Shown: piece after piece, positions 1 to 55,285 of the stretch
Position numbering within the stretch: position 1 is the stretch's first letter
How the letters are laid out: each line of letters opens with the position of its first letter
Translations under genes and position numbers: made by a program
Notes under the pieces: generated by a model
Told to the model about the DNA's origin: nothing
The model's input: the letters and a program-made list of their open reading frames with translations, nothing else
Databases searched by the model: none
Assembly (NCBI GenBank): GCA_964498035.1
Contig: CAZCFW010000001.1
Location: 1-55,285 of the forward strand
Source: an uncultured Candidatus Saccharibacteria bacterium
GTDB taxonomy: Bacteria > Patescibacteriota > Minisyncoccia > Phycocordibacterales > UBA9973
DNA length: 55,285 bases
Reading direction: 5' to 3'

Positions 1-1
1 T

Positions 2-271
2 AGATATGGCACTAATTTTAATGAATCTGATAAAGTTATATTAAATGACTTGAGTTTAAGGTTACTAAAGAGTGACGTGCTTCAAGGTTCGATCAAGAAC
101 AATAGTAAAGATTCTGCAAAATTAAAATTCGATCAATTATTCCAAGACGAACTTGTTGGTGTGCTTGATAATCATTTTAATCTGTACCAAAAGCTCGATC
201 AAAGTCCAGAACTTAAAAAGTTCGTTCAAGAACGTGTGTTTGAGTATGTTGTTAGAAAAATTAATGCATAA
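2..271 (+). CDS. C-terminal fragment of a probable type I restriction enzyme R subunit (5' end outside window)
   Basis: Frame 2 is open from the first base of the window to TAA at 269-271. The tail ...KLKFDQLFQDELVGVLDNHFNLYQKLDQSPELKKFVQERVFEYV resembles the conserved helical C-terminus of HsdR-type proteins (recalled pattern, not searched). Confidence 0.45.
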   Translation, partial: RYGTNFNESDKVILNDLSLRLLKSDVLQGSIKNNSKDSAKLKFDQLFQDELVGVLDNHFNLYQKLDQSPELKKFVQERVFEYVVRKINA

Positions 272-277
272 AATATT

Positions 278-1114
278 ATGAAATCAAAAGCACTACAAAT
301 GTTGATTCCTGAGGGTAATCCAAATGGTTTAAAGGTTATAGAAATACCAGGCTGGTCTGGTAAGTGTTTTATAGCACCTAGGCAGAGTTTGAAAGAATTG
401 AAGGATCGATCTGAAGTGAATCAACCAGGACTTTATATTCTCTTTGGTGTAGATGAAAATACAAGCGATGATCTAGTATATATAGGTGAATCAGAAAACT
501 TTTATTCACGAATCACAAATCATGATGCGAATAAAGATTTTTGGAGTACTGTTGTAATTTTTACTGGTGGATTAAATCGTGCTTTTGTAAAATATCTTGA
601 ATATCGAGCTACAACTTTGGCTCATGAAGCAAATCGAATGAAAATGCAAAATAAAGTACAGCCTCAAGAAAATACACTTTCAGAATTTGAGAAAGTTACA
701 ATTGAAAGCTATTTTGAAAATGTTCAATTTATTCTAAGTTCCTTTGGATATGAAGTTTTTGATAGTATTGTTGAATCTATTTCTGATGCCAAAATTTATA
801 CCCTAAAAGCTGAAGGTGTAGATGCAAAAGCACAATTATTATCTGATGGTAGTTTAAATGTATTAAAAGGTTCAACAGCTAGAATAAGAGAGACAGAAGC
901 TTTCTGGGGGTGGTCACTTGCTGCGCGTAAAAGATTTCTTGAGGAAGGCATACTTGTAGAGAATGGAGATGGAATTTCATATAAATATACAGAGAACGTA
1001 TTGTTTAAAAGTCCATCAGCAGCCGCAGCAACAACAACTGGCCGCCCGATAAACGGATGGACTGCATGGAAAGATGAACAAGGGAATACCCTTGATGATA
1101 ATTTAAGAAAATAA
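278..1114 (+). CDS. GIY-YIG nuclease family protein with DUF4357-like C-terminal domain
   Basis: GIY-YIG-like motifs (LYILFG...VYIGESENFYSRITNH) sit at the N-terminus. The C-terminal part (FKSPSAAAATTTGRPINGWTAWK) is typical of DUF4357. The gene starts 7 nt after the preceding stop. Confidence 0.75.
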   Translation: MKSKALQMLIPEGNPNGLKVIEIPGWSGKCFIAPRQSLKELKDRSEVNQPGLYILFGVDENTSDDLVYIGESENFYSRITNHDANKDFWSTVVIFTGGLNRAFVKYLEYRATTLAHEANRMKMQNKVQPQENTLSEFEKVTIESYFENVQFILSSFGYEVFDSIVESISDAKIYTLKAEGVDAKAQLLSDGSLNVLKGSTARIRETEAFWGWSLAARKRFLEEGILVENGDGISYKYTENVLFKSPSAAAATTTGRPINGWTAWKDEQGNTLDDNLRK

Positions 1115-1203
1115 TATCTAGTCGAGGGATTTTAAAAGACGCTGGGATGCCACTTTTACGATTTGAAAACCATGGATCATTTAGCAAATATGAAATAGAA
1201 AAA

Positions 1204-1257
1204 AACATTCTGGTATTCTGCACCTGCCTGCCGGCAGGCAGGGAATACCAGAATGTT
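1204..1257. repeat. Palindromic element, long form (54 nt, nested hairpin)
   Basis: AACATTCTGGTATTC-TGCA-CCTGCCTGCCGGCAGGCAGG-GAATACCAGAATGTT. The outer 15-bp arms enclose a second perfect palindrome. It is identical to 1726-1779, with an A-run before and a T-run after. Confidence 0.9.
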
Positions 1258-1351
1258 TTTTATTTATTTATCTATCTCTATCATCCATATCTATTCTCTA
1301 ATTCGCTCGAATAGGCGAATAGTTTCAAAAACTACCAACTCTCCCCAAAAT

Positions 1352-1385
1352 AACATTCTCACATTCTTGAGAATGTGAGAATGTT
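1352..1385. repeat. Palindromic element, variant form (34 nt)
   Basis: AACATTCTCACATTC-TTGA-GAATGTGAGAATGTT. It has the same ends as the other copies but compensatory changes in both arms (TGGTA>TCACA). It lies just 3' of the minus-strand PhnA-domain gene and is followed on the minus strand by a T-rich run. Confidence 0.8.
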
Positions 1386-1430
1386 ATTTTGTATTATTTT
1401 GTACGCTTTGGACTATTTTGTTTCTAAGCA

Positions 1431-1670
1431 CTATGCCTTTTTGATAAATTCAGTGCGGAGGACGATGCCTTTCATGCCGTCGATATTGCACTCCACTAGC
1501 TCTTCATCATCTGTCAGGCGGATATTCTTGGCCTTGGTGCCTTTCTTGATCACTGTTGAGCTACCTTTTATCTTCAAATCTTTTATAAGGGTGATACTGT
1601 CGCCATGGGCTAGTATCGTGCCGTTCGCGTCGCGCACTATTATTACTTCATCTTCATTTTCTGTTTCCAT
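1431..1670 (-). CDS. PhnA-domain (YjdM C-terminal domain-like) protein, 79 aa
   Basis: METENEDEVIIVRDANGTILAHGDSITLIKDLKIKGSSTVIKKGTKAKNIRLTDDEELVECNIDG..IVLRTEFIKK matches the PhnA C-terminal domain pattern. I chose the ATG at 1670 because the longer ORF start lies inside the palindromic repeat. Confidence 0.75.
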   Translation of the reverse strand: METENEDEVIIVRDANGTILAHGDSITLIKDLKIKGSSTVIKKGTKAKNIRLTDDEELVECNIDGMKGIVLRTEFIKKA

Positions 1671-1725
1671 ATAACTCAAAGTATACACAATTTTAAAATT
1701 TCTGCACCTCTCAATTGTATTTAAT

Positions 1726-1779
1726 AACATTCTGGTATTCTGCACCTGCCTGCCGGCAGGCAGGGAATACCAGAATGTT
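1726..1779. repeat. Palindromic element, long form (54 nt), second copy
   Basis: Base-for-base identical to 1204-1257. Confidence 0.9.
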
Positions 1780-1797
1780 ATTTTGTTTTATTTCATA

Positions 1798-1806
1798 TGA
1801 TATAAT
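1798..1806 (+). promoter_or_regulatory. Extended -10 box TGATATAAT, 6 nt upstream of ATG 1813
   Basis: TGnTATAAT consensus. The 6-nt gap to the start codon implies a leaderless transcript. Confidence 0.55.
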
Positions 1807-1812
1807 AACTCC

Positions 1813-2298
1813 ATGAACTACTGGCTAATAAAATCCGAGGCGTCGTGCTACAGCATCGACGATTTGAAGAAAGATAAGAAGACGAGTTGGGAAGGCGTGA
1901 GGAACTACCAAGCGCGGAATTTCATGACGCAAGGGATGAAGGTGGGGGATAAGATTCTCTTCTGTCATTCAATAGGGTCAGACAAAACACCTGCGGGTGT
2001 GTACGGCGTTGCGCGCGTGGCAAGCGGAGCCCATGCCGACGAAACGCAGTTTGATAGGAAAGACGAACATTACGATCCCAAGGCCATAAAGCCAAAGGCT
2101 GGGAATGCTGGCAAAGTCATATGGCAATGCGTAGACGTGGCATTTGTATCGAAGTGGAAACACCCCGTCACCCTCGCAGAAATCCGCCTCGATCCCGCCC
2201 TCTCCGGCATGTCCCTCCTCGCCCCCGGCCAGCGCCTCTCCATAATGCCCGTCTCCGAAAAGCATTTTAATCATATTCTCAATTTATCCCAATCCTAA
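1813..2298 (+). CDS. EVE (PUA-like, DUF55) domain protein
   Basis: MNYWLIKSE..YSIDDLKKDKKTSWEGVRNYQARNFM..MKVGDKILFCHS is the characteristic EVE N-terminus. The gene is markedly G+C-richer than its surroundings. Confidence 0.8.
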   Translation: MNYWLIKSEASCYSIDDLKKDKKTSWEGVRNYQARNFMTQGMKVGDKILFCHSIGSDKTPAGVYGVARVASGAHADETQFDRKDEHYDPKAIKPKAGNAGKVIWQCVDVAFVSKWKHPVTLAEIRLDPALSGMSLLAPGQRLSIMPVSEKHFNHILNLSQS

Positions 2299-2305
2299 TC
2301 CAAAA

Positions 2306-2339
2306 AACATTCTGGTATTCTGCAGAATACCAGAATGTT
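2306..2339. repeat. Palindromic element, short form (34-nt perfect palindrome)
   Basis: AACATTCTGGTATTCTGCAGAATACCAGAATGTT. A-run before, T-run after. Identical to 3190-3223. Probably acts as a bidirectional terminator. Confidence 0.9.
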
Positions 2340-2359
2340 TTTTGCAATAATTATTATCG

Positions 2360-2368
2360 TGATATAAT
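2360..2368 (+). promoter_or_regulatory. Extended -10 box TGATATAAT, 6 nt upstream of ATG 2375
   Basis: TGnTATAAT consensus with a 6-nt gap to the start codon. Confidence 0.55.
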
Positions 2369-2374
2369 TGTATT

Positions 2375-2902
2375 ATGAAAGTATATGTAATTAGGCATGG
2401 TCAGACAGAGTTAAATAAACTAGGTATGATTAATGGATACTTAGATGATCCATTAGCTAGTGAAGGAATTGAGCAAGCAAAACTTGCAGCTGAGACATTG
2501 CCTAAAACCATTAAACATATTTATGTGTCATCGCTTGAGAGAGCTAAGCAAACTGCAAGTATCCTAAACGAGGTACTTAAAGTGCCTATGACTTTTCATG
2601 ATGAATTACGTGAGGTCAATTTTGGTGACCTTAACGGAACACCATTTTTAGATGAGTACAAAGAAAGACATAAAATGCTTGATTATGACTGGCGTCCAAG
2701 TGGAGAATCATTTGAAGATGTGAAAACAAGAGTTATAAAAATTTTAAATGTTATTAAAAATGAAAATGGTGATGGTGAAGCATTAATTGTGGCACATGGA
2801 GGTATTGTAAGATTGATGCATTTTCTTGAAACAGGTGAATATTTGGATGGAGTAGGAAATGCGTCTATTCAATCCTTTGACCTGGATAAAATATTAAAGT
2901 AA
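2375..2902 (+). CDS. Histidine phosphatase family (phosphoglycerate mutase-like) protein
   Basis: N-terminal VIRHGQTELN (RHG motif) and later AHGG motif. Confidence 0.8.
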   Translation: MKVYVIRHGQTELNKLGMINGYLDDPLASEGIEQAKLAAETLPKTIKHIYVSSLERAKQTASILNEVLKVPMTFHDELREVNFGDLNGTPFLDEYKERHKMLDYDWRPSGESFEDVKTRVIKILNVIKNENGDGEALIVAHGGIVRLMHFLETGEYLDGVGNASIQSFDLDKILK

Positions 2903-2921
2903 TATACAATATTTATTCATT

Positions 2922-3191
2922 ATGAAAACAGCAAAACAAATGGAAAGGCATTTTAAAGGTTTGGCTAATCATTGGCGAATAAATATTTTAATGCTGGTAA
3001 GTAAGAAGCCGAACATTACGCTCGATGGTATAGTGGCAGAGCTTAAGGGTAATTTCAAAACAATTTCAGAACATTCAAAAAAACTTGTGCAGGCAGGGTT
3101 ACTAAATAAAAAGTATGAAGGTCGAAGTGTCACTCATTCGCTTTCTCCATATGGCGAAAAAGTAATATCATTTATTAAGTCTTTCAAATAA
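2922..3191 (+). CDS. Small winged-helix (ArsR-like) transcriptional regulator
   Basis: 89 aa. The stretch GLANHWRINILMLV...ITLDGIVAELKGNFKTISEHSKKLVQAGLL fits an ArsR-type HTH. Confidence 0.55.
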   Translation: MKTAKQMERHFKGLANHWRINILMLVSKKPNITLDGIVAELKGNFKTISEHSKKLVQAGLLNKKYEGRSVTHSLSPYGEKVISFIKSFK

Positions 3192-3223
3192 CATTCTGGT
3201 ATTCTGCAGAATACCAGAATGTT
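3190..3223. repeat. Palindromic element, short form, second copy
   Basis: Identical to 2306-2339. It overlaps the TAA stop of the preceding gene by 2 nt. Confidence 0.9.
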
Positions 3224-3230
3224 TTAAAAT

Positions 3231-3497
3231 ATGAAAAAAGAAAAATCATTTACGGAAAAGGTTTTGGATATTGTACGGAAGATTCCAAAGGGTAGGACGA
3301 TGACGTATAAGGATGTGGCGAAGATGGCGGGGAGCCCTAGGGCGAGCCGAGCTGTGGGGAGCATCATGAAGGCAAACTATTTGCCTAATGTGCCGTGCCA
3401 CAGGGTGGTGATGAGTAGTGGAAATCCTGGTGAGTACAATCGCGGCGGTGTGAATGCTAAAATAGAATTACTAAAGAGTGAAGGCGCGATTAAATAA
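3231..3497 (+). CDS. MGMT-family methylated-DNA-protein-cysteine methyltransferase, stand-alone DNA-binding/active-site domain (88 aa)
   Basis: TYKDVAKMAGSPRASRAVGSIM...VPCHRVV retains the PCHR active-site cysteine motif. Confidence 0.8.
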   Translation: MKKEKSFTEKVLDIVRKIPKGRTMTYKDVAKMAGSPRASRAVGSIMKANYLPNVPCHRVVMSSGNPGEYNRGGVNAKIELLKSEGAIK

Positions 3498-3502
3498 ATT
3501 GT

Positions 3503-3784
3503 ATGCTGAAAAAGAAATTTACAATTAACGCAAAAGTTTGGCGGTGGCCGGGGGATGGAGGCTGGCACTTTGTGACGCTCGAGAAGAAGCTCTCGGAGAG
3601 TATAAGAAAGGTCTATACGAAAGGCTTCGTGAAGATTGAGGCGAAAGTGGGTAAGAGTACTTGGAAGACTTCGCTTTTCCCGCATAAGGAATCTGGCTAT
3701 TTGCTTTGTATAAGTAAAAAGATTCGCAAGTCTGAAGGCATAATGGAAGGTGACGAAATTAAAATCTCAATTGTGATACAATAA
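3503..3784 (+). CDS. DUF1905 family protein
   Basis: GGWHFVTL...VKIEAKVGKSTWKTSLFP...GYLLCISKKIRK...GDEIKISI fits the DUF1905 pattern (recalled). Confidence 0.6.
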   Translation: MLKKKFTINAKVWRWPGDGGWHFVTLEKKLSESIRKVYTKGFVKIEAKVGKSTWKTSLFPHKESGYLLCISKKIRKSEGIMEGDEIKISIVIQ

Positions 3785-3788
3785 ATTT

Positions 3789-4154
3789 ATGAAATTAAAC
3801 GAGCTTACAGAAGAAGAAAAGAGAGTGATACTCGAGAAGGGCACCGAGGCGCCTTTTGTGGGTGAGTATACGAATACGAAAGAGACTGGTGTGTATGTGT
3901 GCAAGCAGTGCGAGGCACCACTCTATAACTCGAAAGATAAATTTGAGAGTACTTGTGGATGGCCAAGCTTCGACCAAGAGATGGAGGGTGCACTCAAGAG
4001 AGATTCATATATTGACCCATACTTCGGGCAAGAAATCACTTGTGCGAATTGCGGTGGGCACCTCGGCCACATATTTAAGGGTGAGCACCTCACAGACAAA
4101 GACACTCGCCACTGCGTGAATTCTATCTCGCTCAAGTTTGTGCCTGGAAAATAA
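3789..4154 (+). CDS. msrB: Peptide-methionine (R)-S-oxide reductase
   Basis: GVYVCKQCEAPLY.S..KFES.CGWPSF...CANCGGHLGHIF...RHCVNS are the canonical SelR/MsrB motifs. Confidence 0.9.
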   Translation: MKLNELTEEEKRVILEKGTEAPFVGEYTNTKETGVYVCKQCEAPLYNSKDKFESTCGWPSFDQEMEGALKRDSYIDPYFGQEITCANCGGHLGHIFKGEHLTDKDTRHCVNSISLKFVPGK

Positions 4155-4157
4155 TTT

Positions 4158-4733
4158 GTGGAATATATAATTAAGAAAAATAGAAGATCGAAGAATTTGC
4201 GAATCATCGTGCACGAAGATGGCAGGGTGGTAGTCACGGCGCCTATGCGTGCGCCACTTTACCTTGTGAAGAAATTCGTCGAGAGCAGGAAGGAGTGGAT
4301 AGAAGAGAGGGTGGATAATTTCTTAAAGAAAAACATAGAGGAGGAGAATAAGAATGAAAAATTGGGTTTGCCGAAGAAGATGACGAAGGCTGAGCAAATA
4401 AAGGATTATAAAAAGCATAAAGAGAGTGCGAGGGAATTTGTGGAGAAGAGAATAGTGGAACTCAATAAATTTTATAATTTTGAATATGGAAAAATTGCAA
4501 TACGAAATCAGAGTACAAGGTGGGGGAGCTGTTCGAGGAAAAAGAATTTGAATTTTAATTATAAAATCGTAAAACTTCCTATTCGTATGGCGGACTACAT
4601 CATCGTGCATGAGCTGTGCCACCTCGCACATTTTAATCATTCAAAGAATTTCTGGAATTTGGTAGCCCAAGTTATACCAGAGCATTTGGCAATACGCAAG
4701 GAGCTTTACAAAATGGGAATTTCTAGTATTTAG
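4158..4733 (+). CDS. YgjP-like (DUF45 / M48-type) metal-dependent hydrolase
   Basis: GTG start. RWGSCS...LNFNYKIV..P....DYIIVHELCHL.HFNHSKNFW contains the HExxH motif typical of DUF45. Confidence 0.75.
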   Translation: MEYIIKKNRRSKNLRIIVHEDGRVVVTAPMRAPLYLVKKFVESRKEWIEERVDNFLKKNIEEENKNEKLGLPKKMTKAEQIKDYKKHKESAREFVEKRIVELNKFYNFEYGKIAIRNQSTRWGSCSRKKNLNFNYKIVKLPIRMADYIIVHELCHLAHFNHSKNFWNLVAQVIPEHLAIRKELYKMGISSI

Positions 4734-4752
4734 CGTTTCTCCTCGGAAAAAC

Positions 4753-4782
4753 TTGGTTCTCCAGGGGGAAAGGTGGTATAAT
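4753..4782 (+). promoter_or_regulatory. Promoter TTGGTT-18-TGgTATAAT upstream of the SWIB gene
   Basis: Has a -35-like hexamer and an extended -10. Unlike most genes here it leaves a ~50-nt leader containing a small hairpin (TCCTGA-CCTAAA-TCAGGA). Confidence 0.5.
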
Positions 4783-4838
4783 ACTAGGAGTTTTATTAAT
4801 AATTAATCCTGACCTAAATCAGGAATACAAATAATTTT

Positions 4839-5165
4839 ATGGCAGCAAAAAAAGCAGTAGCAAAGAAGGTGGTCGCAAAAAAGGCAGCTCCTAAGAAAGC
4901 TGTGAAGAAAGCAGGAAATGCAAACTCAGCTTTCATGAGACCAAAGGTTGTGAGTGCAGCACTTCAGGCAATTGTTGGAAAGGGTCCACTTCCTACAACA
5001 GAAGTAGTAAAGAAGCTTTGGGTTTATATCAAGAAGAACGATCTTCAGAATCCTAAGAATAAGAGAAATATTATCGCAGATGATAAGCTACTCGTAGTAT
5101 TCGATGGAAAGAAAGAAATTTCAATGTTTGAAATGACAAAGTATGTAACAAAGAATCTTTCCTAA
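4839..5165 (+). CDS. SWIB/MDM2 domain protein with Lys/Ala-rich N-terminal tail
   Basis: AKKAVAKKVVAKKAAPKKAVKKA tail followed by PLPTTEVVKKLWVYIKKNDLQNPKNKRNIIADDKL..VF, a SWIB-like sequence. Confidence 0.75.
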   Translation: MAAKKAVAKKVVAKKAAPKKAVKKAGNANSAFMRPKVVSAALQAIVGKGPLPTTEVVKKLWVYIKKNDLQNPKNKRNIIADDKLLVVFDGKKEISMFEMTKYVTKNLS

Positions 5166-5185
5166 ATTTAATTTACTCTATCTGT

Positions 5186-5211
5186 AAAATGCACCCATTT
5201 GGGTGCATTTT
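5186..5211 (+). terminator. Rho-independent terminator
   Basis: AAAATGCACCC-ATTT-GGGTGCATTTT hairpin with U-tract. Confidence 0.7.
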
Positions 5212-5309
5212 ATATGGATATTTGCTTTTTTAGTAAATTAGTGTTATTATATAAGAATAATAGCAAAATGCTTTCGAAAGCAATAATTTAACTATAACAA
5301 ATATAATTT

Positions 5310-5888
5310 ATGGGAAATTTTCAAGGTGGTAGAGGGGGAGGAGGTGGAGGATTTAGAGGTGGCGACAGAGGAGGCCGCCCAAGCTTCGGTGGACGTAAGA
5401 GTTTCGGTGGCGACCGCGGTGGCCGCAGTGATGGTCCAGCTGAGATGTTTAAAACAGTATGTAGTGAATGTGGTAATTCTTGCGAAGTACCATTTCGTCC
5501 ATCTGGTGACAAGCCAGTGTATTGTAACAACTGCTTTAGTAGTAAGCGTGAAGGTGTAGACCGTAAGCCAAGAAATGATTTCAAGGACCGTGCACCACGC
5601 CGTGAATTTAACGACCGCCCAGCATTTGCTCCAAAGCCATCATTTGATGCTAAGCCAGCAAATAATTCAGGAATGGAAAAGCAACTTACAGAAATGAATA
5701 TCAAGCTTGATCGTTTGATCCGCTCTATCGAAGTAATGTCACTTACTAAGCAGGCTCCAAAAGAAATTGTAAAAGAAGTAGTAAAGGCGCAAGTAGTAGC
5801 TAAAGCTCCTGTGAAAGCAGTAGCGAAAGTAGCTCCAAAAGCAAAAGCTCCTGCTAAAAAAGCAGCTCCAGCAAAGAAAAAGAAATAA
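5310..5888 (+). CDS. CxxC-x17-CxxC zinc-ribbon protein with RGG-rich N-terminus and Ala/Lys/Pro-rich C-terminus
   Basis: CSECGNSCEVPFRPSGDKPVYCNNC shows CxxC-x17-CxxC spacing. It is flanked by GGRGGGGGGFRGGDRGGR and AKAPVKAVAKVAPKAKAPAKKAAPAKKKK low-complexity tails. Confidence 0.7.
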   Translation: MGNFQGGRGGGGGGFRGGDRGGRPSFGGRKSFGGDRGGRSDGPAEMFKTVCSECGNSCEVPFRPSGDKPVYCNNCFSSKREGVDRKPRNDFKDRAPRREFNDRPAFAPKPSFDAKPANNSGMEKQLTEMNIKLDRLIRSIEVMSLTKQAPKEIVKEVVKAQVVAKAPVKAVAKVAPKAKAPAKKAAPAKKKK

Positions 5889-5903
5889 TATTTTATTCTT
5901 CAC

Positions 5904-5932
5904 AAAAGCCCTCATTTGAGGGCTTTTGTTTT
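5904..5932 (+). terminator. Rho-independent terminator
   Basis: AAAAGCCCTCA-TTT-GAGGGCTTTT followed by GTTTT. Confidence 0.7.
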
Positions 5933-5983
5933 ATCTGCTATAATAATCTCAATTATATTATTAATTAATAAATTAAATACATA

Positions 5984-6643
5984 ATGAATAAAACATATAT
6001 ATTCTTAATTATTGCAGTTATTATTCTAGGAGGAGGATATTTTGCTTTTAGAAATTCTAGTAGCGATAAATTACCTCAAACTATGAGTGATATAAAAGAT
6101 CAAGATAAAATTATCAGTGATAAGACAGAAATAGATATTAATAATAAATTAGAAACAAATAAAAAAATTATGCAAGCAACACTACATACAACAAAAGGAG
6201 ATATCACTATAGAATTCGGAAATACAACACCAAACACCGTTGAGAATTTCATAAAATTAGCCAAGGAAGGATTCTATGATGGTGTGAAGTTCCACCGCGT
6301 GATTAAAGGCTTTATGATACAAGGCGGAGACCCACTTACAAAGGATGATAGCAAGATGGCTATGTGGGGAACTGGCGGACCAGGATATCAATTTGCAGAT
6401 GAGCTCACTCCGACAAATAAAAATGATGTTGGCACTATCTCAATGGCAAACTCAGGACCAAATACAAATGGCAGTCAATTTTTCATCAACGTAAATCCAA
6501 ACAATTTCCTAGATAGTAAGCACGTAGTCTTCGGAAAGGTTATAAAAGGCATGGATGTAGTAACGGCTATTGAGAACACAAAGACTGGTCCAAACGACCG
6601 CCCAGTAGAGCCTATGGTCATAAAGAGTGTGACACTAGAATAG
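5984..6643 (+). CDS. Cyclophilin-type peptidyl-prolyl cis-trans isomerase with N-terminal membrane anchor
   Basis: FHRVIKGFMIQGGDP...GTISMANSGPNTNGSQFFI are cyclophilin motifs. The N-terminal stretch IFLIIAVIILGGGYF is hydrophobic. Confidence 0.9.
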   Translation: MNKTYIFLIIAVIILGGGYFAFRNSSSDKLPQTMSDIKDQDKIISDKTEIDINNKLETNKKIMQATLHTTKGDITIEFGNTTPNTVENFIKLAKEGFYDGVKFHRVIKGFMIQGGDPLTKDDSKMAMWGTGGPGYQFADELTPTNKNDVGTISMANSGPNTNGSQFFINVNPNNFLDSKHVVFGKVIKGMDVVTAIENTKTGPNDRPVEPMVIKSVTLE

Positions 6644-6679
6644 TTTAAATCTAAAACAGTAGCTAATTTTAAAAATTTG

Positions 6680-6688
6680 TGGTATAAT
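6680..6688 (+). promoter_or_regulatory. Extended -10 box TGGTATAAT, 8 nt upstream of ATG 6697
   Basis: TGnTATAAT with an 8-nt gap to the start codon. Confidence 0.55.
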
Positions 6689-6696
6689 TATCACAT

Positions 6697-7269
6697 ATGA
6701 ATATCACTTCCGCTACGTTTGTGAAAGGTGTCGTCGGGATTGATAAAGCCCTTGAACTTGGCATACCTCAGGTAGCCTTTATTGGCAGATCTAATGTGGG
6801 TAAATCTAGTACTATCAATGCAATTTGTAATAATAAAAACTTAGTAAAATCAAGCTCTCACCCAGGTAAAACTCAAGAGATAAATGTTTTCCTAATAAAT
6901 AAAAATCTACATCTCATGGACCTCCCAGGCTATGGCTATGCGAAGGCATCTTTCACTGGGCGTGAAGCTCTTGAGAAATTGATTTACGGGTACTTGCTTG
7001 ATTCACACTACCAGCAAAGAAAAATAATTCTTATCATCGATGCATTTGTCGGTCCTACCAAGGATGACCTTGCAATGCTTCGTGCACTTGGTGAGCATGG
7101 GAAGAGTGTGGTAATAATTGCAAATAAGATTGATCAAGTGAAGAAATCTGAACTAGCAATTCAAATAGAAAAAATTCAGAAGAAAGTGGGGAATCATACC
7201 CTCATACCATTTTCTGCAACGAAGAAAATCGGAATCGACAAGTTGGTCCATGAAGTACTAAGTAAATAG
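6697..7269 (+). CDS. engB: Ribosome biogenesis GTP-binding protein YsxC/EngB
   Basis: FIGRSNVGKSSTINA (G1), PGKTQ, DLPGYGYA and NKID motifs appear in EngB order. Confidence 0.85.
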   Translation: MNITSATFVKGVVGIDKALELGIPQVAFIGRSNVGKSSTINAICNNKNLVKSSSHPGKTQEINVFLINKNLHLMDLPGYGYAKASFTGREALEKLIYGYLLDSHYQQRKIILIIDAFVGPTKDDLAMLRALGEHGKSVVIIANKIDQVKKSELAIQIEKIQKKVGNHTLIPFSATKKIGIDKLVHEVLSK

Positions 7270-7279
7270 TTTTAAATCG

Positions 7280-7288
7280 TGTTACAAT
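7280..7288 (+). promoter_or_regulatory. Extended -10 box TGTTACAAT, 6 nt upstream of ATG 7295
   Basis: TGnTAcAAT with a 6-nt gap to the start codon. Confidence 0.5.
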
Positions 7289-7294
7289 AGTGCT

Positions 7295-8479
7295 ATGTCA
7301 CCTAAGGCAAAGAGACAATATCAGAATATGATGCACATACTACTCCTAGTTATACTTACTAGTATGGGTAAATTCATGCTGTATGACCCTTATATTAAAG
7401 GTGATATGGGTACAAATACTCCACTTACAGCAAACGCAGGTGATGCTATAGATAATACTGAAGTTGAAAGTATTCAAAAGGTCACACTTATTGCCGTTGG
7501 AGATGTGATGATGCACGATACTGAGATGAAGGCAGGCTATGATGCTAAAACTGACACATATAGTTTCGATGATTTATTTATAAATATAAAACCATTCCTA
7601 TCAGGTGATATTGTGTATGCGAATCTAGAGACTCCTGTCGCGGGTAAAGAACTTAAATACGGTGGCTATCCCAACTTCAACGCACCCAATGAATTACTTG
7701 ATGCACTTAAGAATAGCTACTTTACTCATCTTTCACTTGCCAACAATCACGCTCTAGATAGAGGTGCTGTGGGACTTTCGAATACAGTTAAGAATGTGGA
7801 GAATTTAAACTTTGTCGCACTAGGAGCTAGAAATGATAATAGTAAAAACAATTTCGAAATTACGGAAATAAATGGAGTTCGTCTTGGATTTATTTCATAT
7901 ACATATGGTACCAATGGCCTTAAGCTAAGTGATAAAAATGCTTACATGCTTTCTTATATAAACAAGGATCAAATAAAGAAAGATATTGCAGATTTGAAGA
8001 GTAAAGGAGTAGATGTAACCATAGCTACATTTCATTTCGGCGAGGAATACAGATTGACTGAAAATGAATACCAAAAGGATATTGCTTCATTTGCATGTGC
8101 AAATGGTGCAGATGTGGTGCTGGGTGCGCATCCTCACGTGCTTCAGCCTATAGTTTATCTGAATGATAATAAATGCTTAGTAGCGTATTCACTTGGGAAT
8201 TTCGTTTCGGGTATGAGTTCAGAGTACAAAGATCTTGGCGGAGTGCTCAAGGTTGAAATTTCAAAAAAAGACGATGTGATTGAAATGGTTCCAGACTTCA
8301 TGGGTACATGGGTGAAGAGGAGTACAGACGCAAATGGTATGAAGACGTTTACTGTTGTGCCACTTCCTAAAGATAAAATCCCAGATACTATACCTGTTAC
8401 TAAAGCTGAGGAAATACGCCTAGAAATGTATCGAAAGTTTATAGATACTAAGATTAAAACTTACACATCAAGGTCCTAG
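7295..8479 (+). CDS. CapA family (PGA_cap metallophosphatase-like) protein
   Basis: IAVGDVMMHD...ANLETPV...LANNHALDRG...HFGEEY...GAHPHV is the typical CapA motif order. Confidence 0.75.
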   Translation: MSPKAKRQYQNMMHILLLVILTSMGKFMLYDPYIKGDMGTNTPLTANAGDAIDNTEVESIQKVTLIAVGDVMMHDTEMKAGYDAKTDTYSFDDLFINIKPFLSGDIVYANLETPVAGKELKYGGYPNFNAPNELLDALKNSYFTHLSLANNHALDRGAVGLSNTVKNVENLNFVALGARNDNSKNNFEITEINGVRLGFISYTYGTNGLKLSDKNAYMLSYINKDQIKKDIADLKSKGVDVTIATFHFGEEYRLTENEYQKDIASFACANGADVVLGAHPHVLQPIVYLNDNKCLVAYSLGNFVSGMSSEYKDLGGVLKVEISKKDDVIEMVPDFMGTWVKRSTDANGMKTFTVVPLPKDKIPDTIPVTKAEEIRLEMYRKFIDTKIKTYTSRS

Positions 8480-8495
8480 AAATAGGACTTTTTTG

Positions 8496-8504
8496 TGCTA
8501 TAAT
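8496..8504 (+). promoter_or_regulatory. Extended -10 box TGCTATAAT, 6 nt upstream of ATG 8511
   Basis: The ORF-track TTG start at 8493 would lie upstream of this box, so ATG 8511 is preferred. Confidence 0.55.
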
Positions 8505-8510
8505 CGACTT

Positions 8511-9536
8511 ATGACAAATAAAAATATTCAACTTTATTTCTTCCTTAGTTTGCTTATAATTATTGCAATTTTTAACATAGCGATATTCTTACCATTTCTT
8601 AAATTATTTATAGTTGTGGCAATTTTTGCTGTGGTATTCACACCAATGTTTGAAAGGATCAGGAAGTATATTGTGAAGAATAAATCCTTTGCAGCAGTTC
8701 TGACTATTGTATTTGTGGCCATACTAGTACTTATTCCGATCACTTTCTTTACTTTCAAAGTTTTTGGAGAAGTGAAGGGAGTATCTAGCAATATCAGTAA
8801 TTTAAATATTACACTTTCACATATTTCAGAAAATTTAAATCATAAGTTTGCAGGTTTTGTCCCTGCAGGTTCTATTGACTTATCTTCTTATATTGGATCT
8901 GTCTTTAGTAATATTGTAAGTAATTTAGGTGGTATATTCTCAAGTATCGCCTCATTTATCCCAGCAATTTTCTTGGCTACTATTGCACTATTTTTCTTTA
9001 TTCGCGATGGTAGAAGCTTTGTTGATAAGATGATACGTATTAGTCCACTTAATGATGAACATGATTTGCAAATACTTACTAAGCTTAAGCGTGCGATAAA
9101 TTCAATAGTAAAAGGAACACTTCTCATGTCTGGAATACAAGGCGTGATGGCATGGATAGGCTTTATGATTTTTGGTGTGCCAAACGCTGCCATGTGGGGT
9201 GCCATCACAATCTTTGCAGCCCTTATCCCGAGTATCGGTACAGCTCTTATTGTGGTGCCTGCTATCGTCTACCTTATATTTACTGGAGCATCACTATTTA
9301 GCATTATAGGCCTTGCAGTTTGGGGAATTTTTATCGTAGGACTTGTGGATAATTTTGCTAGACCAATACTCGTGGGTAAAGAAGTAGATATTCATCCATT
9401 CCTAGTGATGATGTCAGTTTTTGGTGGTCTTATAGTATTTGGTCCTGCAGGATTTATACTTGGACCGCTCGTTCTAGCATTTCTATCTGCACTTATAGAT
9501 ATCTATCCGACAATTACTAAGAAAGTTTTAGAGTAG
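8511..9536 (+). CDS. AI-2E family transporter (PerM/UPF0118-like permease)
   Basis: Multi-span membrane protein with GTLLMSGIQGV..WIGF.IFGVPNA..WG motifs typical of the family. Confidence 0.75.
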   Translation: MTNKNIQLYFFLSLLIIIAIFNIAIFLPFLKLFIVVAIFAVVFTPMFERIRKYIVKNKSFAAVLTIVFVAILVLIPITFFTFKVFGEVKGVSSNISNLNITLSHISENLNHKFAGFVPAGSIDLSSYIGSVFSNIVSNLGGIFSSIASFIPAIFLATIALFFFIRDGRSFVDKMIRISPLNDEHDLQILTKLKRAINSIVKGTLLMSGIQGVMAWIGFMIFGVPNAAMWGAITIFAALIPSIGTALIVVPAIVYLIFTGASLFSIIGLAVWGIFIVGLVDNFARPILVGKEVDIHPFLVMMSVFGGLIVFGPAGFILGPLVLAFLSALIDIYPTITKKVLE

Positions 9537-9539
9537 ATA

Positions 9540-10277
9540 ATGAATAAGAATACTATCAAATTCATAAAGTCGCTACACCTCAAGAAATTCCGCCGTGAAG
9601 AGGGGATGTTCCTCGTGGAAGGTGAGAAAAGCATTGTCGAGCTACTGAAGTCCGACTTCGATATAGTAAATATTTTTATAACGCGCGAAATATTCGAAAA
9701 GTATCGCGAGGATTTCCGGAAGTTTGATGCAATATCTGAAATTGTGGAGGAAGAAGATCTTACAAAAGCTAGCACCCTTGAGTTCAACGACACTGGGATT
9801 GCGGTGGTAAGAGTGAAAGAGAATATAGAATTTAATACTCTAAATGAGATGGCGATAATGCTCGATGAAATTCGTGACCCTGGTAATTTGGGTACTATTA
9901 TCCGCACTGCGGACTGGTATGGAGTAAAGAAAATAATTTGCAGTGAGACGACCGCGGAATTTTATAATCCGAAAGTGATTGCAGCATCCATGGGCTCATT
10001 TACAAGAGTAGATATTTTTTATACTGATCTTAAAAATTATCTAGATAAGTATAAGGATGTGAAAGTTTTAGGAGCACTGCTTGATGGCAGTGATGCACAC
10101 ACATTCGAGTATCCTCACTCTGGAATACTCCTAATGGGTAATGAATCAAATGGCATACATGCTGAACTTTTGCCTTATATCACAGACAAGATTACAATAC
10201 CTCGCTATGGTAAAGCTGAATCGCTCAATGTCTCCATGGCAACTGGCATCATACTAGACAATTGGAAAAGAAAATAA
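9540..10277 (+). CDS. TrmH/SpoU family RNA 2'-O-methyltransferase (RlmB-like, with N-terminal substrate-binding domain)
   Basis: LDEIRDPGNLGTIIRTADWYG, LLMGNESNGI and IP..GKAESLNVSMATGI are SpoU motifs 1-3. Confidence 0.8.
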   Translation: MNKNTIKFIKSLHLKKFRREEGMFLVEGEKSIVELLKSDFDIVNIFITREIFEKYREDFRKFDAISEIVEEEDLTKASTLEFNDTGIAVVRVKENIEFNTLNEMAIMLDEIRDPGNLGTIIRTADWYGVKKIICSETTAEFYNPKVIAASMGSFTRVDIFYTDLKNYLDKYKDVKVLGALLDGSDAHTFEYPHSGILLMGNESNGIHAELLPYITDKITIPRYGKAESLNVSMATGIILDNWKRK

Positions 10278-10307
10278 AAAATAGAGCCACATGGCTCTAT
10301 TTTTTTT
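10276..10307. terminator. Bidirectional rho-independent terminator
   Basis: AAAAAATAGAGCC-ACAT-GGCTCTATTTTTTT between convergent genes. Confidence 0.75.
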
Positions 10308-10497
10308 ACCTTCTTTCTCGGCGTCGTTCGTAGCGACTGTCTTCCTCTTCTTCAATTTTTTCCTTAGTGATACCGCAATTTGGGCACACATTTCCTACGA
10401 GTTTGATATTACATTCAGGGCAGATTGTATCGTCGCTACTGTTTGCGACAGGGGCATCCTCTATAGACAAATTTTCCATGTATTCTTCATAATTCAT
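10306..10497 (-). CDS. Small zinc-ribbon protein (63 aa) with acidic/basic C-terminal tail
   Basis: CPECN...CPNCG double-CxxC motif. It has its own extended -10 8 nt upstream of the ATG and a terminator downstream. I preferred it over the overlapping plus-strand ORF 10291-10521. Confidence 0.55.
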   Translation of the reverse strand: MNYEEYMENLSIEDAPVANSSDDTICPECNIKLVGNVCPNCGITKEKIEEEEDSRYERRRERR

Positions 10498-10505
10498 ATG
10501 AGATT

Positions 10506-10514
10506 AATATATCA
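10506..10514 (-). promoter_or_regulatory. Extended -10 box TGATATATT (minus strand), 8 nt upstream of ATG 10497
   Basis: Reverse complement of AATATATCA with an 8-nt gap. Confidence 0.5.
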
Positions 10515-10543
10515 TATATGAATACTGTAATCAAAATAATGTA

Positions 10544-10552
10544 TGCTATAAT
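10544..10552 (+). promoter_or_regulatory. Extended -10 box TGCTATAAT, 8 nt upstream of ATG 10561
   Basis: TGnTATAAT with an 8-nt gap. Confidence 0.55.
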
Positions 10553-10560
10553 TTTAAAAT

Positions 10561-13227
10561 ATGGAATGGTATAAACAAGAAAGTGGAGAGTTATATAAAA
10601 ACTTAGAGAGCAATGAATCTGGGCTTAGTGAAGAGCAGGTGATTCTTAAAAGGACTAAGTATGGTGAAAACAAATTACCTGAAGATAAAAAAATTACATA
10701 TTTAGAAATATTTTTACGTCAATTCCAAAGTTCACTTATTTATGTGCTTCTTGTGGCTTGTATCATTGTATTTATCATGGGTGATTATGGTAGTGGGTTT
10801 TTTATTGCAATCGTTCTTGTGATTAATGCTCTCATTGGTACCTTCCAGGAAGGCAAAGCTCAAAATACTTTAGTTGCATTAAATCACCTAGTCGATACAA
10901 AGGCGACTGTGCTGAGGAAAGGAATAGAGTTAATTGTAAATGATTCTGAGCTTGTCCCGGGCGATATCATAATCCTAAAAGAAGGCGACAAGATTCCAGC
11001 TGATTCCAGATTAATTCAAGCTGATGAATTTACTGTAGATGAATCAACCCTGACTGGTGAATCTGATAATATTCACAAAAAGTCTGAACCTATCGAGGGT
11101 AACGATCTTGTGATTCAAGATCAAATAAATATGGTTTTCCGTGGTACTTATATTCTCTCAGGAAGTGGGAAGGCGATAGTGGTGGCTACTGGAGTTGATA
11201 CTTTTATAGGTAAGATATCTGTGAAATTAAAATCACTCGATACAGATGTGCCACTAAAGGCAGACATAAAGAAACTTTCAAATGCACTTATTGTGATTGT
11301 ATGCGTTATTGTTGTAATAATGTTTTTCTTAGGAATTTATTCCGGTATCGTGCCGAGAGATATGTTTGCTATCGCTGTAGCAGTGGCTGTGTCTGCCATT
11401 CCAGAAGGTTTGCCTGTGGTGGTGACTCTCATACTAGCCACTGGAGTTTCTCGCATGAGTAAGAGGAATGCTCTGATCAAGAATTTGCAAGCTGTGGAAG
11501 CTCTCGGCCAAGCTGATATTATTGCGGTTGATAAGACAGGCACTATTACACTCAATCAAATGATGGTCACCGAGATATACACAGCCACAGGGTCATATAC
11601 TATCGATGGAGATGGTTATGAGCCAAAGGGTCAATTCAGCCAAGCAGGTAAAATAGTAGACCATACAAGTAGAGTCGACTTGATGTGTATGGGGAAAATT
11701 GCTTCTTTTACTTCAAGTGCGCACATAGCTTACTCTGAGGAAAATAAATTATGGCAGAGAGTGTCTGGTGATCCTACTGAAGTTGCGCTACTCGTATTTG
11801 CACAGAAGTTGGGAATAAATAAATTCGTACTTGAAGCCGAAAATATAAAAATAAATGAAACTCCTTTTAATTATAAGGACAAATTCCATAGTACTTTAAA
11901 TGAAGTCGGTGGTAAGAAAGTATTATTTGTTGCTGGCTCTCCTGAGGTTATTATAAATTCATGTAAAGATGTTTGGACTCCAACAGGTATAGTAGAGATG
12001 GGTTTGAAAAATAAACAAATCGAGGATGGATTAAATAATCTTTTAAGTAAGGGTCTTCGGGTGCTTGCACTTGCAAAATGCGAGGTGAATAATTCTGACC
12101 ATAATGATAATCCTCTTCCAGATCTAAGCTTCGTGGGTTTTGTCGGCATAGAAGATTCTATTCGTAAAGAGGTGGCAGATGCCGTGTCTCGATCTAAAAT
12201 TGCTGGGATTAAAGTAGTGATGATTACTGGTGACCATGTGGAGACGGCGAAAGCTATCGGGAAGACTGTCGGCATATATAATGAAAATGATAAAGTGCTC
12301 ACTGGTTACGAGCTTGATAATCTAAGTCCTAGTGAATTACGCGCGAAGATAGTGCATACGAGTATTTTTGCTCGAGTGACGCCGGATCATAAAATGAAGA
12401 TTATCAATGCATATAAAAATGCTGGCCTTGTGGTGGCCATGACCGGTGACGGAGTAAATGATGCACTTTCTCTCGCCGCAGCTGACCTCGGGGTGGCTAT
12501 GGGCAAGGTGGGTACTGAAGTAGCAAAAGAAGCATCAGACATAGTTCTCCTTGATGACAATTTCGGTAGTATTGTGTCTGCGGTGGAAGAGGGAAGAAAT
12601 ATATACAATACAATTAAAAAGGTAGTGATGTATTTGCTCTCGACAGGGCTTGGAGAAATCTTTGCAATAGCGGGAGCTATAATCTTGGGTCTTGATATGC
12701 CATTTTCTGCAAGTCAGATTATATGGCTCAACTTCGTGACGGATGGATTCCTCGTGGTTGCGCTTGCACTCGAGCCAAGTGATTCAGGTGTCCTTTCTGA
12801 GAAAAGAAGTATTGATGACAAAACCTTTGTGACGAAATCCATGCTCATTCGAATGTTTATAATGGGTCTTGTGATGATGACTGGTACTTTAATATTATTT
12901 AAATTCTACTCCGCTGATTTCCTTAAAGCCTCGACTATGGCTGTGACAGTCCTTGCTATGTATCAATGGTTCAATGCGCTCAATTGTCGTTCTGATAAAA
13001 AATCTATTTTCGGTATGAAAATTTTTTCAAATATGTATTTAAATATTTCTCTTGTCGTGGTTTTAGCTCTGCAAATTATGGCAGTATATGTGCCATGGTT
13101 CAACAGATTCTTGCATACTACACCCATTGGATTATATGAGTGGTTTGTGATTTGTATGATGGCTCTGACTGTGATCGTGGTAGATGAGGTTTACAAATTT
13201 ATCCGTTCTGTTAGAATGCGCGTATGA
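10561..13227 (+). CDS. P-type cation-transporting ATPase (Ca2+/PMCA-SERCA-like, type II)
   Basis: DKTGTITLNQM phosphorylation motif, TGES, MITGDH and MTGDGVNDA hinge motif, plus about 10 predicted TM segments. Confidence 0.9.
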   Translation: MEWYKQESGELYKNLESNESGLSEEQVILKRTKYGENKLPEDKKITYLEIFLRQFQSSLIYVLLVACIIVFIMGDYGSGFFIAIVLVINALIGTFQEGKAQNTLVALNHLVDTKATVLRKGIELIVNDSELVPGDIIILKEGDKIPADSRLIQADEFTVDESTLTGESDNIHKKSEPIEGNDLVIQDQINMVFRGTYILSGSGKAIVVATGVDTFIGKISVKLKSLDTDVPLKADIKKLSNALIVIVCVIVVIMFFLGIYSGIVPRDMFAIAVAVAVSAIPEGLPVVVTLILATGVSRMSKRNALIKNLQAVEALGQADIIAVDKTGTITLNQMMVTEIYTATGSYTIDGDGYEPKGQFSQAGKIVDHTSRVDLMCMGKIASFTSSAHIAYSEENKLWQRVSGDPTEVALLVFAQKLGINKFVLEAENIKINETPFNYKDKFHSTLNEVGGKKVLFVAGSPEVIINSCKDVWTPTGIVEMGLKNKQIEDGLNNLLSKGLRVLALAKCEVNNSDHNDNPLPDLSFVGFVGIEDSIRKEVADAVSRSKIAGIKVVMITGDHVETAKAIGKTVGIYNENDKVLTGYELDNLSPSELRAKIVHTSIFARVTPDHKMKIINAYKNAGLVVAMTGDGVNDALSLAAADLGVAMGKVGTEVAKEASDIVLLDDNFGSIVSAVEEGRNIYNTIKKVVMYLLSTGLGEIFAIAGAIILGLDMPFSASQIIWLNFVTDGFLVVALALEPSDSGVLSEKRSIDDKTFVTKSMLIRMFIMGLVMMTGTLILFKFYSADFLKASTMAVTVLAMYQWFNALNCRSDKKSIFGMKIFSNMYLNISLVVVLALQIMAVYVPWFNRFLHTTPIGLYEWFVICMMALTVIVVDEVYKFIRSVRMRV

Positions 13228-13724
13228 AAATAACCCTGAAAGAAATCATTAAAAAGACCGAGAAGAACGAGCATTCTTGCATAGTAATACTCGACGAGCT
13301 TACCGATGTGCACAATGTAGGCGCAATCATCCGTAGCTCTGTGGCAGCTGGCGCTGATGCTATTGTCGTCGGCAAGCACAATCAAGCTCCGATCAATGAA
13401 ACTGTGGCTCGCACTTCTGCAAACACTGTGGGCATGATTCCGATAATTGAAATGAATGTGAATGATGCCATCCGCACACTCAAGGATAATAAATACTGGG
13501 TCCACGGACTCTTTATGCAAGGCGGGAGTACTCTCTGGAGTAGCGACCTCACTGGCAAAGTGGCGATAGTCGTCGGCTCTGAAGGTGAAGGAATAAATGA
13601 TCTTACGAAAAAGCTTTGCGACTTCTCACTCTCAATTCCAATGGATAAAAAAGTAGAATCCCTAAACGCCTCCGTCTCCGCCGCCATTGCCCTGTATGAA
13701 CGTTTACGCCAAATATCAAAGTAA
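13224..13724 (+). CDS. SpoU/TrmH family RNA methyltransferase (catalytic domain only)
   Basis: LTDVHNVGAIIRSS, VVGSEGEGI and IPM...ESLNASVSAAIALYE motifs. ATGA overlap with the preceding stop. Confidence 0.8.
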   Translation: MKITLKEIIKKTEKNEHSCIVILDELTDVHNVGAIIRSSVAAGADAIVVGKHNQAPINETVARTSANTVGMIPIIEMNVNDAIRTLKDNKYWVHGLFMQGGSTLWSSDLTGKVAIVVGSEGEGINDLTKKLCDFSLSIPMDKKVESLNASVSAAIALYERLRQISK

Positions 13725-13726
13725 AA

Positions 13727-13762
13727 AGCAAAAAAGTCCCTATTTATAGGGGCTTTTTTGCT
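13727..13762. terminator. Bidirectional hairpin terminator
   Basis: GCAAAAAAG-TCCCTATTTATAGGGG-CTTTTTTGC long hairpin. Confidence 0.65.
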
Positions 13763-13933
13763 TGACTTTTAGCCTTAAATCTGATATAATATGATGATAA
13801 ATAGTTCCTTAAAATAAGGTCAAAAAGTATGGATTTACTGTAGCATTTTGTATTTATTACCTTTAAATATGAATATAAAATGCTATGGTAAATTCCTATT
13901 GGAAAGCCCTCTGGTATTAATACACAAAGCGTT

Positions 13934-14584
13934 ATGCAATCTGACACACAGACAAAGCACGTTACCAGCAGACAGGGCGTGCAACTGGCAGAATTTGCCA
14001 GAAAATTCGGGGTTAGCAGAGAAGACCTCGCAACTTTCCTTAAAGACAAAACAAGGAGAGAAAAATTCTTTAGTGACTTAAACACTGACAACTGGTTTAT
14101 TCAGCTTCAAGCAGAAGCGAAGAAAATCGGTGCTCAGCTTTATCTCATTCCAATGATTAAGGTCAATTACGCCAGACCGCACAAAGAAGCTGCGATGGCA
14201 GGCGGACCACAAACAGGAAATTTTTACAATGTACTTAAAGTGGCTGATAAATATCAGCCCTCAGAGGACAAATTAACTGCTGAAACTATCGTACTGCTCA
14301 ATTATCCCAAAGGTGGTGGCAATTACGATAAAACTGTTAAGTGGGGACTTTCCAACGGTCTTCGCAAAACAACCCCACACGTTCCATTTGCAATCGGCGA
14401 GGAATTACCAACACTCAACTACGACCTCGGCCCAAATCCGATGTATGTGGTTGAAACAACTGGATGTACGATTGACGGCAATGCAGCCGCGTGTAATGTG
14501 TGTTGGGACGATGCGGAACGCGAGTCTGTCTTGGATTTGCAGAGCTTCTTGGGCGACAATTGCTGGTCCGCTTTCCGTAAGTAA
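13934..14584 (+). CDS. Hypothetical protein (216 aa), no recognisable domain
   Basis: Long ORF of about 50% G+C embedded in very AT-rich intergenic DNA. A TGgTATTAA box lies 13 nt upstream. The C-terminal third is Cys/Trp-containing (TTGCTIDGNAAACNVCWDD...DNCWSAF). Confidence 0.5.
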   Translation: MQSDTQTKHVTSRQGVQLAEFARKFGVSREDLATFLKDKTRREKFFSDLNTDNWFIQLQAEAKKIGAQLYLIPMIKVNYARPHKEAAMAGGPQTGNFYNVLKVADKYQPSEDKLTAETIVLLNYPKGGGNYDKTVKWGLSNGLRKTTPHVPFAIGEELPTLNYDLGPNPMYVVETTGCTIDGNAAACNVCWDDAERESVLDLQSFLGDNCWSAFRK

Positions 14585-14675
14585 CATTTAGGAATTAGTC
14601 ACTGAGTACTCTAATTTTCCTTAGGGCTTAGTTCTTTTGCATTTAAAAAGTTTAGGTAGGTTTTGCAAATCTCCA

Positions 14676-14707
14676 CCCTCGTACAATATACGGGGGTTAT
14701 TTTTTAT
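14676..14707 (+). terminator. Rho-independent terminator
   Basis: CCCTCGTA-CAATA-TACGGGGG hairpin (one G-U pair) followed by TTATTTTTT. Confidence 0.5.
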
Positions 14708-14831
14708 TTACCCATTCGCACGAATATGCCTATATTTTTCTTAAAAATATTTACGACAAATATCAAAGTAGTGTATAATAAAAGTATATTATTAATTTAA
14801 CCTGTCTGCCGTTGGCAGATTAATAAATTTT

Positions 14832-14897
14832 ATGGGAAAAGGAGACAATAGACAACAGAAGAATGTGAAGAAGCCAAAAAAGGATAAGAAGAAATAG
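14832..14897 (+). CDS. Candidate micro-ORF, 21-aa Lys-rich peptide MGKGDNRQQKNVKKPKKDKKK
   Basis: Not in the ORF track because it is too short. It has its own TATAAT (14774-14779), a ~45-nt leader with a hairpin, and its own terminator. The N-terminal MGKGD matches the start of ribosomal protein THX as I recall it. Confidence 0.3.
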   Translation: MGKGDNRQQKNVKKPKKDKKK

Positions 14898-14908
14898 TTT
14901 TCATGAAG

Positions 14909-14928
14909 TCACCCGAAAGGGTGATTTT
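14909..14928 (+). terminator. Rho-independent terminator
   Basis: TCACCC-GAAA-GGGTGA followed by TTTT. Confidence 0.65.
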
Positions 14929-14929
14929 A

Positions 14930-14938
14930 TGTTATAAT
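14930..14938 (+). promoter_or_regulatory. Extended -10 box TGTTATAAT, 7 nt upstream of ATG 14946
   Basis: TGnTATAAT with a 7-nt gap. Confidence 0.55.
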
Positions 14939-14945
14939 AGCTCTT

Positions 14946-15947
14946 ATGATAATGATCGGAATATTTATACTACTGATGGCTTCAGGCTTCTTCTCGGCCC
15001 TTACGCTCGCATATATGACCTTTGATGTAGCTGTGCTTGAGCGTATGGCGAAGCAGAAGAACAAGGATGCTGTGGCAGTGCTTTCCATCCGTAAGCATGG
15101 TATGAAGCTCCTAGCTACGCTTATTCTAGGCACGAACCTTGCAAACGCATTTGCGACAGTGCTCATTGGTGACCGCTTCAGTGGATTTGTGACGGGTATA
15201 GTTTCCGCAGCGCTTATATTCCTCCTTGCAGATGTTTTCCCTCAATCTTTCGGTAGTCGCCACGCACTTAAGCTCGGTAGCTTCTGTGCACCATTTATGA
15301 AATTGCTACTTTTTATTTTCTATCCCATCACTGCGCCTATTGCGTATCTCCTCAAGAAAATTTTGGGTGAAGAAAAGGTGAATAAACTTTCTAAGATTGA
15401 TTTGCTTTCAATACTAGATGAAGATGAGAAGAACAATGTCCTCGGTGTAGACCACGACGAGCGTCGTATTGCTCGCGGGTCGCTTTCATTCTCGACTCGC
15501 CGTGTGTTAAATACGATGACTCCAAACACTGTCGTGAAAACTATTTCATCCGGTGCTGTGCTCGACCACGATGCACTTATAGAGCTCCGTGATACCGGCT
15601 ACTCACGCATCCCTGTGTATGAGCATGACCACAATAATTTCATCGGAATTTTGTATTTGAAAGATTTGATTGGTATACCAGTGCCAAGTAATGTGGCTGA
15701 TGTGATGGACCGCACGGTTCACTTCGTGCATGAGCAGGATCCGCTTGATAAAGTGCTCGGTGAATTCATATCTACAAAGATGCATCTTTTCGTGGTGCTC
15801 GATGAATTCGGAGGATTTACAGGAGTGATTACTGTGGAAGATATACTTGAAGAAATTATTGGCCAAGAAATAATGGATGAAGATGATGTGATCCCAGACC
15901 TCCGTTCATTTGCCAAAGCCCGCCAGAAAAATAAGATGGATAAATAA
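14946..15947 (+). CDS. CNNM/DUF21 transmembrane + CBS-pair protein (hemolysin/TlyC-family, lacks CorC_HlyC tail)
   Basis: N-terminal 4-TM DUF21-like region is followed by two CBS-like repeats (TPNTVVKTIS...; VMDRTVHFVHEQDPLDKVLGEF...LFVVLDEFGGFTGVITVEDILEEIIG). Confidence 0.8.
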   Translation: MIMIGIFILLMASGFFSALTLAYMTFDVAVLERMAKQKNKDAVAVLSIRKHGMKLLATLILGTNLANAFATVLIGDRFSGFVTGIVSAALIFLLADVFPQSFGSRHALKLGSFCAPFMKLLLFIFYPITAPIAYLLKKILGEEKVNKLSKIDLLSILDEDEKNNVLGVDHDERRIARGSLSFSTRRVLNTMTPNTVVKTISSGAVLDHDALIELRDTGYSRIPVYEHDHNNFIGILYLKDLIGIPVPSNVADVMDRTVHFVHEQDPLDKVLGEFISTKMHLFVVLDEFGGFTGVITVEDILEEIIGQEIMDEDDVIPDLRSFAKARQKNKMDK

Positions 15948-15948
15948 T

Positions 15949-17196
15949 ATGGAAAATAAAGAAGCACAATATGACGTGATAGTTATCGGTGGTGGAGCTT
16001 CTGGCATGATGGCAGCGGCTGTAGCTAGTAAGGAGAAGAAGACAGTGCTCGTGATCGAGAAGAACTACATGCTCGGTGCGAAGCTACGGATTACAGGCGG
16101 AGGCAGGTGCAATATCACAAATGATGAGGACGACATAAGAGTCTTTATGAAATACTACGGGAAGGCTGAGCCATTCCTTTATTCTGCATTTTCAGAATTT
16201 GATAAGAATGCAACTTTTAAATATTTCGAAGAGCGAGGCTTGCCACTTGTGGTGCAAGCTAGGAAGCGCGCATTCCCGCACACTGAGCGCGCAGAAGATG
16301 TGTGCCAAGTGATGGAAAAGGATTTGAATAATGCATATGTAAAAATCAAATTAAATACTCGCGTAGAAAAGATTCTCCATGATGGCAAGAAGATCACAGG
16401 AATACTCACAAATAAAGGTAGCTTTACCGCCGGCTCATACATACTCGCAACTGGCGGGCTCTCACACCCTGAGACTGGCGCAACTCGTGATGGCTTCGAT
16501 TTCATGAAAGACTTAGGTCACACAGTAAAGGAGCCTACGCCTAGTATCGTGCCACTAGAAGTAGCTGACCGCTGGGTGCACACACTTGCTGGAGTTTCGC
16601 TCTCGTTTATGAAGATTACTTTCTTCCTTGAGGACAAGAAAGCATTTTCTAAAACTGGGAAAGTTCTCTTCACACACTTCGGACTCTCAGGTCCGCTCAT
16701 ACTAAACAGCGCAAGCAAAGTTTCCGACTTGCTCCAGAACGGCAAAGTGACTGCAACTATAGATGCATACCCAGATACAAATCATGGTTCACTTGAGACG
16801 CAGATAATAAAAGTTTTCGACGCGAATAAAAATAAAATTCTTCGCACGGTATTTAAAGAGATCGTGCCTGAAGGCACAGCGAAAGCTATCGAGATGATAC
16901 TTCCGGAAATTGATTTCGAGACGAAGGTGCATTCAGTGACGAAAGAGCAAAGAAAGATAATTGTGCACTTGCTCAAGAAACTGCCAGTCCATATTACAAA
17001 CCTAATGGGCTACGATAGAGCTGTGGTGGCAGATGGGGGAGTGGAACTCACTGAAATGGACATGAAGACCATGCGCTCCAAAATAATCAATAATCTATTC
17101 ATCACCGGCGACCTCCTCAACATCAACCGCCCTTCAGGCGGCTACGGCCTCCAGCTCTGCTGGACTACGGGCTATATCGCCGGCAAAAACGCGTAA
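15949..17196 (+). CDS. HI0933/BaiN-family NAD(P)/FAD-dependent oxidoreductase
   Basis: YDVIVIGGGASGMMAA dinucleotide-binding motif, GGGRCNITN, and C-terminal GGY.LQ..W.TGY.AG motif. ATG 15949 lies 1 nt after the upstream stop. Confidence 0.85.
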   Translation: MENKEAQYDVIVIGGGASGMMAAAVASKEKKTVLVIEKNYMLGAKLRITGGGRCNITNDEDDIRVFMKYYGKAEPFLYSAFSEFDKNATFKYFEERGLPLVVQARKRAFPHTERAEDVCQVMEKDLNNAYVKIKLNTRVEKILHDGKKITGILTNKGSFTAGSYILATGGLSHPETGATRDGFDFMKDLGHTVKEPTPSIVPLEVADRWVHTLAGVSLSFMKITFFLEDKKAFSKTGKVLFTHFGLSGPLILNSASKVSDLLQNGKVTATIDAYPDTNHGSLETQIIKVFDANKNKILRTVFKEIVPEGTAKAIEMILPEIDFETKVHSVTKEQRKIIVHLLKKLPVHITNLMGYDRAVVADGGVELTEMDMKTMRSKIINNLFITGDLLNINRPSGGYGLQLCWTTGYIAGKNA

Positions 17197-17205
17197 AATC
17201 TAATA

Positions 17206-17235
17206 TTGACAATACGTATTACGGTGTGCTATAAT
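17206..17235 (+). promoter_or_regulatory. Near-consensus promoter TTGACA-18-TGcTATAAT
   Basis: Perfect -35 and an extended, perfect -10. The predicted start is near 17242, and no ORF follows before the terminator at 17278-17336. Confidence 0.55.
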
Positions 17236-17277
17236 ATTACATATATTTAGTTCTTCGCCATGTATATTTTAGGGTAG

Positions 17278-17336
17278 TAAATTAGTTTTCTTTGTTTCTT
17301 TTTAAAGGAAATAGAGAAAACTAATTTATTTTTTTT
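17278..17336 (+). terminator. Strong rho-independent terminator
   Basis: 14-bp stem TAAATTAGTTTTCT/AGAAAACTAATTTA with an inner helix, followed by a T8 run. Confidence 0.75.
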
Positions 17337-17360
17337 AAACCCTTTAATTATTATACTATC

Positions 17361-17981
17361 ATGTTTGTAACTTCAATTTATGGAGGCTATGCTTCCGACA
17401 AAACTTGGTTTAAGGCCATTGCAGAATCATTAATTCTAAAGCTCATTCAGTGGGAAATAGAGATTTCAAAAAGTGGTTCTCAAGGTGGATATCTTTCTAT
17501 TTTTGAGGCAGATCCTTATGGAGATCCAAAATTGACTGAACTTATTGGTTGTGGTAGTTTTCCGAAAGAAAAATATGGAATTTATATGTATAATTCTATA
17601 GAGAAAGCTTTTCGCCTCAATCACAATCTCGATCAAGTTAGTGCGGTTTCATCTCAACATACAACATCACGTCAAAGTGCAAATAAAAATTCGGAAGAAT
17701 ATCCTGGTGCTGTATATTTTGACGATTCTAGTAAAATGATTTTTTCATTTTCTGGGCTTGGATCTGAATGGGATGAATTTATTTCAGTGTGTATTAGTGT
17801 ATTTCATTCTTATTTAGTTCACAAAAGAGCATATCCAGTTTATTTAACACTTGAAGATCTTCATGATATTTATTCAAGAAGGTCAAAAAGTATTACTGCT
17901 ACTGGAGATCAAAAAGCTCAAATGCTTGGTGCGATGGATGAAATAATCAAGGAACAAATTGCTCTTAGAGACAAAAAGTAG
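17361..17981 (+). CDS. Hypothetical protein (206 aa)
   Basis: Long ORF with a TATTAT box 6 nt upstream of the ATG. I could not assign a domain. Any resemblance of ...YPGAVYFDDSSKMIFSFSGLGSEWDE to GlcG/DUF336 is weak. Confidence 0.5.
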   Translation: MFVTSIYGGYASDKTWFKAIAESLILKLIQWEIEISKSGSQGGYLSIFEADPYGDPKLTELIGCGSFPKEKYGIYMYNSIEKAFRLNHNLDQVSAVSSQHTTSRQSANKNSEEYPGAVYFDDSSKMIFSFSGLGSEWDEFISVCISVFHSYLVHKRAYPVYLTLEDLHDIYSRRSKSITATGDQKAQMLGAMDEIIKEQIALRDKK

Positions 17982-17996
17982 CCGCTTAAAATTAAA

Positions 17997-18040
17997 AGAA
18001 CCCCTATAACGAACCCCGTTCGTATAGGGGTTTGTTATTT
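17997..18040 (+). terminator. Rho-independent terminator
   Basis: CCCCTATA-ACGAAC-CCC-GTTCGT-ATAGGGG hairpin followed by TTTGTTATTT. Confidence 0.65.
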
Positions 18041-18078
18041 ACAGAATAGATATTTTGTAGCCTAACACTTATCCACAG

Positions 18079-18107
18079 TTGCATGTGTACGAGCGTTCAC
18101 ATATAAT
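18079..18107 (+). promoter_or_regulatory. Promoter TTGCAT-17-TATAAT of the SOS-type operon
   Basis: Good -35, 17-nt spacer and perfect -10. Confidence 0.6.
18083..18102. promoter_or_regulatory. Putative LexA operator, 20-nt imperfect palindrome ATGTGTAC-GAGC-GTTCACAT
   Basis: 8-N4-8 inverted repeat with 7 of 8 positions matching. Its core GTAC-N4-GTTC is one mismatch from the GAAC-N4-GTTC Cheo-type box. It fills the promoter spacer. Confidence 0.5.
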
Positions 18108-18148
18108 ATGTATACGGTCGCTTTAATAAATAAATCAATTATAAACAT

Positions 18149-18346
18149 ATGACAAGAGAACAATACATTAAAATTTTACAAAGAGAGCTAGATAGATTAA
18201 ATAAGCAGATTGATTTAAAGATTATGGCCGGAGCTGATTATTCTAAAGAATCTAAAGAGCACAAGATAGTAATAAGAAAGATAGAGCTGCATCAGAGAAA
18301 GACATTCTTCAATCAATTATTTTCATCACTTACACTTCAGTTCTAA
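18149..18346 (+). CDS. Hypothetical small protein (65 aa), first gene of the LexA operon
   Basis: Charged helical N-terminal part and hydrophobic C-terminal FFNQLFSSLTLQF. Lies 22 nt upstream of lexA. Confidence 0.45.
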   Translation: MTREQYIKILQRELDRLNKQIDLKIMAGADYSKESKEHKIVIRKIELHQRKTFFNQLFSSLTLQF

Positions 18347-18368
18347 TCTAAGACGTATTTAAAATTAT

Positions 18369-18938
18369 ATGACTCAAAATGAATACAAAAATAAATTAAG
18401 TTCGTTTTATGGATCTCATAACCGAATGCCCACATACACAGAGATGATGCGCCTCTTTGGCTTCAAGAGTAAGAATTCTGTATCAAGACTCGTGGAGAAG
18501 CTCATGGATGCCGGCTTTATCGATAAGGACCCACTAGGAAGGCTTATACCGACGAATATGATGAGTGAAGTGCCGCTCCTTGGGCTTGTGAAGGCTGGAT
18601 TCCCATCACCAAGTGAAGACGTGCTTGAGACTACAATAAACTTAAACAATTATTTAATCCGCAAAAAGGATTCCACATACATACTCGAAGTTGATGGAGA
18701 TTCAATGATAGACGCACACATAGCCGATGGCGACATGGTCATCGCTGAGCGCACAAATACTGCACGCGATGGTGAGATTGTGATTGCAGAAGTAGATGGT
18801 GAATACACAATGAAATATTTTCGTAAGGAGGGAAGTAAAGTCTGGCTAGAACCTGCCAATAAGGACTTCCACAATATCTATCCAGAGAATGACCTACAGA
18901 TTAAAGCAATCGTTAAAGGTGTAATTCGTAAATACTAA
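18369..18938 (+). CDS. lexA: LexA-like repressor (wHTH + S24 peptidase domain)
   Basis: N-terminal PTYTEMMRLFGFKSKNSVSRLVEKLMDAGFI is a LexA-type wHTH. An Ala-Gly site (VKAGF), GDSM (Ser) and TMKYF (Lys) complete the autocleavage apparatus. Confidence 0.8.
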   Translation: MTQNEYKNKLSSFYGSHNRMPTYTEMMRLFGFKSKNSVSRLVEKLMDAGFIDKDPLGRLIPTNMMSEVPLLGLVKAGFPSPSEDVLETTINLNNYLIRKKDSTYILEVDGDSMIDAHIADGDMVIAERTNTARDGEIVIAEVDGEYTMKYFRKEGSKVWLEPANKDFHNIYPENDLQIKAIVKGVIRKY

Positions 18939-18939
18939 G

Positions 18940-19200
18940 ATGAGAGACTTAAGTGATGTAAACCTCGATGATTACCTCATAAATAATAAAGATGCGAGTT
19001 TCATTTTGCAGATTCGTAGTGATAGCTATAAGGATATGAATGTCCTTCATAATGATCTAGCTATCGTGGAGCGCGCCACAAATGCAAAAGATGGAGAAAT
19101 TATTTTGGTCCCTAAGGATGGTGCATGGATTCTCAAATATAAAACATTTAATGATTTGAATTACAGTGCAAAGCTAAGAGGAATTATCAGAGAATATTAA
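18940..19200 (+). CDS. Truncated S24-peptidase (UmuD'-like) protein, 86 aa
   Basis: Aligns by eye to LexA residues ~84-189 of the upstream gene (VNLDDYLINNKDASFILQIRSDSY vs INLNNYLIRKKDSTYILEVDGDSM). Ser and Lys equivalents are retained. There is no HTH and no Ala-Gly cleavage loop. Confidence 0.6.
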   Translation: MRDLSDVNLDDYLINNKDASFILQIRSDSYKDMNVLHNDLAIVERATNAKDGEIILVPKDGAWILKYKTFNDLNYSAKLRGIIREY

Positions 19201-19202
19201 AT

Positions 19203-20459
19203 ATGAAAGAGAAAATTCTACATGTAGATGGTGATGCGTTTTTCGCCGCGTGTGAGATGGCGAGATTTCCAATGCTTTGGAATAAGCCACTTGTGGTGGG
19301 CCATAGCATCGCATCTGCCATGAGCTACGAGGCTAAGAAGCTCGGTGTGCATAGAGCCATGCCTATCTTTGAGGTGAAGAAAACTTTCCCGCATATGGCT
19401 GTAATCGGCACGCATTTTGAGCTGTATCATATGTATGGCGATAAGCTTTCAAGCGTCTTATCGCGCTATACAGACAGAATCGAGCGCTACAGTGTGGATG
19501 AATGCTTCGCAATACTTACTGAATCTGAAATGAATAAATACGGAACCTGGGAGAACTTTCTTCTTACCATAAAGAATGATGTGCAAAGTACTCTAGGGAT
19601 TACATTTTCTTTCGGCTTAGCAGATACAAAGGTACTTGCGAAAGTCGCTTCGAAATTTGAGAAGCCAAATGGTCTTACTTATATATCCGAAAGTAATCGC
19701 GAGAAAGTACTAAAGAAAGTGCCGATTGAGAATATCTGGGGTGTGGGCCGAGCAACTGCCAAGAATTTGCAAAAGATGGGTGTGAAGAATGCGTATCAGT
19801 TCGTAAAATTAAGTGAGTCTTATGTGGACACATATTTCCATAAACCGTTAGCCGAACTTTGGCATGAACTTTGCGGACGAAGGATTATGAATCTGTCGGA
19901 CAGTCTGGAAATTGATTTAGCGAAATCATTTCAATCAATGCGCACGTTTAAACCTGCGACGGATAATAAAATTTTTATTGCATCAGAACTTTCAAACAAT
20001 GTAGAAATAGTTTGCGCACGAATGCGCGAGTCGGACCTCGTTACCAAGAATATTTCAATTGTACTTAAACAAGGAGAATATAATTTATCTCAAATTGAGG
20101 TCGTAATGCCGAATTATACAAACAGCCCAAGTGACATACTAAACTACCTCGAAAGTTCGTTTGATAAGCTGTTTGTGGGTGGTGCTAAGTACCGCCAGAC
20201 TGGCTTTGTGGCCGCAAATCTCAAGCCTAGGGCTCATATTCAGAATGATCTATTCAATGTCCAAAACAACATATTAGAAAATAGTAGGGGATACATGTCA
20301 ATTGTTGATGTAATTCATAATAAATTTGGAAATAGTTCGATTGGATTATTGTCCAGCTTAAATGCAGTAAATCGAATGAATGATAAAACGCTCGTGGATG
20401 AGGGTAAAGACCCATATATTTGGAATCTTCCATTGCCTTATCTTGGAGAGATATATTAG
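19203..20459 (+). CDS. Y-family (UmuC-like) translesion DNA polymerase
   Basis: HVDGDAFFAACE..RFP.LWNKPLVV, FELYHMYGDKL and ERYSVDECF motifs parallel the UmuC N-terminus. Confidence 0.85.
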   Translation: MKEKILHVDGDAFFAACEMARFPMLWNKPLVVGHSIASAMSYEAKKLGVHRAMPIFEVKKTFPHMAVIGTHFELYHMYGDKLSSVLSRYTDRIERYSVDECFAILTESEMNKYGTWENFLLTIKNDVQSTLGITFSFGLADTKVLAKVASKFEKPNGLTYISESNREKVLKKVPIENIWGVGRATAKNLQKMGVKNAYQFVKLSESYVDTYFHKPLAELWHELCGRRIMNLSDSLEIDLAKSFQSMRTFKPATDNKIFIASELSNNVEIVCARMRESDLVTKNISIVLKQGEYNLSQIEVVMPNYTNSPSDILNYLESSFDKLFVGGAKYRQTGFVAANLKPRAHIQNDLFNVQNNILENSRGYMSIVDVIHNKFGNSSIGLLSSLNAVNRMNDKTLVDEGKDPYIWNLPLPYLGEIY

Positions 20460-20474
20460 CATCCGTTGTAAAAG

Positions 20475-20513
20475 AAAAATGTACGACGCTTTAACAAGCG
20501 ATCGTACATTTTT
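20475..20513 (+). terminator. Rho-independent terminator
   Basis: ATGTACGA-CGCTT-TAAC-AAGCG-A-TCGTACAT hairpin followed by TTTT. Confidence 0.7.
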
Positions 20514-20623
20514 GTCATCTTTTACTACATTGCTAATGCAATGTCGTAAAAGATATATTGTGCGACACTACCATATAAAATAAGGCTATTACGAAAAGGC
20601 TCGATTTAGACCCACCCCTATCA

Positions 20624-21556
20624 TTATGTATTGCTTTGGACGCAGGAGTTGAAAGCGCGCACCTCATCATTGTAATTAGTAATACTACTTTTTATTTGAG
20701 ACACTAATTTATTGTATTCAATAACTCCACTATTGTATTTAGAAATTTGATCTTGGGCGCTTGAGCCAATACCCACTTCCCCGCTATCGATGATACTTTT
20801 TTGAGCCTCTAAATCTTTTTGAATTTTATCTGCATTTTTCTGTAAAGTATTAATTTTTTCTTTAAGAGTATTATCAATTATTGGGCATGCGTCCTTGGGC
20901 AGTCCGAAATGCTGAACAATGATCCAGGTTTCCTTGCCTTCAAACAAGCCTTTACCCACAGCTATTCCGATTTCTGTATATTTGGTATTTAAGATATTGG
21001 CACGGTGCCCAGGACTATTCATCCAAGCATTTACTACAGCATCACCGTTTCTGAAATTACCAAGCGCAAGGTTTTCTCCGATGATTATGTACTCGTAACT
21101 TTGTGCATTTGCAAGATCATTCACACCAACACCTTTTGGTGATATGTGCTCAAAATACTGATTATCAAACATGTCCTCTACTTTTTTCTCAGCCATCATG
21201 TTTAACTTAGCATTCTCTTTAAGTGCAGGTAAGTGCGCGACTTCTTCTCTGTTGAGGTTTGTAATATAAATTATGTTTGCTCTTGCAAGCCTGCCTTCCT
21301 TGGCTATTGGGTTTGTGACTCTAAGTGCTCCTGGAGTGTCAATCAAGGTTTCCACCCCAGTACTTATCGAAGTCTTCTCATTAATGATATCTTTAAGTAG
21401 AGTTTTGTCGGTAGATTTTACTTGCCCTGTGATTTCAGAGTACTTATGTACTATAAGATCATTAATGTACCCGTATGCTTTTACAGCATCATTACGAAAA
21501 ATAAATAATGAAATAAGTATCAATATTAAAATTGTGAATTTAATTTTCTGTTTCAT
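20624..21556 (-). CDS. CAP (SCP/PR1-like) domain protein with signal anchor and coiled-coil C-terminal region
   Basis: GENLALG......VVNAWMNSPGHRANIL...YTEIGIAV...WIIVQHFG is the CAP domain signature. ATG 21556 lies 1 nt after the upstream stop. Confidence 0.7.
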   Translation of the reverse strand: MKQKIKFTILILILISLFIFRNDAVKAYGYINDLIVHKYSEITGQVKSTDKTLLKDIINEKTSISTGVETLIDTPGALRVTNPIAKEGRLARANIIYITNLNREEVAHLPALKENAKLNMMAEKKVEDMFDNQYFEHISPKGVGVNDLANAQSYEYIIIGENLALGNFRNGDAVVNAWMNSPGHRANILNTKYTEIGIAVGKGLFEGKETWIIVQHFGLPKDACPIIDNTLKEKINTLQKNADKIQKDLEAQKSIIDSGEVGIGSSAQDQISKYNSGVIEYNKLVSQIKSSITNYNDEVRAFNSCVQSNT

Positions 21557-21557
21557 T

Positions 21558-21941
21558 TTAATTATTACATGCCGCAGCAAGTATGTATCCTTCATCTATT
21601 GCTTCCTGCTCTGTATTGAAGTAGATCTTATTCTTTTCACTTAACCTACTTGCTCCACTACAGCCCACTGTATAGTATAGCTTACCATTTTTTGAGGCTA
21701 CATAGTTACCATTAACTGCTAAATTCGTAATATTTTGAGTGTTTAGGCTACTTTTAGCCTTACTAGTATCCATATTTGTGATAATCTTTACATTTTCGTG
21801 TTTTGTGGTATTGTTGTTGGAAATTCTACCCAAAAAGAAGGACCCTATACCAACTAAGGCTATAATAACTGAAATAGGAAGGATATTCGGACTATCCTGG
21901 TGGACCCCCTTGATTTTATTCCAGATATCCTGTATACTCAT
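21558..21941 (-). CDS. Membrane-anchored protein with C-terminal Cys-containing domain (YVASKNGKLYYTVGC...GY)
   Basis: One TM segment (ILPISVIIALVGIGSFFLG). The C-terminal motif resembles the small metal-binding domain sometimes annotated as 'sunset' or Ada-like. TATAAT lies 8 nt upstream of the ATG. Confidence 0.5.
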   Translation of the reverse strand: MSIQDIWNKIKGVHQDSPNILPISVIIALVGIGSFFLGRISNNNTTKHENVKIITNMDTSKAKSSLNTQNITNLAVNGNYVASKNGKLYYTVGCSGASRLSEKNKIYFNTEQEAIDEGYILAAACNN

Positions 21942-21981
21942 ACAAGTTAATTATAAGATATTTAATTGAAATTTACTACAT

Positions 21982-22254
21982 ATGGCACATAGGAAAGCCG
22001 GCGGTACCGCCCGAAATTTAAAAGACTCAAATCCAAAGTACTTAGGTACGAAGCTTTATGCTGGTGAAAAGGCACAAGCTGGATCTATTATTATCCGTCA
22101 ACGCGGTACAGTAATACTTCCTGGTACAAACACAAAGCTTGGTAAAGATCACACTATCTTCTCTCTAGTTGAAGGTACAATCAAGTTTGGTACAAAAAGA
22201 AAGACAAACTTCAATGGCACTACATCAGTAAAGAAAGTTGTTCACGTAATATAA
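21982..22254 (+). CDS. rpmA: 50S ribosomal protein L27
   Basis: [23 protein letters not shown]...G......[10 protein letters not shown] is canonical L27. Confidence 0.95.
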
Positions 22255-22265
22255 TACTTAAAAAT

Positions 22266-22297
22266 AAAACCCTCCATTTGGAGGGTTTTATTTTTTA
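22266..22297. terminator. Bidirectional terminator between rpmA and rplI
   Basis: AAAACCCTCC-ATTT-GGAGGGTTTT followed by ATTTTTT. Confidence 0.75.
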
Positions 22298-22735
22298 TTC
22301 TTTAATTACTGTTACTTTACAGGAGCCACTATTGTTACCTTTTTTTATTGTGACAGTATGTTCACCTAGTTCTTTTATATGCCCTAAGTCCACATCCTTT
22401 TCTTCTATATGCATTCCTGTAGCCTTTGAGAGTGCTTCCACGACTGACTTTTTGTTGAGCGCTGAGAACAAGTGACCCTTCTCATTTGCTTTTGCTTTTA
22501 GAGTAATCTCAATACCTTTAGCTTTCTCGATAAGTAGATTGAATTCCTCTTTTTCCATTTCTTTCAACTTATTATTCTTTGCTTTCATTTCATCAATCTT
22601 TGCAAGTTCAGCAGCCGTAGCACGGATAGCAAGGCCCTTATTTATGAGCACATTGTTTGCATAGCCATCTGAAAATTCTTTTACATCGTATCTATTCCCT
22701 ACCTTAGGCACATCTTTTAAAAATATTACTTTCAT
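22295..22735 (-). CDS. rplI: 50S ribosomal protein L9
   Basis: MKVIFLKDV.KVGNRYDVKEFSDGYANN.LI.KGLA is the canonical L9 N-terminus. Confidence 0.9.
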   Translation of the reverse strand: MKVIFLKDVPKVGNRYDVKEFSDGYANNVLINKGLAIRATAAELAKIDEMKAKNNKLKEMEKEEFNLLIEKAKGIEITLKAKANEKGHLFSALNKKSVVEALSKATGMHIEEKDVDLGHIKELGEHTVTIKKGNNSGSCKVTVIKE

Positions 22736-22744
22736 ATTGTATAT

Positions 22745-23956
22745 TTATTTGGCTAATAATATTTCCACTGCTTTATTAAGCTGAGTGTCGTGATCCTTAT
22801 CATCATTCTTACCTACCTTCACAACTACGTCTGGTGTGAGACCTTTCTCAGAGATAGATATTCCGTTTGGAGTGAGCCATTTTGCCACTGTGACCTTAAG
22901 AGATGTGTCGTCTGTAATAGGCACTACTTCTTGTACAGAACCTTTACCAAAAGTTTGATCTCCAACTAGTGTGCCAACATGATGGTCTTGAAGTGCTCCC
23001 GCGAGAATCTCTGAAGCAGATGCAGATCCACCATCTACCAATACTACTAATTTGAGTTTGTCTGTAAACAATTGAGGTCCTCGACTACGATATGTATTCT
23101 CCTTTTCTCTTCCACCGAAGTCTTCTTTAACGATTACTAATCCTTGATCCAAGAACCAGCTACTGATTTGCACAGCTTCATCTAAGTATCCTCCAGGATT
23201 ACCACGCAAATCGATAACTAACTTATCCTTTTTAGAATCAAAAAACTTTTGAAGTGCATCTCTAAATAATCCTGATGAATTTTTCGAAAAGCTATAGAAT
23301 TCAATAACAAAAACTCCATTGTCTAACTCTTTAGTCTTAATGGTAGGTATTTGAATTGTATCTCTTTGGATACTGATTTCTCTTGTAGTCTTCTCACCTG
23401 CTCTATATATAGTAAGTATTACAGATGTACCCTCCACTCCTCGAATAAGATTGAGTGCAGAATCCACAGTAAGATCTCCAGTATCTACCTTGTCAATTTT
23501 CACAATCTTGTCTCCGGATTTGATACCTGCTCTTTCGGCGGGGCTATCTTTAAGTGGCGCAATCACAGTGAGAATCTGGTCCTTCATACCGATTTCAGCG
23601 CCAATTCCACCAAATGAACCTTTAATACTGTCACTAAAAAGTTTATTTTGCTCAGGCTTGAAGAATACAGTATATGGGTCGCCAAGTGAGCTTGCAAGAC
23701 CTTCCGTTGCTCCCCAAACTTTGTCTTGCGCAGTAACCTTCTTGGTGTATATTGATTTTTCATTTATAGCATTCCAAACTTTCCAAAATGGTTCGAAATC
23801 TGCACTTGAAGTAATGTCTGAATCTTTATTTGATAAATCCACAACCTTATCTATTTCTGGACGATGTGAAAAGCCAGTGTACGCACCTGCAAGGAATAGA
23901 AAAATTCCAATAATGAGTGAAAAAAATATGGTACCAATTTTTTGAAATTTTGTCAT
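22745..23956 (-). CDS. S41 family C-terminal processing peptidase
   Basis: GGIGAEIG with a PDZ region (SPAERAGIKSGDKIVKID), LRGNPGGYLD, and ASASEILAGALQD (catalytic Ser context). Confidence 0.9.
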   Translation of the reverse strand: MTKFQKIGTIFFSLIIGIFLFLAGAYTGFSHRPEIDKVVDLSNKDSDITSSADFEPFWKVWNAINEKSIYTKKVTAQDKVWGATEGLASSLGDPYTVFFKPEQNKLFSDSIKGSFGGIGAEIGMKDQILTVIAPLKDSPAERAGIKSGDKIVKIDKVDTGDLTVDSALNLIRGVEGTSVILTIYRAGEKTTREISIQRDTIQIPTIKTKELDNGVFVIEFYSFSKNSSGLFRDALQKFFDSKKDKLVIDLRGNPGGYLDEAVQISSWFLDQGLVIVKEDFGGREKENTYRSRGPQLFTDKLKLVVLVDGGSASASEILAGALQDHHVGTLVGDQTFGKGSVQEVVPITDDTSLKVTVAKWLTPNGISISEKGLTPDVVVKVGKNDDKDHDTQLNKAVEILLAK

Positions 23957-23959
23957 AAA

Positions 23960-25183
23960 TTACATTTTTTCTTTAGTAAGTGAGTCCTCCTTCATCAACG
24001 CACTTTGAGTGTATTTATTACTTGGGTCCCAAAGCATCCAAGAATTAATTCCAGCATCATTTGCTCCTTTAATCTGAGCCCGCACCAATTCGGGGGTGTA
24101 TTTTACCAATGTCCCTCCTTCTTTAATAGAGAAATCTTGAAGCCAAGGCCTGATCTTTTCTGCAGTGTAGCCCATTGCGACAGCTCTCGCTACCGCACTC
24201 TTCATTGTGATGTTTATCACCTCATATGGCTTTTCTGCGGGTATTTTGAAACCATTAAATCCTGAGCCAAAGTGTGAAGGATACACCATAGGTGCTATAT
24301 AATCAAAATTTGGAATTGCATCCTCAATTATCTGACCTATACCCATATCTGTCTTCTCTGTTGTAGTAAGGCCAAATAAATCTGCAGAGGTTGGAATATT
24401 GATTGGGTCTTTGACTGCGACATTCAAATTTGTAAAAAATTCCTTCATATTACTTGCGCGAGTCTCCCCTTCACCTAAGTGGTAGTTTATATCTTTTATA
24501 TTTCCATCTGATGGGTAGCGTATGTAGTCGAAATTTATTTCATCAAATCCAAGTGCGTATGCTTCCTTTGCAATCGCCACTGTGTATTTGAGTACATTTG
24601 GATTTGCCGGGTCCATAAAAGACATCCCTTTGCGGTCCTTCCACACTAGTCCGTCGCTCTTTCTTGTCATTGACCACTCTGGATATTTCTTTGTCATCAA
24701 TGAATCCTGGAAAACTGAAACACGACCTATGATATAAATATTTTTATCGTGAAGCATTTTTGTGAGAGCTACTATATCCTTGATTCTCTTTTGAGTAGTG
24801 CCGAAATCTTTTAGATATGGATCATTTACTTCAAAAGAAATATATCCAGTTGAATCTTTTATATCTATTACAATGGCATTTATCTCTGTACTGTCTATAA
24901 GTGATATTATGCGATCTCTTGGCACAGCTGAGCCGGCAGTCCACGCAGAAATATATACTGCTTTAAGCTCTTTTGGAGTAGGTAGGTGAACAATAGGAGG
25001 CGGAACTGGTATGGTCGGTACTTGCAGAGCAGAATTCACTTCTCCCTTAAGTGCACCTCCGTCAGCTACATTGTTGTCCGCAGAATAGTTGTATGACTTT
25101 AGGTTTAAGAAATAGAAAACAGCAGCACAAATTACCATAAGTGCAATTATTATATACCAAAAATGTTTCCCGAAATATTTCAT
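23960..25183 (-). CDS. Putative glycoside-hydrolase-like TIM-barrel protein (DUF4015-like), membrane anchored
   Basis: N-terminal TM segment. KAVYISAWTAGS...INAIVIDIKDSTGYISF...FDEINFDYIRYP fits DUF4015 as recalled. Confidence 0.6.
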   Translation of the reverse strand: MKYFGKHFWYIIIALMVICAAVFYFLNLKSYNYSADNNVADGGALKGEVNSALQVPTIPVPPPIVHLPTPKELKAVYISAWTAGSAVPRDRIISLIDSTEINAIVIDIKDSTGYISFEVNDPYLKDFGTTQKRIKDIVALTKMLHDKNIYIIGRVSVFQDSLMTKKYPEWSMTRKSDGLVWKDRKGMSFMDPANPNVLKYTVAIAKEAYALGFDEINFDYIRYPSDGNIKDINYHLGEGETRASNMKEFFTNLNVAVKDPINIPTSADLFGLTTTEKTDMGIGQIIEDAIPNFDYIAPMVYPSHFGSGFNGFKIPAEKPYEVINITMKSAVARAVAMGYTAEKIRPWLQDFSIKEGGTLVKYTPELVRAQIKGANDAGINSWMLWDPSNKYTQSALMKEDSLTKEKM

Positions 25184-25185
25184 TA

Positions 25186-25413
25186 TTAAACTCGCGGTGC
25201 GATATTATCTATAAAACTTTCCATGACATTTTCTTTAGGAATGCGAGCTTTATTCTGCTTGTAAAATAGGTATGCAAGGTAAAGTATGCAAATTCCTGTA
25301 AGTATAAATAATATTTTACGCCAGCTATTTGGGAAGCCTAAAAATGGTAGGAATATAATCCATACGCCAAGTATAAAAAGTGTTTTTTCTTTTCTCATAT
25401 TTGTATTATACAT
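25186..25413 (-). CDS. Small two-TM membrane protein, hypothetical
   Basis: 75-aa ORF tightly packed between rsmI and the downstream gene. Two hydrophobic segments. Confidence 0.4.
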   Translation of the reverse strand: MYNTNMRKEKTLFILGVWIIFLPFLGFPNSWRKILFILTGICILYLAYLFYKQNKARIPKENVMESFIDNIAPRV

Positions 25414-25416
25414 TAA

Positions 25417-26109
25417 TTATAATGGTGCTACAATCACCACAAACTCTCCTTTTTGCTTATTTGTATCGCCTTCTAGTACCTTAAGTAATTCCTCTGGTGT
25501 GCCTGTTAGGAATTCTTCATAAAACTTCGTCAATTCTCTTGCAATCGTAACTTTTTTCTCTGGGCAAACTTTTGTCATTGATTCTAAAGCCTTGAGGATT
25601 CTGTGAGATGATTCATAGAAGACCATAGGCCGTGCGCTTGTAGCTATTTCTTTAAAAAGTGTTTCCCTACCCTTCTTGTGTGGAAGAAAACCCAAGAATA
25701 CAAAGTCCGCGACCGATACTCCGCAAGCAGATAGTGCTGTGACTAGTGCTGATGCTCCAGGTATGGGTACTACTTTTGAATCATTTCCAAATTCACTTTT
25801 GATTTGTGATATGAGTAATACTCCAGGATCTGATATGCATGGTGTTCCAGCGTCTGAGACTAGTGCCAAGTTTTTGCCGTCACGGATAAGCTCGAGTATT
25901 GCATTTGCTTTGCCTTCGGTGCTGTGAGTGTGGTAGCTTATGCATTTAGTCTTAATCTCGTATTTATTTAGAAGTGTATGTGTGGTGCGAGTATCTTCAC
26001 AAAGAATTATATCCACTTCTTTGAGTATTCGAAGTGCGCGAAGAGTGATATCCTCTAGGTTTCCTATCGGAGTTGCGACCACATAGAGTGTGCCAAGTTC
26101 ATTTTCCAT
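25417..26109 (-). CDS. rsmI: 16S rRNA (cytidine1402-2'-O)-methyltransferase
   Basis: GTLYVVATPIGNLEDITLRALRILKEVDIILCEDTR is the hallmark RsmI N-terminus. Confidence 0.9.
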   Translation of the reverse strand: MENELGTLYVVATPIGNLEDITLRALRILKEVDIILCEDTRTTHTLLNKYEIKTKCISYHTHSTEGKANAILELIRDGKNLALVSDAGTPCISDPGVLLISQIKSEFGNDSKVVPIPGASALVTALSACGVSVADFVFLGFLPHKKGRETLFKEIATSARPMVFYESSHRILKALESMTKVCPEKKVTIARELTKFYEEFLTGTPEELLKVLEGDTNKQKGEFVVIVAPL

Positions 26110-26117
26110 ATTTGGCT

Positions 26118-26126
26118 ATTATAACA
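26118..26126 (-). promoter_or_regulatory. Extended -10 box TGTTATAAT (minus), 8 nt upstream of ATG 26109
   Basis: Reverse complement of ATTATAACA with an 8-nt gap. Confidence 0.55.
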
Positions 26127-26171
26127 CAAAATCCTCCTCGACATGTATCGGGGAGGATTTTGAAAACTCAA

Positions 26172-26513
26172 TTATAGGAACATTAATATAGCACCAATGA
26201 GTGCAAGATTTTTCATGAAGCTTATCTTCTCACCCTCATGCCCTGCTTTCCAGAATGCATGCATAGAAAATGTAGTAGGGACTAAGAATACAAGCAAGAG
26301 GACTAATGATTCAGATACATATGTGTTTAGTAATAGTCCTGCTCCACCTACGATAAGCATCACACCTGTAGCCATAACTGCAAGTTCTGGTAATGGAATA
26401 CCTTTACTCTTAGTGTAAGCGTGTAAGCCTTGTGAATTTGTAAAATGACTAATACCAGAATACAAGAAGTATCCAGCAAAGAGAACGCGTCCGATAAGTG
26501 AAAGTGCTAACAT
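26172..26513 (-). CDS. DoxX family membrane protein
   Basis: IGRVLFAGYFLYSGISHF and four hydrophobic segments are typical of DoxX. Confidence 0.65.
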   Translation of the reverse strand: MLALSLIGRVLFAGYFLYSGISHFTNSQGLHAYTKSKGIPLPELAVMATGVMLIVGGAGLLLNTYVSESLVLLLVFLVPTTFSMHAFWKAGHEGEKISFMKNLALIGAILMFL

Positions 26514-26521
26514 TTTATTTA

Positions 26522-27496
26522 TTATGCCTTGCTTGTGTGCTTCGGCAATCTTAATCTATTAATAATATTTACATTATACCACCATTTTAATTTACAAGAA
26601 AGATTACAATATGCGACTCCTCCTGATGGATGGTTTGGCGGGTTCTCCTCTAGGCAATTCTCGCAACAGATAAAGTGATCATGACAATTTAAATTTGCGC
26701 AGTTCACATAGTGCTCACTAGCTGTGCCACACTTCTTACATTTACCAATTATTTCGTGCTTACCTTCTTCGTCGAAGTTCACAGCTATTCTCTTGTCGAA
26801 GACATAGAGTGATCCTTTGAAATTCTGGCCAGGATACTTCTCCATATATGTGACCATTCCGCCATCGAGCTGATAGACATCTTTGAATCCTTCTCGCACG
26901 AGGAGTCCTGAGGCTTTCTCACAGCGTACACCACCAGTACATACTGTGAGCACCGTCTTGTCTTTCAATTCTTCAATCTTTTTTAAATTTCCTTTAAGGT
27001 CGCGGAAATTGTCGAGCTCTGGGAAAACCGTGCCCTCAAATTTACCCACTTCAAGTTCATAACCATTACGCATATCTACGATATGGAATTCTTTACCTTG
27101 CTCATACCACTTGTGAAGTTCCTCAGGCTTTAAATGCACTCCAGTAATTTTATTGGGATCTATGTCTTCTTCTTCGCCAAGGTGAAGTGACACAATCTCA
27201 GGGCGGACTCGCACGCGTAGCCTTGGGAATGCTGTGCCATCCTCTGTACCCTTACTAACTTTCCAGTGAATGTCGGTAAAACGAGGGTCTGCCTTCATCA
27301 TTTCCTGATACTCCTTACAAGCTTCATTTGTGCCCTCAATAGTGCCATTTATCCCCTCCTTGGCCACTATGATGCGCCCTTTCATGTTGCGCTCCTTACA
27401 GAAGGCAATTTGAGCGTTTTTAAGGGCTTCTGGGTCCTCTATATTGGCGTATTTATAGTACAAAAGCACTGTGTATTTGTTGGTGTTTTTCTCCAT
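26522..27496 (-). CDS. trhO: Rhodanese-domain tRNA uridine(34) hydroxylase (UPF0176/TrhO)
   Basis: LLYYKY..I.DPE........C....MKGRIIVAKEGINGTI, a rhodanese loop CTGGVRCEK, and a C-terminal Cys cluster. Confidence 0.85.
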   Translation of the reverse strand: MEKNTNKYTVLLYYKYANIEDPEALKNAQIAFCKERNMKGRIIVAKEGINGTIEGTNEACKEYQEMMKADPRFTDIHWKVSKGTEDGTAFPRLRVRVRPEIVSLHLGEEEDIDPNKITGVHLKPEELHKWYEQGKEFHIVDMRNGYELEVGKFEGTVFPELDNFRDLKGNLKKIEELKDKTVLTVCTGGVRCEKASGLLVREGFKDVYQLDGGMVTYMEKYPGQNFKGSLYVFDKRIAVNFDEEGKHEIIGKCKKCGTASEHYVNCANLNCHDHFICCENCLEENPPNHPSGGVAYCNLSCKLKWWYNVNIINRLRLPKHTSKA

Positions 27497-27504
27497 ATTT
27501 TTGT

Positions 27505-27513
27505 ATTATAGCA
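27505..27513 (-). promoter_or_regulatory. Extended -10 box TGCTATAAT (minus), 8 nt upstream of ATG 27496
   Basis: Reverse complement of ATTATAGCA with an 8-nt gap. Confidence 0.55.
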
Positions 27514-27593
27514 GATTTCAGTCTTTTCATTAATCCCCTATTTGTATTGCTAAAGCAGGAAATAAGTAGTATAGTTTCAAAAAAAGCTGAATA

Positions 27594-28253
27594 GTGATTC
27601 AGTACCAAAAACATTTAAAAATTTTAATCATGGAAATCGAGAATCATCCTTCCTATTTTAACCTCATGTCTGCAGAGACATTGCCACAATCTGGCTATTA
27701 CTTTTCATCACAACACGGTAATATTAAAAGCCCAATATTCCACTGTAAAAAAGATGGGTTTGAGATTTTTAAAAAATTTTGTGACGAAAACAGCCTGACG
27801 CCTCAGATTCAATTGCATCTCTTGCATAAGCTTATGAGCAGAAAGATGTGTAATATTCTTTCGGAAGTTGACAGTGATTTCTATCTGGATCGTGAAGATG
27901 AGAACGAATTTATTCTTAATATCACAGAGTACTATAGCAGAGTGGAAGGTTCCATTGAATTTGCCGCTAAGGAATACCACCCAATGCTTAAAGAAGGTAA
28001 GAACTTGAGTATTAAGAAAGTTGACCTTTACTTCAGGGATTTAAGTCACACAGGAGACGATGTAGTTACAGAGATTCGTGAATTTAAATCTAAGGAAATG
28101 TTCTTACAATGGATTTCTTCTTCTGAAGCGGTGAATAATATTTCATTCGATGAAAGGAAACGGCTTGGCAAGATGATTCGTAATTTTGCCATCGAAGAAT
28201 TTTATGATGATGAAGAAAAAAATTATTCATTTTTACCAAATGTTGAGGGCTAA
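27594..28253 (+). CDS. Hypothetical acidic cytoplasmic protein (start uncertain: GTG 27594 or ATG 27630)
   Basis: Single long ORF bounded by a divergent promoter region and a bidirectional terminator. No recognisable domain. Confidence 0.45.
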   Translation: MIQYQKHLKILIMEIENHPSYFNLMSAETLPQSGYYFSSQHGNIKSPIFHCKKDGFEIFKKFCDENSLTPQIQLHLLHKLMSRKMCNILSEVDSDFYLDREDENEFILNITEYYSRVEGSIEFAAKEYHPMLKEGKNLSIKKVDLYFRDLSHTGDDVVTEIREFKSKEMFLQWISSSEAVNNISFDERKRLGKMIRNFAIEEFYDDEEKNYSFLPNVEG

Positions 28254-28272
28254 TCCTATTAACCCCCAAAAG

Positions 28273-28306
28273 AAAAAAACGCAAGCCTTACCAGCTTGCG
28301 TGTTTT
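28273..28306. terminator. Bidirectional terminator
   Basis: AAAAAAACGCAAGC-CTTACCA-GCTTGCGTGTTTTT. Confidence 0.75.
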
Positions 28307-28324
28307 TAAATATCAAATTTTAAA

Positions 28325-28771
28325 CTATTTACGATACTTACGAGTCTTCCACTTGTCGGCGATTTTCACGCGAGTGAGAGTTCTTTCAAGTTCGGCTTCA
28401 AAGTGCTCGAAGTCCACGTGCTCTTTGTTCTCTGTAAGCTTATGAAGCTCTTCTGCCTTAGCTTTCGCCTTTTCGATTTCTTCATCAGTAATTCCACTCA
28501 CATGCTCAGCAAAGTCGGCAAGGATTGCGACAGTAGTCACCCCATCCTCTTTCTTTACTTCAATGAATCCGCCAGCTACAGCCATTGGGATATGCTCGCC
28601 GTTCTCAAACGCCACAATGTCGCCTGATGCAAGTGATGCAATGAGAGGCACATGGTCTGGCATAATAGTAATTTCCCCTTCAGTAGTGGGAAGAGTTACA
28701 TATTCCACCATTTCCTCGAGAATCAATCTCTCTGGTGTGACGATTTTTAGTTGTAATTTTTTTATTGACAT
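28325..28771 (-). CDS. atpC: F0F1 ATP synthase subunit epsilon
   Basis: L.IVTPER......V..V.LPT.EGE..I...H.P.I..L..G is the epsilon N-terminal beta-sandwich pattern, with a helical C-terminus. Confidence 0.85.
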   Translation of the reverse strand: MSIKKLQLKIVTPERLILEEMVEYVTLPTTEGEITIMPDHVPLIASLASGDIVAFENGEHIPMAVAGGFIEVKKEDGVTTVAILADFAEHVSGITDEEIEKAKAKAEELHKLTENKEHVDFEHFEAELERTLTRVKIADKWKTRKYRK

Positions 28772-28793
28772 TTTACTTTTATGATTATATAAT
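28765..28793 (+). promoter_or_regulatory. Consensus promoter TTGACA-17-TATAAT on the plus strand, opposite to the atp operon
   Basis: Perfect hexamers with a 17-nt spacer. Caveat: ATTATATAAT also reads TATAAT on the minus strand, 12 nt upstream of the atpC ATG. Confidence 0.45.
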
Positions 28794-28819
28794 GAAGTCC
28801 ATTTTAAAATGATAACGCC

Positions 28820-28966
28820 ATGTTTGACTACAATGCTCTTTTGGAACTTTTAGATCCGAAACCAATAAGTTTCTATCTATTTTTTGGAATCTGTAGTTTT
28901 TTATACTACATTATAGCCCCATTCTTTTTTCTTTCTATGCTAAATGCACACCAGAAAAAAAATTAA
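28820..28966 (+). CDS. Candidate 48-aa hydrophobic peptide MFDYNALLELLDPKPISFYLFFGICSFLYYIIAPFFFLSMLNAHQKKN
   Basis: Hand-translated, too short for the ORF track. It lies between the consensus promoter and a plus-oriented terminator in the atpD-atpC gap. One predicted TM helix. Confidence 0.25.
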   Translation: MFDYNALLELLDPKPISFYLFFGICSFLYYIIAPFFFLSMLNAHQKKN

Positions 28967-28984
28967 ACCAAATTCTAATCATTT

Positions 28985-29027
28985 AACAGAGATTGCTTTT
29001 ACCTTAAAAGTTGTCTCTGTTTTTTTA
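28985..29027 (+). terminator. Rho-independent terminator oriented for the plus strand
   Basis: AACAGAGA...CTTTTA-CCT-TAAAAG...TCTCTGTT hairpin followed by T7. There is no U-tract in the minus-strand reading. Confidence 0.6.
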
Positions 29028-30714
<1,687 letters not shown>

Positions 30715-30721
30715 ATATTTT

Positions 30722-31651
30722 TTAACTCACACTCGCCATACCGGCACTAATTTCTGATATCTCCTGCGTGATCGACGCTTGGCGGGCTTTGTTGAATGCT
30801 AAGGTGAGGTCGTCTATCATTTCTCCTGCGGCTTCCGATGCGTTCTTCATTGCCACCATTCTGGATGATTGCTCGCTGGCGTTCGATTCAAGGAGCATCT
30901 GGTAAATCTGCATTCGGGATAATTTCTCAGCTAAGCTTCCAATGAGTGCATTCTGGTCTCCTTCAAAGAGATACTCAATCTTCTTTGTTGCACTATTATC
31001 AAGTTCGTCTTTTACATCTGCATTTTCTCCTACTGTATCAATCAATTCTTTTATCTGTTCTTTTGATATTGGTAGGATCTGTTTGATATTTGGTTTTTGT
31101 GAAAGAGCGGAAACGAAGTCGGTGTATGCTATTAAAATTTTATCGTATTTATTTTCTTTGTATTGGTCTACCACGAATTTCGATATCGGTACCACATCAT
31201 TTAGATTTATATTGTCCGGCAATTCTGTGAATGTGGCAATGATGTTCTTCCCTATTCTCCTCATTGCTGTGTCACCCTTTTTTCCGACTGTAACCAAATC
31301 AATATTAATGAAGTCGGACTTCCTTAAATCTATATTTTGTTTAAGTAATGCCAAAACTTTCTTGGTGACTTGAGCGTTGTAGGCTCCGCAGAGTCCGCGG
31401 TTTGAGGTGATGAGGACGAGGAGGACATTTTTTACTTCGCGCTGTACGAATAGTGGGTGCTTTATCTCCTCTGTGCTGTTTGCAATAGAAGTAAGAATCT
31501 CCCAAGAGTACCCAGCGTATAGTCGGGATGCAAGTGTGGAAGAAACCGCACGCTTCATCTTGGAAGCCGCCACGAGCTCCATAGCTTTCGTGATCTTTTT
31601 AGTGTTCTTCACACTCTTTATTCTTCTTTTGATTTCTTTTGTTCCAGCCAT
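30722..31651 (-). CDS. atpG: F0F1 ATP synthase subunit gamma
   Basis: IKRRIKSVKNTKKITKAMELVAASKMKRA N-terminus and ITQEISEI..G C-terminus are canonical gamma. Confidence 0.9.
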   Translation of the reverse strand: MAGTKEIKRRIKSVKNTKKITKAMELVAASKMKRAVSSTLASRLYAGYSWEILTSIANSTEEIKHPLFVQREVKNVLLVLITSNRGLCGAYNAQVTKKVLALLKQNIDLRKSDFINIDLVTVGKKGDTAMRRIGKNIIATFTELPDNINLNDVVPISKFVVDQYKENKYDKILIAYTDFVSALSQKPNIKQILPISKEQIKELIDTVGENADVKDELDNSATKKIEYLFEGDQNALIGSLAEKLSRMQIYQMLLESNASEQSSRMVAMKNASEAAGEMIDDLTLAFNKARQASITQEISEISAGMASVS

Positions 31652-31655
31652 ATAA

Positions 31656-32144
31656 TTATTTATTACCTAATTCAAATAAACCCACAGTACAACCCCAACT
31701 CATAGCTTGAATATATTGTTTATCGTTATCATTAATTCCTTCTACTGTGTAAACTGGTCCCCATGCACCTTCCCAGCCTGGTACTGGAGTTCCTCCAAAG
31801 TAACTAACTTGTATCGATGTACCTTTTAATCTTACTTTCTCTCCCCGTTTTACTTTGAAAATATTACTATCTTTAATGTCATCAAAACGATAACCGTATT
31901 CTTCTGCAACTTCTTCTTTTGAAGATTCAAAATCAACTTCTCTTGCATCTCCTGGTATTACTGTACCCTTAGGTACTTGATCTACAGGCTCGCACGAAGG
32001 TTTTATTTTATTAAATAAAACCTTGTTTGACTCAATGCTTCTAAACTTAAATATAAAAAGGGCAATTAATAACACAACCACAACCCCAATTACCACAAGG
32101 AATATTTTTTTAATTTTATTACTTTTTACTGGAGCTGATTCCAT
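31656..32144 (-). CDS. Hypothetical membrane-anchored protein (162 aa) inserted between atpA and atpG
   Basis: N-terminal TM segment (IFLVVIGVVVVLLIALFIF) followed by a ~120-aa domain with conserved-looking Cys, Trp and Gly. Gaps of 3-4 nt to the neighbouring atp genes. Confidence 0.55.
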   Translation of the reverse strand: MESAPVKSNKIKKIFLVVIGVVVVLLIALFIFKFRSIESNKVLFNKIKPSCEPVDQVPKGTVIPGDAREVDFESSKEEVAEEYGYRFDDIKDSNIFKVKRGEKVRLKGTSIQVSYFGGTPVPGWEGAWGPVYTVEGINDNDKQYIQAMSWGCTVGLFELGNK

Positions 32145-32147
32145 AAT

Positions 32148-33650
32148 TTATTTCATAAACCCAGTCTTGAAATCCGTTAACGCTTTCTTGAAAGCTTCTT
32201 CACTTGCATCTTCCCACATTTTTTTCTCGCGGATATCCTTGAAGAATTGTGGAGCAGAACGCTCTGTGTATTCTACTAGGCCCTGCTCGAATTCCTTAAT
32301 CTTTTCCACTGGCACATCATCCATGTGTCCCTTTACGAGCGCATAGAAGATTGCTACTTGGTGCTCCACGATAACCGGTGCGTACTGTGGTTGCTTTAGC
32401 ACTTCCACTGCACGCTTTCCACGCTCAAGCTGGCGCTTGGTAGCGTCGTCGAGGTCGGAGCCGAATTGTGCGAAAGCTTCAAGTTCACGGAACTGCGCAA
32501 GGTCGAGCTTCAATGTTCCAGCCACTTTCTTCATAGCTTTAATCTGAGCAGATGATCCCACGCGAGACACTGAGAATCCCACGTTTACCGCAGGGCGGAT
32601 ACCCTTGTAGAAGAGGTCTGTTTCAAGGAAGATTTGTCCGTCTGTAATTGAGATCACGTTTGTAGGAATGTATGCAGAGATGTCTCCAGCTTGAGTTTCG
32701 ATAATAGGAAGCGCTGTGATAGATCCACCACCGTAGTCCGCATTTCGGCGGCATGCACGCTCTAGCAATCTTGAGTGCAAGTAGAACACGTCTCCAGGGT
32801 AAGCTTCACGTCCTGGTGGTCGGCGGAGAAGAAGTGAGATTTCGCGGTATGCCACAGCGTGCTTGGAAAGATCATCGTAAATAATGAGCACGTCTTGGCC
32901 TTTATCCATGAAGTATTCTGCAATAGCGACTCCAGTATATGGAGCGATGTATGATAGCGCTGCAGACTCTGACGCACCTGCTGATACGATGACTGTGTAT
33001 TCCATAGCACCACCTTCTTCAAGACGAGCTTGGAGTTTGCGTAGTTTAGAATCTTTTTGACCGATTGAAACGTAAACACAAATCATGTTCTGGCCCTTTT
33101 GGTTTAGGATTGCGTCGATAGCGATTGCAGTCTTTCCTGTCTGGCGGTCACCGATGATGAGCTCACGCTGTCCACGGCCGATAGGAATAAGAGCGTCGAT
33201 AGCTTTGATACCTGTCTGCACTGGTTGGTCCACACCCTTACGAGTCACCACTCCAGGAGCAACTTTCTCAATAGGATTTGTAGCTGTAGTTTTGATAGCA
33301 CCCTTACCATCGATAGCTTCACCACGCGCATTTACGACACGGCCGATGAGTGCGTCGCCCACATTTACTTCCAGGATTCTTCCTGTAGCGCGAACTTCGT
33401 CGCCTTCCTTGATATCACCGAATTCTCCGAGAATGATAACTCCAACGAATTCTTCTTCAAGGTTAAGAGCCACACCCACAACTCCTGTTGGGAATGTAAC
33501 CATTTCTGATGCTTTGATATCTGAAAGTCCAGAAATTTTTGCAATACCGTCGAATACTTCCACTACCTTACCTACTTTCTCTACTGCCACTTCCCCAGAG
33601 AAGTTTTCGATTTGCTTTCTTAAATTGTCTACAATGTTATTTTTGGCCAT
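32148..33650 (-). CDS. atpA: F0F1 ATP synthase subunit alpha
   Basis: GDRQTGKT Walker [10 protein letters not shown] and [20 protein letters not shown] motifs. Confidence 0.97.
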
Positions 33651-33654
33651 AAAA

Positions 33655-34062
33655 TTAATTTTTTAGTAACTTTGCTTGTAATTGATGAATTTTGTTTGAT
33701 ATCGTCAGGTCTAGTACATCTTCTCCTACTTCGATTTTTGCTCCGCCGATCACATTCTTATCTATCTCACTTTTGATCTCAACTTTCTCTGCTTTGTAAT
33801 AATTCTTTAAGAAGTGAATGATATCCGTGTGACTCTTCTCTGCTAATTCTCTACTTGTCGTAACTTTCGCTGTGAGGTTACCTTCTTCTTCATCCTCAAT
33901 TTTTTTGATTTTCTCTAGCAACCTTTTCGAATCCTTTATCATTCTGTGTTTTTGGAGTAGCTTCACCACATTCTCATTGATTTGGGTGCGGAGAGTAGCT
34001 GAAGCATCTTTTTCTGCTTCATATACTGCGCGTGCTATATCATTGAGTTTAATTGTTGACAT
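33655..34062 (-). CDS. atpH: F0F1 ATP synthase subunit delta (short, 135 aa)
   Basis: Position between atpF and atpA, plus the C-terminal [25 protein letters not shown]-type motif. Confidence 0.7.
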
Positions 34063-34070
34063 AAATCTAT

Positions 34071-34565
34071 TTAAGAAATTTTACTGATTCTTTTTGTTAC
34101 TTTTGTATCGATGCTCTCGTCTGTGATATCTGTGATCAATTTCTCTGTAGCAGAAACTACAAGAGAAACAATTTCTCTCTTCGCATCTTCCATCATTTTA
34201 GCTTTCTCTGCTTCAAGATTTCTCTTGCCAGCTTCTACCATCTTTTCTACATCAAGCTTTGCTTCTTCAAGCATAAGAGCTTTCTTCTCTTCTGCTTCCT
34301 TCTTACCTTCTTGGAAGATAGTGTGAGCTTCTGCGCGAGCGTCGGCTATGACCTTCGCATATTCATCCTTTGTAGTCTTTAGGATTTCTGCATTTCTCTT
34401 CGCATCTTCTACCCCACCCTTTATAGAGTCCGCACGCTCAGCCATGAGCTTGCGTAGTGGCTTGAGCACTAGGAAATAAAGAATGATAAGTACTATAACG
34501 AAGTTAATCGCTTGAGCGATTATGATTTTCCAGTCGATATGAAATGTAGTGATGAATGAATCCAT
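34071..34565 (-). CDS. atpF: F0F1 ATP synthase subunit b
   Basis: One N-terminal TM helix followed by a long charged helix (AEAEKAKMMEDAKRE...). Operon position supports the call. Confidence 0.8.
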   Translation of the reverse strand: MDSFITTFHIDWKIIIAQAINFVIVLIILYFLVLKPLRKLMAERADSIKGGVEDAKRNAEILKTTKDEYAKVIADARAEAHTIFQEGKKEAEEKKALMLEEAKLDVEKMVEAGKRNLEAEKAKMMEDAKREIVSLVVSATEKLITDITDESIDTKVTKRISKIS

Positions 34566-34655
34566 AATTTTCAGTTAAATTTGTTTATAAAATAAATTTT
34601 TCGCTCCTTGCTCCTAGCTCTTAGGATAGACTAATAGCTAGATGCAAATAGCGAA

Positions 34656-34892
<237 letters not shown>

Positions 34893-34922
34893 TTAATTAA
34901 TTAATAATATTGACCTCTAATT

Positions 34923-35849
34923 TTAATGCACATCTTTGTGCTCACCACCCTCTTCTTCATGATGCTCATCATCATGATCTTGTGATGCTATTGTGTAGTA
35001 CACAAGAGTAAGGATGGCGAAAATGAATGCTTGAATTACTCCGACGAATACTTCAAGTAAAAGGAATGGTGTCGGCAGTACATATGCAAGAAGTGCTCCC
35101 ATAGATGCAAGGAGAACTTCTCCTGCAAATACGTTTCCAAAAAGACGGAATGAAAGTGATGCAATCTTTGCGAATTCTCCGATAAGCTCAAGTGCACTTA
35201 CGAAAACCATTATTGGAGCAGTCATTATGACCATTGGATCTTTACGAATCTTGGTAAAAATCTCTCCAAGTGCCTTCAGATTAACATATTTGTTGAAAGT
35301 TTTCCAGAGACCGATAGTAAAGACTCCAAACAGATTTGCTCCAAGTACGGAAAGTATGGCGAGTGGTAATGTGCCGTTGATGTCTGCTGTTCCAGAGCGG
35401 ATTAGAGGAATGAAAGCTTTGCCGTGATCGGTCATTTCTATTAGGCCGAATCCTCCGAGCGGTAGTATTCCAAGCCAGTTGTTTAAGAGAACTATGAAGA
35501 ATACAGAGAAAACTATCGGGAAAGCTTTGTTTGTGATTACCCTACTCTGTGTGACCTGGTCGCAAAGTGAGAGTGCCCCATCAATAACTAGTTCAAAAAG
35601 ATTTTGAATCCCCTTCGGAATTTTTTTGATTGAAAGCCTGACTGCGAGTGCGATTATAAAAATAATAACGACGACTATCCAGCTAGTGAAAAGTGCGTTT
35701 GTGATTGTGAAATTGCCTATGTGAGCTATAGGCTCTGCGTATAGAGTGGATTCATGTGATACTTCATCATTTGCGTGCTCTGTAGCCGCAATGGGTGCTC
35801 CGTTTACTAGTTCTGTATTAATCTCATTGTGTGTTGTTTCTTGTGTCAT
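34923..35849 (-). CDS. atpB: F0F1 ATP synthase subunit a, with His/Asp/Glu-rich C-terminal tail
   Basis: SLSFRLFGNVFAGEVLL carries the essential Arg motif. The tail is QDHDDEHHEEEGGEHKDVH. Confidence 0.9.
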   Translation of the reverse strand: MTQETTHNEINTELVNGAPIAATEHANDEVSHESTLYAEPIAHIGNFTITNALFTSWIVVVIIFIIALAVRLSIKKIPKGIQNLFELVIDGALSLCDQVTQSRVITNKAFPIVFSVFFIVLLNNWLGILPLGGFGLIEMTDHGKAFIPLIRSGTADINGTLPLAILSVLGANLFGVFTIGLWKTFNKYVNLKALGEIFTKIRKDPMVIMTAPIMVFVSALELIGEFAKIASLSFRLFGNVFAGEVLLASMGALLAYVLPTPFLLLEVFVGVIQAFIFAILTLVYYTIASQDHDDEHHEEEGGEHKDVH

Positions 35850-36123
35850 ATGTTGTGTCTATTGTATTTTTCTTTTTATTTTTGCTTTCCTCTTCAATTT
35901 TGCGGACGTATCTGACTGCAATTTTGCTTATTCCTATCATCGATACGATGAATGCGAGTGCGATGGTAATGATGAATATCCAGGGTTCTGTATCGTATTT
36001 ATCATCAAAATATTTACCCACGTAGAGTGCGATGATTACGGGGACAGCTATCCATCCGGACATCTGTACGAATAGCACCGCTCCCGGTTTCCACCATGCT
36101 TGTTTTATATCTGTATCATTCAT
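35824..36123 (-). CDS. AtpZ/AtpI-like small membrane protein
   Basis: Start taken at ATG 36123 (MNDTDIKQAWWKPG...). Two TM helices, located upstream of atpB and overlapping it by 26 nt. The longer ORF-track start runs into the tRNA region. Confidence 0.55.
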   Translation of the reverse strand: MNDTDIKQAWWKPGAVLFVQMSGWIAVPVIIALYVGKYFDDKYDTEPWIFIITIALAFIVSMIGISKIAVRYVRKIEEESKNKKKNTIDTTYDTRNNTQ

Positions 36124-36145
36124 AAAAAGAATTGGCCGAAAGGCC

Positions 36146-36185
36146 TGGTGAGTGTGGATGGAATCGGACCATCGACCTCTGTCTT
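36146..36185 (-). other. tRNA-Ile 3' half (positions 38-73 plus encoded CCA), outer copy
   Basis: 36147-36185 is identical to 36230-36268 (39 nt). It is followed on the minus strand by GGCC-TTTC-GGCC and a T-run. Confidence 0.85.
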
Positions 36186-36231
36186 TTAAATGGCAGCGAG
36201 TTGGAAAATGAAAATAGGCTACCGCTCTCGG
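36186..36231. repeat. Inverted-repeat arm flanking the inner tRNA (3' side in tRNA sense)
   Basis: TTAAATGG...GTTGGAAAATGAAAATAG...CTCTC is the reverse complement of blocks in 36304-36361 (6 + 16 + 5 matching nt). Confidence 0.8.
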
Positions 36232-36303
36232 TGAGTGTGGATGGAATCGGACCATCGACCTCTGTCTTATCAGGACAGCGTTCTACCACTGAACTACACA
36301 CTC
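36232..36303 (-). tRNA. tRNA-Ile (anticodon GAU), complete inner copy
   Basis: Hand-folded as GAGTGTG-TA-GTTC-AGTGGTA-GAAC-G-CTGTC-CTGATAA-GACAG-AGGTC-GATGG-TCCGATT-CCATC-CACACTC-A. All four stems are Watson-Crick. The 3' flank is CCG, so CCA is not fully encoded. Confidence 0.8.
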
Positions 36304-36361
36304 ACGGAGAGAATTAACAGCTATTTTCATTTTCAACGAGCGAACCATTTATATCGTTAGA
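36304..36361. repeat. Inverted-repeat arm flanking the inner tRNA (5' side in tRNA sense)
   Basis: GGAGAG...CTATTTTCATTTTCAAC...CCATTTAT is complementary to 36186-36231. Confidence 0.8.
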
Positions 36362-36397
36362 TATCAGGACAGCGTTCTACCACTGAACTACACACTC
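36362..36397 (-). other. tRNA-Ile 5' half (positions 1-37), outer copy
   Basis: 36362-36398 is identical to 36268-36304 (37 nt). It ends right after the anticodon loop sequence CTGATA. Confidence 0.85.
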
Positions 36398-36454
36398 ATA
36401 AATTTAAAAACAACTACATACTCAATACGCCTATCTACATGCCTAGGCACCTAA

Positions 36455-36483
36455 AATATAGCAGAAATAATAGCTTTGTGCAA
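36455..36483 (-). promoter_or_regulatory. Promoter TTGCAC-17-TATATT (minus strand) upstream of the tRNA cluster
   Basis: Found in the reverse complement of 36455-36483. It leaves a ~50-nt leader before the outer 5' half. Confidence 0.45.
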
Positions 36484-36520
36484 TAAAATTGCCCTGCAGT
36501 ATAATGCTAGGGCAATTAAT

Positions 36521-37240
36521 TTAAAATCTAAAACTTTTATGAGATTCAATAAAGGCATATTGAAAGCCAGTATAAAAATCCCACTTCCCTTCATGAACCT
36601 GTCCGGTTCCGATCATGAATACCGAATGATGAAGTTTTGTCGGTTCAAAACCTAATTGGAAGAAGTGAAAATCATACCCATTCCGTATCCTACCCATACT
36701 TTGGACTACCAAAGCAAGATTTTTATTGATCTTAATAGGATTACTCAAAAAATTATAACTTACTTCAGTTTTGCGAAGCTTATGCTCAGCATTTCCAAAT
36801 AAGCTATAATTTACTCCCACGGATGCAATATGAAACCAGTTTGAGCACGGTTTTAAATCTTCAAGATAAAGTTTAAACCCAGTCTGGAAGTGATTTTTAC
36901 TGTACTCGGTTCCAAATAGATCATTCTCGAAACTTGCTGTTAGGTGTAGAGGCCCATACAATTTAGGGTCTAGTGAAATAGTGTAAGCGTATTCCTTGTT
37001 TGAGAAATTATATTCCCCAAAGAAATAACTTTTTAAAAAGGAATTTTTACCTAATTCTAGTAAGTAGTTTCCACTACTTATGATGTCATTCTCTTTTGGA
37101 GCCCATTGGGCTTCTACTTCGAGCGCTTGGAATTTAAATCTACGAGAATGATAGTTTAGAGAGTCTTGAGCAACTGCTCTACAACTAATAAAGATAAACG
37201 CATATAATAGCGTTGAACTGGATAGTATTTGCTTTGCCAT
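36521..37240 (-). CDS. Secreted beta-barrel-like protein (outer-membrane-protein-like), 239 aa
   Basis: Signal peptide (LLYAFIFISCRAVAQD), alternating aromatic/polar pattern throughout, and a C-terminal aromatic ...SFRF typical of OMP beta-signals. Confidence 0.45.
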   Translation of the reverse strand: MAKQILSSSTLLYAFIFISCRAVAQDSLNYHSRRFKFQALEVEAQWAPKENDIISSGNYLLELGKNSFLKSYFFGEYNFSNKEYAYTISLDPKLYGPLHLTASFENDLFGTEYSKNHFQTGFKLYLEDLKPCSNWFHIASVGVNYSLFGNAEHKLRKTEVSYNFLSNPIKINKNLALVVQSMGRIRNGYDFHFFQLGFEPTKLHHSVFMIGTGQVHEGKWDFYTGFQYAFIESHKSFRF

Positions 37241-37388
37241 AATAAAAGAAATCAGGAGTTTAAAAATTAGTTTGGGACGTTGTTACAAAAACCAATTTCT
37301 GGTTGCTGTGACCAAGTCCCAAACTTATATAATCAACTCTCAATATTTGCTTATAGTATACACTTTTATATCGTCATGTCAAAACAAC

Positions 37389-37418
37389 AAAAAAGCCCTG
37401 CATTTGCAGGACTTTTTT
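37389..37418. terminator. Bidirectional hairpin terminator downstream of the RRM gene
   Basis: AAAAAAGCCCTGCA-TT-TGCAGGACTTTTTT. Confidence 0.6.
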
Positions 37419-37435
37419 GAAATAATACGAGAGTA

Positions 37436-37723
37436 TTATCTGTCTCCACGGAAACCACCGTTTGATGGGCGAGCTTCCATTGGGCGAGCCTCGTTCACTG
37501 TAAGGTTACGACCTTCGTAATCCTTTCCGTTAAACATTGAGATTGCAGAATCTGCGTCGCCATCATTTGTCATTTCAACGAATCCGAAGCCTTTTGATCG
37601 GCCTGTCATCTTATCCATGATAATAGTAGCACTACTCACAGCACCTGCACCCTCGAATAAGCTTTTAAGCTCATCGTTAGTAGTCTTGTAAGGAAGACCA
37701 CCAACATACAATTTCTTTGCCAT
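37436..37723 (-). CDS. RRM-type RNA-binding protein with Gly/Arg tail
   Basis: RNP-2 LYVGGL and RNP-1 KGFGFVEM motifs. Confidence 0.9.
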   Translation of the reverse strand: MAKKLYVGGLPYKTTNDELKSLFEGAGAVSSATIIMDKMTGRSKGFGFVEMTNDGDADSAISMFNGKDYEGRNLTVNEARPMEARPSNGGFRGDR

Positions 37724-37922
37724 AATGACAATGTACTTCTCCGAATTGTACTTGCATACAAATCTTTGAAGGAAACTAATTTATAAATGTAATCGCATAT
37801 GCCGATTTTCATTTACATACTTTATGTTTAACACAGCGAAGTATGAAACAAATACCAAAACCTAAGCTAACTACTGGTCGCAAGTATACCACAAAACACT
37901 ATTTAGTGGCAAGTTCATAACA

Positions 37923-37952
37923 TTGACAGTATGTCATTTTTTATGTTAAAGT
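37923..37952 (+). promoter_or_regulatory. Promoter TTGACA-18-TGtTAAAGT
   Basis: Perfect -35 and extended -10-like box upstream of 37977. Confidence 0.45.
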
Positions 37953-37976
37953 AATAAAAATTTAAATTACTTCGCA

Positions 37977-38825
37977 ATGAACCTCAAAAAAAATTTCTTA
38001 ACGATTTTGGTATTATTAGGTATGTTCTTACCTGTTGTTTACGTATTTAAATACGAAAATGATAAAAAGAAAGAAATTAGTATTACTCATCCCTCTGCGA
38101 GCGACCCGCATGCTCACCCTTCTGTTACTATTGTGTACCACACACAAATCCCTGATAGTCTAAAAGCAGTGCTCAAAAGCGTCGTTATGGATTATCATAA
38201 TAAATATATTCTGTACGACACGCTATGGGTCAGTGATACTTCAATTTCTGAAACTCATAGTGGAGACACTATGATAAGTACTATCTTAGCTATAGGGAAA
38301 CCTAGAGAAATTTGTCTTAATAAAGTTGCTCTGAAAACGACTTGGTTAGAAAAATTTAAGTACACTATTGCACATGAATTATTTCATACCCTAAAAAGTA
38401 AGGTCCCAGCAACAGTTACCCCATACTACGTGGACAAAAATACTTCAATCGTTTCTTATTCAGGATTAAACTTAGGTTCAAATTCAGACTTTTCAAAACA
38501 CTTTACAATGATTGAAGAGGCTGGAGCTGAAGCATGTGCCTATGCATTGTATCGAGGTTACAAATCTAAAAACCCTCAATATTACAATGTGGGAGACCTG
38601 ATGTTAACCATGTTAGATAGTAATTGGATCACACCAATTGATCTAATTAATGCTACAAGGACAAGTAATCCTATAAAGTTGTTTGGTCTAATATTAAACA
38701 GAAGTGAGAAAGAGGTAGAAGTGGCAGACGTCGTAGGAATGATGGATATATTTAATTTGGCATGGAATAATCAAATATTTAGTCATAGATTACAAGCCAT
38801 TAGTATGTATAGAAATCATAAATAA
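37977..38825 (+). CDS. Secreted/anchored HExxH protein (putative zinc metallopeptidase), paralog 1
   Basis: N-terminal hydrophobic segment, IAHELFHTL (HExxH), SYSGLN and IEEAGAEACAYALY. It shares all these blocks with 39028-39837. Confidence 0.5.
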   Translation: MNLKKNFLTILVLLGMFLPVVYVFKYENDKKKEISITHPSASDPHAHPSVTIVYHTQIPDSLKAVLKSVVMDYHNKYILYDTLWVSDTSISETHSGDTMISTILAIGKPREICLNKVALKTTWLEKFKYTIAHELFHTLKSKVPATVTPYYVDKNTSIVSYSGLNLGSNSDFSKHFTMIEEAGAEACAYALYRGYKSKNPQYYNVGDLMLTMLDSNWITPIDLINATRTSNPIKLFGLILNRSEKEVEVADVVGMMDIFNLAWNNQIFSHRLQAISMYRNHK

Positions 38826-38833
38826 AATTTAAG

Positions 38834-38868
38834 TTGCCCGGGAAGTTGTCTTCCAGGGCAATTTTTTT
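38834..38868 (+). terminator. Rho-independent terminator, repeat copy 1
   Basis: TTGCCCGGGAAG-TTGT-CTTCCAGGGCAA followed by T7. Near-identical to 39839-39875. Confidence 0.75.
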
Positions 38869-38896
38869 ATATGTACCAGTCGGACTGGTGCATAGG

Positions 38897-38926
38897 TTGA
38901 CATATAGGCACTTTAGATGTTACAGT
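38897..38926 (+). promoter_or_regulatory. Promoter TTGACA-18-TGtTACAGT
   Basis: Perfect -35 and extended -10-like box. It leaves a ~95-nt leader before ATG 39028. Confidence 0.5.
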
Positions 38927-38970
38927 ATTAAAAATTTTCATTGAAATACATTCATTCAAGGTTGTGGAAT

Positions 38971-39018
38971 TAGTTGGTTTTGTAGAGTTGATTCCTGTCA
39001 TTTCTACAAAACCAACTA
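38971..39018 (+). promoter_or_regulatory. Perfect 16-bp hairpin in the 5' leader of paralog 2
   Basis: TAGTTGGTTTTGTAGA (38971-38986) pairs with TCTACAAAACCAACTA (39003-39018) around a 16-nt loop. It ends 9 nt before the ATG and has no U-tract. Confidence 0.6.
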
Positions 39019-39027
39019 GCCCTCATT

Positions 39028-39837
39028 ATGATAAAAAATCCCCTAATCACTATACTGGTACTGTTTTGTATTAGTTTAGTAGTCACTACTTGTGGCAACA
39101 AAAGCAAGATTAAAGAAACAAAAAATGTTTCTACTCCTACGAACAATAATTCTCTATCAAATAGAGTTGTTATTGTGTACAATGCAATACTCCCAGATAG
39201 TTTTAAGTTTGTTCTAGAAAAAACTGTTAATGATTATGATTTTAAGTATAAACTAAGAGATACTTTGTTTATAAATGATACAATCATTCAGCCTACAAAG
39301 ATTCCTGGTGGGCATATTGAAATAATTAGAGCTATAGGTATACCTCGAAATATTTACATAAACAGAAAAGGACTAACTAGATTATTCAATAAGTTACATT
39401 TTAGAAATGTTGTTGCGCATGAGCTATTTCATACTCTAAGGCCTGAGAATCCTACTGATATCTTACCATTTAATTTTCGAGAAAATATTTCAGTAGTATC
39501 ATACTCAGGTCTTATTATAAACATGAAATCTGACTCGAACTCCACAAATATTAATAGCTTCATCTTTACAAAAATTGAAGAGGCTGCTGCTGAATATTGT
39601 GCCTATGCTCTTTACGATGACTTTTCTCACAATCATGATGGTTATAATAATGTTTGTAATTTAATGATTAAAATTGTGAACGTGACAAAACTTACATCAA
39701 TGGATTTGACAGAGTGTACGAAGACGAATAATTTACCAAAGATATGTCGTCTTATGCTAAATAAAAAAGAGATTAATAACTCAAATATAATTAGAGTTGC
39801 AGCAAAATTTGATTATGTTTGGGAAAAAGGAATTTAA
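39028..39837 (+). CDS. Putative lipoprotein with HExxH motif (putative zinc metallopeptidase), paralog 2
   Basis: Lipobox-like LVVTTC, VAHELFHTL, SYSGLI and IEEAAAEYCAYALY. Confidence 0.5.
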   Translation: MIKNPLITILVLFCISLVVTTCGNKSKIKETKNVSTPTNNNSLSNRVVIVYNAILPDSFKFVLEKTVNDYDFKYKLRDTLFINDTIIQPTKIPGGHIEIIRAIGIPRNIYINRKGLTRLFNKLHFRNVVAHELFHTLRPENPTDILPFNFRENISVVSYSGLIINMKSDSNSTNINSFIFTKIEEAAAEYCAYALYDDFSHNHDGYNNVCNLMIKIVNVTKLTSMDLTECTKTNNLPKICRLMLNKKEINNSNIIRVAAKFDYVWEKGI

Positions 39838-39838
39838 G

Positions 39839-39875
39839 TTGCCCGGGAAGTTGTCTTCCAAGGCAATTTTTTTTT
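39839..39875 (+). terminator. Rho-independent terminator, repeat copy 2
   Basis: TTGCCCGGGAAG-TTGT-CTTCCAAGGCAA followed by T9. Confidence 0.75.
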
Positions 39876-39883
39876 AAATAAAT

Positions 39884-40858
39884 TTATTCTTCGTCTTCTG
39901 CTTCTCCTACCACACCAGAAGACATTGCTTCTAGAATTTTATCGATTTTTCCAGACATAATTCCTGGGATGTTGGACCAAGATTGGCGGATGCGGTGATC
40001 TGTGACGCGGTCTTGTGGAAAGTTGTATGTGCGAATTTTCTCACTTCTATCCCCTGTTCCGATTTGGCCTTTGCGGTCTGCAGAATATTTCTTGGCCTCT
40101 TCTTCATCTTTTAAGACTTGAAGTTTTGCCATAAGGATAATCATAGCTTGCTCGCGGTTCCCAAGCTGATTTCTCTCTGTAGTACAGCGCACATCGATGC
40201 CTGTAGGCTTGTGGATCAAGCGTACTGCAGTCTCCACTTTGTTCACATTCTGTCCGCCCGCACCTCCTGCACGAGAATACTCCATATCGATGTCTGATGG
40301 GTTGATCTCAATTTTAGATTTCTTGCGTAGTGGAAGGATGGCCACTGATGCAGTGGAAGTGTGAATACGCCCATTCTTTTCTGTAGCTGGAACTCTCTGA
40401 ACTCTATGCACTCCAGTCTCGTATCTTAGGAGCTTATATACATCTTTACCTCGTATTTCAAAAGAAGCTTCTTTGTACCCACCTACTTCATTCATAGATT
40501 CGTTTAGTGCCTTCGAAGACCAGCCTCGAGACTCAGCATAGAGCTCATACATATGTGCGAGTTCGTATGCAAAGAGTGATGCTTCGTCTCCTCCTGCACC
40601 TGCACGAACTTCAAGGATGATTTCATTTGGGAATTCTTCTTCCTCGCGTTCAGACTTTTGCATTTCTTCAATCTGTCTTTCAAGTCCTTCTTTTTGAAAA
40701 GTTATATTTTGAAGTTCTTCCACAGCAAGTTCTTTCATACTTTCATCTTCTGCCACCATATCATTAATCTTCTTTTCCTCAGCCAAAAGACGCTCGTATT
40801 CATTTGCGAGGTAGCTTGTCTTGTGATTCTTTTTTAATTCTTCTAGATCGAAGTTCAT
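39884..40858 (-). CDS. prfA: Peptide chain release factor 1 (short N-terminus, 324 aa)
   Basis: The PAT tripeptide (RVPATE) marks RF1, and the GGQ motif is present in [18 protein letters not shown]. Confidence 0.9.
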
Positions 40859-40866
40859 ATATATTT

Positions 40867-40875
40867 ATTATAGCA
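40867..40875 (-). promoter_or_regulatory. Extended -10 box TGCTATAAT (minus), 8 nt upstream of ATG 40858
   Basis: Reverse complement of ATTATAGCA. Confidence 0.55.
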
Positions 40876-40919
40876 CCCAAAAGAAAAATCGCCCTGAAAG
40901 AGCGATTTTTCTAGAGTAT

Positions 40920-41138
40920 TTATTTCTTTGTTTTAGTACCTGCTGCAGCGCGCTTCTTGAAGCGGTCCACACGTCCTGCTGTGTCGAGAACCTTTTCGTT
41001 ACCAGTATAGAATGGGTGGCACTGACTGCAGATTTCCACAGCTATTTCATTCATAGTTGAGCCCACAGTAAATGTCGCTCCACATGCGCAAGTGACAGCT
41101 GAGGCTAAGTTGTATTTTGGGTGTATTTCTTTCTTCAT
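40920..41138 (-). CDS. rpmE: 50S ribosomal protein L31
   Basis: MKKEIHPKY......C.CG..F...ST......EICS.CHPFYTG is canonical L31. Confidence 0.9.
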
Positions 41139-41145
41139 AAAAGCT

Positions 41146-41154
41146 ATATTAGCA
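41146..41154 (-). promoter_or_regulatory. Extended -10 box TGCTAATAT (minus), 7 nt upstream of ATG 41138
   Basis: Reverse complement of ATATTAGCA. Confidence 0.5.
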
Positions 41155-41162
41155 CAGGTTTA

Positions 41163-42515
41163 TTAGTTTTGCAACGGGTCTAGCATGGTGGTCTGGATCT
41201 TGGTTGCTTTCGCCATTACCTGCTTTCCGTATGCACAAGCAGTGCCTCCAGTACCATAGTACTTGCAAGCAGCCTTTATTTCCGCAGTATAGCTACCATT
41301 CACCCCTCCAAGTTCCTTTAGGAATAAGGCTGAAGCCATAAATGCATCTGGTGCATTCCAAGGATCAGGATTGGTCTTTCCAAGTGCTAGAGCAATCTTC
41401 TTTTTCATACCCATCCATGTGGAAGGTATGAATTGTGCAGGTCCCATGGCTCCACCCCAGCTTGAAGTACCAGCTGAAGCTATCGGGCAGGACACTAGAG
41501 TTTTGTAAGGATCGCGCCCAGCACCTGTGGTGATCTCTATAAATGGGATTACGTCACGACTTGGCTTCATAACATTTGGGAAAGTTTTACCACTTCGAGA
41601 ACTCACACCCGCACCAGTTGATTGGTCTGTAAGATAGCAAGAACCTTGGTCAGTCCCCAAGTTACTTTCTTGAGTAATAATTGCAAGTATGAAAGCCACA
41701 CGTACGCCAGTCACCTTGCTTGCAGCATTCGCATAGTCGAGTGCGCGTCCGAATGGAATGGCACCAGTATCACGGAGGTTGAAGAGTACAGCAAGAATTT
41801 CTGCGCGTCGCTTCGCTTTCTCGGCTAGAAGTTTGTTGTATTCAGATTCTTTACTCTTACTAATAGAGAGAAGTTGCTGTTTATCTTTTTCATTACTCTC
41901 AACTTTTTTCTTTTCGTTCTCGAGTGCTACCTTCACATCTATCGCTTGATTTTTCTTTTCTTCGAGTGCCTTCTTCTCAGCTTCAGTCTGCGTACGATTC
42001 CCTCTTATTTCATCGACAGATTTCTTTATCGCACCCTTAAGTGAATTGAAATTATCCACATCACTATACGTGTCGGACAATTTATCGCGTGAAAGAAGTA
42101 GTGATACCATGGAAATCTCATCTATCTCCCGATTCTTTCTGAGTAATTGAGAAAGTGATTCTTTCTCGAGCTCAATCCTTTCTGTAAGTGTTTGAATTTT
42201 GCTATTTTTCTGAGTTATTTCACCACCAAGTTTCGTAATTTGTAGGTTCTTAGATTTAATATCTAGTTTAGATTTTGAAATTTGTGTTGTAAGTATGGCT
42301 ATGTCTCTAGACAGTGATGTGGACTGTCCTTTTTGCTGAGTAAGCTCCTTTTGCTTTTGAGCTATCTCTTGCTCAAGTGCGGACAGTTCGGATTCCAATT
42401 TCGCTTTCTCTGCTTGAGCATTATCTAGCTCCACGCTCGCAAAAGAAATATGTGTGCTAGAAAGTAGCATACATAAAATCAAAATTCCGGTTATAAAATT
42501 ATTCTTTAAACGCAT
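41163..42515 (-). CDS. Secreted coiled-coil protein with C-terminal lytic transglycosylase (MltB/SLT-2-like) domain
   Basis: Signal peptide and ~230 aa of heptad-rich sequence, followed by ILAIITQESNLG (catalytic Glu context) and GAMGPAQFIPSTW. Confidence 0.7.
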   Translation of the reverse strand: MRLKNNFITGILILCMLLSSTHISFASVELDNAQAEKAKLESELSALEQEIAQKQKELTQQKGQSTSLSRDIAILTTQISKSKLDIKSKNLQITKLGGEITQKNSKIQTLTERIELEKESLSQLLRKNREIDEISMVSLLLSRDKLSDTYSDVDNFNSLKGAIKKSVDEIRGNRTQTEAEKKALEEKKNQAIDVKVALENEKKKVESNEKDKQQLLSISKSKESEYNKLLAEKAKRRAEILAVLFNLRDTGAIPFGRALDYANAASKVTGVRVAFILAIITQESNLGTDQGSCYLTDQSTGAGVSSRSGKTFPNVMKPSRDVIPFIEITTGAGRDPYKTLVSCPIASAGTSSWGGAMGPAQFIPSTWMGMKKKIALALGKTNPDPWNAPDAFMASALFLKELGGVNGSYTAEIKAACKYYGTGGTACAYGKQVMAKATKIQTTMLDPLQN

Positions 42516-42521
42516 TCACTT

Positions 42522-42530
42522 ATTATAGCA
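42522..42530 (-). promoter_or_regulatory. Extended -10 box TGCTATAAT (minus), 6 nt upstream of ATG 42515
   Basis: Reverse complement of ATTATAGCA. Confidence 0.55.
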
Positions 42531-42603
42531 TAAGAAAACCCATACAGAATGTGTATGGGTTTAATTTCCCTCTTGGGGGGGTAGACGAAGTCGGGGTAGA
42601 AAA

Positions 42604-43248
42604 TTATTTAGCTTCTTCTCCTGCACCTTCCTCTTCTTTCTTACCTTTCTTTTCAACTTCGATAGCTGATAGGTCTACTGGTGCTGCCTCCTCTTCCTTC
42701 TCAGCCTTAGCTGGAGCTACGAGTGCGACAACTTCCATACCATCAGTGAGTAATGTAATTCCAGCTGGAAGTACGATATCCTTCGCGTGAATCTGATCTG
42801 CAAGAGTTGCAAGTGATGAGATGTCCACAGCGATTGTGTGAGGAAGATCTTTTGGAAGACCCTTTATCTCCACTTCGTGAAGTACTTTCATAAGTGAACC
42901 AAGTCCTGATTTCTCAGCTTGTGATACACCTGTGAATTCTAGCTCAATACTAACTTCGATTGGCTTGTTCATATCCACAGCAAGGAAGTCTGCGTGTAAT
43001 GGAAAGCTCTTTACTGGGTCAAACTGTACATCATGAATGAGTACGTCTACCTTCTTACCTTCAATATCAACTACTAATGTGCTTGATTCCCCTGCGTCCT
43101 TGAAAGCTTTGATGAAGTCGATGCTAGAGACAGAGATTGGGGTATTCTCCACGCTAGCGCCATAGACGACAGCTGGAATCATGCCTTTTGCGCGCACATC
43201 TTCTAGCTTATCTGCCTTACTTCGCTTTGTTGCGATTAATGTTTTCAT
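42604..43248 (-). CDS. rplY: 50S ribosomal protein L25/Ctc form
   Basis: R...GMIPAVVYG, HDVQFDPV and similar motifs, with an acidic C-terminal tail. The ATG 43248 start is supported by the -10 box 7 nt upstream. Confidence 0.85.
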   Translation of the reverse strand: MKTLIATKRSKADKLEDVRAKGMIPAVVYGASVENTPISVSSIDFIKAFKDAGESSTLVVDIEGKKVDVLIHDVQFDPVKSFPLHADFLAVDMNKPIEVSIELEFTGVSQAEKSGLGSLMKVLHEVEIKGLPKDLPHTIAVDISSLATLADQIHAKDIVLPAGITLLTDGMEVVALVAPAKAEKEEEAAPVDLSAIEVEKKGKKEEEGAGEEAK

Positions 43249-43255
43249 AGGTGGA

Positions 43256-43264
43256 ATCTTAGCA
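43256..43264 (-). promoter_or_regulatory. Extended -10 box TGCTAAGAT (minus), 7 nt upstream of ATG 43248
   Basis: Reverse complement of ATCTTAGCA. Confidence 0.5.
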
Positions 43265-43343
43265 CAGAAAATCATTTTCGGCAAATTTAAATTACACCCT
43301 TATTTTCAAGCCCTTCTAGCCCTTTTTAACTTATACAATGATA

Positions 43344-43372
43344 TTGACATTTAGGCAAAAATATGCTATGAT
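43344..43372 (+). promoter_or_regulatory. Promoter TTGACA-17-TGcTATGAT of the giant repeat-protein gene
   Basis: Perfect -35 and extended -10, followed by a ~70-nt A/C-rich leader that is almost free of G. Confidence 0.55.
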
Positions 43373-43447
43373 TGAGCAAACTTTAAAAAATTAATACAAC
43401 AACAAAAAATCAATCTAATTCACAACAATCAAACCAACTCCTAACAC

Positions 43448-46400
43448 ATGAAAGTTATCAAATTCCTAATCCTGACGCTCGCTTTAATTAGCTTGAGCAA
43501 TCTGACATTCGGTCAATCTACACCATCGGTGCAAACCAATTATGCAAGACGCATATTTGGAACTTCAGCTATTTTGGATGGCTACGTGGATCCTAACAAT
43601 GATTCCACAATCAGCTATTTCATTTATTGGAAAAGCAGTTCAACAAAGATAGATACAAGTGGTATTTACCACAACTATCTTGATGCCGGTGCTATTTCAC
43701 AAACCATTACAGGGCTAACATCAAATACTCTCTACAGTTTCAAGATTGTAGCGAAGAATAAAAATGGAACCAGTAGCGGACTTGTGAATACTTTCTTTAC
43801 CCCGACCATGACGGCTCCAAGTGTTTATACCTGGAACCCTGGTTGGGTTGGTGATACTGATCAATTACAAATAGGTGGAGCTTTCCAAGCAAACGGATTG
43901 ATTACAACTACCTGGTACCAGTACGACAGTCTTCCCACCGCATTCAGAGATTCTACTTCTGCTGTTCTTCAGCAGGAAACTGATCAATGGGGCATGTGGG
44001 AAAATCTGATGAACTTAAAAACGTACAAGAAGTACTACGGTAGATTAGTTGCAAAAAATGATTCCGGAATTACTTATGGCAATACAATTGTCATGAGGAC
44101 ACAGGGCAGTAAACCGCCGATAGTGGCTACGGATTCTGCAACTAATATTATGCAAACATCTGCTTACTTAAATGGAAAGATAAATGCACTAGGTAACTGT
44201 TATAACTGGCGTTTTGAATACGGCACAAGCCCGACTTCATTAAGCAATGTTATCCCATTAAATTATAACAATACTAATTGGGTATGTAATAGTTACTATA
44301 GTGGTAATCCTGATGAAGATTTTGTAAGTACTGTAATTTATGATTTAACAAATAACACTACTTATTATTATCGAATCGTTGGAGAAAGTTGGAGAGGCAC
44401 AACCCGTGGCAATGTAATATCATTTACTACCCAGGGTAGCCTCGCCCCAGATGCAATTACTTTAACTGCGGACAGTGTTTCTTACACTAGTGCTCAGTTG
44501 ATTGGATACTATGATGCAAGGGGTACAACTCCAGTTCAGAATTCATTCGAGTATGGTAAAACCGTTTACTTCGGATTAACAACAGTACCTGTTAGTAATT
44601 CGAAAGCAACTGATTCAGTCAGAGTAAAAGTTCCAAACTTAGAAAGTGGTACTGTATACTTTTTTCGCCTAAAATCGAGAAATCAGCACGGTACGACTTA
44701 CGGGAACGTTATTACTTTTACTACAAAGAATGATCAACCTCCATCAGTAACTACTGATTCGGCAACTGCTGGTCTAACGACTGCAAATGCATATGGTAGT
44801 TATAAACCAAATGGAACAGCTACGGAAACATGGACTGAATGGGATTCTGTCCCAAATTTGTATCGTTTCAGAACTAGCAAAAGTTCTCGTGGAACTACAA
44901 ACGGCAATATTGCCGAAACTATTTCAGGTCTTCTGACTAATCACATATATTATGTGAGGTGTGCTGATTCAAATGCTTTTGGAAAAGCGTATGGTCAAAC
45001 CATCCCAGTGAGAACTCTGAATAATGAGAAACCGAGCACAACGACTGACTCAGCAACAGGAATTGCTGATACATATGCATACCTAAATGCAATTGTAGAT
45101 GGAAAAGGAACAAATAGTAATTATATGTTTGAGTATGGCTTTACGCCTACCTCACTTATAAAAACTACTACTCTAACTTCGTTTGGTATGGGATTCGTTT
45201 TTGTATCTTCCCCAATATTTGGGCTTCCTGCTAACACCATAGTTTACTATCGTATAAAAGCGAATAATACATGGGGTACAAATTTTGGAAGTATCAAATC
45301 ATTTACAACATCGCCTAACCAGGCTCCTGCTGTAAATATTTTTGACAAAGATTCACTTTCACCAACAACGGTACAGCTGAAGATAGCAATTGATGGTAAG
45401 GGTACGTTAAGTAAGGTTGCTGTAAAATACGGAACTTCACTTTCTTTCGGAACCCAAACGATATTTGTAAACGCAACAAAAGTTGTGGATACGATAGTTA
45501 TTAAGTTAGTAAACTTAATTCCTGACTTGTTGCACTACACTGCGCCAATTGGCGAAAATAGTTTTGGTACGACTCAAGGCAGTGTCTTTGGGTTTACTAC
45601 ACCAAATAATGAACCGCCCAGCGTGGCGACTGATTCGTCAAATAATATTGGGCTTAATTCAATAACTGTACACGGAAATTTCGATTCAAAGAAAAATTCA
45701 ACACAGACATGGGTGGTGTACGATACATTGCCAAACATGTTTAGGTTCAGTACTTCTAAAGTTGCACGAGGCACTTCATTGGGAAATATTTCGGATGTCC
45801 TATCTGGGCTTTTGAAAAATCACGTATACTATTTCAAGTATGCGGCTGAAAATTTCTACGGATTAAGTTATGGTCAAACCCTAACTTCAAAAACCACAAA
45901 TGATGAAAAGCCTTTAGCTACAACTGATAGTGCGGATGGTATCACGGATACCTACGCAACCTTGAATGCACTTGTTGATGGAAAAGGAACTGATAGTTAT
46001 TACCAATTCGAGTACGGCGCTTCGCCTACTGCTTTAGTAAAAACAACAGCTCTTACTACTTTCGGGAAAGGATCTTCTTATGTTTCCGCAGTTATCTACG
46101 GACAACAATCAAACTCCACAATTTATTATCGTGTAAAAGCGATTAATAATTGGGGATTTACCAGAGGAAATATTCTTTCTGTAAAGACTGCACCAGCAGG
46201 TACGCCGATTGTTTCAATCTTGACTATCGACTCTATTACTACAAATACTGCGCGAGCGGTAATAGTAATAAATGGACAAGGTACTTTAAGTAAAGTAGCG
46301 CTTAAATATGGTCAAACGCTTTCCTTCGGAACGCAGACAATATTTATAACTGCTAATAAGTTGATCGATACAATCGTAGTTAAACTAAATTCGTTAACAT

Positions 46401-47917
46401 CCGATAAGCAATATTATGTTGCTGCACTCGGTGAGAACAATTTCGGTATAACTCAAAGTACTACTGATGGATTCTACACTCTGAATAATAAACCAGCGAA
46501 GGTTTATTTTAGTTCTATATCTATGCTTCCTACAAGTGCTACTTTTTTTGGATCTTACAATTCAAAGAAAAATAGTACATATGTTTGGGTGCAGTATGGA
46601 ACTAACTCATCGTTGTCTCAAAAAACTAATGTAATTAGCAATCTTTTAGATTCTAATAATTTTAGTTTGACGGCTAATTCCTTACTAGCGAATACATGGT
46701 ATCTTTACCGTTATTATGCAAGTAATGTTTATGGAAGTGATTCGACAGCGATTGACAGCTTCCTTACACCCGGTAATCAAGCACCTTTAGTAATAACAGA
46801 CACTGTTGGAATGTTAGGAACCAGCTACGCTACCCTGAATTTAAGAGTAGATGGAAGAGGAACAAGCACAGTAGTTTATTTCATATATGGTACTAATCCT
46901 TCAAATTTATCTAGCTCTACCCTATCAATGGTATCTGGAAAATACGCAAATTCGATTAACTTACCAGCGTATGGATTAAATTCAAATACTGTTTACTACT
47001 ACAAAGCAGCCTCTGTAAATTCATGGGGTACAAGTTTTGGTTCAGTTTTAAGCTTTAAAACTTTAGACAACCAAAGTGGTCCACCACCAAGTACTAGAAA
47101 AGCTACTATTGTTGTTCTTACAACAAGTTCTGGTTCAACCTATGGAACTGTGAATGCGACCTTTAACGGTCACGGAAATAGTTTCTCGTATTGGGTAGAA
47201 TATAACGACCAATTTACTTGGGCTAGTACGTCTATTATGACAAGCAAGGATACTGGGATTCAAACAATTCCAATCCTAATACCTAATTTGTTAATGAATC
47301 GTGTGTGGTATTGTACTGTACACCTAAAAAATTCTTTAACAGATACCGTTGCTTTTGTTGAACTAAGCACGTTCAACATAATGCCTCCGATTGCTAAGAC
47401 ATTAGATATTCTTGGTATCATGAATGACAGAGCCATATTTCATGGCTATTATGATGGTTTTGATGCTGGGGCTACAACGTGGTTTGAATACGGAGATTCG
47501 TTTCCTCTTTCAAACCAAACGAATAAAATATTTCACAATGGGACTCACGACAGTTTATCTCTACTGGTAAATAATCTGAAGCCCGGAAAAAAATATTTTT
47601 ACCGTTTTGCCGCAAAGAATAGTTATGGTACCAATTATGGTGACCCAGTTCAGTTCAAGACCTCAGGTATAGCATCTGGTATTAAAAATGATGTAGCTAA
47701 AGGAAAAATTTCGGTTTATCCTAATCCTACAACTGGTGTAGTAAAAGTCACCGGCTATGAGGGTGTTGTTGTATTAATTGATTTAACAGGCAAGGAACTA
47801 TTCCGAAAAACTGTTAATCAAAGTAACAATGTTCTCGATCTTTCTGGTTTAGGAGCTGGTATGTATATGCTTTACTCTGAAAACCATTCTTTGATGCAAA
47901 AAATTATAATAAATTAA
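43448..47917 (+). CDS. Giant secreted protein (1489 aa): 14 tandem Fn3-like modules plus T9SS-type C-terminal sorting domain
   Basis: Signal peptide, then ~97-aa modules each ending ...Y(Y/F)(Y/F)R..A.N..G...G....F.T. The final ~70 aa (ISVYPNPTTGVVKV...IDLTGKELF...LDLSGLGAGMYML...QKIIIN) match the Por/T9SS type A sorting-domain pattern. Confidence 0.8.
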   Translation: MKVIKFLILTLALISLSNLTFGQSTPSVQTNYARRIFGTSAILDGYVDPNNDSTISYFIYWKSSSTKIDTSGIYHNYLDAGAISQTITGLTSNTLYSFKIVAKNKNGTSSGLVNTFFTPTMTAPSVYTWNPGWVGDTDQLQIGGAFQANGLITTTWYQYDSLPTAFRDSTSAVLQQETDQWGMWENLMNLKTYKKYYGRLVAKNDSGITYGNTIVMRTQGSKPPIVATDSATNIMQTSAYLNGKINALGNCYNWRFEYGTSPTSLSNVIPLNYNNTNWVCNSYYSGNPDEDFVSTVIYDLTNNTTYYYRIVGESWRGTTRGNVISFTTQGSLAPDAITLTADSVSYTSAQLIGYYDARGTTPVQNSFEYGKTVYFGLTTVPVSNSKATDSVRVKVPNLESGTVYFFRLKSRNQHGTTYGNVITFTTKNDQPPSVTTDSATAGLTTANAYGSYKPNGTATETWTEWDSVPNLYRFRTSKSSRGTTNGNIAETISGLLTNHIYYVRCADSNAFGKAYGQTIPVRTLNNEKPSTTTDSATGIADTYAYLNAIVDGKGTNSNYMFEYGFTPTSLIKTTTLTSFGMGFVFVSSPIFGLPANTIVYYRIKANNTWGTNFGSIKSFTTSPNQAPAVNIFDKDSLSPTTVQLKIAIDGKGTLSKVAVKYGTSLSFGTQTIFVNATKVVDTIVIKLVNLIPDLLHYTAPIGENSFGTTQGSVFGFTTPNNEPPSVATDSSNNIGLNSITVHGNFDSKKNSTQTWVVYDTLPNMFRFSTSKVARGTSLGNISDVLSGLLKNHVYYFKYAAENFYGLSYGQTLTSKTTNDEKPLATTDSADGITDTYATLNALVDGKGTDSYYQFEYGASPTALVKTTALTTFGKGSSYVSAVIYGQQSNSTIYYRVKAINNWGFTRGNILSVKTAPAGTPIVSILTIDSITTNTARAVIVINGQGTLSKVALKYGQTLSFGTQTIFITANKLIDTIVVKLNSLTSDKQYYVAALGENNFGITQSTTDGFYTLNNKPAKVYFSSISMLPTSATFFGSYNSKKNSTYVWVQYGTNSSLSQKTNVISNLLDSNNFSLTANSLLANTWYLYRYYASNVYGSDSTAIDSFLTPGNQAPLVITDTVGMLGTSYATLNLRVDGRGTSTVVYFIYGTNPSNLSSSTLSMVSGKYANSINLPAYGLNSNTVYYYKAASVNSWGTSFGSVLSFKTLDNQSGPPPSTRKATIVVLTTSSGSTYGTVNATFNGHGNSFSYWVEYNDQFTWASTSIMTSKDTGIQTIPILIPNLLMNRVWYCTVHLKNSLTDTVAFVELSTFNIMPPIAKTLDILGIMNDRAIFHGYYDGFDAGATTWFEYGDSFPLSNQTNKIFHNGTHDSLSLLVNNLKPGKKYFYRFAAKNSYGTNYGDPVQFKTSGIASGIKNDVAKGKISVYPNPTTGVVKVTGYEGVVVLIDLTGKELFRKTVNQSNNVLDLSGLGAGMYMLYSENHSLMQKIIIN
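43814..47380 (+). repeat. Four copies of a ~292-aa (about 876-nt) three-module super-repeat inside the giant gene
   Basis: Approximate aa blocks are 123-430, 431-722, 723-1015 and 1016-1311. PPSVTTDSAT (431) recurs as PPSVATDS (723). Each A, B and C module type aligns with its counterpart one period later. Confidence 0.7.
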
Positions 47918-47935
47918 TTGCATAATTCTAAAATT

Positions 47936-47968
47936 AAAACCGCTTTCTTAATTGAAAGCGGTTTTTTT
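47936..47968. terminator. Bidirectional terminator
   Basis: AAAACCGCTTTC-TTAATT-GAAAGCGGTTTTTTT. Confidence 0.75.
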
Positions 47969-48227
47969 ATATGGTATTTTCAGGGAGAGGTAAAGGCAAT
48001 GCTTTGTATTCGTTTAATTTTTTTTCTACCTGCTCTCTTTCTGATTCATTGCTATTTTGGTAAAAACGATGGGTATATGCAGATATGGCAAACGCATTGT
48101 GTATAAGATCTTGGCTCCATCCTACATCTTCCAATTCCCCATGTATCACATGCTGAGACTTTTCGAGCAATTTCTGCCCGACAATATAACTTGCTAGTAA
48201 TTCTATGTTTTCTGCACTGCTTTTCAT
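47967..48227 (-). CDS. Hypothetical protein (86 aa)
   Basis: ORF 4 nt downstream of the FAD-oxidase gene on the same strand. No recognisable domain. Confidence 0.35.
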   Translation of the reverse strand: MKSSAENIELLASYIVGQKLLEKSQHVIHGELEDVGWSQDLIHNAFAISAYTHRFYQNSNESEREQVEKKLNEYKALPLPLPENTI

Positions 48228-48231
48228 ATAT

Positions 48232-49974
48232 TTAAATTTTGTGGGATTTCTCGTGACCTTCGTTTATGATATGAGTCTTTATATATTCTTCAGTTCCGGC
48301 TCCACTCTCCCCTAGAGCAACTTTTTTACCTGGGTTGAAGATGTTTAAAGGGTCGAAGATTTTTTTGGTTTGTTCGAAAAGTGAATAAATCTTTTCGCCA
48401 TACATTTGCTTCAGGAACGGCGTGCGGATCAGTCCATCATTGTGTTCGGCAGTAGTCGAGCCTTTATACTCTAGCACCAAGTCGTAAACCTTCTTGGATA
48501 AATCTAGAATAATTTTTGAAGTATTTTCATCCTTGAAATCCATAAGCGGAATTATGTGGAAGTTACCATTTCCAGCGTGGCCGGCGATGGTGTAAGTAAT
48601 CGGATATATGTTTAATATCTTTTGAAGTTTAGGAAGGAATTCTGGGAGTGTCTCTGGGCGGACTACGATATCGTCGATAAATGGTGCTGTGTGCTTGTCC
48701 TTCACATGCTTGCGTAGTAATGCGAAGCTCTCGCGGCGAATATCCCAGTACTTATTTGCGTCAGTTTTACTTCTTGTAATTCTGGCACTATAATTGAATG
48801 GCTTAACTTTCTCAAGCAATTTCTTTGCTTCTTTTGCAATCTCCTTTTCATCGTTCCCCGCGAATTCCACTAGCAAGATTAATTTTGGCATTCCAGAGGT
48901 TAGCATCATTATCGCCTCAGGCCAGAAGCTCCACATAAAACGGAGCATTCCCCATAGTCCTTTATTCTTTAAAAAGTCTGGGAAGAATTTAATAGCGAGC
49001 TTCATTGTGGCATCATCATAGCTTTCAATACTCTCAGGATGAAATGGCAAGATAGTATCCACAAGCTCTCCAAGGCGTGATAAATCCTTCATGAATATTA
49101 CGGCAAGCTTTGTAGCAGGCTTTACGTCCACTAAATGAAAAGTAATTTCTGTTACCAAGCCGAATGTGCCTTGTGACCCTACTATCAGCTTAGGCAAATC
49201 AAAAATTTCTGTATTTTTATCATATACATTCCACAAATAGTACCCCGCAGAATTTTTTGATACATTTGGTTTTGCATTTTCAATAATATTCAAATTATCT
49301 TTAATGAGTGCGAGTAAATTCTTATAGAGTTCTCCTTCGAAATCTCCTTGTGCAATTTTCGCGTAGAGTTCCTTTTTTGTGAGTGATTTTACTGTATATT
49401 CTCTACCATCAGCAAGCACTATCTTTACCTCACTCACATAATCTTCTGTTTTTCCATAGTTTAGAGTCTTTTCTCCAGCAGAATTATTGCCTACCATTCC
49501 GCCCATCGCATTTATACTCTTCGATGCTGTGTAGCAAGGGAGCAATAAATTTTCTTTAAGTGTCGCCACTTCAAAATCACGATAGAAGCATCCAGGCATG
49601 ACCGTTGCCTTACCAGATATTTTCACATTATGAGCGTTTGGATATTTCGGAAGTATTTCAAATGATTCAACTTTTTCCACGCGCTTTATTTCATTCATGT
49701 ACTTAGTGAAATCGAGTATTATGGATTCACCAATTGCTCCGCCAGCCATACATGTGCCAGCTGAGCGTGCTGTTATAGAGTATTTACTTCCCTTTTCATT
49801 TTCTTTATTTACCCACTTCACAAGATTGCACACATCTTCAGAATTTTTTGGGAAAACTACAACCTCGGGTCTTACCTCAAGTAAGCTGGCATCACGGGAG
49901 TATTTTGTAAGCACTTCTTCACTGTTTTCTACGTCACCTTTAATAAAATTTTTGAGTTCTTTTGCTAATTCCAT
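48232..49974 (-). CDS. FAD-linked oxidase (GlcD/D-lactate dehydrogenase-like)
   Basis: FAD_binding_4-type N-terminus (VVFPKNSEDVCNLVKW...ITARSAGTCMAGGAI) and a C-terminal oxidase domain. ATG 49974 is preferred over GTG 49989 because a TATACT box lies 6 nt upstream of it. Confidence 0.85.
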   Translation of the reverse strand: MELAKELKNFIKGDVENSEEVLTKYSRDASLLEVRPEVVVFPKNSEDVCNLVKWVNKENEKGSKYSITARSAGTCMAGGAIGESIILDFTKYMNEIKRVEKVESFEILPKYPNAHNVKISGKATVMPGCFYRDFEVATLKENLLLPCYTASKSINAMGGMVGNNSAGEKTLNYGKTEDYVSEVKIVLADGREYTVKSLTKKELYAKIAQGDFEGELYKNLLALIKDNLNIIENAKPNVSKNSAGYYLWNVYDKNTEIFDLPKLIVGSQGTFGLVTEITFHLVDVKPATKLAVIFMKDLSRLGELVDTILPFHPESIESYDDATMKLAIKFFPDFLKNKGLWGMLRFMWSFWPEAIMMLTSGMPKLILLVEFAGNDEKEIAKEAKKLLEKVKPFNYSARITRSKTDANKYWDIRRESFALLRKHVKDKHTAPFIDDIVVRPETLPEFLPKLQKILNIYPITYTIAGHAGNGNFHIIPLMDFKDENTSKIILDLSKKVYDLVLEYKGSTTAEHNDGLIRTPFLKQMYGEKIYSLFEQTKKIFDPLNIFNPGKKVALGESGAGTEEYIKTHIINEGHEKSHKI

Positions 49975-50032
49975 GCATATAGTATACACCTTTTATAAAA
50001 TATTGATAAATTTACAAACTTACGCCTTGCTA

Positions 50033-50041
50033 TGGTATAAT
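50033..50041 (+). promoter_or_regulatory. Extended -10 box TGGTATAAT, 6 nt upstream of ATG 50048
   Basis: It defines the real start of the kinase gene. The ORF-track start at 49697 lies inside the opposite-strand oxidase gene. Confidence 0.55.
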
Positions 50042-50047
50042 CGAGGT

Positions 50048-51037
50048 ATGAAGCATATACAATTTTTAGGTTTGGGCGATATTGTGACTGATGTTTTTAT
50101 TACTTTAAAGGATGCCACAGTGAACTGTGACGTCGATAATCATAATTGTAAATTGTGTGTAGATTTCGGTGCGAAGATTCCTTATGAAGATGCCACAGAA
50201 GTGCAAGCCGTGGGCAACAGTGCAAATGCCGCAGTCTCTGCAGCTCGCCTCGGTCTCTCCTCTTCACTTGTAGTAGGTATCGGAAAGGATTTCCATGGTG
50301 ACAATTGTATAACAGCACTTAAAAAAGAAAATGTAGATACTAGTTATATTTCAGTATCAAGTGAATATCCTACAAACTATCACTATGTGCTCAAGTATGG
50401 TCCAGAGAGAACTATCCTCGTGAAGCATGCTCCATTTATTTATACATTGCCAGAAGATGCGACTGTAGACATGCTCTATTTCAGTTCTATTGGCTCACAT
50501 GCGATAGCATTCCACGATGAAGTAGTAAAGTGGTTAGCGAAACACCCGGAGACAAAGATGGCCTTCCAGCCAGGCACTTTCCAGATTATTGCCGGCAAGG
50601 AAAGATTGGCGGAAGTATATAAAAATACATATCTATTTTTCTGTAATGTAGAAGAAGCTCAAACTATCCTAGGAACTCAAGAGAAGGATATAAAGAAGCT
50701 TCACGACATGATTCGTGCACTCGGACCGAAATATATCGTAATTACAGACGGACCAAATGGTCTTACGGGGAGCGATGGTGAGAAGTATTACAGTCTTCCA
50801 ATGTTTCCTGATGAGAAGCCTCCATTTGATCGCACAGGAGCTGGAGATGCTACATCATCAACTATTGCGGCAATGATGGCAAATGGAGTACCATTTACAG
50901 AGTCACTGAGATATGGGCCGATAAACTCAATGAGTGTGGTAATGTATATGGGTGCACAAGCAGGCCTCTTATCTAAGAATAAATTAGATGAGTATTTGCA
51001 AAAGGCACCGGAAGATTATAAGATTAAAGAAATATAA
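50048..51037 (+). CDS. PfkB family carbohydrate kinase (ribokinase-like)
   Basis: GLGDIVTD N-terminal motif and DRTGAGDATSS (PfkB signature 2). Confidence 0.85.
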   Translation: MKHIQFLGLGDIVTDVFITLKDATVNCDVDNHNCKLCVDFGAKIPYEDATEVQAVGNSANAAVSAARLGLSSSLVVGIGKDFHGDNCITALKKENVDTSYISVSSEYPTNYHYVLKYGPERTILVKHAPFIYTLPEDATVDMLYFSSIGSHAIAFHDEVVKWLAKHPETKMAFQPGTFQIIAGKERLAEVYKNTYLFFCNVEEAQTILGTQEKDIKKLHDMIRALGPKYIVITDGPNGLTGSDGEKYYSLPMFPDEKPPFDRTGAGDATSSTIAAMMANGVPFTESLRYGPINSMSVVMYMGAQAGLLSKNKLDEYLQKAPEDYKIKEI

Positions 51038-51050
51038 TTCATTAAACTTT

Positions 51051-51362
51051 ATGGAACAAAAACCAGAACGAGCGCCTACAACAGAAAATATTAAAGTAGA
51101 TTCTGCTGAAAATTCACTTATTGAGAGTCAAAAGGCATCTCTCAAAGCTCAGATAGAAGAGAAAGAAAAAGAAAATAAATCACTTCACGAAGCATACCAA
51201 GCTTCACTTGACGCCTTGGATAAACTTGCAGAAGATAGAGATTATGTAATGAAATTTCCCATAGAGAGCGCAAAGGTCCAACGAGAAGCATACGATTTAT
51301 ATGTACATGATAGAGAACTTCAAGATTTGAAGAATAATCTGAGAGATTTAGAAGAAATATAA
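51051..51362 (+). CDS. Hypothetical coiled-coil protein (103 aa)
   Basis: ATG 51051 is chosen because the longer ORF overlaps the kinase gene. Charged heptad-like sequence. Confidence 0.4.
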   Translation: MEQKPERAPTTENIKVDSAENSLIESQKASLKAQIEEKEKENKSLHEAYQASLDALDKLAEDRDYVMKFPIESAKVQREAYDLYVHDRELQDLKNNLRDLEEI

Positions 51363-51367
51363 TTAAT

Positions 51368-51402
51368 AAAAAAAATCCCGACTATTGTGTCGGGATTTTT
51401 TT
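51368..51402. terminator. Bidirectional terminator
   Basis: AAAAAAAATCCCGAC-TATTGT-GTCGGGATTTTTTT. Confidence 0.75.
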
Positions 51403-51405
51403 ATT

Positions 51406-52392
51406 CTATTTTATGATTTCTTCTACTGCTTTTGTGATATCCTTTACGCCCATACCATAGTGCTCTATGAGCTCTTCAGGCTTCCCAGATTGGCCGTATA
51501 GATCTTGTACTCCGATGAATGCCATCTTTGTAGGGTAAACTTTTGCCAAGTATTCAGCAATAGCGGAACCCATACCTCCGGCTATCTGGTGCTCCTCGAC
51601 AGTTACAATTTTGTTTGTTTCTTTAGCGAGAGCAAGGATAGCTTCTTCGTCGAGAGGTTTAATAGTTGCGAGGTTTAGAACTTTCACCTTTATTCCCTTC
51701 TCTTCCAAATTCTTCGCTGTTTTAATTGCATTGTGTAGGAGTGGTCCGCAAGCGACTATCCCGACGTCTGCATTTCCCTCTGGTGCAAATACTGTCTGTG
51801 CTTTTCCGATTTCAAATGGAGTATCAAGAGTTGTCATTATAGGAGTCTTCTCACGAGCAAGGCGGAGGTATGTAGGTTCTTTCGTCTTTGCACAGGCTAT
51901 TGTCGCCTTCTTGGCCTCAATAGCATCACAAGGATAAATAACAGTCATATTTGGAAGCACACGAGTGATTGCGATGTCTTCAATTGCTTGGTGGGTTCCA
52001 CCATCAGGTCCTACAGATACTCCTGCGTGTGAGCCTACGATTACAACCTTGCTATTGTTGTAGCAGATTGTAGTACGGATCTGCTCCCAGCTACGGCCGG
52101 GAGAGAACATTGCGTATGAAGATGTAAATGGAATCTTACCCATTGCCGCCATTCCCGCTGCAACTGTGACTAAGTTCTGCTCTGAAATTCCTACTTGCAC
52201 GAAACGCTCTGGGAATTTCTCTGCGAAAATATTCATCATTGTAGAGCCTGTAAGGTCTGCACAAAGTGCTACCACGTTCTTATCCGCCTCACCAGCTGCG
52301 AGTAGTCCCTCACCGAAACCTTTTCTAGTAGGCACTTGCTCCACATCCGCATCAAACATTTTTGTATTTAGTTTTAGATTTGAATTAAGCAT
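51406..52392 (-). CDS. Transketolase, C-terminal section (pyrimidine-binding + C-terminal domains)
   Basis: RKGFGEGL...DL.GST...F..FPERF...GI.EQN and related motifs. ATG 52392 lies 1 nt after the upstream stop, and the alternative start at 52410 is TTG. Confidence 0.9.
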   Translation of the reverse strand: MLNSNLKLNTKMFDADVEQVPTRKGFGEGLLAAGEADKNVVALCADLTGSTMMNIFAEKFPERFVQVGISEQNLVTVAAGMAAMGKIPFTSSYAMFSPGRSWEQIRTTICYNNSKVVIVGSHAGVSVGPDGGTHQAIEDIAITRVLPNMTVIYPCDAIEAKKATIACAKTKEPTYLRLAREKTPIMTTLDTPFEIGKAQTVFAPEGNADVGIVACGPLLHNAIKTAKNLEEKGIKVKVLNLATIKPLDEEAILALAKETNKIVTVEEHQIAGGMGSAIAEYLAKVYPTKMAFIGVQDLYGQSGKPEELIEHYGMGVKDITKAVEEIIK

Positions 52393-52393
52393 A

Positions 52394-53287
52394 TTATTTT
52401 CCTTCTTCAACTAGTTTGTAAAATGTTTTGAGTTCTTCGAGTGCAACTTCTGTCTGCTTATCTTTAGGAACCTTGTCGACAGGACCAGATCCAGGAGGAT
52501 TTCCGTGCCAACGATAATCGTATTCAAATGGTGTTACTCCTTTACTTGCGATAGTTCTTGCAATGATACATGAAGGCTTGTCTGGAATAGCTTTTGCGCG
52601 GTTTATTGCATTGTTTATATCTTCCATGTTGTGGCCATCTATCTCTTCTGCATGCCAGCCGAATTCCTCATACTTCTTCACCATGTCTCCAAGTGGAAGA
52701 ATGTCTTCTGTGTTGCCATCGATCTGAATATGATTGCGATCAACAATTCCTATTAGGTTTCCGAGCTTTTCTTTACCTGCTAGCATCACTGCTTCCCAGA
52801 TGTTTCCTTCATCATGCTCACCATCACCCATCACACAGTAGAAGAACTTCCCAGAATTTTTGCCGTGATCCATATTCTCAGCTATTGCCATGCCCACTGC
52901 TTGTGAGAGTCCTGATCCAAGTGGTCCTGAAGAAGTTTCCACCATTGGTAAGAATTCGCGGTGTGGGTGTCCTTGAAGGCGTGAACCGAATTTTCTTAGT
53001 GTAAGTAATTCGGGTACTGGGAAATATCCAGAGTGAGCCATTGCAGAATAAAGCACAGGGCAGATGTGACCTGCAGAAAGTACTAGCCTATCGCGACCTT
53101 CCCAGAAAGGCTCTTTAGGATTGTGATTTAATTGATGGAAATAAAGTACAGCAAATACATCTGCCATATCAAGAGGTCCTGCAGTGTGGCCACTCTTCGC
53201 CTCTGTAAGCATTTCGATAATACTGATACGGATTTTCGTCGCTAGTAATTTGAGTGTTTTGATTTTTTCGTCTGTAAGATTTTCCAT
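52394..53287 (-). CDS. Transketolase, N-terminal section (TPP-binding)
   Basis: GH.G..L...D........NP..P.W..RDR.VLS.GH and GDG...EG..WEA motifs. Confidence 0.9.
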   Translation of the reverse strand: MENLTDEKIKTLKLLATKIRISIIEMLTEAKSGHTAGPLDMADVFAVLYFHQLNHNPKEPFWEGRDRLVLSAGHICPVLYSAMAHSGYFPVPELLTLRKFGSRLQGHPHREFLPMVETSSGPLGSGLSQAVGMAIAENMDHGKNSGKFFYCVMGDGEHDEGNIWEAVMLAGKEKLGNLIGIVDRNHIQIDGNTEDILPLGDMVKKYEEFGWHAEEIDGHNMEDINNAINRAKAIPDKPSCIIARTIASKGVTPFEYDYRWHGNPPGSGPVDKVPKDKQTEVALEELKTFYKLVEEGK

Positions 53288-53291
53288 ATAA

Positions 53292-54002
53292 TTATAAATT
53301 TTGAAATTCGTGATAAGTTTCGACTATATCCTCACTTTTTAGTAATGCACTTCCTACTACAAGCTTCGATACTCCACTCTCTACTAATCTCGGGGCGGTC
53401 TCACTGTTCACACTACCGTCTACTGCTATTATTAAATCCGGATAATGCTTTCTTAAATACGATATATGATCGAAAACTCTTTCATCAAATGGCTGTCCTT
53501 GTACGCCAATCTTTGGTATTCCCATACACTGTACGAAATCTATGTATGTTATTAGGGGCTCGATAGTCTTGATAGGTGTGGTAGTGTTTATAGCTATTCC
53601 GATTTGAACTGTGTCGCGTGTATAAGGATCCATAGCTTCGAGGAATTCTCTAAATTCTTCTAGATTACTCTCTGCCTCAACCTGAAATACTACACTTTTC
53701 GGACCTAGCTTCAGAAATGTACTCCAGTGTTTACTCCCATCTTTAACCATAAAATGAAATTCATAATCAATTTCTTCCCAAAATGGCATACCCTCCTCTT
53801 CGTTTAAAATCTTTAGGAAATTGTAATCAATTAAATTACCTTCTTTATCTATACCTTCAGCATATGGCCAAGTTTTTGATGGTACAAATATTCCATCACA
53901 AAAATCAATCTGCACGATCCTAGCTAAGCCTAGTACACTCTCCACATGATCTTTCATCTCACCATAACTCTTATCTAAGATTGCAGGTATTACTTCTGTC
54001 AT
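53292..54002 (-). CDS. Divergent ribulose-phosphate 3-epimerase-like TIM-barrel protein
   Basis: IPAIL, IDFCDGIFVP, FHFMV, GVQGQPF, AVDGSVN and VVGSAL blocks appear in Rpe order. Several canonical residues differ (for example Q-I-D instead of H-x-D), and there is an insertion after strand 2. Confidence 0.6.
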   Translation of the reverse strand: MTEVIPAILDKSYGEMKDHVESVLGLARIVQIDFCDGIFVPSKTWPYAEGIDKEGNLIDYNFLKILNEEEGMPFWEEIDYEFHFMVKDGSKHWSTFLKLGPKSVVFQVEAESNLEEFREFLEAMDPYTRDTVQIGIAINTTTPIKTIEPLITYIDFVQCMGIPKIGVQGQPFDERVFDHISYLRKHYPDLIIAVDGSVNSETAPRLVESGVSKLVVGSALLKSEDIVETYHEFQNL

Positions 54003-54005
54003 ATA

Positions 54006-54500
54006 TTATTTATTATCTATTTTATTAATTCTTCTTTCGTGCCTTTCAACTTTTTTCCACTCTATACTTAAGAAAATCTTTATTGCTTCTTTCATTTCTT
54101 CTACTGTGAGGAAACGTGTTCCAAAAGAAATAATATTTGCATTATTGTGCTCGCGAGCAAGCTTCACTATCTCATATGGGTCAGTGGATAGATTGCCTTC
54201 AATATCCACAGCACCCTTAGCGAGTACTCCTCCATAGAAGACTGCTGCACGCACACCAGGCACTCTGTTTGCAGTTATAGCCTCACCTTGGCCTGAGCCA
54301 CCAAATATTACGCCAAAACTACCCTGATCGCTAGCCACAGCCTCCGCGCATGGGCGTATGAAGTCTGGGTAATCATCGTCCTTATCATAAAGAAAAGGCC
54401 CTTTATCTATAGCCTCATATCCTAGCGAGTTTATATATATCATTAATTCTTTCTTAAGTTCAAAGCCTGTGTGGTCAGATGCGATATATACGTTTTTCAT
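54006..54500 (-). CDS. rpiB: Ribose-5-phosphate isomerase B (RpiB/LacAB family)
   Basis: IASDHTGFELK and G..FGGSGQGEAITANR..GVRAA motifs. Confidence 0.9.
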   Translation of the reverse strand: MKNVYIASDHTGFELKKELMIYINSLGYEAIDKGPFLYDKDDDYPDFIRPCAEAVASDQGSFGVIFGGSGQGEAITANRVPGVRAAVFYGGVLAKGAVDIEGNLSTDPYEIVKLAREHNNANIISFGTRFLTVEEMKEAIKIFLSIEWKKVERHERRINKIDNK

Positions 54501-54507
54501 ATTTTAG

Positions 54508-54516
54508 ATTATATCA
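54508..54516 (-). promoter_or_regulatory. Extended -10 box TGATATAAT (minus), 7 nt upstream of ATG 54500
   Basis: Reverse complement of ATTATATCA. Confidence 0.55.
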
Positions 54517-54542
54517 AATTCAATAATAATTGCCATTCAACA

Positions 54543-54875
54543 TTAATTTGTCCTCACCTCATTCTCTGGAAGTACTATGTCTTGCCCTCCTTTATCTATA
54601 GGTATTTGAGTTGGTAATACAGGTATACTAAGGTCGGGCAATTTAGGCATAGAGAAAGTGCTAAATAGTGATGCAGTATCAATATTGGCTTTAGGCACTA
54701 ATTTTTGAAAACTAGTTTTTATATATGAAATATTTTTTTGAAATTGTGGAGAATTTATAAAAGAATCTAAATCTACCCAGAAAAGTACATAAATTAATCC
54801 GGCGATTACAAGAATTGGTAAGATGTTTAATCTTGAGCGATGACTAGGCTCACTATGTGTATGTATTTCTTCCAT
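54543..54875 (-). CDS. Hypothetical membrane-anchored protein (110 aa)
   Basis: One TM segment (LNILPILVIAGLIYVLFWV). TATAAT lies 6 nt upstream of the ATG. Confidence 0.4.
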   Translation of the reverse strand: MEEIHTHSEPSHRSRLNILPILVIAGLIYVLFWVDLDSFINSPQFQKNISYIKTSFQKLVPKANIDTASLFSTFSMPKLPDLSIPVLPTQIPIDKGGQDIVLPENEVRTN

Positions 54876-54887
54876 AAATATATTATA

Positions 54888-55285
54888 CTACATTTCCTTA
54901 TCAGGTGCGAAATTTATAATTTTACCCTGCGAATGCTCTCTAATTAGTCTTTTTATTTCATCTTTATCGTTTAGCTTTATAAGCACTTCAAGAGCTTTAG
55001 GATCTGAATGACTTATAATATGCCCCAAGATGTCCACAAAAGTTTTTATAATCATAAATATAATTACACCAATTGTAGATGTAAGTAAGATTGTATCATT
55101 AGATAATGGCATATACGTACTACTAATTATATCAAGTATAAAACCGACACAAAACATAAACGGCATACCTATGAGTAGGAAAATATGAATAGGTACTGTT
55201 CGGATATGTATAGAAGTTGTAAATTGTTTGAATAATATCGGATACTGTCGCCCATTTCTGTAGTAAGTCAGAAAAGAGATTATAT
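54888..55285 (-). CDS. Hypothetical membrane protein, 5' end probably outside the window
   Basis: The reading frame of ORF 54888-55166 stays open with no stop all the way to the window end. Contains hydrophobic segments. Confidence 0.35.
   Translation of the reverse strand, partial: IISFLTYYRNGRQYPILFKQFTTSIHIRTVPIHIFLLIGMPFMFCVGFILDIISSTYMPLSNDTILLTSTIGVIIFMIIKTFVDILGHIISHSDPKALEVLIKLNDKDEIKRLIREHSQGKIINFAPDKEM

Follow-up and report, generated by a model that had tools for sequence, protein, structure and literature searches.

The palindrome array near the start of the window (the whole 55,285-nt stretch analysed here) encloses the gene of a small, sensor-less protein of the ArsR family, and the palindrome is probably the cognate site of this protein across the Patescibacteria. 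Protein and site would form a portable pair. In the reading preferred here, the pair would act through its copies both as operator or terminator hairpins and as recombination-prone repeats.

The window has five copies of the palindrome family between positions 1204 and 3223. The 15-nt arm occurs eight times (at 1204/1243, 1726/1765, 2306/2325 and 3190/3209), which corresponds to four palindromes counted on both strands. The chance expectation is 0.20, and none of 100 shuffles reached eight. The copies are designated E1 to E5 and are assigned no strand. E1 (1204..1257) is a 54-nt copy composed of the 34-nt element and a nested, GC-rich 20-nt palindrome (1223-1242), which separates the centre TGCA from the right arm. 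E3 (1726..1779) has the same 54-nt sequence, with its 20-mer at 1745-1764; the inner palindrome of both is CCTGCCTGCCGGCAGGCAGG. The orthologous counterpart of E1 in the closest relative, G086, is without the 20-mer. E2 (1352..1385) has the centre TTGA and complementary changes on both sides, from GGT/ACC to CAC/GTG, and its perfect palindrome reaches 1346-1391. E4 (2306..2339) and E5 (3190..3223) are perfect 34-nt copies of identical sequence; the palindrome of E4 extends over 2301-2344 and has A6/T6 flanks. The five copies in 2 kb, the two identical 54-nt copies with their inner palindrome and the variant with compensatory arm changes are all as the earlier note, made from the sequence alone, had described them. 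A second palindrome family of the same architecture is represented by F2 (1292..1321, no strand), TATTCTCTAATTCGCTCGAATAGGCGAATA; in G086 this family brackets another ArsR paralogue. Two other identities of the array were rejected: a CRISPR-like array, the spacing being 100-900 bp with genes inside the intervals, and an SOS box, the motif being unlike GAAC-N4-GTTC.

Upstream of the array are the 3' end of an HsdR gene (2..271, +), whose product is a type I restriction R subunit of 989 aa (HSDR_N, ResIII, T1R_D3-like), and a GIY-YIG/DUF4357 gene (278..1114, +; GC3 18%) that forms its left flank. Both had been recognized correctly before. The HsdR gene begins on contig C20 and spans the joint between C20 and C1, the last 55 nt of C20 being the same as window 1-55. 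The identical copies E1 and E3 enclose a PhnA/YjdM-domain gene (1431..1670, -; GC3 53%), the only minus-strand gene in the array region. It is followed by an EVE-domain gene (1813..2298, +; GC 51.6%, GC3 63%), for whose protein an exact-protein look-up gave no record. E4 and E5 are the left and right brackets of a unit of two genes, a histidine phosphatase (HisPhos) gene (2375..2902, +; GC3 22%) and the ArsR/SmtB-family winged-helix gene (2922..3191, +), which encodes 89 aa without cysteine. The promoter-like site at 2341..2368 (+; TTTGCA-16-TGaTATAAT) is the best of the region and is predicted to serve this pair. The high-GC3 block that follows (3231..4733) consists of an MGMT-like gene (3231..3497, +), a DUF1905 gene (3503..3784, +), an MsrB gene (3789..4154, +) and a YgjP-like gene (4158..4733, +).

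Among the 758 ORFs of the genome, the EVE gene has the top GC and the top GC3 (100th percentile). PhnA, MGMT, DUF1905, MsrB and YgjP, with a GC3 of 48-53%, lie in the 97-99th percentile, and GIY-YIG and HisPhos, with 18-22%, in the 2-5th. The GC3 blocks change exactly at E1/E2, E4 and E5, giving three boundaries at which third-position G+C switches from one extreme block to another. The compositional mosaic with copies at its boundaries is thus stronger than the earlier note had claimed. Two of the hand G+C counts given there (63/90 in the EVE gene and 37/60 in the MGMT gene) are exact, and the third, for the HisPhos gene, is 19/60 rather than 21/60. As part of the preferred reading as a whole, it is on balance likely that a low-GC3 HisPhos-ArsR unit sits inside a high-GC3, horizontally acquired block and that the other copies mark the remaining joints of a patchwork.

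G+C jumps exactly at the repeats would also arise if contigs of different organisms had been joined at a shared short repeat. The array does lie at a contig end, window position 1 being the start of C1, and a public Logan contig of 905 nt breaks off inside both 34-nt palindromes. Such an assembly artefact is barely conceivable, since G086, an independent genome, repeats this order (a variant palindrome, minus-strand PhnA, a palindrome, EVE and, further on, DUF1905-MsrB-YgjP) with 85-91% identity and a matching composition pattern. The Logan contig comes from an independent run and has HisPhos and ArsR contiguous. In addition, the 55-nt overlap of C20 and C1 points to an assembly k-mer of probably 55 or more, which is longer than every repeat copy.

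Several features of the copies are those of ordinary bidirectional intrinsic terminators. An A-run and a T-run flank E1, E2 and E4 (with T6 after E1 and E4), E2 was scored as terminator-like in a scan, folding energies are -20 to -41 kcal/mol, and the median distance from the upstream stop codon across copies of the family is about 10 nt. The stems are long but AT-rich; a Rho-independent terminator typically has a GC-rich stem with a U tract behind it. The EVE stop lies 8 nt before E4, which on its other side adjoins the -35 of the following promoter. E5 overlaps the TAA of the ArsR gene, stands 7 nt before the MGMT start and has only T4 after it; there it may act as a terminator, as an operator or as neither. 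E1 stands 90 nt past the nearest stop and E2 46 nt past the PhnA stop; E3 lies between the start codons of the divergent PhnA (1670, -) and EVE (1813, +) genes. The proposal that each copy immediately follows a stop codon therefore fits the copies at 2306 and 3190 and fails for those at 1204, 1352 and 1726. Bidirectional termination, proposed for all of them, is possible for some copies and does not suit E3, between two gene starts. It is highly improbable that the copies are merely such terminators, made alike by local duplication or gene conversion and without further meaning. A generic terminator of the genome was rejected, in line with the earlier note: the family has only seven copies, and the roughly 120 other hairpins, like the normal terminators of this genome, have unique GC-rich stems. 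Moreover, many Patescibacteria classes share a conserved 30-nt core, which is also kept in copies inside genes, and its pentamers never vary while its spacers covary.

This core is CATTC-N4-ATTC-N4-GAAT-N4-GAATG, a palindrome of 30-36 bp with four CATTC/GAATG pentamers in a 13-4-13 layout. The pentamers are invariant. The spacer pairs are 83-95% complementary, compared with 38-77% after shuffling, and the symmetry ends about 3 nt beyond the core. Most centres are themselves palindromic (TGCA, TCGA, TTAA); where the centre is asymmetric, the sense strand has TCAA in 16 cases and TTGA in 9, with no clear strand bias. Copies begin with (A)ACATTC, the ends being AAC/GTT in the present assembly and GAC...GTC or TTC...GAA in other genomes.

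The present assembly (G000; 768 kb, 87% complete) has seven copies in all, only two of them outside the array. The core pattern was found in 12 of 93 genomes of the genus, with 1-7 copies in each positive genome; these genomes are kin, so that counts within the genus overstate independence. A control with the reversed pattern gave 0 matches. At least 120 stretches with the core are present in species genomes, mostly of Patescibacteria and from many classes. The exact TGGT-type core is also present on 12 metagenome contigs with an ArsR of only 63-64% identity. Among 2.9 million viral contigs there was one match to the core, and a phage origin was rejected. Rfam returned no family at threshold, only spurious miRNA-hairpin matches, and a literature search that included the motif text found no description of the element.

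The genus has 17 genes of the ArsR subfamily, and every one is flanked at both its 5' and its 3' end by a cognate palindrome of like architecture. The ArsR paralogue lineages each carry their own palindrome family, with a lineage-specific sequence. Seven genus genomes have a close ArsR orthologue (≥51% identity), and in all seven the element is present within 60 nt on both sides. In other lineages, an ArsR gene lies within 120 nt of the element in 17 of 80 loci. No other neighbour recurs; NUDIX, RhuM and TsaC were found in small numbers only. A copy stands 15-53 nt before the ArsR start codon in six genomes, in the present assembly at the -35 of the HisPhos-ArsR promoter, and in G100 and G075 the element centre TTGAGA lies 16-17 nt before TGnTATAAT. 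The 3' copy encodes the last codons and the stop of the ArsR gene.

The ArsR protein matches Pfam HTH_5 at 25.2 bits (cut-off 22) and an NCBIfam ArsR/SmtB subfamily model below its cut-off. A profile of the 17 homologues has HlyU, CadC and CzrA as its best solved matches, at 1e-12 to 1e-8. These sequence matches identify the 89-aa protein as a true relative of the ArsR/SmtB fold. The earlier note did not mention this gene, the constant partner of the element inside the array.

Some copies are found apart from this partner. G054 (95% complete) has six perfect copies and no gene of the ArsR subfamily. G086 (98% complete) has six copies, three of them 34-nt copies with the sequence of those in the present assembly, and its ArsR is present only as the paralogue paired with the second palindrome family. 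Both genomes count against the preferred reading. Intergenic copies were found between convergent genes in 26 of 96 cases, where there is no promoter, and between divergent genes in 12. Because of such positions and of the copies inside genes, many copies cannot be working operators, which counts against the operator reading.

The element could instead be a purely selfish hairpin of REP/MITE type, copied by an enzyme acting in trans or by replication template switching, with ArsR as a non-regulating passenger that travels between two copies. Its consequences for the cell would then not go beyond side effects as a terminator or mRNA stabiliser. Copies are found in every type of intergenic context, twice as often convergent as divergent, and in frame in housekeeping genes; they show presence/absence polymorphism at identical flanks, are near-identical in distant lineages, form very stable hairpins and, in G054, do without the subfamily gene. 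Repeat-family behaviour of the REP/MITE type, one of the possibilities raised in the earlier note, is itself supported by the data. A selfish origin with ArsR as a passenger is nevertheless rather unlikely. A passenger role would not explain why the gene is bracketed in 17 of 17 cases, or why every paralogue lineage is flanked on either side by a palindrome family of its own. The C-terminal codons and stop of ArsR are written into the 3' copy, the copy number is very low and no transposase is linked. A search for a Y1/REP-associated transposase tied to the element found two RAYT-like genes in the present assembly, both on C4 and flanked by other palindromes. Y1 genes are present in 75 of the 93 genus genomes, and G100 (98% complete) has three element copies and no Y1 match. 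Dependence on RAYT was rejected, as the presence of the element is unrelated to that of RAYT.

Comparisons between relatives reveal gain, loss and exchange of copies. The G100 and G075 loci are homologous only over 352 nt, from the outer edge of one palindrome to that of the other, and the site-gene-site unit is, as far as this alignment indicates, a discrete module. The segment from DUF1905 through YgjP is syntenic between the present assembly and G086. The MGMT gene has no counterpart at this point in G086, where other genes separate EVE from DUF1905 and where duplicated palindrome modules flank an additional RhuM/Fic unit. The unit-wise differences bounded by the element that had been predicted are thus seen in the closest relative. 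G086 also has a copy between MsrB and YgjP that is absent in the present assembly, with flanks otherwise identical. This is the single clean filled/empty pair, and it has no clear target-site duplication. That, and the lack of an evident insertion mechanism, are points against the preferred reading.

In other genomes, copies lie in frame in TsaC, TsaD (+6 aa) and ArgS (+8 aa), and the frame is always HSxILxNVxM. The present assembly has one decayed copy of this kind, in the TsaC/YrdC gene (C28:3302-3335). Hybrid copies, whose arms match two variants of their own genome, were found on C20 of the present assembly and in G050, G069, G004, G075 and G100. At a copy beside a metK-like gene (assigned from its C-terminal sequence only), one whole arm and the centre are swapped between the present assembly and G086. 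In G054, two identical copies surround a 5.2-kb island with an EcoRI-methylase and GmrSD-HNH restriction genes next to tRNA genes. The flanks of this island are adjacent in relatives, though differently oriented, and the difference is not reducible to one event.

The hybrid copies look like products of exchange at the centre, and with their size of 34 bp and their 13-4/8-13 layout the sites are reminiscent of the lox/FRT type. The copies could accordingly be core sites of site-specific recombination (integron-, lox/FRT- or pdif-like), with crossover in the central 4-6 bp and cassettes inserted and excised by a host Xer-like recombinase or by an enzyme missing from the assembly. The identical copies around HisPhos-ArsR and around the G054 island, and the duplicated modules on both sides of the extra RhuM/Fic gene in G086, would also fit. 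This explanation is improbable. Only one tyrosine recombinase is present in G000, of the Xer type and on another contig (C27), and no serine recombinase was found in this assembly. No recombinase or transposase recurs beside the element in about 100 loci. Most centres are palindromic, and the sites would therefore be without direction; site-to-site exchange cannot produce the in-frame copies in unique genes, and the hallmarks of attC are absent. The cassette-capture system with its own recombinase that the earlier note had considered is therefore not borne out. An integron was rejected: the palindromes are perfect and without attC hallmarks, and no integrase (IntI) gene was found next to the array on C20 or C1 of this 87% complete assembly.

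What the sequence comparisons show directly is the anatomy of the element, where it occurs, its bracketing of ArsR genes, the covariation, the polymorphism for presence or absence and the boundaries in composition; binding, repression, termination and the mode of spread are inferred from these. Under the preferred reading, of a protein and its portable site, the ArsR protein would bind the four pentamers as two dimers. Bound protein would repress the promoter that E4 abuts, an autoregulation, and also promoters beside other copies. Very stable RNA hairpins could stop or stabilise transcripts where A/T runs flank a copy. As DNA, identical palindromes of 34-54 bp may be substrates for recombination, gene conversion, inversion and deletion, and recombination at the copies would lead to the unit-wise differences between relatives. 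The site-gene-site unit would relocate as a block, solo sites would come and go at gene ends and also, in frame, inside genes, and arms would be exchanged. A further, speculative possibility, which we consider unlikely, is that site-ArsR-site is a minimal mobile module, in which a non-catalytic winged-helix protein marks its own sites and host machinery copies, inserts and exchanges them. Host recombination, hairpin processing or template switching could then be involved, and solo sites would be left behind like solo LTRs or REPs. If so, the element would control genes and at the same time drive island mosaicism throughout the Patescibacteria.

Patescibacteria are a large share of bacterial diversity and have barely been cultivated. 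To our knowledge, almost nothing is known of their gene control and genome plasticity. If conserved throughout the superphylum, the protein-site pair would be among the first candidate regulons of the group, and testing it would be simple, since only an 89-aa protein and a site of 34 bp are involved. This site also has the behaviour of portable DNA: it marks the joints of imported genes and can sit in frame in essential enzymes. The element thus links regulation, repeat biology and island evolution. Short-read assemblies are broken by these palindromes. For the new genetics of Saccharibacteria, the pair could be of use as an orthogonal repressor-operator tool.

Four kinds of known systems resemble the element in part. 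Integron attC sites have R''-L''/L'-R' boxes, extrahelical bases and RYYYAAC/GTTRRRY ends, and belong to systems with IntI, attI and Pc; the pdif (Xer) modules of Acinetobacter plasmids have 11-6-11 dif-like arms. Like these, some of the copies are short symmetric sites right after stop codons that separate small genes of varied origin, with unit-wise differences between relatives. Unlike these, the array has no IntI, attI or Pc, and its sites are perfect palindromes with A/T-run flanks, without extrahelical bases, RYYYAAC/GTTRRRY ends or 11-6-11 dif-like arms. The genes between them are in both orientations and have their own promoters.

Rickettsia palindromic elements (RPE) were reportedly described by Ogata and colleagues in 2000 as lying in frame in protein genes. 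In both cases in-frame palindromes are tolerated in housekeeping genes, always in one reading frame. The present element is about 30-36 bp rather than 100-150 bp long, is distributed superphylum-wide and has a partner protein gene. The likeness is one of analogy and not of membership, because size and sequence are unrelated.

REP/REPIN elements and their RAYT genes (Bertels and Rainey 2011, PMC3116915, PMC3337134; Di Nocera et al. 2013, PMC3733652) share more features with the element. Both are short, palindromic, hairpin-forming repeats at gene ends (here 34-36 bp, mostly intergenic and some in genes), family-specific copies bracket the gene of the presumed recognising protein, and copies are homogenised within a genome. 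The present assembly even has RAYT-like genes flanked by palindromes of their own. The gene bracketed by the present element, in contrast, encodes a predicted winged-helix binder and not an HUH/Y1 nuclease. There are 1-7 copies per genome as opposed to tens to hundreds, they are single palindromes and not REP doublets, they have no GTAG/CGTC head, and their presence does not follow that of RAYT.

Autoregulated repressors of the ArsR/SmtB family include SmtB, CzrA and CadC, and HlyU, BigR, SdpR and NolR are members that do not respond to metals. Their operators are said, in the account of Busenlehner, Pennella and Giedroc from 2003, to be long inverted repeats of the '12-2-12' type. The present pair has a small winged-helix protein of this family and a site comparable to these operators in size and symmetry (13-4-13, with four half-sites), placed just ahead of the protein's own gene and in contact with the promoter. 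Its paralogues have their own site variants, families and lineages changing together. It differs in that the protein has no sensing residues and no cysteine, the gene is always followed by a second copy, into which its last codons extend, and the sites are perfect palindromes in which non-conserved spacers covary. Unlike ArsR/SmtB operators, copies of the present site also lie between convergent genes and in frame inside genes and persist without the protein, and the whole unit relocates.

The arm AACATTCTGGTATTC has eight matches, one on each strand of four perfect palindromes, against 0.2 expected by chance, and these matches bear out the positions given for the perfect palindromes in the earlier note (1204-1257, 1726-1779, 2306-2339 and 3190-3223). 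As had also been noted, the two 54-nt copies (1204 and 1726) have one and the same sequence, and the variant at 1352-1385 has complementary changes in both arms. The 54-nt copies are the 34-nt form in which an insert, CCTGCCTGCCGGCAGGCAGG, separates the centre TGCA from the right arm. Not every copy sits immediately after a stop codon, as had been claimed: the 1726 copy is flanked by the starts of two divergent genes, PhnA (start 1670, minus strand) and EVE (start 1813), and the 1204 copy lies 90 nt beyond the nearest stop. The genome (G000; 768 kb in 51 contigs, 38% G+C, 87% complete) has just two further copies outside the window, one on contig C20, 3' of a metK-like gene named from its C-terminal sequence only, and a decayed one on C28 within a TsaC/YrdC gene. 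Ordinary terminators of G000, judged from the 127 perfect hairpins inventoried, have a unique GC-rich stem with an A-run before it and a T-run after it. That the element is the generic terminator of this genome, the alternative that the earlier note had raised against itself, was thus rejected on its few copies and on the different build of the house terminators. Contig C20 joins contig C1, of which the window forms the first 55 kb, upstream through an exact 55-nt overlap (window 1-55, G000:C20:14544-14598), and a complete HsdR gene of 989 aa is restored across the joint.

Copies in relatives define the core CATTC-N4-ATTC-N4-GAAT-N4-GAATG, in which each arm has two pentamers 8 nt apart and the 4-nt centre is TGCA, TCAA/TTGA, TCGA, TTAA or TATA. 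The core is present in 12 of the 93 genomes of the genus (1-7 copies each), where a reversed-pattern control gave zero matches. In species-representative genomes it turns up in at least 120 stretches, mostly from Patescibacteria of many named classes; among 2.9 million viral contigs it has one match. Among 183 copies, spacer positions are complementary in 83-95% (38-77% when shuffled) and symmetry weakens about 3 nt beyond the core. In a separate tally, arms match perfectly in 95 copies and are mismatched in 37. No Rfam family matches the element, and predicted RNA folding energies range from -20 to -41 kcal/mol. Copies lie between tandem (58), convergent (26) and divergent (12) genes, and no strand bias was detected for asymmetric centres. 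Such a pattern is not what an operator alone or a terminator alone would show; it fits DNA that settles wherever it can be tolerated.

Two other repeats accompany the element. The 20-nt GC-rich palindrome CCTGCCTGCCGG[C/T]AGGCAGG (1223-1242, 1745-1764 and G000:C5:32447-32466) is a separate family, found in 17 of the 93 genus genomes with 1-7 copies each, mostly solo at gene ends. It is nested at one and the same position, the larger palindrome's centre, twice in G000 and also in another genus genome, G075; the orthologous copies in the relative G086 are without it. It also occupies the loop of unrelated hairpins, at other Patescibacteria loci and at G000:C5:32447. The second repeat, F2 (TATTCTCTAATTCGCTCGAATAGGCGAATA), has the architecture of the element and another sequence. 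It has a solo copy at 1292-1321 and a second in G000 at C20:71-100, which differs at two positions; its arms are incompletely complementary, yet copies differ little from one another. Of the seven F2 copies in G086, three surround a different ArsR paralogue. The two G000 copies are orphans, the F2-type ArsR paralogue not being found in the 87% assembly.

The product of the gene at 2922-3191 is a winged-helix protein of the ArsR/SmtB family, 89 aa long and free of cysteine. The gene's TAA overlaps the 3190 copy, and the 3' palindrome provides its last codons and stop. When the genus was searched with the protein, without regard to the element, close orthologues (at least 51% identity) came up in seven genomes; in all seven the element lies within 60 nt on both sides. 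Ten more distant homologues likewise have palindromes on both sides, of shared architecture and different sequence, for example TATTCTATAATTCTATAGAATTATAGAATA, ACATTTTG(T)CATTTTGCAAAATG, AATTCTTATTCTAATGTTCGTTAGAACATTAGAATAAGAATT and F2. An ArsR-type gene lies within 120 nt in 17 of 80 loci of other lineages. The site family shifts along with the protein lineage, as would be expected if the protein recognises the site. Operators of the ArsR/SmtB family are long inverted repeats, with which the element agrees in size and symmetry. The copy at 2306-2339 adjoins the -35 of the region's best promoter-like site, and in G075 and another genus genome, G100, the centre TTGAGA stands 16-17 nt before TGnTATAAT, followed by the ArsR start codon. 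In one branch of the subfamily (L111, L123, L146, L148 and L156, loci of other Patescibacteria) the protein ends in FLRMLE or FLRILE; these residues come from the centre and right arm of the 3' palindrome, which is there translated in a second reading frame.

The main problem for the operator reading is that genomes lacking the partner protein still keep or homogenise their copies. The three 34-nt copies of G086 (102 nt in total) are identical to those of G000 despite neighbouring DNA that differs by 3-15%, and the sole ArsR-subfamily gene of G086 is the F2-type paralogue. No ArsR-subfamily gene was found in G054, a genus genome with six perfect copies that is 95% complete.

Several observations bear on movement and exchange. 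The loci of G100 and G075 share one 352-nt block at 86% identity, with unrelated flanks, and the block ends at the outer edges of two palindromes. The exact TGGT-type core occurs in 12 metagenome contigs, where ArsR is 63-64% identical and the other genes are unrelated. G086, the closest relative (85-91% identity over shared genes), has an extra copy between MsrB and YgjP that is absent in G000, with 45 nt of flank on each side otherwise identical. In-frame copies occur within TsaC (four genus genomes and one Nomurabacteria MAG), TsaD (two genomes, +6 aa relative to G000) and ArgS (+8 aa), all in one reading frame, HSxILxNVxM. The TsaC/YrdC protein of locus L205 (G052:C17) is 9 aa shorter where close relatives hold the in-frame palindrome and reads GATTCAAATGT, which resembles what the two outer pentamers would leave if the centre had been lost, an outcome expected of palindrome instability. 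About a quarter of copies have arms mismatched to each other. In hybrid copies of G000 (C20), G050, G069, G004, G075 and G100, each arm is a variant found elsewhere in the same genome, and the orthologous copies that G000 and G086 have beside the metK-like gene differ in one whole arm and the centre. At L049 (G054:C22), identical copies at 5029-5058 and 10238-10267 bound a 5.2-kb island beside tRNA genes. The island's genes are for an EcoRI-like adenine methylase, a GmrSD-N/HNH nuclease and a 632-aa protein. Most other genus genomes have about 100-300 nt between the tRNA genes and the far flank, with the two in opposite relative orientation.

Composition in the window changes at the copies. 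Relative to the 758 ORFs of G000, GC3 is 18-26% in the HsdR tail and GIY-YIG gene (2nd-15th percentile), 53-63% in PhnA and EVE (99th-100th), 22-29% in HisPhos and ArsR (5th-29th) and 48-53% in MGMT, DUF1905, MsrB and YgjP (97th-99th), with switches at 1204-1257/1352-1385, 2306-2339 and 3190-3223. The G+C counts of the earlier note were correct for the EVE 3' end and MGMT; HisPhos has 19/60, not 21/60. The HisPhos-ArsR pair, bracketed by two identical 34-nt copies, reads as interrupting a single high-GC3 acquired block. G086 has other genes between EVE and DUF1905, with F2 copies in between: a hypothetical gene, the F2-type ArsR and one for a CmpB-like membrane protein; it also has an additional RhuM/Fic gene between duplicated modules (leader, 34-nt element, F2, variant element). 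The roughly 75-nt conserved stretch upstream of the first copy (1125-1200, GGGATTTTAAAAGACGCTGGGATGCC...GAAATAG) is duplicated in G086 on both sides of the RhuM/Fic gene, and a RAYT-type palindrome lies just before its counterpart there. Its frame is open, and it may be what is left of a gene's 3' end. PhnA, the region's sole minus-strand gene, lies between the two identical 54-nt palindromes; we infer only that its orientation could be the product expected of inversion between them. Recombination between these copies would invert exactly 1258-1725. Any PhnA inversion would be old, because G086 has the same orientation.

The tyrosine recombinase or Y1/REP-associated transposase that the earlier note had suggested seeking nearby does not recur beside the element, nor does any other recombinase or transposase in the surveyed loci. 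The 87% complete assembly of G000 contains a single tyrosine recombinase, which is Xer-like and lies on C27, and no serine recombinase. The two RAYT-like (Y1/HUH) genes of G000, C4:27796-28579 and C4:48768-49277, are flanked by palindromes quite unlike the element, GGCGCAAGGACTGTCCTTGCGCC and CCCACAGGTCTGACCTATGGG respectively; the latter is also translated as HRSDLW twice within the second ORF. RAYT-like genes are present in 75 of the 93 genus genomes and absent from the element-bearing G100.

The observations are explained most economically by a portable protein-site pair, in which the palindrome is the predicted site of the ArsR-type protein; no description of such a pairing was found in the literature searched. 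The palindrome would probably act as an operator and as a hairpin terminator or insulator, and identical copies would let the segments of the island that lie between them be gained, lost, inverted or exchanged more readily. The earlier suggestion of cassette recombination sites was not supported, as the element has no linked enzyme and, in contrast to integrons, no attC features. Compared with REP and REPIN sequences (PMC3116915, PMC3337134, PMC3733652), it is without a RAYT link or GTAG head and is low in copy number; the REP/MITE-like assignment is thus supported by its behaviour but not as regards membership.

Follow-up and report, generated by a model that had tools for sequence, protein, structure and literature searches.

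Organization of the tRNA-Ile(GAU) locus

The window, by which we mean the whole 55,285-nt stretch of DNA that was analyzed, contains a complete tRNA-Ile(GAU) gene nested inside an interrupted second copy of itself. On the minus strand, a 5′ tRNA half is followed by a 58-nt arm, the complete tRNA, a 46-nt arm and a 3′ tRNA half (Table 1). This anatomy, with all of its coordinates, had been described in the initial annotation and was reproduced here, including two exact direct repeats of 37 nt (36362-36398 and 36268-36304) and 39 nt (36147-36185 and 36230-36268), each with 100% identity, that meet at a single position, nucleotide 36268 (A37 in the inner gene). The outer 5′ half comprises the 5′ strand of the acceptor stem, the D arm, the 5′ strand of the anticodon stem and the loop up to A37. 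The insert of about 176 nt consists of the 72-nt tRNA and two mutually pairing arms. A single tRNA-Ile(GAU) was called by ARAGORN and Rfam, at 36303-36232 (71.7 bits), and its T-loop reads TCCGATT, with C at position 55.

Table 1. Features of the nested tRNA-Ile(GAU) unit and its surroundings in the window, in the order of transcription
Feature	Position	Strand	Basis or remark
Promoter-like site	36455..36482	-	TGCACA, 16-nt spacer, TATATT with TG; precedes the entire unit
Older decayed third copy of the tRNA 5′ end (GAGTATGTAGTTGTTT)	36408..36423	-	Repeat family D3, 92%
Outer 5′ half	36362..36397	-	tRNA positions 1-37; exact copy of 36268-36303
Junction linker TCTAACGATAT, outer 5′ half to arm helix P1	36351..36361	-	Variable
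Arm A, 5′ strand of rod	36304..36350	-	Alignment, pair counts, nhmmer profile, boxA comparison
boxA-like GCTCGTTGAAA inside arm A	36331-36341	-	boxA comparison
Inner complete tRNA-Ile(GAU)	36232..36303	-	ARAGORN and Rfam
Arm B, 3′ strand of rod	36186..36231	-	Alignment, pair counts, nhmmer profile
Outer 3′ half	36146..36185	-	tRNA position 37/38 to discriminator plus CCA; exact copy of the inner 3′ part
Small hairpin GGCC-TTTC-GGCC, then U-rich run	36124..36145	-	Terminator- or attenuator-like; between the tRNA unit and the atp operon
AtpZ/AtpI-like small membrane protein, first gene of the downstream F-type ATP synthase operon	35824..36123	-	PF09527; co-oriented

The promoter-like site is likely to be the start of one transcript that spans both halves, the arms and the inner tRNA, and homologous boxes (TTGC..N17..TATA(A/G)T) lie upstream of the tRNA in relatives. 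A candidate internal promoter in arm A (TTGAAA/TTAATT) was rejected on inspection because its spacing is just 13-14 nt, and a small ORF in the arms, MKIAVNSLRECVVQW, was dismissed as unconserved (in L007 it reads ATG AAA TAA; L numbers denote the individual loci compared). In L010, L012, L017, L018, L028, L079, L081, L082 and L086, the same 'GTAGTTGTTGG' variant as in the decayed third copy either precedes the tRNA or serves as the outer 5′ half. The encoded CCA and the terminator-like hairpin that had been noted after the outer 3′ half are both present in the window, and a comparable hairpin with a T-run is found in relatives; the stem in the window is below the 5-bp rule of the terminator scanner and was recognized from the sequence. 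The CCA, however, is not conserved, since the outer copies of relatives end in CACATGG, CACTTGT, CATAAGG or CACAAAA. The position of the gene itself is widely shared, with tRNA-Ile immediately preceding the atp operon in 59 of the 80 related genomes. Most genomes with the cassette have it beside this operon, but in L088 it adjoins a 16S gene.

The nested layout recurs in independent genomes

The same layout was present in six SPAdes contigs of the same species from other samples (L101, L104, L105, L107, L108 and L111), and the comparison with relatives uncovered homologous nested loci in approximately 13 other genomes of Paceibacteria, which are tiny, uncultured CPR bacteria, from different studies. 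These include the nested homologues L007/L090, L011, L091, L014, L018, L064, L084, L086, L088 and L095, a divergent version in L068, and partial forms in L081, L082 and L023. The break point is identical in all nested members and falls exactly at the canonical 37/38 site. The inner tRNA is intact in every nested locus and is identical to the plain tRNA of the sister genomes L002 and L003. The nested layout is thus neither a chance arrangement nor the assembly artefact that had initially been considered.

The distribution is patchy. Most relatives, including the closest ones of the window, carry a plain tRNA, and each nested genome has a plain-tRNA sister. In the window and in L014, the sequences on either side of the outer halves correspond to those around the plain tRNA of the sisters L002 and L015, which indicates that the insert sits in the ancestral gene. 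Hidden split genes at the 21 related loci without a tRNA call were rejected, as these cases are explained by absence of the tRNA from the locus, by contig ends or by scaffold gaps, the gaps falling within the tRNA in L030 and L079. The intron mode of ARAGORN, which had been suggested as a check, did not return an outer gene with a 176-nt intron; its output was a hybrid model for the window and for L068, and L095 received a spurious tRNA-SeC call.

The arms form a conserved rod that covaries

The arms are complementary in the three blocks described previously, namely a 14-nt perfect inverted repeat (36204-36217 with 36321-36334), CTCTC/GAGAG and AAATGG/CCATTT. Folding of the 281-nt transcript bore out the proposed long interrupted helix with the inner tRNA at its tip (-104.7 kcal/mol, z = -8.4), and none of 200 shuffled sequences folded as well. 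The arms form a rod of three helices (P1-P3) and about 45 bp that is interrupted by two conserved internal loops. Arm A begins with P1 (AAATGG), followed by the conserved loop TTCGCTC, P2 (GTTGAAAATGAAAATAG), the conserved loop CTGTTAATT and P3 (CTCTCCGT), while arm B returns through P3′ (CCGAGAG), the loop CGGTAGC, P2′ (CTATTTTCATTTTCCAAC), the loop TCGCTG and P1′ (CCATTT) to a final AA.

In the alignment, 94.7% of the cells in P1-P3 are paired, compared to 39-55% when the partners are slid, and 15 arm pairs have changed on both sides, a count that was matched by none of 500 shuffles. RNAalifold recovered the same helices with 21 compensatory pairs. Furthermore, sequence identity between genomes is 86-89% across the nested region, compared with 68-75% in their flanking genes. 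These findings indicate that the arms are real helices under selection, and a simple duplication scar, one of the alternatives raised at the outset, is insufficient to explain arms that covary and are better conserved than the neighbouring protein genes. In the nhmmer profile of the arms, L023 scored 25-28 bits, L082 was truncated and the other loci scored 40-54 bits.

P1-P3 have the form of a processing stem, that is, a long leader-trailer helix around a stable RNA, here supported by covariation. The conserved arms may be a processing stem, possibly a boxA-like one. The motif GCTCGTT[G/A/C]AAAA in the arm matches 10 of 11 positions of the boxA consensus used for comparison, GYTCTTTAANA (PMC5725501), an AT-rich motif with about three chance matches elsewhere in 1.6 Mb, and it resembles GTTCGTTGAAAT in the 16S leader of L088, the one rRNA leader available. 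Motif positions 5-7, which are critical in the E. coli boxA, vary with their pairing partners in L014 and L084. Two other interpretations of the arms found little favour. A thermodynamic role in keeping the identical halves in register would be weak, since the modelled pairing of the inner tRNA, 1.00 in the native sequence, was still 0.99 with the arms deleted (median 0.70 with the arms shuffled), and the likeness of P2 to the integron attC boxes GTTRRRY / RYYYAAC was judged a by-product of its palindrome.

The outer halves are eroded in many relatives and are probably not spliced

The outer and inner copies differ at 0-3 positions within a genome, whereas the acceptor and T stems differ between genomes, a pattern that has the character of concerted evolution, with gene conversion as the presumable homogenizing force. 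Outer halves are retained in 11 of 14 loci, in varying states of repair. The outer anticodon has become GAG (CTGAG) in seven lineages, and L011 and L086 no longer have the loop; this erosion of the junction is common to many lineages, which argues that the insertions are old rather than recent. A second, unrelated insertion interrupts the T arm in the outer 3′ half of L011, L091, L068 and L088, and the outer D arms have decayed in several lineages. In L064 the outer 3′ half has decayed, L082 lacks it, and L023 retains neither half. Within the species of the window, the outer 3′ half equals the inner copy in the window, L111 and L100, is diverged (GACAGAGAGGGTGG...) in five contigs, and has been deleted together with arm B in the L106 allele. 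Judged by these sequences, the outer copy appears to be dispensable.

The initial annotation had likened the outer copy to an archaeal intron-containing or split tRNA whose halves are joined, a view that the comparative data do not support. The bulge-helix-bulge motif consists of two 3-nt bulges that carry the splice sites and are separated by 4 bp (PMC4033280). It was absent from every junction: TCAG would be needed at the 3′ junction to pair with CTGA at loop positions 32-35, and the four bases 5′ of the 3′ bulge are TTTA (TTTG in L014; the L086 reading is misanchored), so that the 4-bp central helix of archaeal splicing is impossible. The junction linker differs in length and sequence in each relative and lacks a conserved splice-site structure. 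A group I catalytic core comprises about 10 helices and about 100 nt (PMC4033280); neither such a core nor another ribozyme was found by Rfam, which identified the tRNA alone both at gathering thresholds and with permissive filters, and a resemblance of CUGAGA/GAAAG to the hammerhead core failed on inspection. Precise splicing at 37/38 would rebuild an intact tRNA-Ile(GAU) in only two of 14 loci, the window and L084, and with the outer anticodon eroded in most lineages the joined halves would give no usable tRNA. Nor does the locus have the separate loci and individual promoters of split tRNA genes, as its halves share a strand and a single promoter-like site and are separated by 176 nt. We infer from this comparative decay that the outer halves are not spliced.

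Probable insertion and possible mobility

The origin of the nested locus was probably an insertion. As in integrase attachment sites, the 3′ half is repeated downstream of a tRNA that is kept intact; atypically, the 5′ half is also repeated upstream, and just 46-58 nt separate the repeats. The earlier suggestions of a processing stem and of a tRNA-targeted insertion pointed in the right direction. None of the ORFs in the 55-kb window encodes an integrase, recombinase or RT, nor were the RtcB, EndA-like endonuclease and RNase III proposed for the search found there. Likewise, the adjacent 36.5-39.9 kb block, which had been called foreign, is devoid of integrases and other mobility genes, although strains differ in its first gene. 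Clear terminal inverted repeats are absent from the cassette ends, which share at most a 3-nt ATA overlap. Viral contigs contained neither the arms nor a tRNA-Ile half, the arm motif giving one chance match inside a gene, and a pattern search with the 3′ half for a phage or plasmid attachment site matched only unrelated tRNA-Thr genes. A phage or plasmid attachment site was accordingly rejected. The anticodon loop and the T-loop are, in the work of Williams from 2002, reportedly the two classical integrase crossover sites in tRNA genes.

Discussion

We favour, with moderate confidence, the explanation that a non-coding cassette of arms and tRNA occupies the 37/38 site, that the inner tRNA is the working gene and that the outer halves are remnants whose likeness to it is maintained by gene conversion. 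A resident tRNA-Ile(GAU) gene would have been broken after nucleotide 37 by this cassette of about 176 bp, in which a complete tRNA-Ile(GAU) sits at the tip of a conserved interrupted rod. The promoter upstream of the outer 5′ half would transcribe the entire unit, the RNA would fold as a nested rod, and the inner tRNA, presumably the functional copy, would be freed by ordinary bacterial processing. A double-strand-specific nuclease such as RNase III would open the arm duplex, and RNase P cleavage, 3′ trimming and CCA addition would complete the tRNA. As the inserted DNA itself supplies a complete tRNA, the break in an essential and probably single-copy gene would carry no cost. The outer halves would be the unspliced remains of the interrupted copy, kept near-identical by gene conversion from the inner copy while eroding at the junction and gaining further insertions, and recombination between the direct repeats would remove them to leave a plain tRNA gene. 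The persistence of the arrangement in more than 10 deeply diverged lineages, despite easy deletion through the repeats, hints at some selective benefit or means of spread that lies outside this explanation.

One rival explanation would be active mobility. The cassette could be a non-autonomous element specific for the tRNA-Ile(GAU) anticodon loop that spreads horizontally, for example by transformation and recombination through its tRNA-identical flanks or with a recombinase acting in trans, in which case the locus would be a hot spot for mini-elements that target tRNA genes. The patchy distribution, with a plain-tRNA sister for each nested genome, is consistent with this possibility, as is the finding that arm similarity does not track host similarity (Spearman -0.31; the arms of L018 and L086 are 93% identical while their AtpB proteins are 62% identical), although short sequences and saturation could also yield such incongruence. 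It would further account for the change of neighbourhood from the atp operon to a 16S gene in L088, for the layering of the locus with older 5′ fragments, for a second conserved small element (E2) at the T-loop position, and for break sites at the classical integrase crossover positions in the anticodon loop and T-loop. However, the cassette has no transposase, integrase or terminal inverted repeats and an overlap of at most 3 nt, no copy was seen in viral contigs or outside tRNA-Ile, and the CTGAG erosion shared by many lineages speaks of old insertions; we consider active mobility possible but rather unlikely. The persistence could instead reflect a need for the whole nested RNA as a functional unit, in which an outer tRNA-like fold of acceptor, D and T arms, with the rod growing from the anticodon stem, is required. 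Such an RNA could act as a scaffold for processing or folding, offering RNase P and the 3′ nucleases defined sites of entry and keeping the tRNA apart from the atp mRNA, or be a stable two-domain non-coding RNA in its own right, or its boxA-like motif could recruit Nus factors that join the distant strands during transcription, as in rRNA operons. Unstable repeats that persist across deep divergence, with outer halves kept in 11 of 14 loci, would fit this proposal, as would arms and internal loops conserved beyond the needs of pairing, arms that are weakest where the outer halves are lost (L023 and L082), the match of 10 in 11 to the boxA consensus with its counterpart in the L088 16S leader, and the placement of the tRNA just ahead of the atp operon in 59 of 80 genomes. 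A plain tRNA nevertheless suffices in most relatives, including the closest ones, several lineages show decay of outer D arms and 3′ halves, and a natural deletion allele exists, while the boxA match involves one rRNA leader and an AT-rich motif with about three chance matches in 1.6 Mb, whose E. coli-critical positions vary with their pairing partners in L014 and L084. We regard a required whole RNA as unlikely.

A genuine intron-containing outer gene would involve a hypothetical bacterial pathway that excises the 176-nt insert, itself a pre-tRNA, and ligates the halves, for example with RNase P/Z or an anticodon-loop nuclease as the cutting enzyme and RtcB-type ligation as the next step, so that one transcript would give two tRNA-Ile molecules, at least in lineages like those of the window and L084. 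The break falls precisely on the canonical 37/38 position, the halves are juxtaposed by the arms, both halves are intact in the window and L084 and would rebuild CUGAUAA, and the outer halves remain tRNA-like and covary with the inner gene. Set against this are the absence of a bulge-helix-bulge at the junctions (TTTA where TCAG is required) and of any group I or ribozyme signal, the unconserved linker, the loss or divergence of the outer 3′ half in most strains of the same species, and the product itself, which would be an intact tRNA-Ile(GAU) from two of 14 loci and a GAG anticodon on a tRNA-Ile body from seven; the 55-kb window does not encode EndA or RtcB, which weighs little as most of the genome lies outside it. 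We therefore find splicing of the outer copy very unlikely. A broader conjecture, to which we give a low probability, combines several of these elements in a protein-free, hairpin-armed 'tRNA-carrying intron' that propagates into tRNA-Ile anticodon loops and from which RNase III/P/Z would free the inner tRNA; in the lineages with an intact outer gene, the window and L084, where alone splicing is compatible with the sequence, the outer halves would be re-joined or would make a functional two-piece tRNA-like RNA. By comparison, a neutral duplication scar or assembly artefact with unconstrained arms is extremely improbable. Such direct repeats can come from replication errors, and assemblers struggle here, as the scaffold gaps inside the tRNA of L030 and L079 attest, but the same structure with one break point appears in independent assemblies and many species, and its arms covary and are kept across deep divergence.

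Bacterial tRNA genes are regarded as structurally uniform. Here, a conserved, covarying rod with an extra copy of the same tRNA interrupts one such gene at the canonical intron site. Under the cassette explanation that we favour, it would illustrate one way for an essential single-copy tRNA gene to tolerate disruption, and it offers a natural system for gene conversion and repeat-mediated loss at a 40-nt scale. There are also consequences for annotation, as standard tRNA finders report the inner gene alone and assemblers break at the locus. If a function as RNA is established for the outer halves or the rod, they would constitute a new class of bacterial tRNA-linked RNA element, and a true 'tRNA-carrying intron' would be a bacterial counterpart of the mobile tRNA introns and split tRNAs of archaea and a living example of tRNA gene splitting.

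Our literature search found no precedent for this arrangement in bacterial tRNA genes, in which the only interruptions on record are self-splicing group I and group II introns (PMC4033280). Group I introns in bacterial tRNA genes (tRNA-Leu UAA, tRNA-fMet and the tRNA-Ile of Azoarcus) likewise break the gene beside the anticodon; the present insert, in contrast, consists entirely of tRNA and rod, without a catalytic core or a match to an Rfam intron model. The intron-containing and split tRNAs of archaea (with a bulge-helix-bulge at 37/38, as well as the split tRNAs of Nanoarchaeum and tri-split tRNAs) share with the nested locus a break after nucleotide 37 and flanking complementary sequences that can bring the halves together, and the extra T-arm interruptions of some outer copies recall archaeal tRNAs with multiple introns. 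The nested locus differs in its bacterial host, the absence of the bulge-helix-bulge, an insert that holds the full same tRNA, and its single transcription unit. Integrase attachment duplications similarly flank an insert with direct repeats of a partial tRNA while an intact tRNA is kept, and their breaks also fall in the anticodon loop and, as for E2 and the second insertions, in the T-loop; here, however, both halves are duplicated and the copies are nested instead of lying side by side, and the 176-nt element encodes only a tRNA, with no integrase and with complementary, covarying arms.

tRNA-Ile(GAU) is a classical tRNA of the rRNA spacer, and the arms resemble the processing stems of rRNA operons with boxA, and rRNA intervening sequences, in forming a long, internally looped leader-trailer helix around a stable RNA with a boxA-like motif in the 5′ strand. 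The likeness extends to L088, whose unit directly follows a 16S gene. In the nested locus, by contrast, the helix surrounds a tRNA, within a split tRNA and upstream of an ATP synthase operon, and both the boxA and RNase III cleavage are putative. Finally, the nested RNA resembles the engineered 'tRNA scaffold', in which a helix bearing a cargo RNA takes the place of the anticodon loop while the acceptor and T arms stay accessible to processing enzymes; the version described here is natural, its cargo is the same tRNA, and its benefit as a scaffold is putative.

A tRNA-Ile(GAU) gene nested in an interrupted copy of itself

The initial annotation had described a complete tRNA-Ile(GAU) flanked by two arms and, outside these, by the two halves of a second copy; repeat comparison and folding against shuffles showed every detail of this order and its coordinates to be right, far above chance. 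The outer halves are exact copies of the inner gene, as claimed, forming direct repeats of 37 and 39 nt (each 100% identical) that meet at one single nucleotide of that gene, and all three blocks of complementarity between the arms were found. The 281-nt RNA takes the nested shape at -104.7 kcal/mol (z = -8.4), with 0 shuffles folding equally well. ARAGORN and Rfam called the inner gene only, so that the tRNA-finder run recovered this part of the proposal and not the outer copy. In both copies the T-loop is TCCGATT (inner 36244-36250, outer 36161-36167), with C at position 55, which in tRNA is almost universally U (pseudouridine 55); this T-loop occurs in about half of the related tRNA-Ile genes and TTCGATT in the remainder.

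Coordinates of the nested locus and of other features, in the window unless a related locus (L number) is named
Feature	Position	Strand	Description
GIY-YIG nuclease	278-1114	+	with DUF4357/RAMA domains
EVE-domain protein	1813-2298	+
LexA-like repressor and DinB/UmuC-family polymerase	18369-20459	+	adjoining genes; SOS-type module
Hairpin and U-run	36145-36124	minus	small; between tRNA unit and atp operon
Outer 3′ half	36185-36146	minus	exact copy, position 37/38 to 3′ end, plus CCA
Arm B side	36231-36186	minus	46 nt
Inner tRNA-Ile(GAU)	36303-36232	minus	complete
BoxA-like motif	36331-36341	minus	GCTCGTTGAAA, in arm A
Arm A side	36361-36304	minus	58 nt
Outer 5′ half	36397-36362	minus	exact copy of tRNA positions 1-37
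Third copy of tRNA 5′ end	36423-36408	minus	decayed; GTAGTTGTTGG variant of D arm
Promoter-like site	36482-36455	minus	upstream of whole unit
239-aa protein gene	36521-37240	minus	no Pfam match; just upstream of tRNA unit
1489-aa protein gene	43448-47917	+	fibronectin-III-like repeats, C-terminal Por_Secre_tail (type IX secretion sorting) domain
E2	L026 3471-3600; L028 854-965; L057 55-200; L084 about 5095-5240
E2	L088 about 860-945	minus

The comparison with related genomes that had been proposed showed the nested layout to recur with homologous arms in L007 (=L090), L011, L091, L014, L018, L064, L084, L086, L088 and L095, and with divergent sequence in L068. Partial forms also exist: L081 has a duplicate of the 5′ half and arm A, L082 is missing the outer 3′ half, and L023 has the arms only. 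Arm profiles run against 785 kb of related DNA matched at tRNA-Ile flanks and nowhere else. Among same-species contigs from other samples, retrieved through exact-protein look-ups, L111 is identical to the window, and L101, L104, L105, L107 and L108 carry the full nested form. An assembly artefact is thus ruled out by the same structure in other samples and in related genomes; scaffold gaps lie exactly at tRNA-Ile in several assemblies, indicating that assemblers struggle with the repeats, although the structure is genuine. Stretches of N (scaffold gaps or masking) inside or beside the tRNA in L030 (~330-339), L079 (~539-548) and L006 (upstream of 3636) are consistent with repeats breaking assemblies, and the nested form may be under-reported. 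The nested structure is real, recurrent and conserved, and surprising in bacteria.

The arms form a conserved, covarying rod

An alignment of arm A, inner tRNA and arm B from 13 loci was scored against a model of three helices (P1, P2 and P3) continuous with the acceptor stem. Standard pairs filled 94.7% of cells, compared to 39-55% when the partners were slid, and 15 pairs had changed on both sides; 0 of 500 shuffles reached these values. Compensatory changes include AAATGG/CCATTT to AAACGG/CCGTTT, G-C to A-U at 17/154 in L014, and TGAAAATAG/CTATTTTCA to CAACAAACAA/TTGTTTGTTG in L088. RNAalifold, applied to seven full-length units, independently recovered the rod together with the cloverleaf of the inner tRNA and, from the outer copy, the acceptor stem and T arm. 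Sequence is conserved in two internal loops, in which TTCGCTC faces CTCNCTG and TTAATT faces CGGTA. Thermodynamic support for the arms holding the identical halves in register is weak. Syntenic genomes share 86-89% identity across the nested region and 68-75% in the flanking coding DNA; the rod is therefore under purifying selection. The duplication scar initially offered as an alternative would be neutral, and does not account for arms that covary and outlast the flanking coding DNA in identity.

The outer halves are eroded and probably converted by the inner gene

The initial annotation also likened the outer copy to an intron-containing tRNA gene. The archaeal splice motif, the bulge-helix-bulge (BHB), consists of two 3-nt bulges with 4 bp between them (PMC4033280), which here demands pairing between loop positions 32-35 (CTGA) and the intron bases that immediately precede the 3′ splice site. 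In essentially all members these bases are TTTA, which cannot pair with CTGA, so that no BHB can form and splicing of this kind was rejected; a catalytic (self-splicing) intron was ruled out as well, since Rfam found no group I core or ribozyme in the tRNA unit. The 5′-junction linker varies in both length and sequence from one genome to the next. The outer anticodon loop is CTGAG in seven loci, where splicing at 37/38 would put a GAG anticodon onto an Ile body, and is lost in L011 and L086. A second, unrelated insertion interrupts the T stem/loop of the outer 3′ half in L011, L091, L068 and L088; L064 has a decayed outer 3′ half, L082 has none, and L023 lacks both halves. Splicing could yield an intact tRNA-Ile(GAU) in only 2 of 14 loci (the window and L084). 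Within the window's species the outer 3′ half has diverged (GACAGAGAGGGTGG...) in most contigs, and L106 wholly lacks arm B and the outer 3′ half, reading as the exact product expected of recombination between the 39-nt repeats; three further contigs are compatible with this deletion allele, in population assemblies that are all of low coverage, two being from Logan and built with short k-mers. The sequences of the outer halves show no conservation of a spliceable gene, and the splicing interpretation is not supported.

The outer halves nevertheless follow the inner gene. Acceptor stems (GAGTGTG, GCGTGTG, GCGCGTG, GCGTGCG) and T stems (GATGG, GAAAG, CTTGG, GAAGG, GTAAG) differ between genomes, whereas the two copies inside one genome differ at 0-3 positions, and the window's species holds both identical and diverged outer 3′ halves. 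These patterns suggest that the inner gene is still converting the outer halves, which erode at the junction, where the homology stops. Selection for identity, which would likewise keep the copies alike, stands as a formal possibility.

Predicted expression and processing

The inner tRNA is intact in all loci and identical to the uninterrupted gene of sister genomes. A single transcript from the promoter-like site would carry both halves, the arms, the inner tRNA and the hairpin with its U-run, and continue into the atp operon. As base pairing between leader and trailer extends to the acceptor stem itself, RNase P and the 3′ enzymes would be able to act only after a double-strand nuclease such as RNase III had opened the rod, and CCA, unencoded in most copies, would be added afterwards. 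On balance we lean towards this scheme, with the inner tRNA as the working gene and the outer halves as relics.

The arm A motif, GCTCGTT[G/A/C]AAAA, matches in most relatives 10 of 11 positions of the γ-proteobacterial boxA consensus GYTCTTTAANA (PMC5725501), and the near-identical GTTCGTTGAAAT lies ~30 nt downstream of the promoter of a 16S gene from Paceibacteria (L088 about 3226-3237, minus), the one 16S leader on which the rRNA comparison rests. Together these likenesses suggest a processing stem of the rRNA kind in which Nus factors may take part; the motif is rich in A and T, gives chance hits elsewhere, and varies jointly with its pairing partner in two genomes.

Genomic setting and history

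The unit is followed immediately by an AtpZ-like protein and a complete F-type ATP synthase operon, and is preceded by the unannotated 239-aa protein, an RRM protein and RF-2. The AtpB relatives all come from Candidatus Nomurabacteria/Paceibacteria metagenome-assembled genomes (CPR/Patescibacteria), and 59 of 80 related genomes have a tRNA-Ile(GAU) upstream of the atp operon, whose leader it forms in most relatives (window 36121-36146). In L054, L063, L070 and L073 the atpZ ATG abuts the tRNA 3′ end, so that the atp mRNA probably receives its 5′ end from tRNA processing. The unit and its promoter are inverted relative to the atp operon and the RRM-protein gene in eight genomes (L004, L010, L011, L039, L060, L066, L072, L084), showing that small inversions around tRNA-Ile are frequent.

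The window otherwise holds ordinary chromosomal genes; a Por_Secre_tail domain is unexpected in a CPR bacterium. RtcB, an EndA-like endonuclease and RNase III, which the initial annotation had named as enzymes to look for, are not encoded in these 55 kb, nor are integrase or reverse transcriptase. The 239-aa gene occupies a strain-variable spot, since sister strains (L104-L106, L101/L107) have a different 247-aa gene and a terminator in its place, and no mobility genes were found there.

The tRNA-targeted insertion that had been considered is upheld in one respect: the outer-half flanks in the window and L014 correspond to the plain-tRNA flanks of the close sisters L002 and L015, which places the cassette (arms and inner tRNA) inside the ancestral gene. 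No transposase, integrase or terminal inverted repeat was found among the window's genes or at the cassette ends, and no copy in viral contigs. A rough tree of AtpB places the nested loci at scattered points of a single large clade, every one of them with a plain-tRNA sister; L068 falls in another clade. Arm similarity does not track AtpB similarity (Spearman -0.31; L018/L086 share 93% in the arms and 62% in AtpB), and in L088 the cassette-bearing tRNA follows a 16S gene and precedes an unrelated protein, away from atp. The CTGAG erosion is common to many lineages, which counts against a recent gain. These patterns fit an old structure with frequent repeat-mediated loss and possibly some horizontal exchange. 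Fragments of the GTAGTTGTTGG type, older remnants of the tRNA 5′ end, occur upstream of the tRNA in many genomes (among them L010, L012, L017, L028, L079, L081, L082 and L086), suggesting repeated layers of disruption.

A second conserved non-coding element, E2 (~115-150 nt), is associated with the same tRNA-Ile. It starts with GCG[A/G/T]GTG, resembling the acceptor 5′ strand, contains an antisense copy of T-loop and T-stem that covaries with the tRNA, and ends in a repeat of the T-stem and acceptor 3′ strands. Its position is just downstream of the tRNA, except in L088, where the outer 3′ half contains it. E2 looks like the equivalent, at the T-loop position, of the cassette in the anticodon loop.

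Relation to known systems

The reading we favour is a self-compensating cassette that carries a tRNA on a rod under selection, for which a role in processing is predicted. In the literature we found no account of a tRNA that sits within its own split copy, and a review of tRNA gene diversity presents bacterial tRNA genes as uniform, the only notable exception being group I/II introns at 37/38 (PMC4033280). We rate the locus as a disrupted tRNA gene, or as a tRNA-targeted insertion with a duplicated target; that it represents a categorically new RNA-level or mobile element we consider unlikely. Its layout is somewhat like that of an archaeal intron-containing or split pre-tRNA and of an rRNA processing stem. 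It does not pass the tests that define a BHB intron, a group I intron, a split gene or an integrase att site.

Follow-up and report, generated by a model that had tools for sequence, protein, structure and literature searches.

A type-A T9SS sorting domain at the end of a very long, putatively secreted fibre protein in a small CPR genome

The window analysed here, a stretch of 55,285 nucleotides, lies on a 135-kb contig where the ATP synthase operon, L25, and tRNAs are also encoded, and it belongs to a 0.77-Mb genome of the Paceibacterota/Minisyncoccia (CPR) that is 87% complete (G000). At 43448–47917 on the forward strand, the sole long frame encodes the protein P0001. The features of this locus are as follows:

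43344..43372, + strand: sigma-70-type promoter, TTGACA-17 nt-TATGAT with extended -10 TG, 11 of 12 consensus positions
43380..43447, + strand: 68-nt 5' leader with 0 G (A37 C17 T14), without a Shine-Dalgarno sequence, unstructured
43448..47917, + strand: CDS of the secreted fibre protein P0001, 1489 aa, stop codon included
43448..43513, + strand: Sec signal peptide, residues 1-22, predicted cleavage between TFG and QS, giving Gln at +1
43517..47683, + strand: 14 tandem Fn3-like (PhoD_N / Pur_ac_phosph_N-type) beta-sandwich modules, residues 24-1412, from module table and score matrix
44747..46498, + strand: strong super-repeat pair, modules 5-7 (44747-45625) against modules 8-10 (45626-46498)
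47069..47368, + strand: module 13, sequence-atypical, the best-conserved part between orthologs
47714..47914, + strand: type-A T9SS C-terminal sorting domain (CTD), residues 1423-1489, ending at the last residue of P0001
47936..47975, + strand: intrinsic terminator, 12-bp stem then T run, hairpin 47936-47965, 19 nt past the stop codon

The N-terminus of P0001 (MKVIKFLILTLALISLSNLTFG followed by QS) was predicted by direct reading and a heuristic to be a Sec signal peptide, and Gln at +1 is also found in the orthologs P0002 (cleavage between MFG and QA) and P0003 (between MSA and QA). The 14 modules are 92–110 aa in length. In profile searches, PF16656 matched P0001 in five stretches at 45.4 bits (cut-off 30), whereas PF00041, at 24.1, fell slightly below its cut-off of 25; tandem FN3 structures were matched by an AlphaFold model of module 14 together with the CTD. 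Self-comparison gave 55% identity between modules 5–7 and 8–10 at an offset of 293 aa. Four copies of a three-module (A-B-C) super-repeat had been described in an earlier note on this DNA, which is only roughly right because modules 2–4 and 11–13 are much diverged, with module 13 barely fitting the C type, leaving a single strong pair. Module 13 is 88% identical to its counterpart in P0002 (40–76% for the other modules), and it is missing from P0003.

Although encoded in a CPR genome, P0001 ends in a bona fide T9SS CTD of type A. Both curated models of this domain scored above their cut-offs, PF18962 at 38.8 bits (cut-off 27) and TIGR04183 at 37 bits (cut-off 23; 44.2 bits in a six-frame search), and, with PF16656 also above threshold, the architecture read earlier from the letters (signal peptide, 14 Fn3-like modules, terminal T9SS tail) was borne out. 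Solved T9SS CTDs are matched in sequence (5jvk at 4e-6, 7pzj, 8glj_D, and 8glk_D) in an alignment that takes in three motifs, PNP, G-Y, and the terminal K-x-I, and seven strands are predicted in the AlphaFold model. These motifs are retained in both P0002 and P0003, although the domain as a whole, at 47% and 25% identity, respectively, is one of the most weakly conserved stretches of P0001; most modules are 57–88% identical to those of P0002, with modules 9–12 as low as the CTD (40–54%). Such low conservation would also fit relaxed constraint. CTD sequences are poorly conserved in Bacteroidota as well.

The strong conventional promoter and unusual G-poor leader noted previously were both confirmed, the leader in fact containing no G over its 68 nt. 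Folding gave an MFE of -0.7 kcal/mol over 91 nt (z-score 0.19), and no Rfam family matched the leader. Absence of G from the 60 nt upstream was seen for only 0.3% of G000 ORFs, the other such ORF being the second CTD gene of this genome (on C2). The ortholog locus L023 keeps the -35 box and a TGnTA..AT -10 box, and the leader blocks AATACAACA and AATCAAACCAA are conserved there.

The searches for T9SS and outer-membrane machinery covered PorU, PorV, SprA, GldK, and Omp85. All five were absent from G000 (87% complete), which does encode a sortase with an adjoining LPNTG substrate, an arrangement of monoderm type. Across the genus, SprA was found in 0 of 93 species (the positive control, Caldithrix, scored 617 bits), Omp85 exceeded the cut-off in 0 of 93, and PorV in 0 of 65; in five other CTD-rich CPR genomes, one of them closed, PorV and Omp85 were both absent. 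The paradox raised in the earlier note is real: a CPR genome encodes a type-A CTD but shows neither T9SS nor Omp85. With the T9SS translocon, PorV, and Omp85 all missing from the genus, the CTD cannot serve as an outer-membrane export signal here. The accompanying statement that nothing else in the window is of this kind did not survive, because a predicted 12-strand outer-membrane-type beta-barrel is encoded at 36521–37240, and G000 has two further genes with a CTD, both on separate contigs that carry housekeeping genes. Barrels of this type were found in 9 of 93 genus species, each of which also has a CTD (hypergeometric p 1e-5, not corrected for phylogeny), and the barrel has an aromatic C-terminus resembling a beta-signal (...SFRF).

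CTDs above cut-off were found in 29 of 93 species of the genus, 31 of 301 genomes of the order, and 22 of 401 of the phylum, frequencies that are upper bounds because some CPR matches are contamination: G1078:C28, on which SusD and a PorV-like gene accompany a CTD-bearing S8 peptidase, and the similar G403:C3 are FCB-like contigs in CPR bins. Positive genus species have 1–4 copies, and nearly all CPR CTDs end 0–4 residues from the stop codon. Their passengers differ (Fn3 wall, discoidin-like domain, M43-like protease), two CTD flavours occur among the CTD-bearing CPR, and one CTD gene, in G432, is a decaying copy with an internal stop. The genes are set among housekeeping genes (L25, UvrC, NusA, type IV pilus genes, tpiA-pgk), and a comparison of the surroundings of 20 CPR CTD genes, which have only housekeeping genes in common, revealed no partner or receptor for the CTD. 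Gln at +1 was read in 3 of 3 CTD proteins of G000 and, across the genus, in 5 of the 6 CTD proteins whose N-terminus could be read; the secreted proteins thus show a Bacteroidota-like "cargo grammar." In a Bacillota-phylum control, CTDs were found in 27 of 301 genomes, and all 5 of those tested contained Omp85; outside CPR the domain therefore tracks the outer membrane, making CPR a true exception. No published account of T9SS tails in CPR was found.

Only two close relatives of P0001 were identified, P0002 at 54% and P0003 at 41% identity. P0002 occupies the same slot between L25 and an FAD oxidase on an independent metagenome contig, with promoter and leader conserved, and its organism lies further away than members of the same genus do, as L25 identity is 53%, compared with 74% for a genus mate. 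The contigs of the relatives have a housekeeping context of small-genome type, one with a 23S-rRNA intervening-sequence protein and split transketolase genes and the other with NusA, pyrophosphatase, and RNase Y. None of the 92 other genus species has an ortholog of P0001, which is therefore dispensable. Codon usage of the gene is typical of its genome (RSCU r 0.74 against 0.75 +/- 0.10), as is GC3 (0.29 against 0.34 +/- 0.06; 23rd percentile), whereas its tetranucleotides correlate less well with the genome (0.78 against 0.94 +/- 0.04) because of Thr/Ser/Asn/Tyr-rich repeats. The nearest non-CPR homologs are ~29% identical, and modules of this family occur most often in proteins labelled Bacteroidota, several of which have PF18962. 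Horizontal acquisition from Bacteroidota, as proposed earlier, is possible only as an old event; the distance to these homologs and the CPR-style sigma-70 promoter speak against a recent one.

As tags occur in a third of a genus in which none has a T9SS or outer membrane, the tag presumably has another job. The reading we favour, with a probability of roughly 0.55, is that P0001 is a long-resident, accessory, Sec-exported surface fibre whose CTD has been retained for a role unrelated to T9SS, whether as an anchor or in binding a partner. The tail is the address tag of Bacteroidota type IX (outer-membrane) secretion, here on what would be a very long secreted fibre of a tiny single-membrane CPR bacterium. 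P0001 would be transcribed singly from its strong sigma-70-type promoter, and translation would start from the unstructured, G-free leader without a Shine-Dalgarno sequence. Following presumed Sec export, the signal peptide would be cut off to give Gln at +1, and the 14 Fn3-like modules would form an extended rod of ~50 nm terminating in a real type-A CTD fold. That fold would be kept as an autonomous terminal beta-sandwich module, most likely as the end that holds the fibre to either the envelope of the producing cell or a partner cell. A repurposed sorting signal had been among the explanations offered previously and is favoured here since the CTD is real and T9SS and Omp85 are absent; its new role is what we infer.

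The tail may instead be a relic, the family having come into CPR from FCB bacteria with every part of a T9SS cargo protein (signal peptide, Gln at +1, passenger, CTD), and with the CTD now a stable, harmless, functionless end domain and the protein released or otherwise held. Its weak conservation, the patchy distribution of the gene, the decaying copy in G432, and the Bacteroidota-weighted module family are consistent with this account. We consider it unlikely, however, because motifs and strict C-terminal position are kept in orthologs from organisms as distant as L25 indicates, the CTD sits on unrelated passengers in 31% of genus species, and weak conservation also marks CTDs of Bacteroidota; with codon usage fully ameliorated and the closest non-CPR relative at 29% identity, a useless 70-aa domain had a long time to be lost. 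Alternatively, the organism could be an episymbiont of a T9SS-bearing diderm host, the CTD docking on the host PorV/PorU attachment complex and the barrel acting on the host outer membrane. We know of no type-A CTD ligands besides T9SS components (complexes 8glj and 8glk were matched), and the full cargo grammar, the restriction of the barrel to CTD-positive species, and the frequent placement of CTD genes in a NusA / type IV pilus / tpiA-pgk surface island point the same way. Yet binding to PorV from outside is a supposition, the host is hypothetical, the genomes with barrel and CTD may be a few related lineages, and two CTD flavours imply no single host group, so this scheme appears distinctly improbable.

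Co-occurrence of CTD proteins with a barrel bearing a beta-signal-like end could also suggest that certain Paceibacterota possess a layer resembling an outer membrane and made independently of Omp85, with barrels inside it and CTD proteins received through non-canonical machinery. This is very improbable given the genus-wide absence of Omp85 and SprA, the sortase and LPNTG substrate in the same genome, and the accessory, patchy character of barrel and CTDs, which are not core envelope genes; to our knowledge, published cryo-ET of CPR cells has reported no outer membrane. A mis-binned or chimeric contig, the gene truly being of a Bacteroidota genome, is scarcely credible for P0001. Contamination of that sort was seen in sister bins, and the tetranucleotide value is low, but the dip is due to the repeats, and the native codon usage, the 135-kb contig, the recurrence of the gene at this position on an independent contig, and the conserved promoter and leader lead us to reject it, in line with the earlier judgement that chimerism was less likely.

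Among known systems, P0001 shares with the type-A CTD cargo of Bacteroidota/FCB T9SS (TIGR04183 / PF18962) a Sec signal peptide, Gln at +1, passenger domains, and a ~70-aa C-terminal beta-sandwich with PNP, G-Y, and terminal K-x-I motifs that ends at the stop codon. Examples of such cargo include substrates from F. johnsoniae (PDB 8glj and 8glk) and RgpB from P. gingivalis. Here, however, SprA, PorV, PorU, GldK, and Omp85 are absent and a sortase with an LPNTG substrate is present, so T9SS-dependent export, CTD cleavage, and A-LPS anchoring cannot proceed as in that cargo. Giant CTD-tailed proteins of diderm Bacillota (1200–3600 aa) are likewise secreted, with a TIGR04183-type domain 0–17 residues from the stop codon, but the 5 of 5 tested genomes with Omp85 have an outer membrane, unlike CPR. 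PF18962 was counted as a cell-anchor domain in 118 fibrillar adhesins, "mostly in Bacteroidetes" (Monzon, Lafita and Bateman, doi 10.1101/2020.12.07.414375), which resemble P0001 in their long Ig/Fn3-like repeat stalk and C-terminal PF18962; P0001 differs in that no adhesive tip was detected, all 14 modules being of one fold, and in its monoderm CPR cell. Fn3 repeat proteins of the PhoD_N / Pur_ac_phosph_N type, which JGI calls "phosphodiesterase/alkaline phosphatase D-like protein" and which occur in Bacteroidota as well as in other phyla, belong to the same module family and are 25–31% identical over most of their length, several with PF18962, whereas the close relatives P0002 and P0003 are encoded in small-genome-type housekeeping contexts.

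The gene under study is a single 4470-nt frame encoding a 1489-aa fibre protein, P0001, as had been read from the window before. The elements of the gene are as follows.

43344-43372, + strand, promoter TTGACA-17-TG-TATGAT (sequence match)
43448-47917, + strand, P0001 open reading frame, 1489 aa
P0001 residues 1423-1489 (last 67), type-A T9SS C-terminal sorting domain (CTD), ending on the final residue; PF18962, TIGR04183
47936-47965, + strand, terminator hairpin, 12 bp

By direct reading and a heuristic, the N terminus is a classical signal peptide, MKVIKFLILTLALISLSNLTFG cut before QS (ending LTFG/QS), and it is followed by 14 modules of 92-110 aa each. In a pairwise score matrix, modules 2-13 fall into types A (2, 5, 8, and 11), B (3, 6, 9, and 12), and C (4, 7, and 10). 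The earlier note had proposed four A-B-C copies with a period of about 292 aa; the three types and the period stand (ungapped self-comparison has its maximum at a 293-aa offset, with 55% identity), but modules 5-7 versus 8-10 form the only strong super-repeat pair, and module 13 resembles type C weakly. The remaining super-repeat copies are old. The modules are Fn3 domains of the PhoD_N/Pur_ac_phosph_N type, with PF16656 reaching 45.4 bits (cut-off 30) over five stretches and classical fn3 reaching 24.1 bits, slightly below its cut-off of 25. Matrix and family score thus agree with the 14 Fn3-like modules claimed previously. Family-model searches found no domain of a non-Fn3, non-CTD fold in P0001 that could be a separate adhesive domain. 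Module 14 and the tail were modelled together with AlphaFold from 3 sequences (mean pLDDT 68), and the model predicts two beta-sandwiches with a flexible linker between them. When this model was searched with Foldseek, the best PDB matches were generic tandem FN3 pairs; CTD structures were not singled out, although a sequence search against the PDB did find them.

In that sequence search, the tail matched the solved T9SS CTDs 5jvk (4e-6) and 7pzj and the cargo CTDs in 8glj (8glj_D) and 8glk, and the residue-by-residue alignment with 5jvk, 7pzj, and 8glj_D runs through YPNPT, G-x-Y-x-L, and the terminal K-I-I-I-N. HMM searches placed the tail over both curated cut-offs, with 38.8 bits for PF18962 (cut-off 27) and 37 bits for TIGR04183 (cut-off 23; 44.2 bits in a six-frame genome search), as expected from the earlier identification of a type A sorting tail. 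Judged by these scores, the tail is a member of TIGR04183/PF18962. P0001 combines a C-terminal domain with a predicted N-terminal Sec signal peptide, and the tail has PNP near the first strand, G-x-Y, a basic-hydrophobic last strand, and a beta-sandwich fold, which is modelled with seven strands at moderate confidence (pLDDT about 56-78). No LPxTG-like motif was found in P0001, which therefore does not qualify as a sortase substrate. No small protein similar to the module 14/CTD pair was found among 5.8 billion proteins.

The presence of a type-A CTD is taken to signal type IX secretion across an outer membrane. As anticipated, no match to PorU, PorV, SprA, GldK/PorK, or Omp85 was found in the genome carrying the window, G000, which is 87% complete. 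Within the genus, SprA was found in 0 of 93 genomes, with a control search of a Caldithrix genome with 77 CTDs returning SprA at 617 bits. Omp85 over cut-off was likewise found in 0 of 93, with seven diderm reference genomes positive in the same search, and PorV over cut-off in 0 of 65. PorV and Omp85 were each found in none of five other CTD-rich CPR genomes. Because the searches for SprA, PorV, PorU, GldK/PorK, and Omp85 did not find this defining machinery, P0001 does not fall under the definition of functional T9SS cargo. The search for sortases did return a gene, adjoined by that for a 419-aa protein whose C terminus consists of KLPNTG, a hydrophobic stretch, and RRK (contig C12 of G000, 9879-11712, - strand); this sortase/LPNTG pair is classical monoderm-type wall anchoring.

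A control sample of 301 genomes was taken from the phylum containing Priestia megaterium (Bacillota), 27 of which had CTDs over cut-off, in C-terminal position on giant proteins. These giants (1200-3600 aa; G1014, G927, G785, G816, and others; loci L161-L170) have their own CTD flavour, APNP..TFYYDI..GTLYVYDIAGRLV..NGLYLYVVV..VGRLVVSR. The Bacillota were rejected as monoderm genomes with CTDs, as Omp85 was present in all five CTD-bearing genomes tested (165-188 bits); they are presumably diderm, CTD-rich Firmicutes. Outside CPR, the CTD therefore follows the outer membrane, and CPR is the genuine exception.

The gene looks native to its genome. G000 is an assembly of 767,708 bp in 51 contigs with 1.7% contamination, and the window covers the beginning of one contig of 135 kb. 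The AtpA sequences most closely related to that of a genus mate carry the names Candidatus Paceibacterota and Minisyncoccia. The check on tetranucleotides proposed in the earlier note gave a low correlation between gene and genome (0.78, against 0.94 +/- 0.04), which is explained by amino-acid bias. A reading of this value as foreign DNA was rejected, because synonymous codon usage (r = 0.74 versus 0.75 +/- 0.10, 38th percentile) and GC3 (0.29 versus 0.34 +/- 0.06) are ordinary for G000. Transcription signals follow the earlier description, which had noted a strong conventional promoter and an unusual G-poor leader of about 70 nt. The predicted promoter and terminator show the gene to be its own transcription unit, apparently monocistronic and strongly promoted. 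The leader is 68 nt long and contains no G (A37 C17 T14); it lacks a Shine-Dalgarno sequence, appears unstructured (minimum free energy -0.7 kcal/mol over 91 nt), and had no match in Rfam. Only 0.3% of G000 ORFs have a G-free 60 nt upstream, and the other case is a second CTD gene, on contig C2.

The same 5.8 billion proteins yielded two close relatives, P0002 (54% identity) and P0003 (41%), both from metagenome contigs and both with PF18962 tails; the next matches are only about 29% identical, and a scan of genome contigs with P0001 found no close relative in named genomes. On the 39-kb JGI contig that carries P0002, the gene order is SLT/L25/(295 aa)/gene/(173 aa)/FAD oxidase/FBP aldolase/PfkB, which puts P0002 in the slot that P0001 occupies in the window, and the promoter boxes and leader blocks of the two genes still align. 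The P0002 organism is farther from G000 than a genus mate is, with L25 53% versus 74% identical and SLT 40% versus 69%. In the genus mate G424 (840-kb contig), the slot holds a 157-aa gene only and the giant gene is absent, and no ortholog of P0001 was found in any of the 92 other species of the genus. The gene is not an artefact. Given the shared slot, promoter, and leader in so distant an organism and the lack of orthologs in the genus, it is old in CPR but accessory, and it was either lost many times or moved between CPR lineages. Conservation between the two proteins differs by region.

Identity between P0001 and P0002 by region
Modules 1-4: 68-76%
Central repeats (modules 5-12): 40-65%
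Module 13: 88% (best conserved part)
Module 14: 67%
CTD: 47%

With P0003, the CTD is 25% identical and modules 1-4 are 44-53% identical. The P0001 tail thus evolves fast yet keeps its motifs. Fast evolution with retained motifs is the general behaviour of CTDs.

CTDs over the TIGR04183 cut-off were found at each of the three ranks sampled.

Genomes with TIGR04183 matches over cut-off
Phylum sample: 22 of 401
Order sample: 31 of 301
Genus, species representatives: 29 of 93 (31% of species)

Most CPR genomes with CTDs have 1-4 copies, with a maximum of 10 (G479), and a closed 962-kb genome has four. Nearly all CPR matches terminate 0-4 residues before the stop codon. Two flavours can be seen, NYPNPFNP...KKMxLLK and a shorter YPNPT...K-I-I-K, the latter being that of P0001 and the whole genus. 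G000 contains three CTD-type genes, P0001 and the following two.

Contig C2, 11103-11969 (locus L002, 1486-2352), - strand, second CTD protein, 288 aa, adjoining uvrC; PF18962 36.9 bits
Contig C13, 7397-8782, + strand, third, CTD-like protein, 461 aa, secreted; PF18962 21.9 bits, below cut-off

The C2 protein has a signal peptide and a weak discoidin/F5_F8_type_C-like region. The C13 gene lies within an island of PPase, NusA, a 1569-aa secreted protein, type IV pilus genes (PilB, PilC, and pseudopilins), and tpiA-pgk. Four genomes from two other families (G666 and G723; G488 and G587) also have CTD genes in the PPase/NusA/pilus/tpiA-pgk island, and the CTD gene of the P0003 contig sits in it as well. 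When 353 ORFs from 20 loci were clustered, only housekeeping families were recovered (tpiA, pgk, HIT, IF-3, and others), and no conserved partner gene was found beside the CPR CTD genes. A full-text search found no paper on T9SS tails in CPR.

Two sub-threshold PorV matches were noted in bins of the genus, on contig C28 of G1078 (L184, 9.3 kb) and contig C3 of G403 (L185, 5.3 kb). Both of these short contigs encode a PorV-like barrel, which is accompanied on one by a SusD-like gene and an S8 peptidase with a CTD, and on the other by a TonB-dependent receptor tail and a giant CTD-like protein. The matches were rejected as native, and both contigs are clearly FCB/Bacteroidota contaminants. Because they carry CTD proteins, some CTD counts in CPR bins are inflated. 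Most CTD matches in the genus sit tens to hundreds of kb into contigs.

All three CTD proteins of G000, and five of six in the genus with a readable N terminus, have Gln straight after the predicted signal-peptide cut. Gln at +1 is known as the "Q-rule" of Bacteroidetes. Across G000, 10 of 107 signal peptides called by a crude heuristic (about 9%) have Gln at this position, against a Gln background of 2.5%; examples start at C2:3241, C2:14711, C4:249, C4:3200, C8:4170, and C26:4060. Gln at +1 was rejected as a marker of Bacteroidota origin because of this genome-wide frequency and because a barrel family confined to CPR has A/Q in 8 of 8 members; it is a trait of the secretome of the G000 lineage. 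The family includes a protein encoded in the window itself.

36521-37240, - strand, predicted outer-membrane-type beta-barrel protein, 239 aa, signal peptide ...CRAVA/QDS, C terminus ...SFRF

The earlier note had stated that nothing else of outer-membrane kind lies in the window, and this gene contradicts it. An AlphaFold model from 8 homologs (pLDDT 77, pTM 0.72) predicts that the protein folds into a transmembrane beta-barrel with about 12 strands, and every PDB match to it is an outer-membrane barrel (FapF, PcoB, KdgM, NanC, and the intimin beta-domain). No Pfam model was found for the family, and the sole source name given for it is Candidatus Paceibacterota. The barrel was found in 9 of the 93 genus species, two of these by weak matches (E about 1e-7 to 1e-8); without exception, the nine are CTD-positive (hypergeometric p 1e-5, ignoring shared ancestry). 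None of the 300 other genomes in the order sample yielded it, and two broken copies are present (G429 and G413). The co-occurrence of barrel and CTD gives a concrete, testable hypothesis.

P0001 would be exported by Sec and may form a rod of about 50 nm, at 3.5-4 nm for each of its 14 modules. In architecture, it is like the fibrillar adhesins with Por_Secre_tail anchors, which have been catalogued mostly in Bacteroidetes (doi 10.1101/2020.12.07.414375). The stalk of such adhesins is present, and module 13 is atypical as well as best conserved. We favour, at a probability of roughly 0.55, a T9SS-independent role in which the CTD secures the fibre at its end, to the envelope of the cell itself or to a partner. 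That the tail is instead a functionless relic is unlikely; the CTD identities of 47% and 25% can be set on its side, and the retained motifs and the position of the tails at the very C terminus on the other. Mis-binning is extremely improbable. The low tetranucleotide value could be counted in its favour, and the native codon usage and the same slot in the P0002 contig agree with the earlier view that a mis-binned or chimeric contig is the less likely explanation.

The barrel bears on the remaining readings. It is doubtful that the CTD proteins and the barrel form one toolkit, either directed against a diderm (FCB) host, with its outer membrane and its T9SS attachment machinery as targets, or marking an Omp85-independent outer layer in some Paceibacterota. 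The host-directed form, in which the CTD docks on the PorV/PorU complex of a diderm host and the barrel acts on the host outer membrane, is improbable when taken separately; it would have a parasite attach its fibre to CTD receptors that belong to the host. An unrecognised outer layer is very improbable, with the barrel fold on one side and the genus-wide lack of Omp85 and the monoderm-type sortase pair on the other. Under either toolkit reading, a lineage taken as monoderm would make functional use of a "diderm-only" sorting signal and barrel fold.

The wider interest is that the type-A CTD is common in a genus without T9SS or outer membrane (31% of species), on native genes that look well expressed. 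Should the tail serve a function in CPR cells, CTD counts would no longer be evidence of T9SS, and the tail would offer a handle on how uncultivated episymbionts build their surface or hold partners, a question that has long been open.

The content of the slot between L25 and the FAD oxidase varies, with different small ORFan genes in each genome.

Window 47967-48227, - strand, 86-aa ORFan, G000
L023 (P0002 locus) 8883-9770, - strand, 295-aa ORFan, P0002 contig
L023 15156-15677, + strand, 173-aa ORFan, P0002 contig
L060 (G424 locus) 10611-11084, - strand, 157-aa SET-like protein, G424

The FAD oxidase itself was found in only one of five genus genomes tested.
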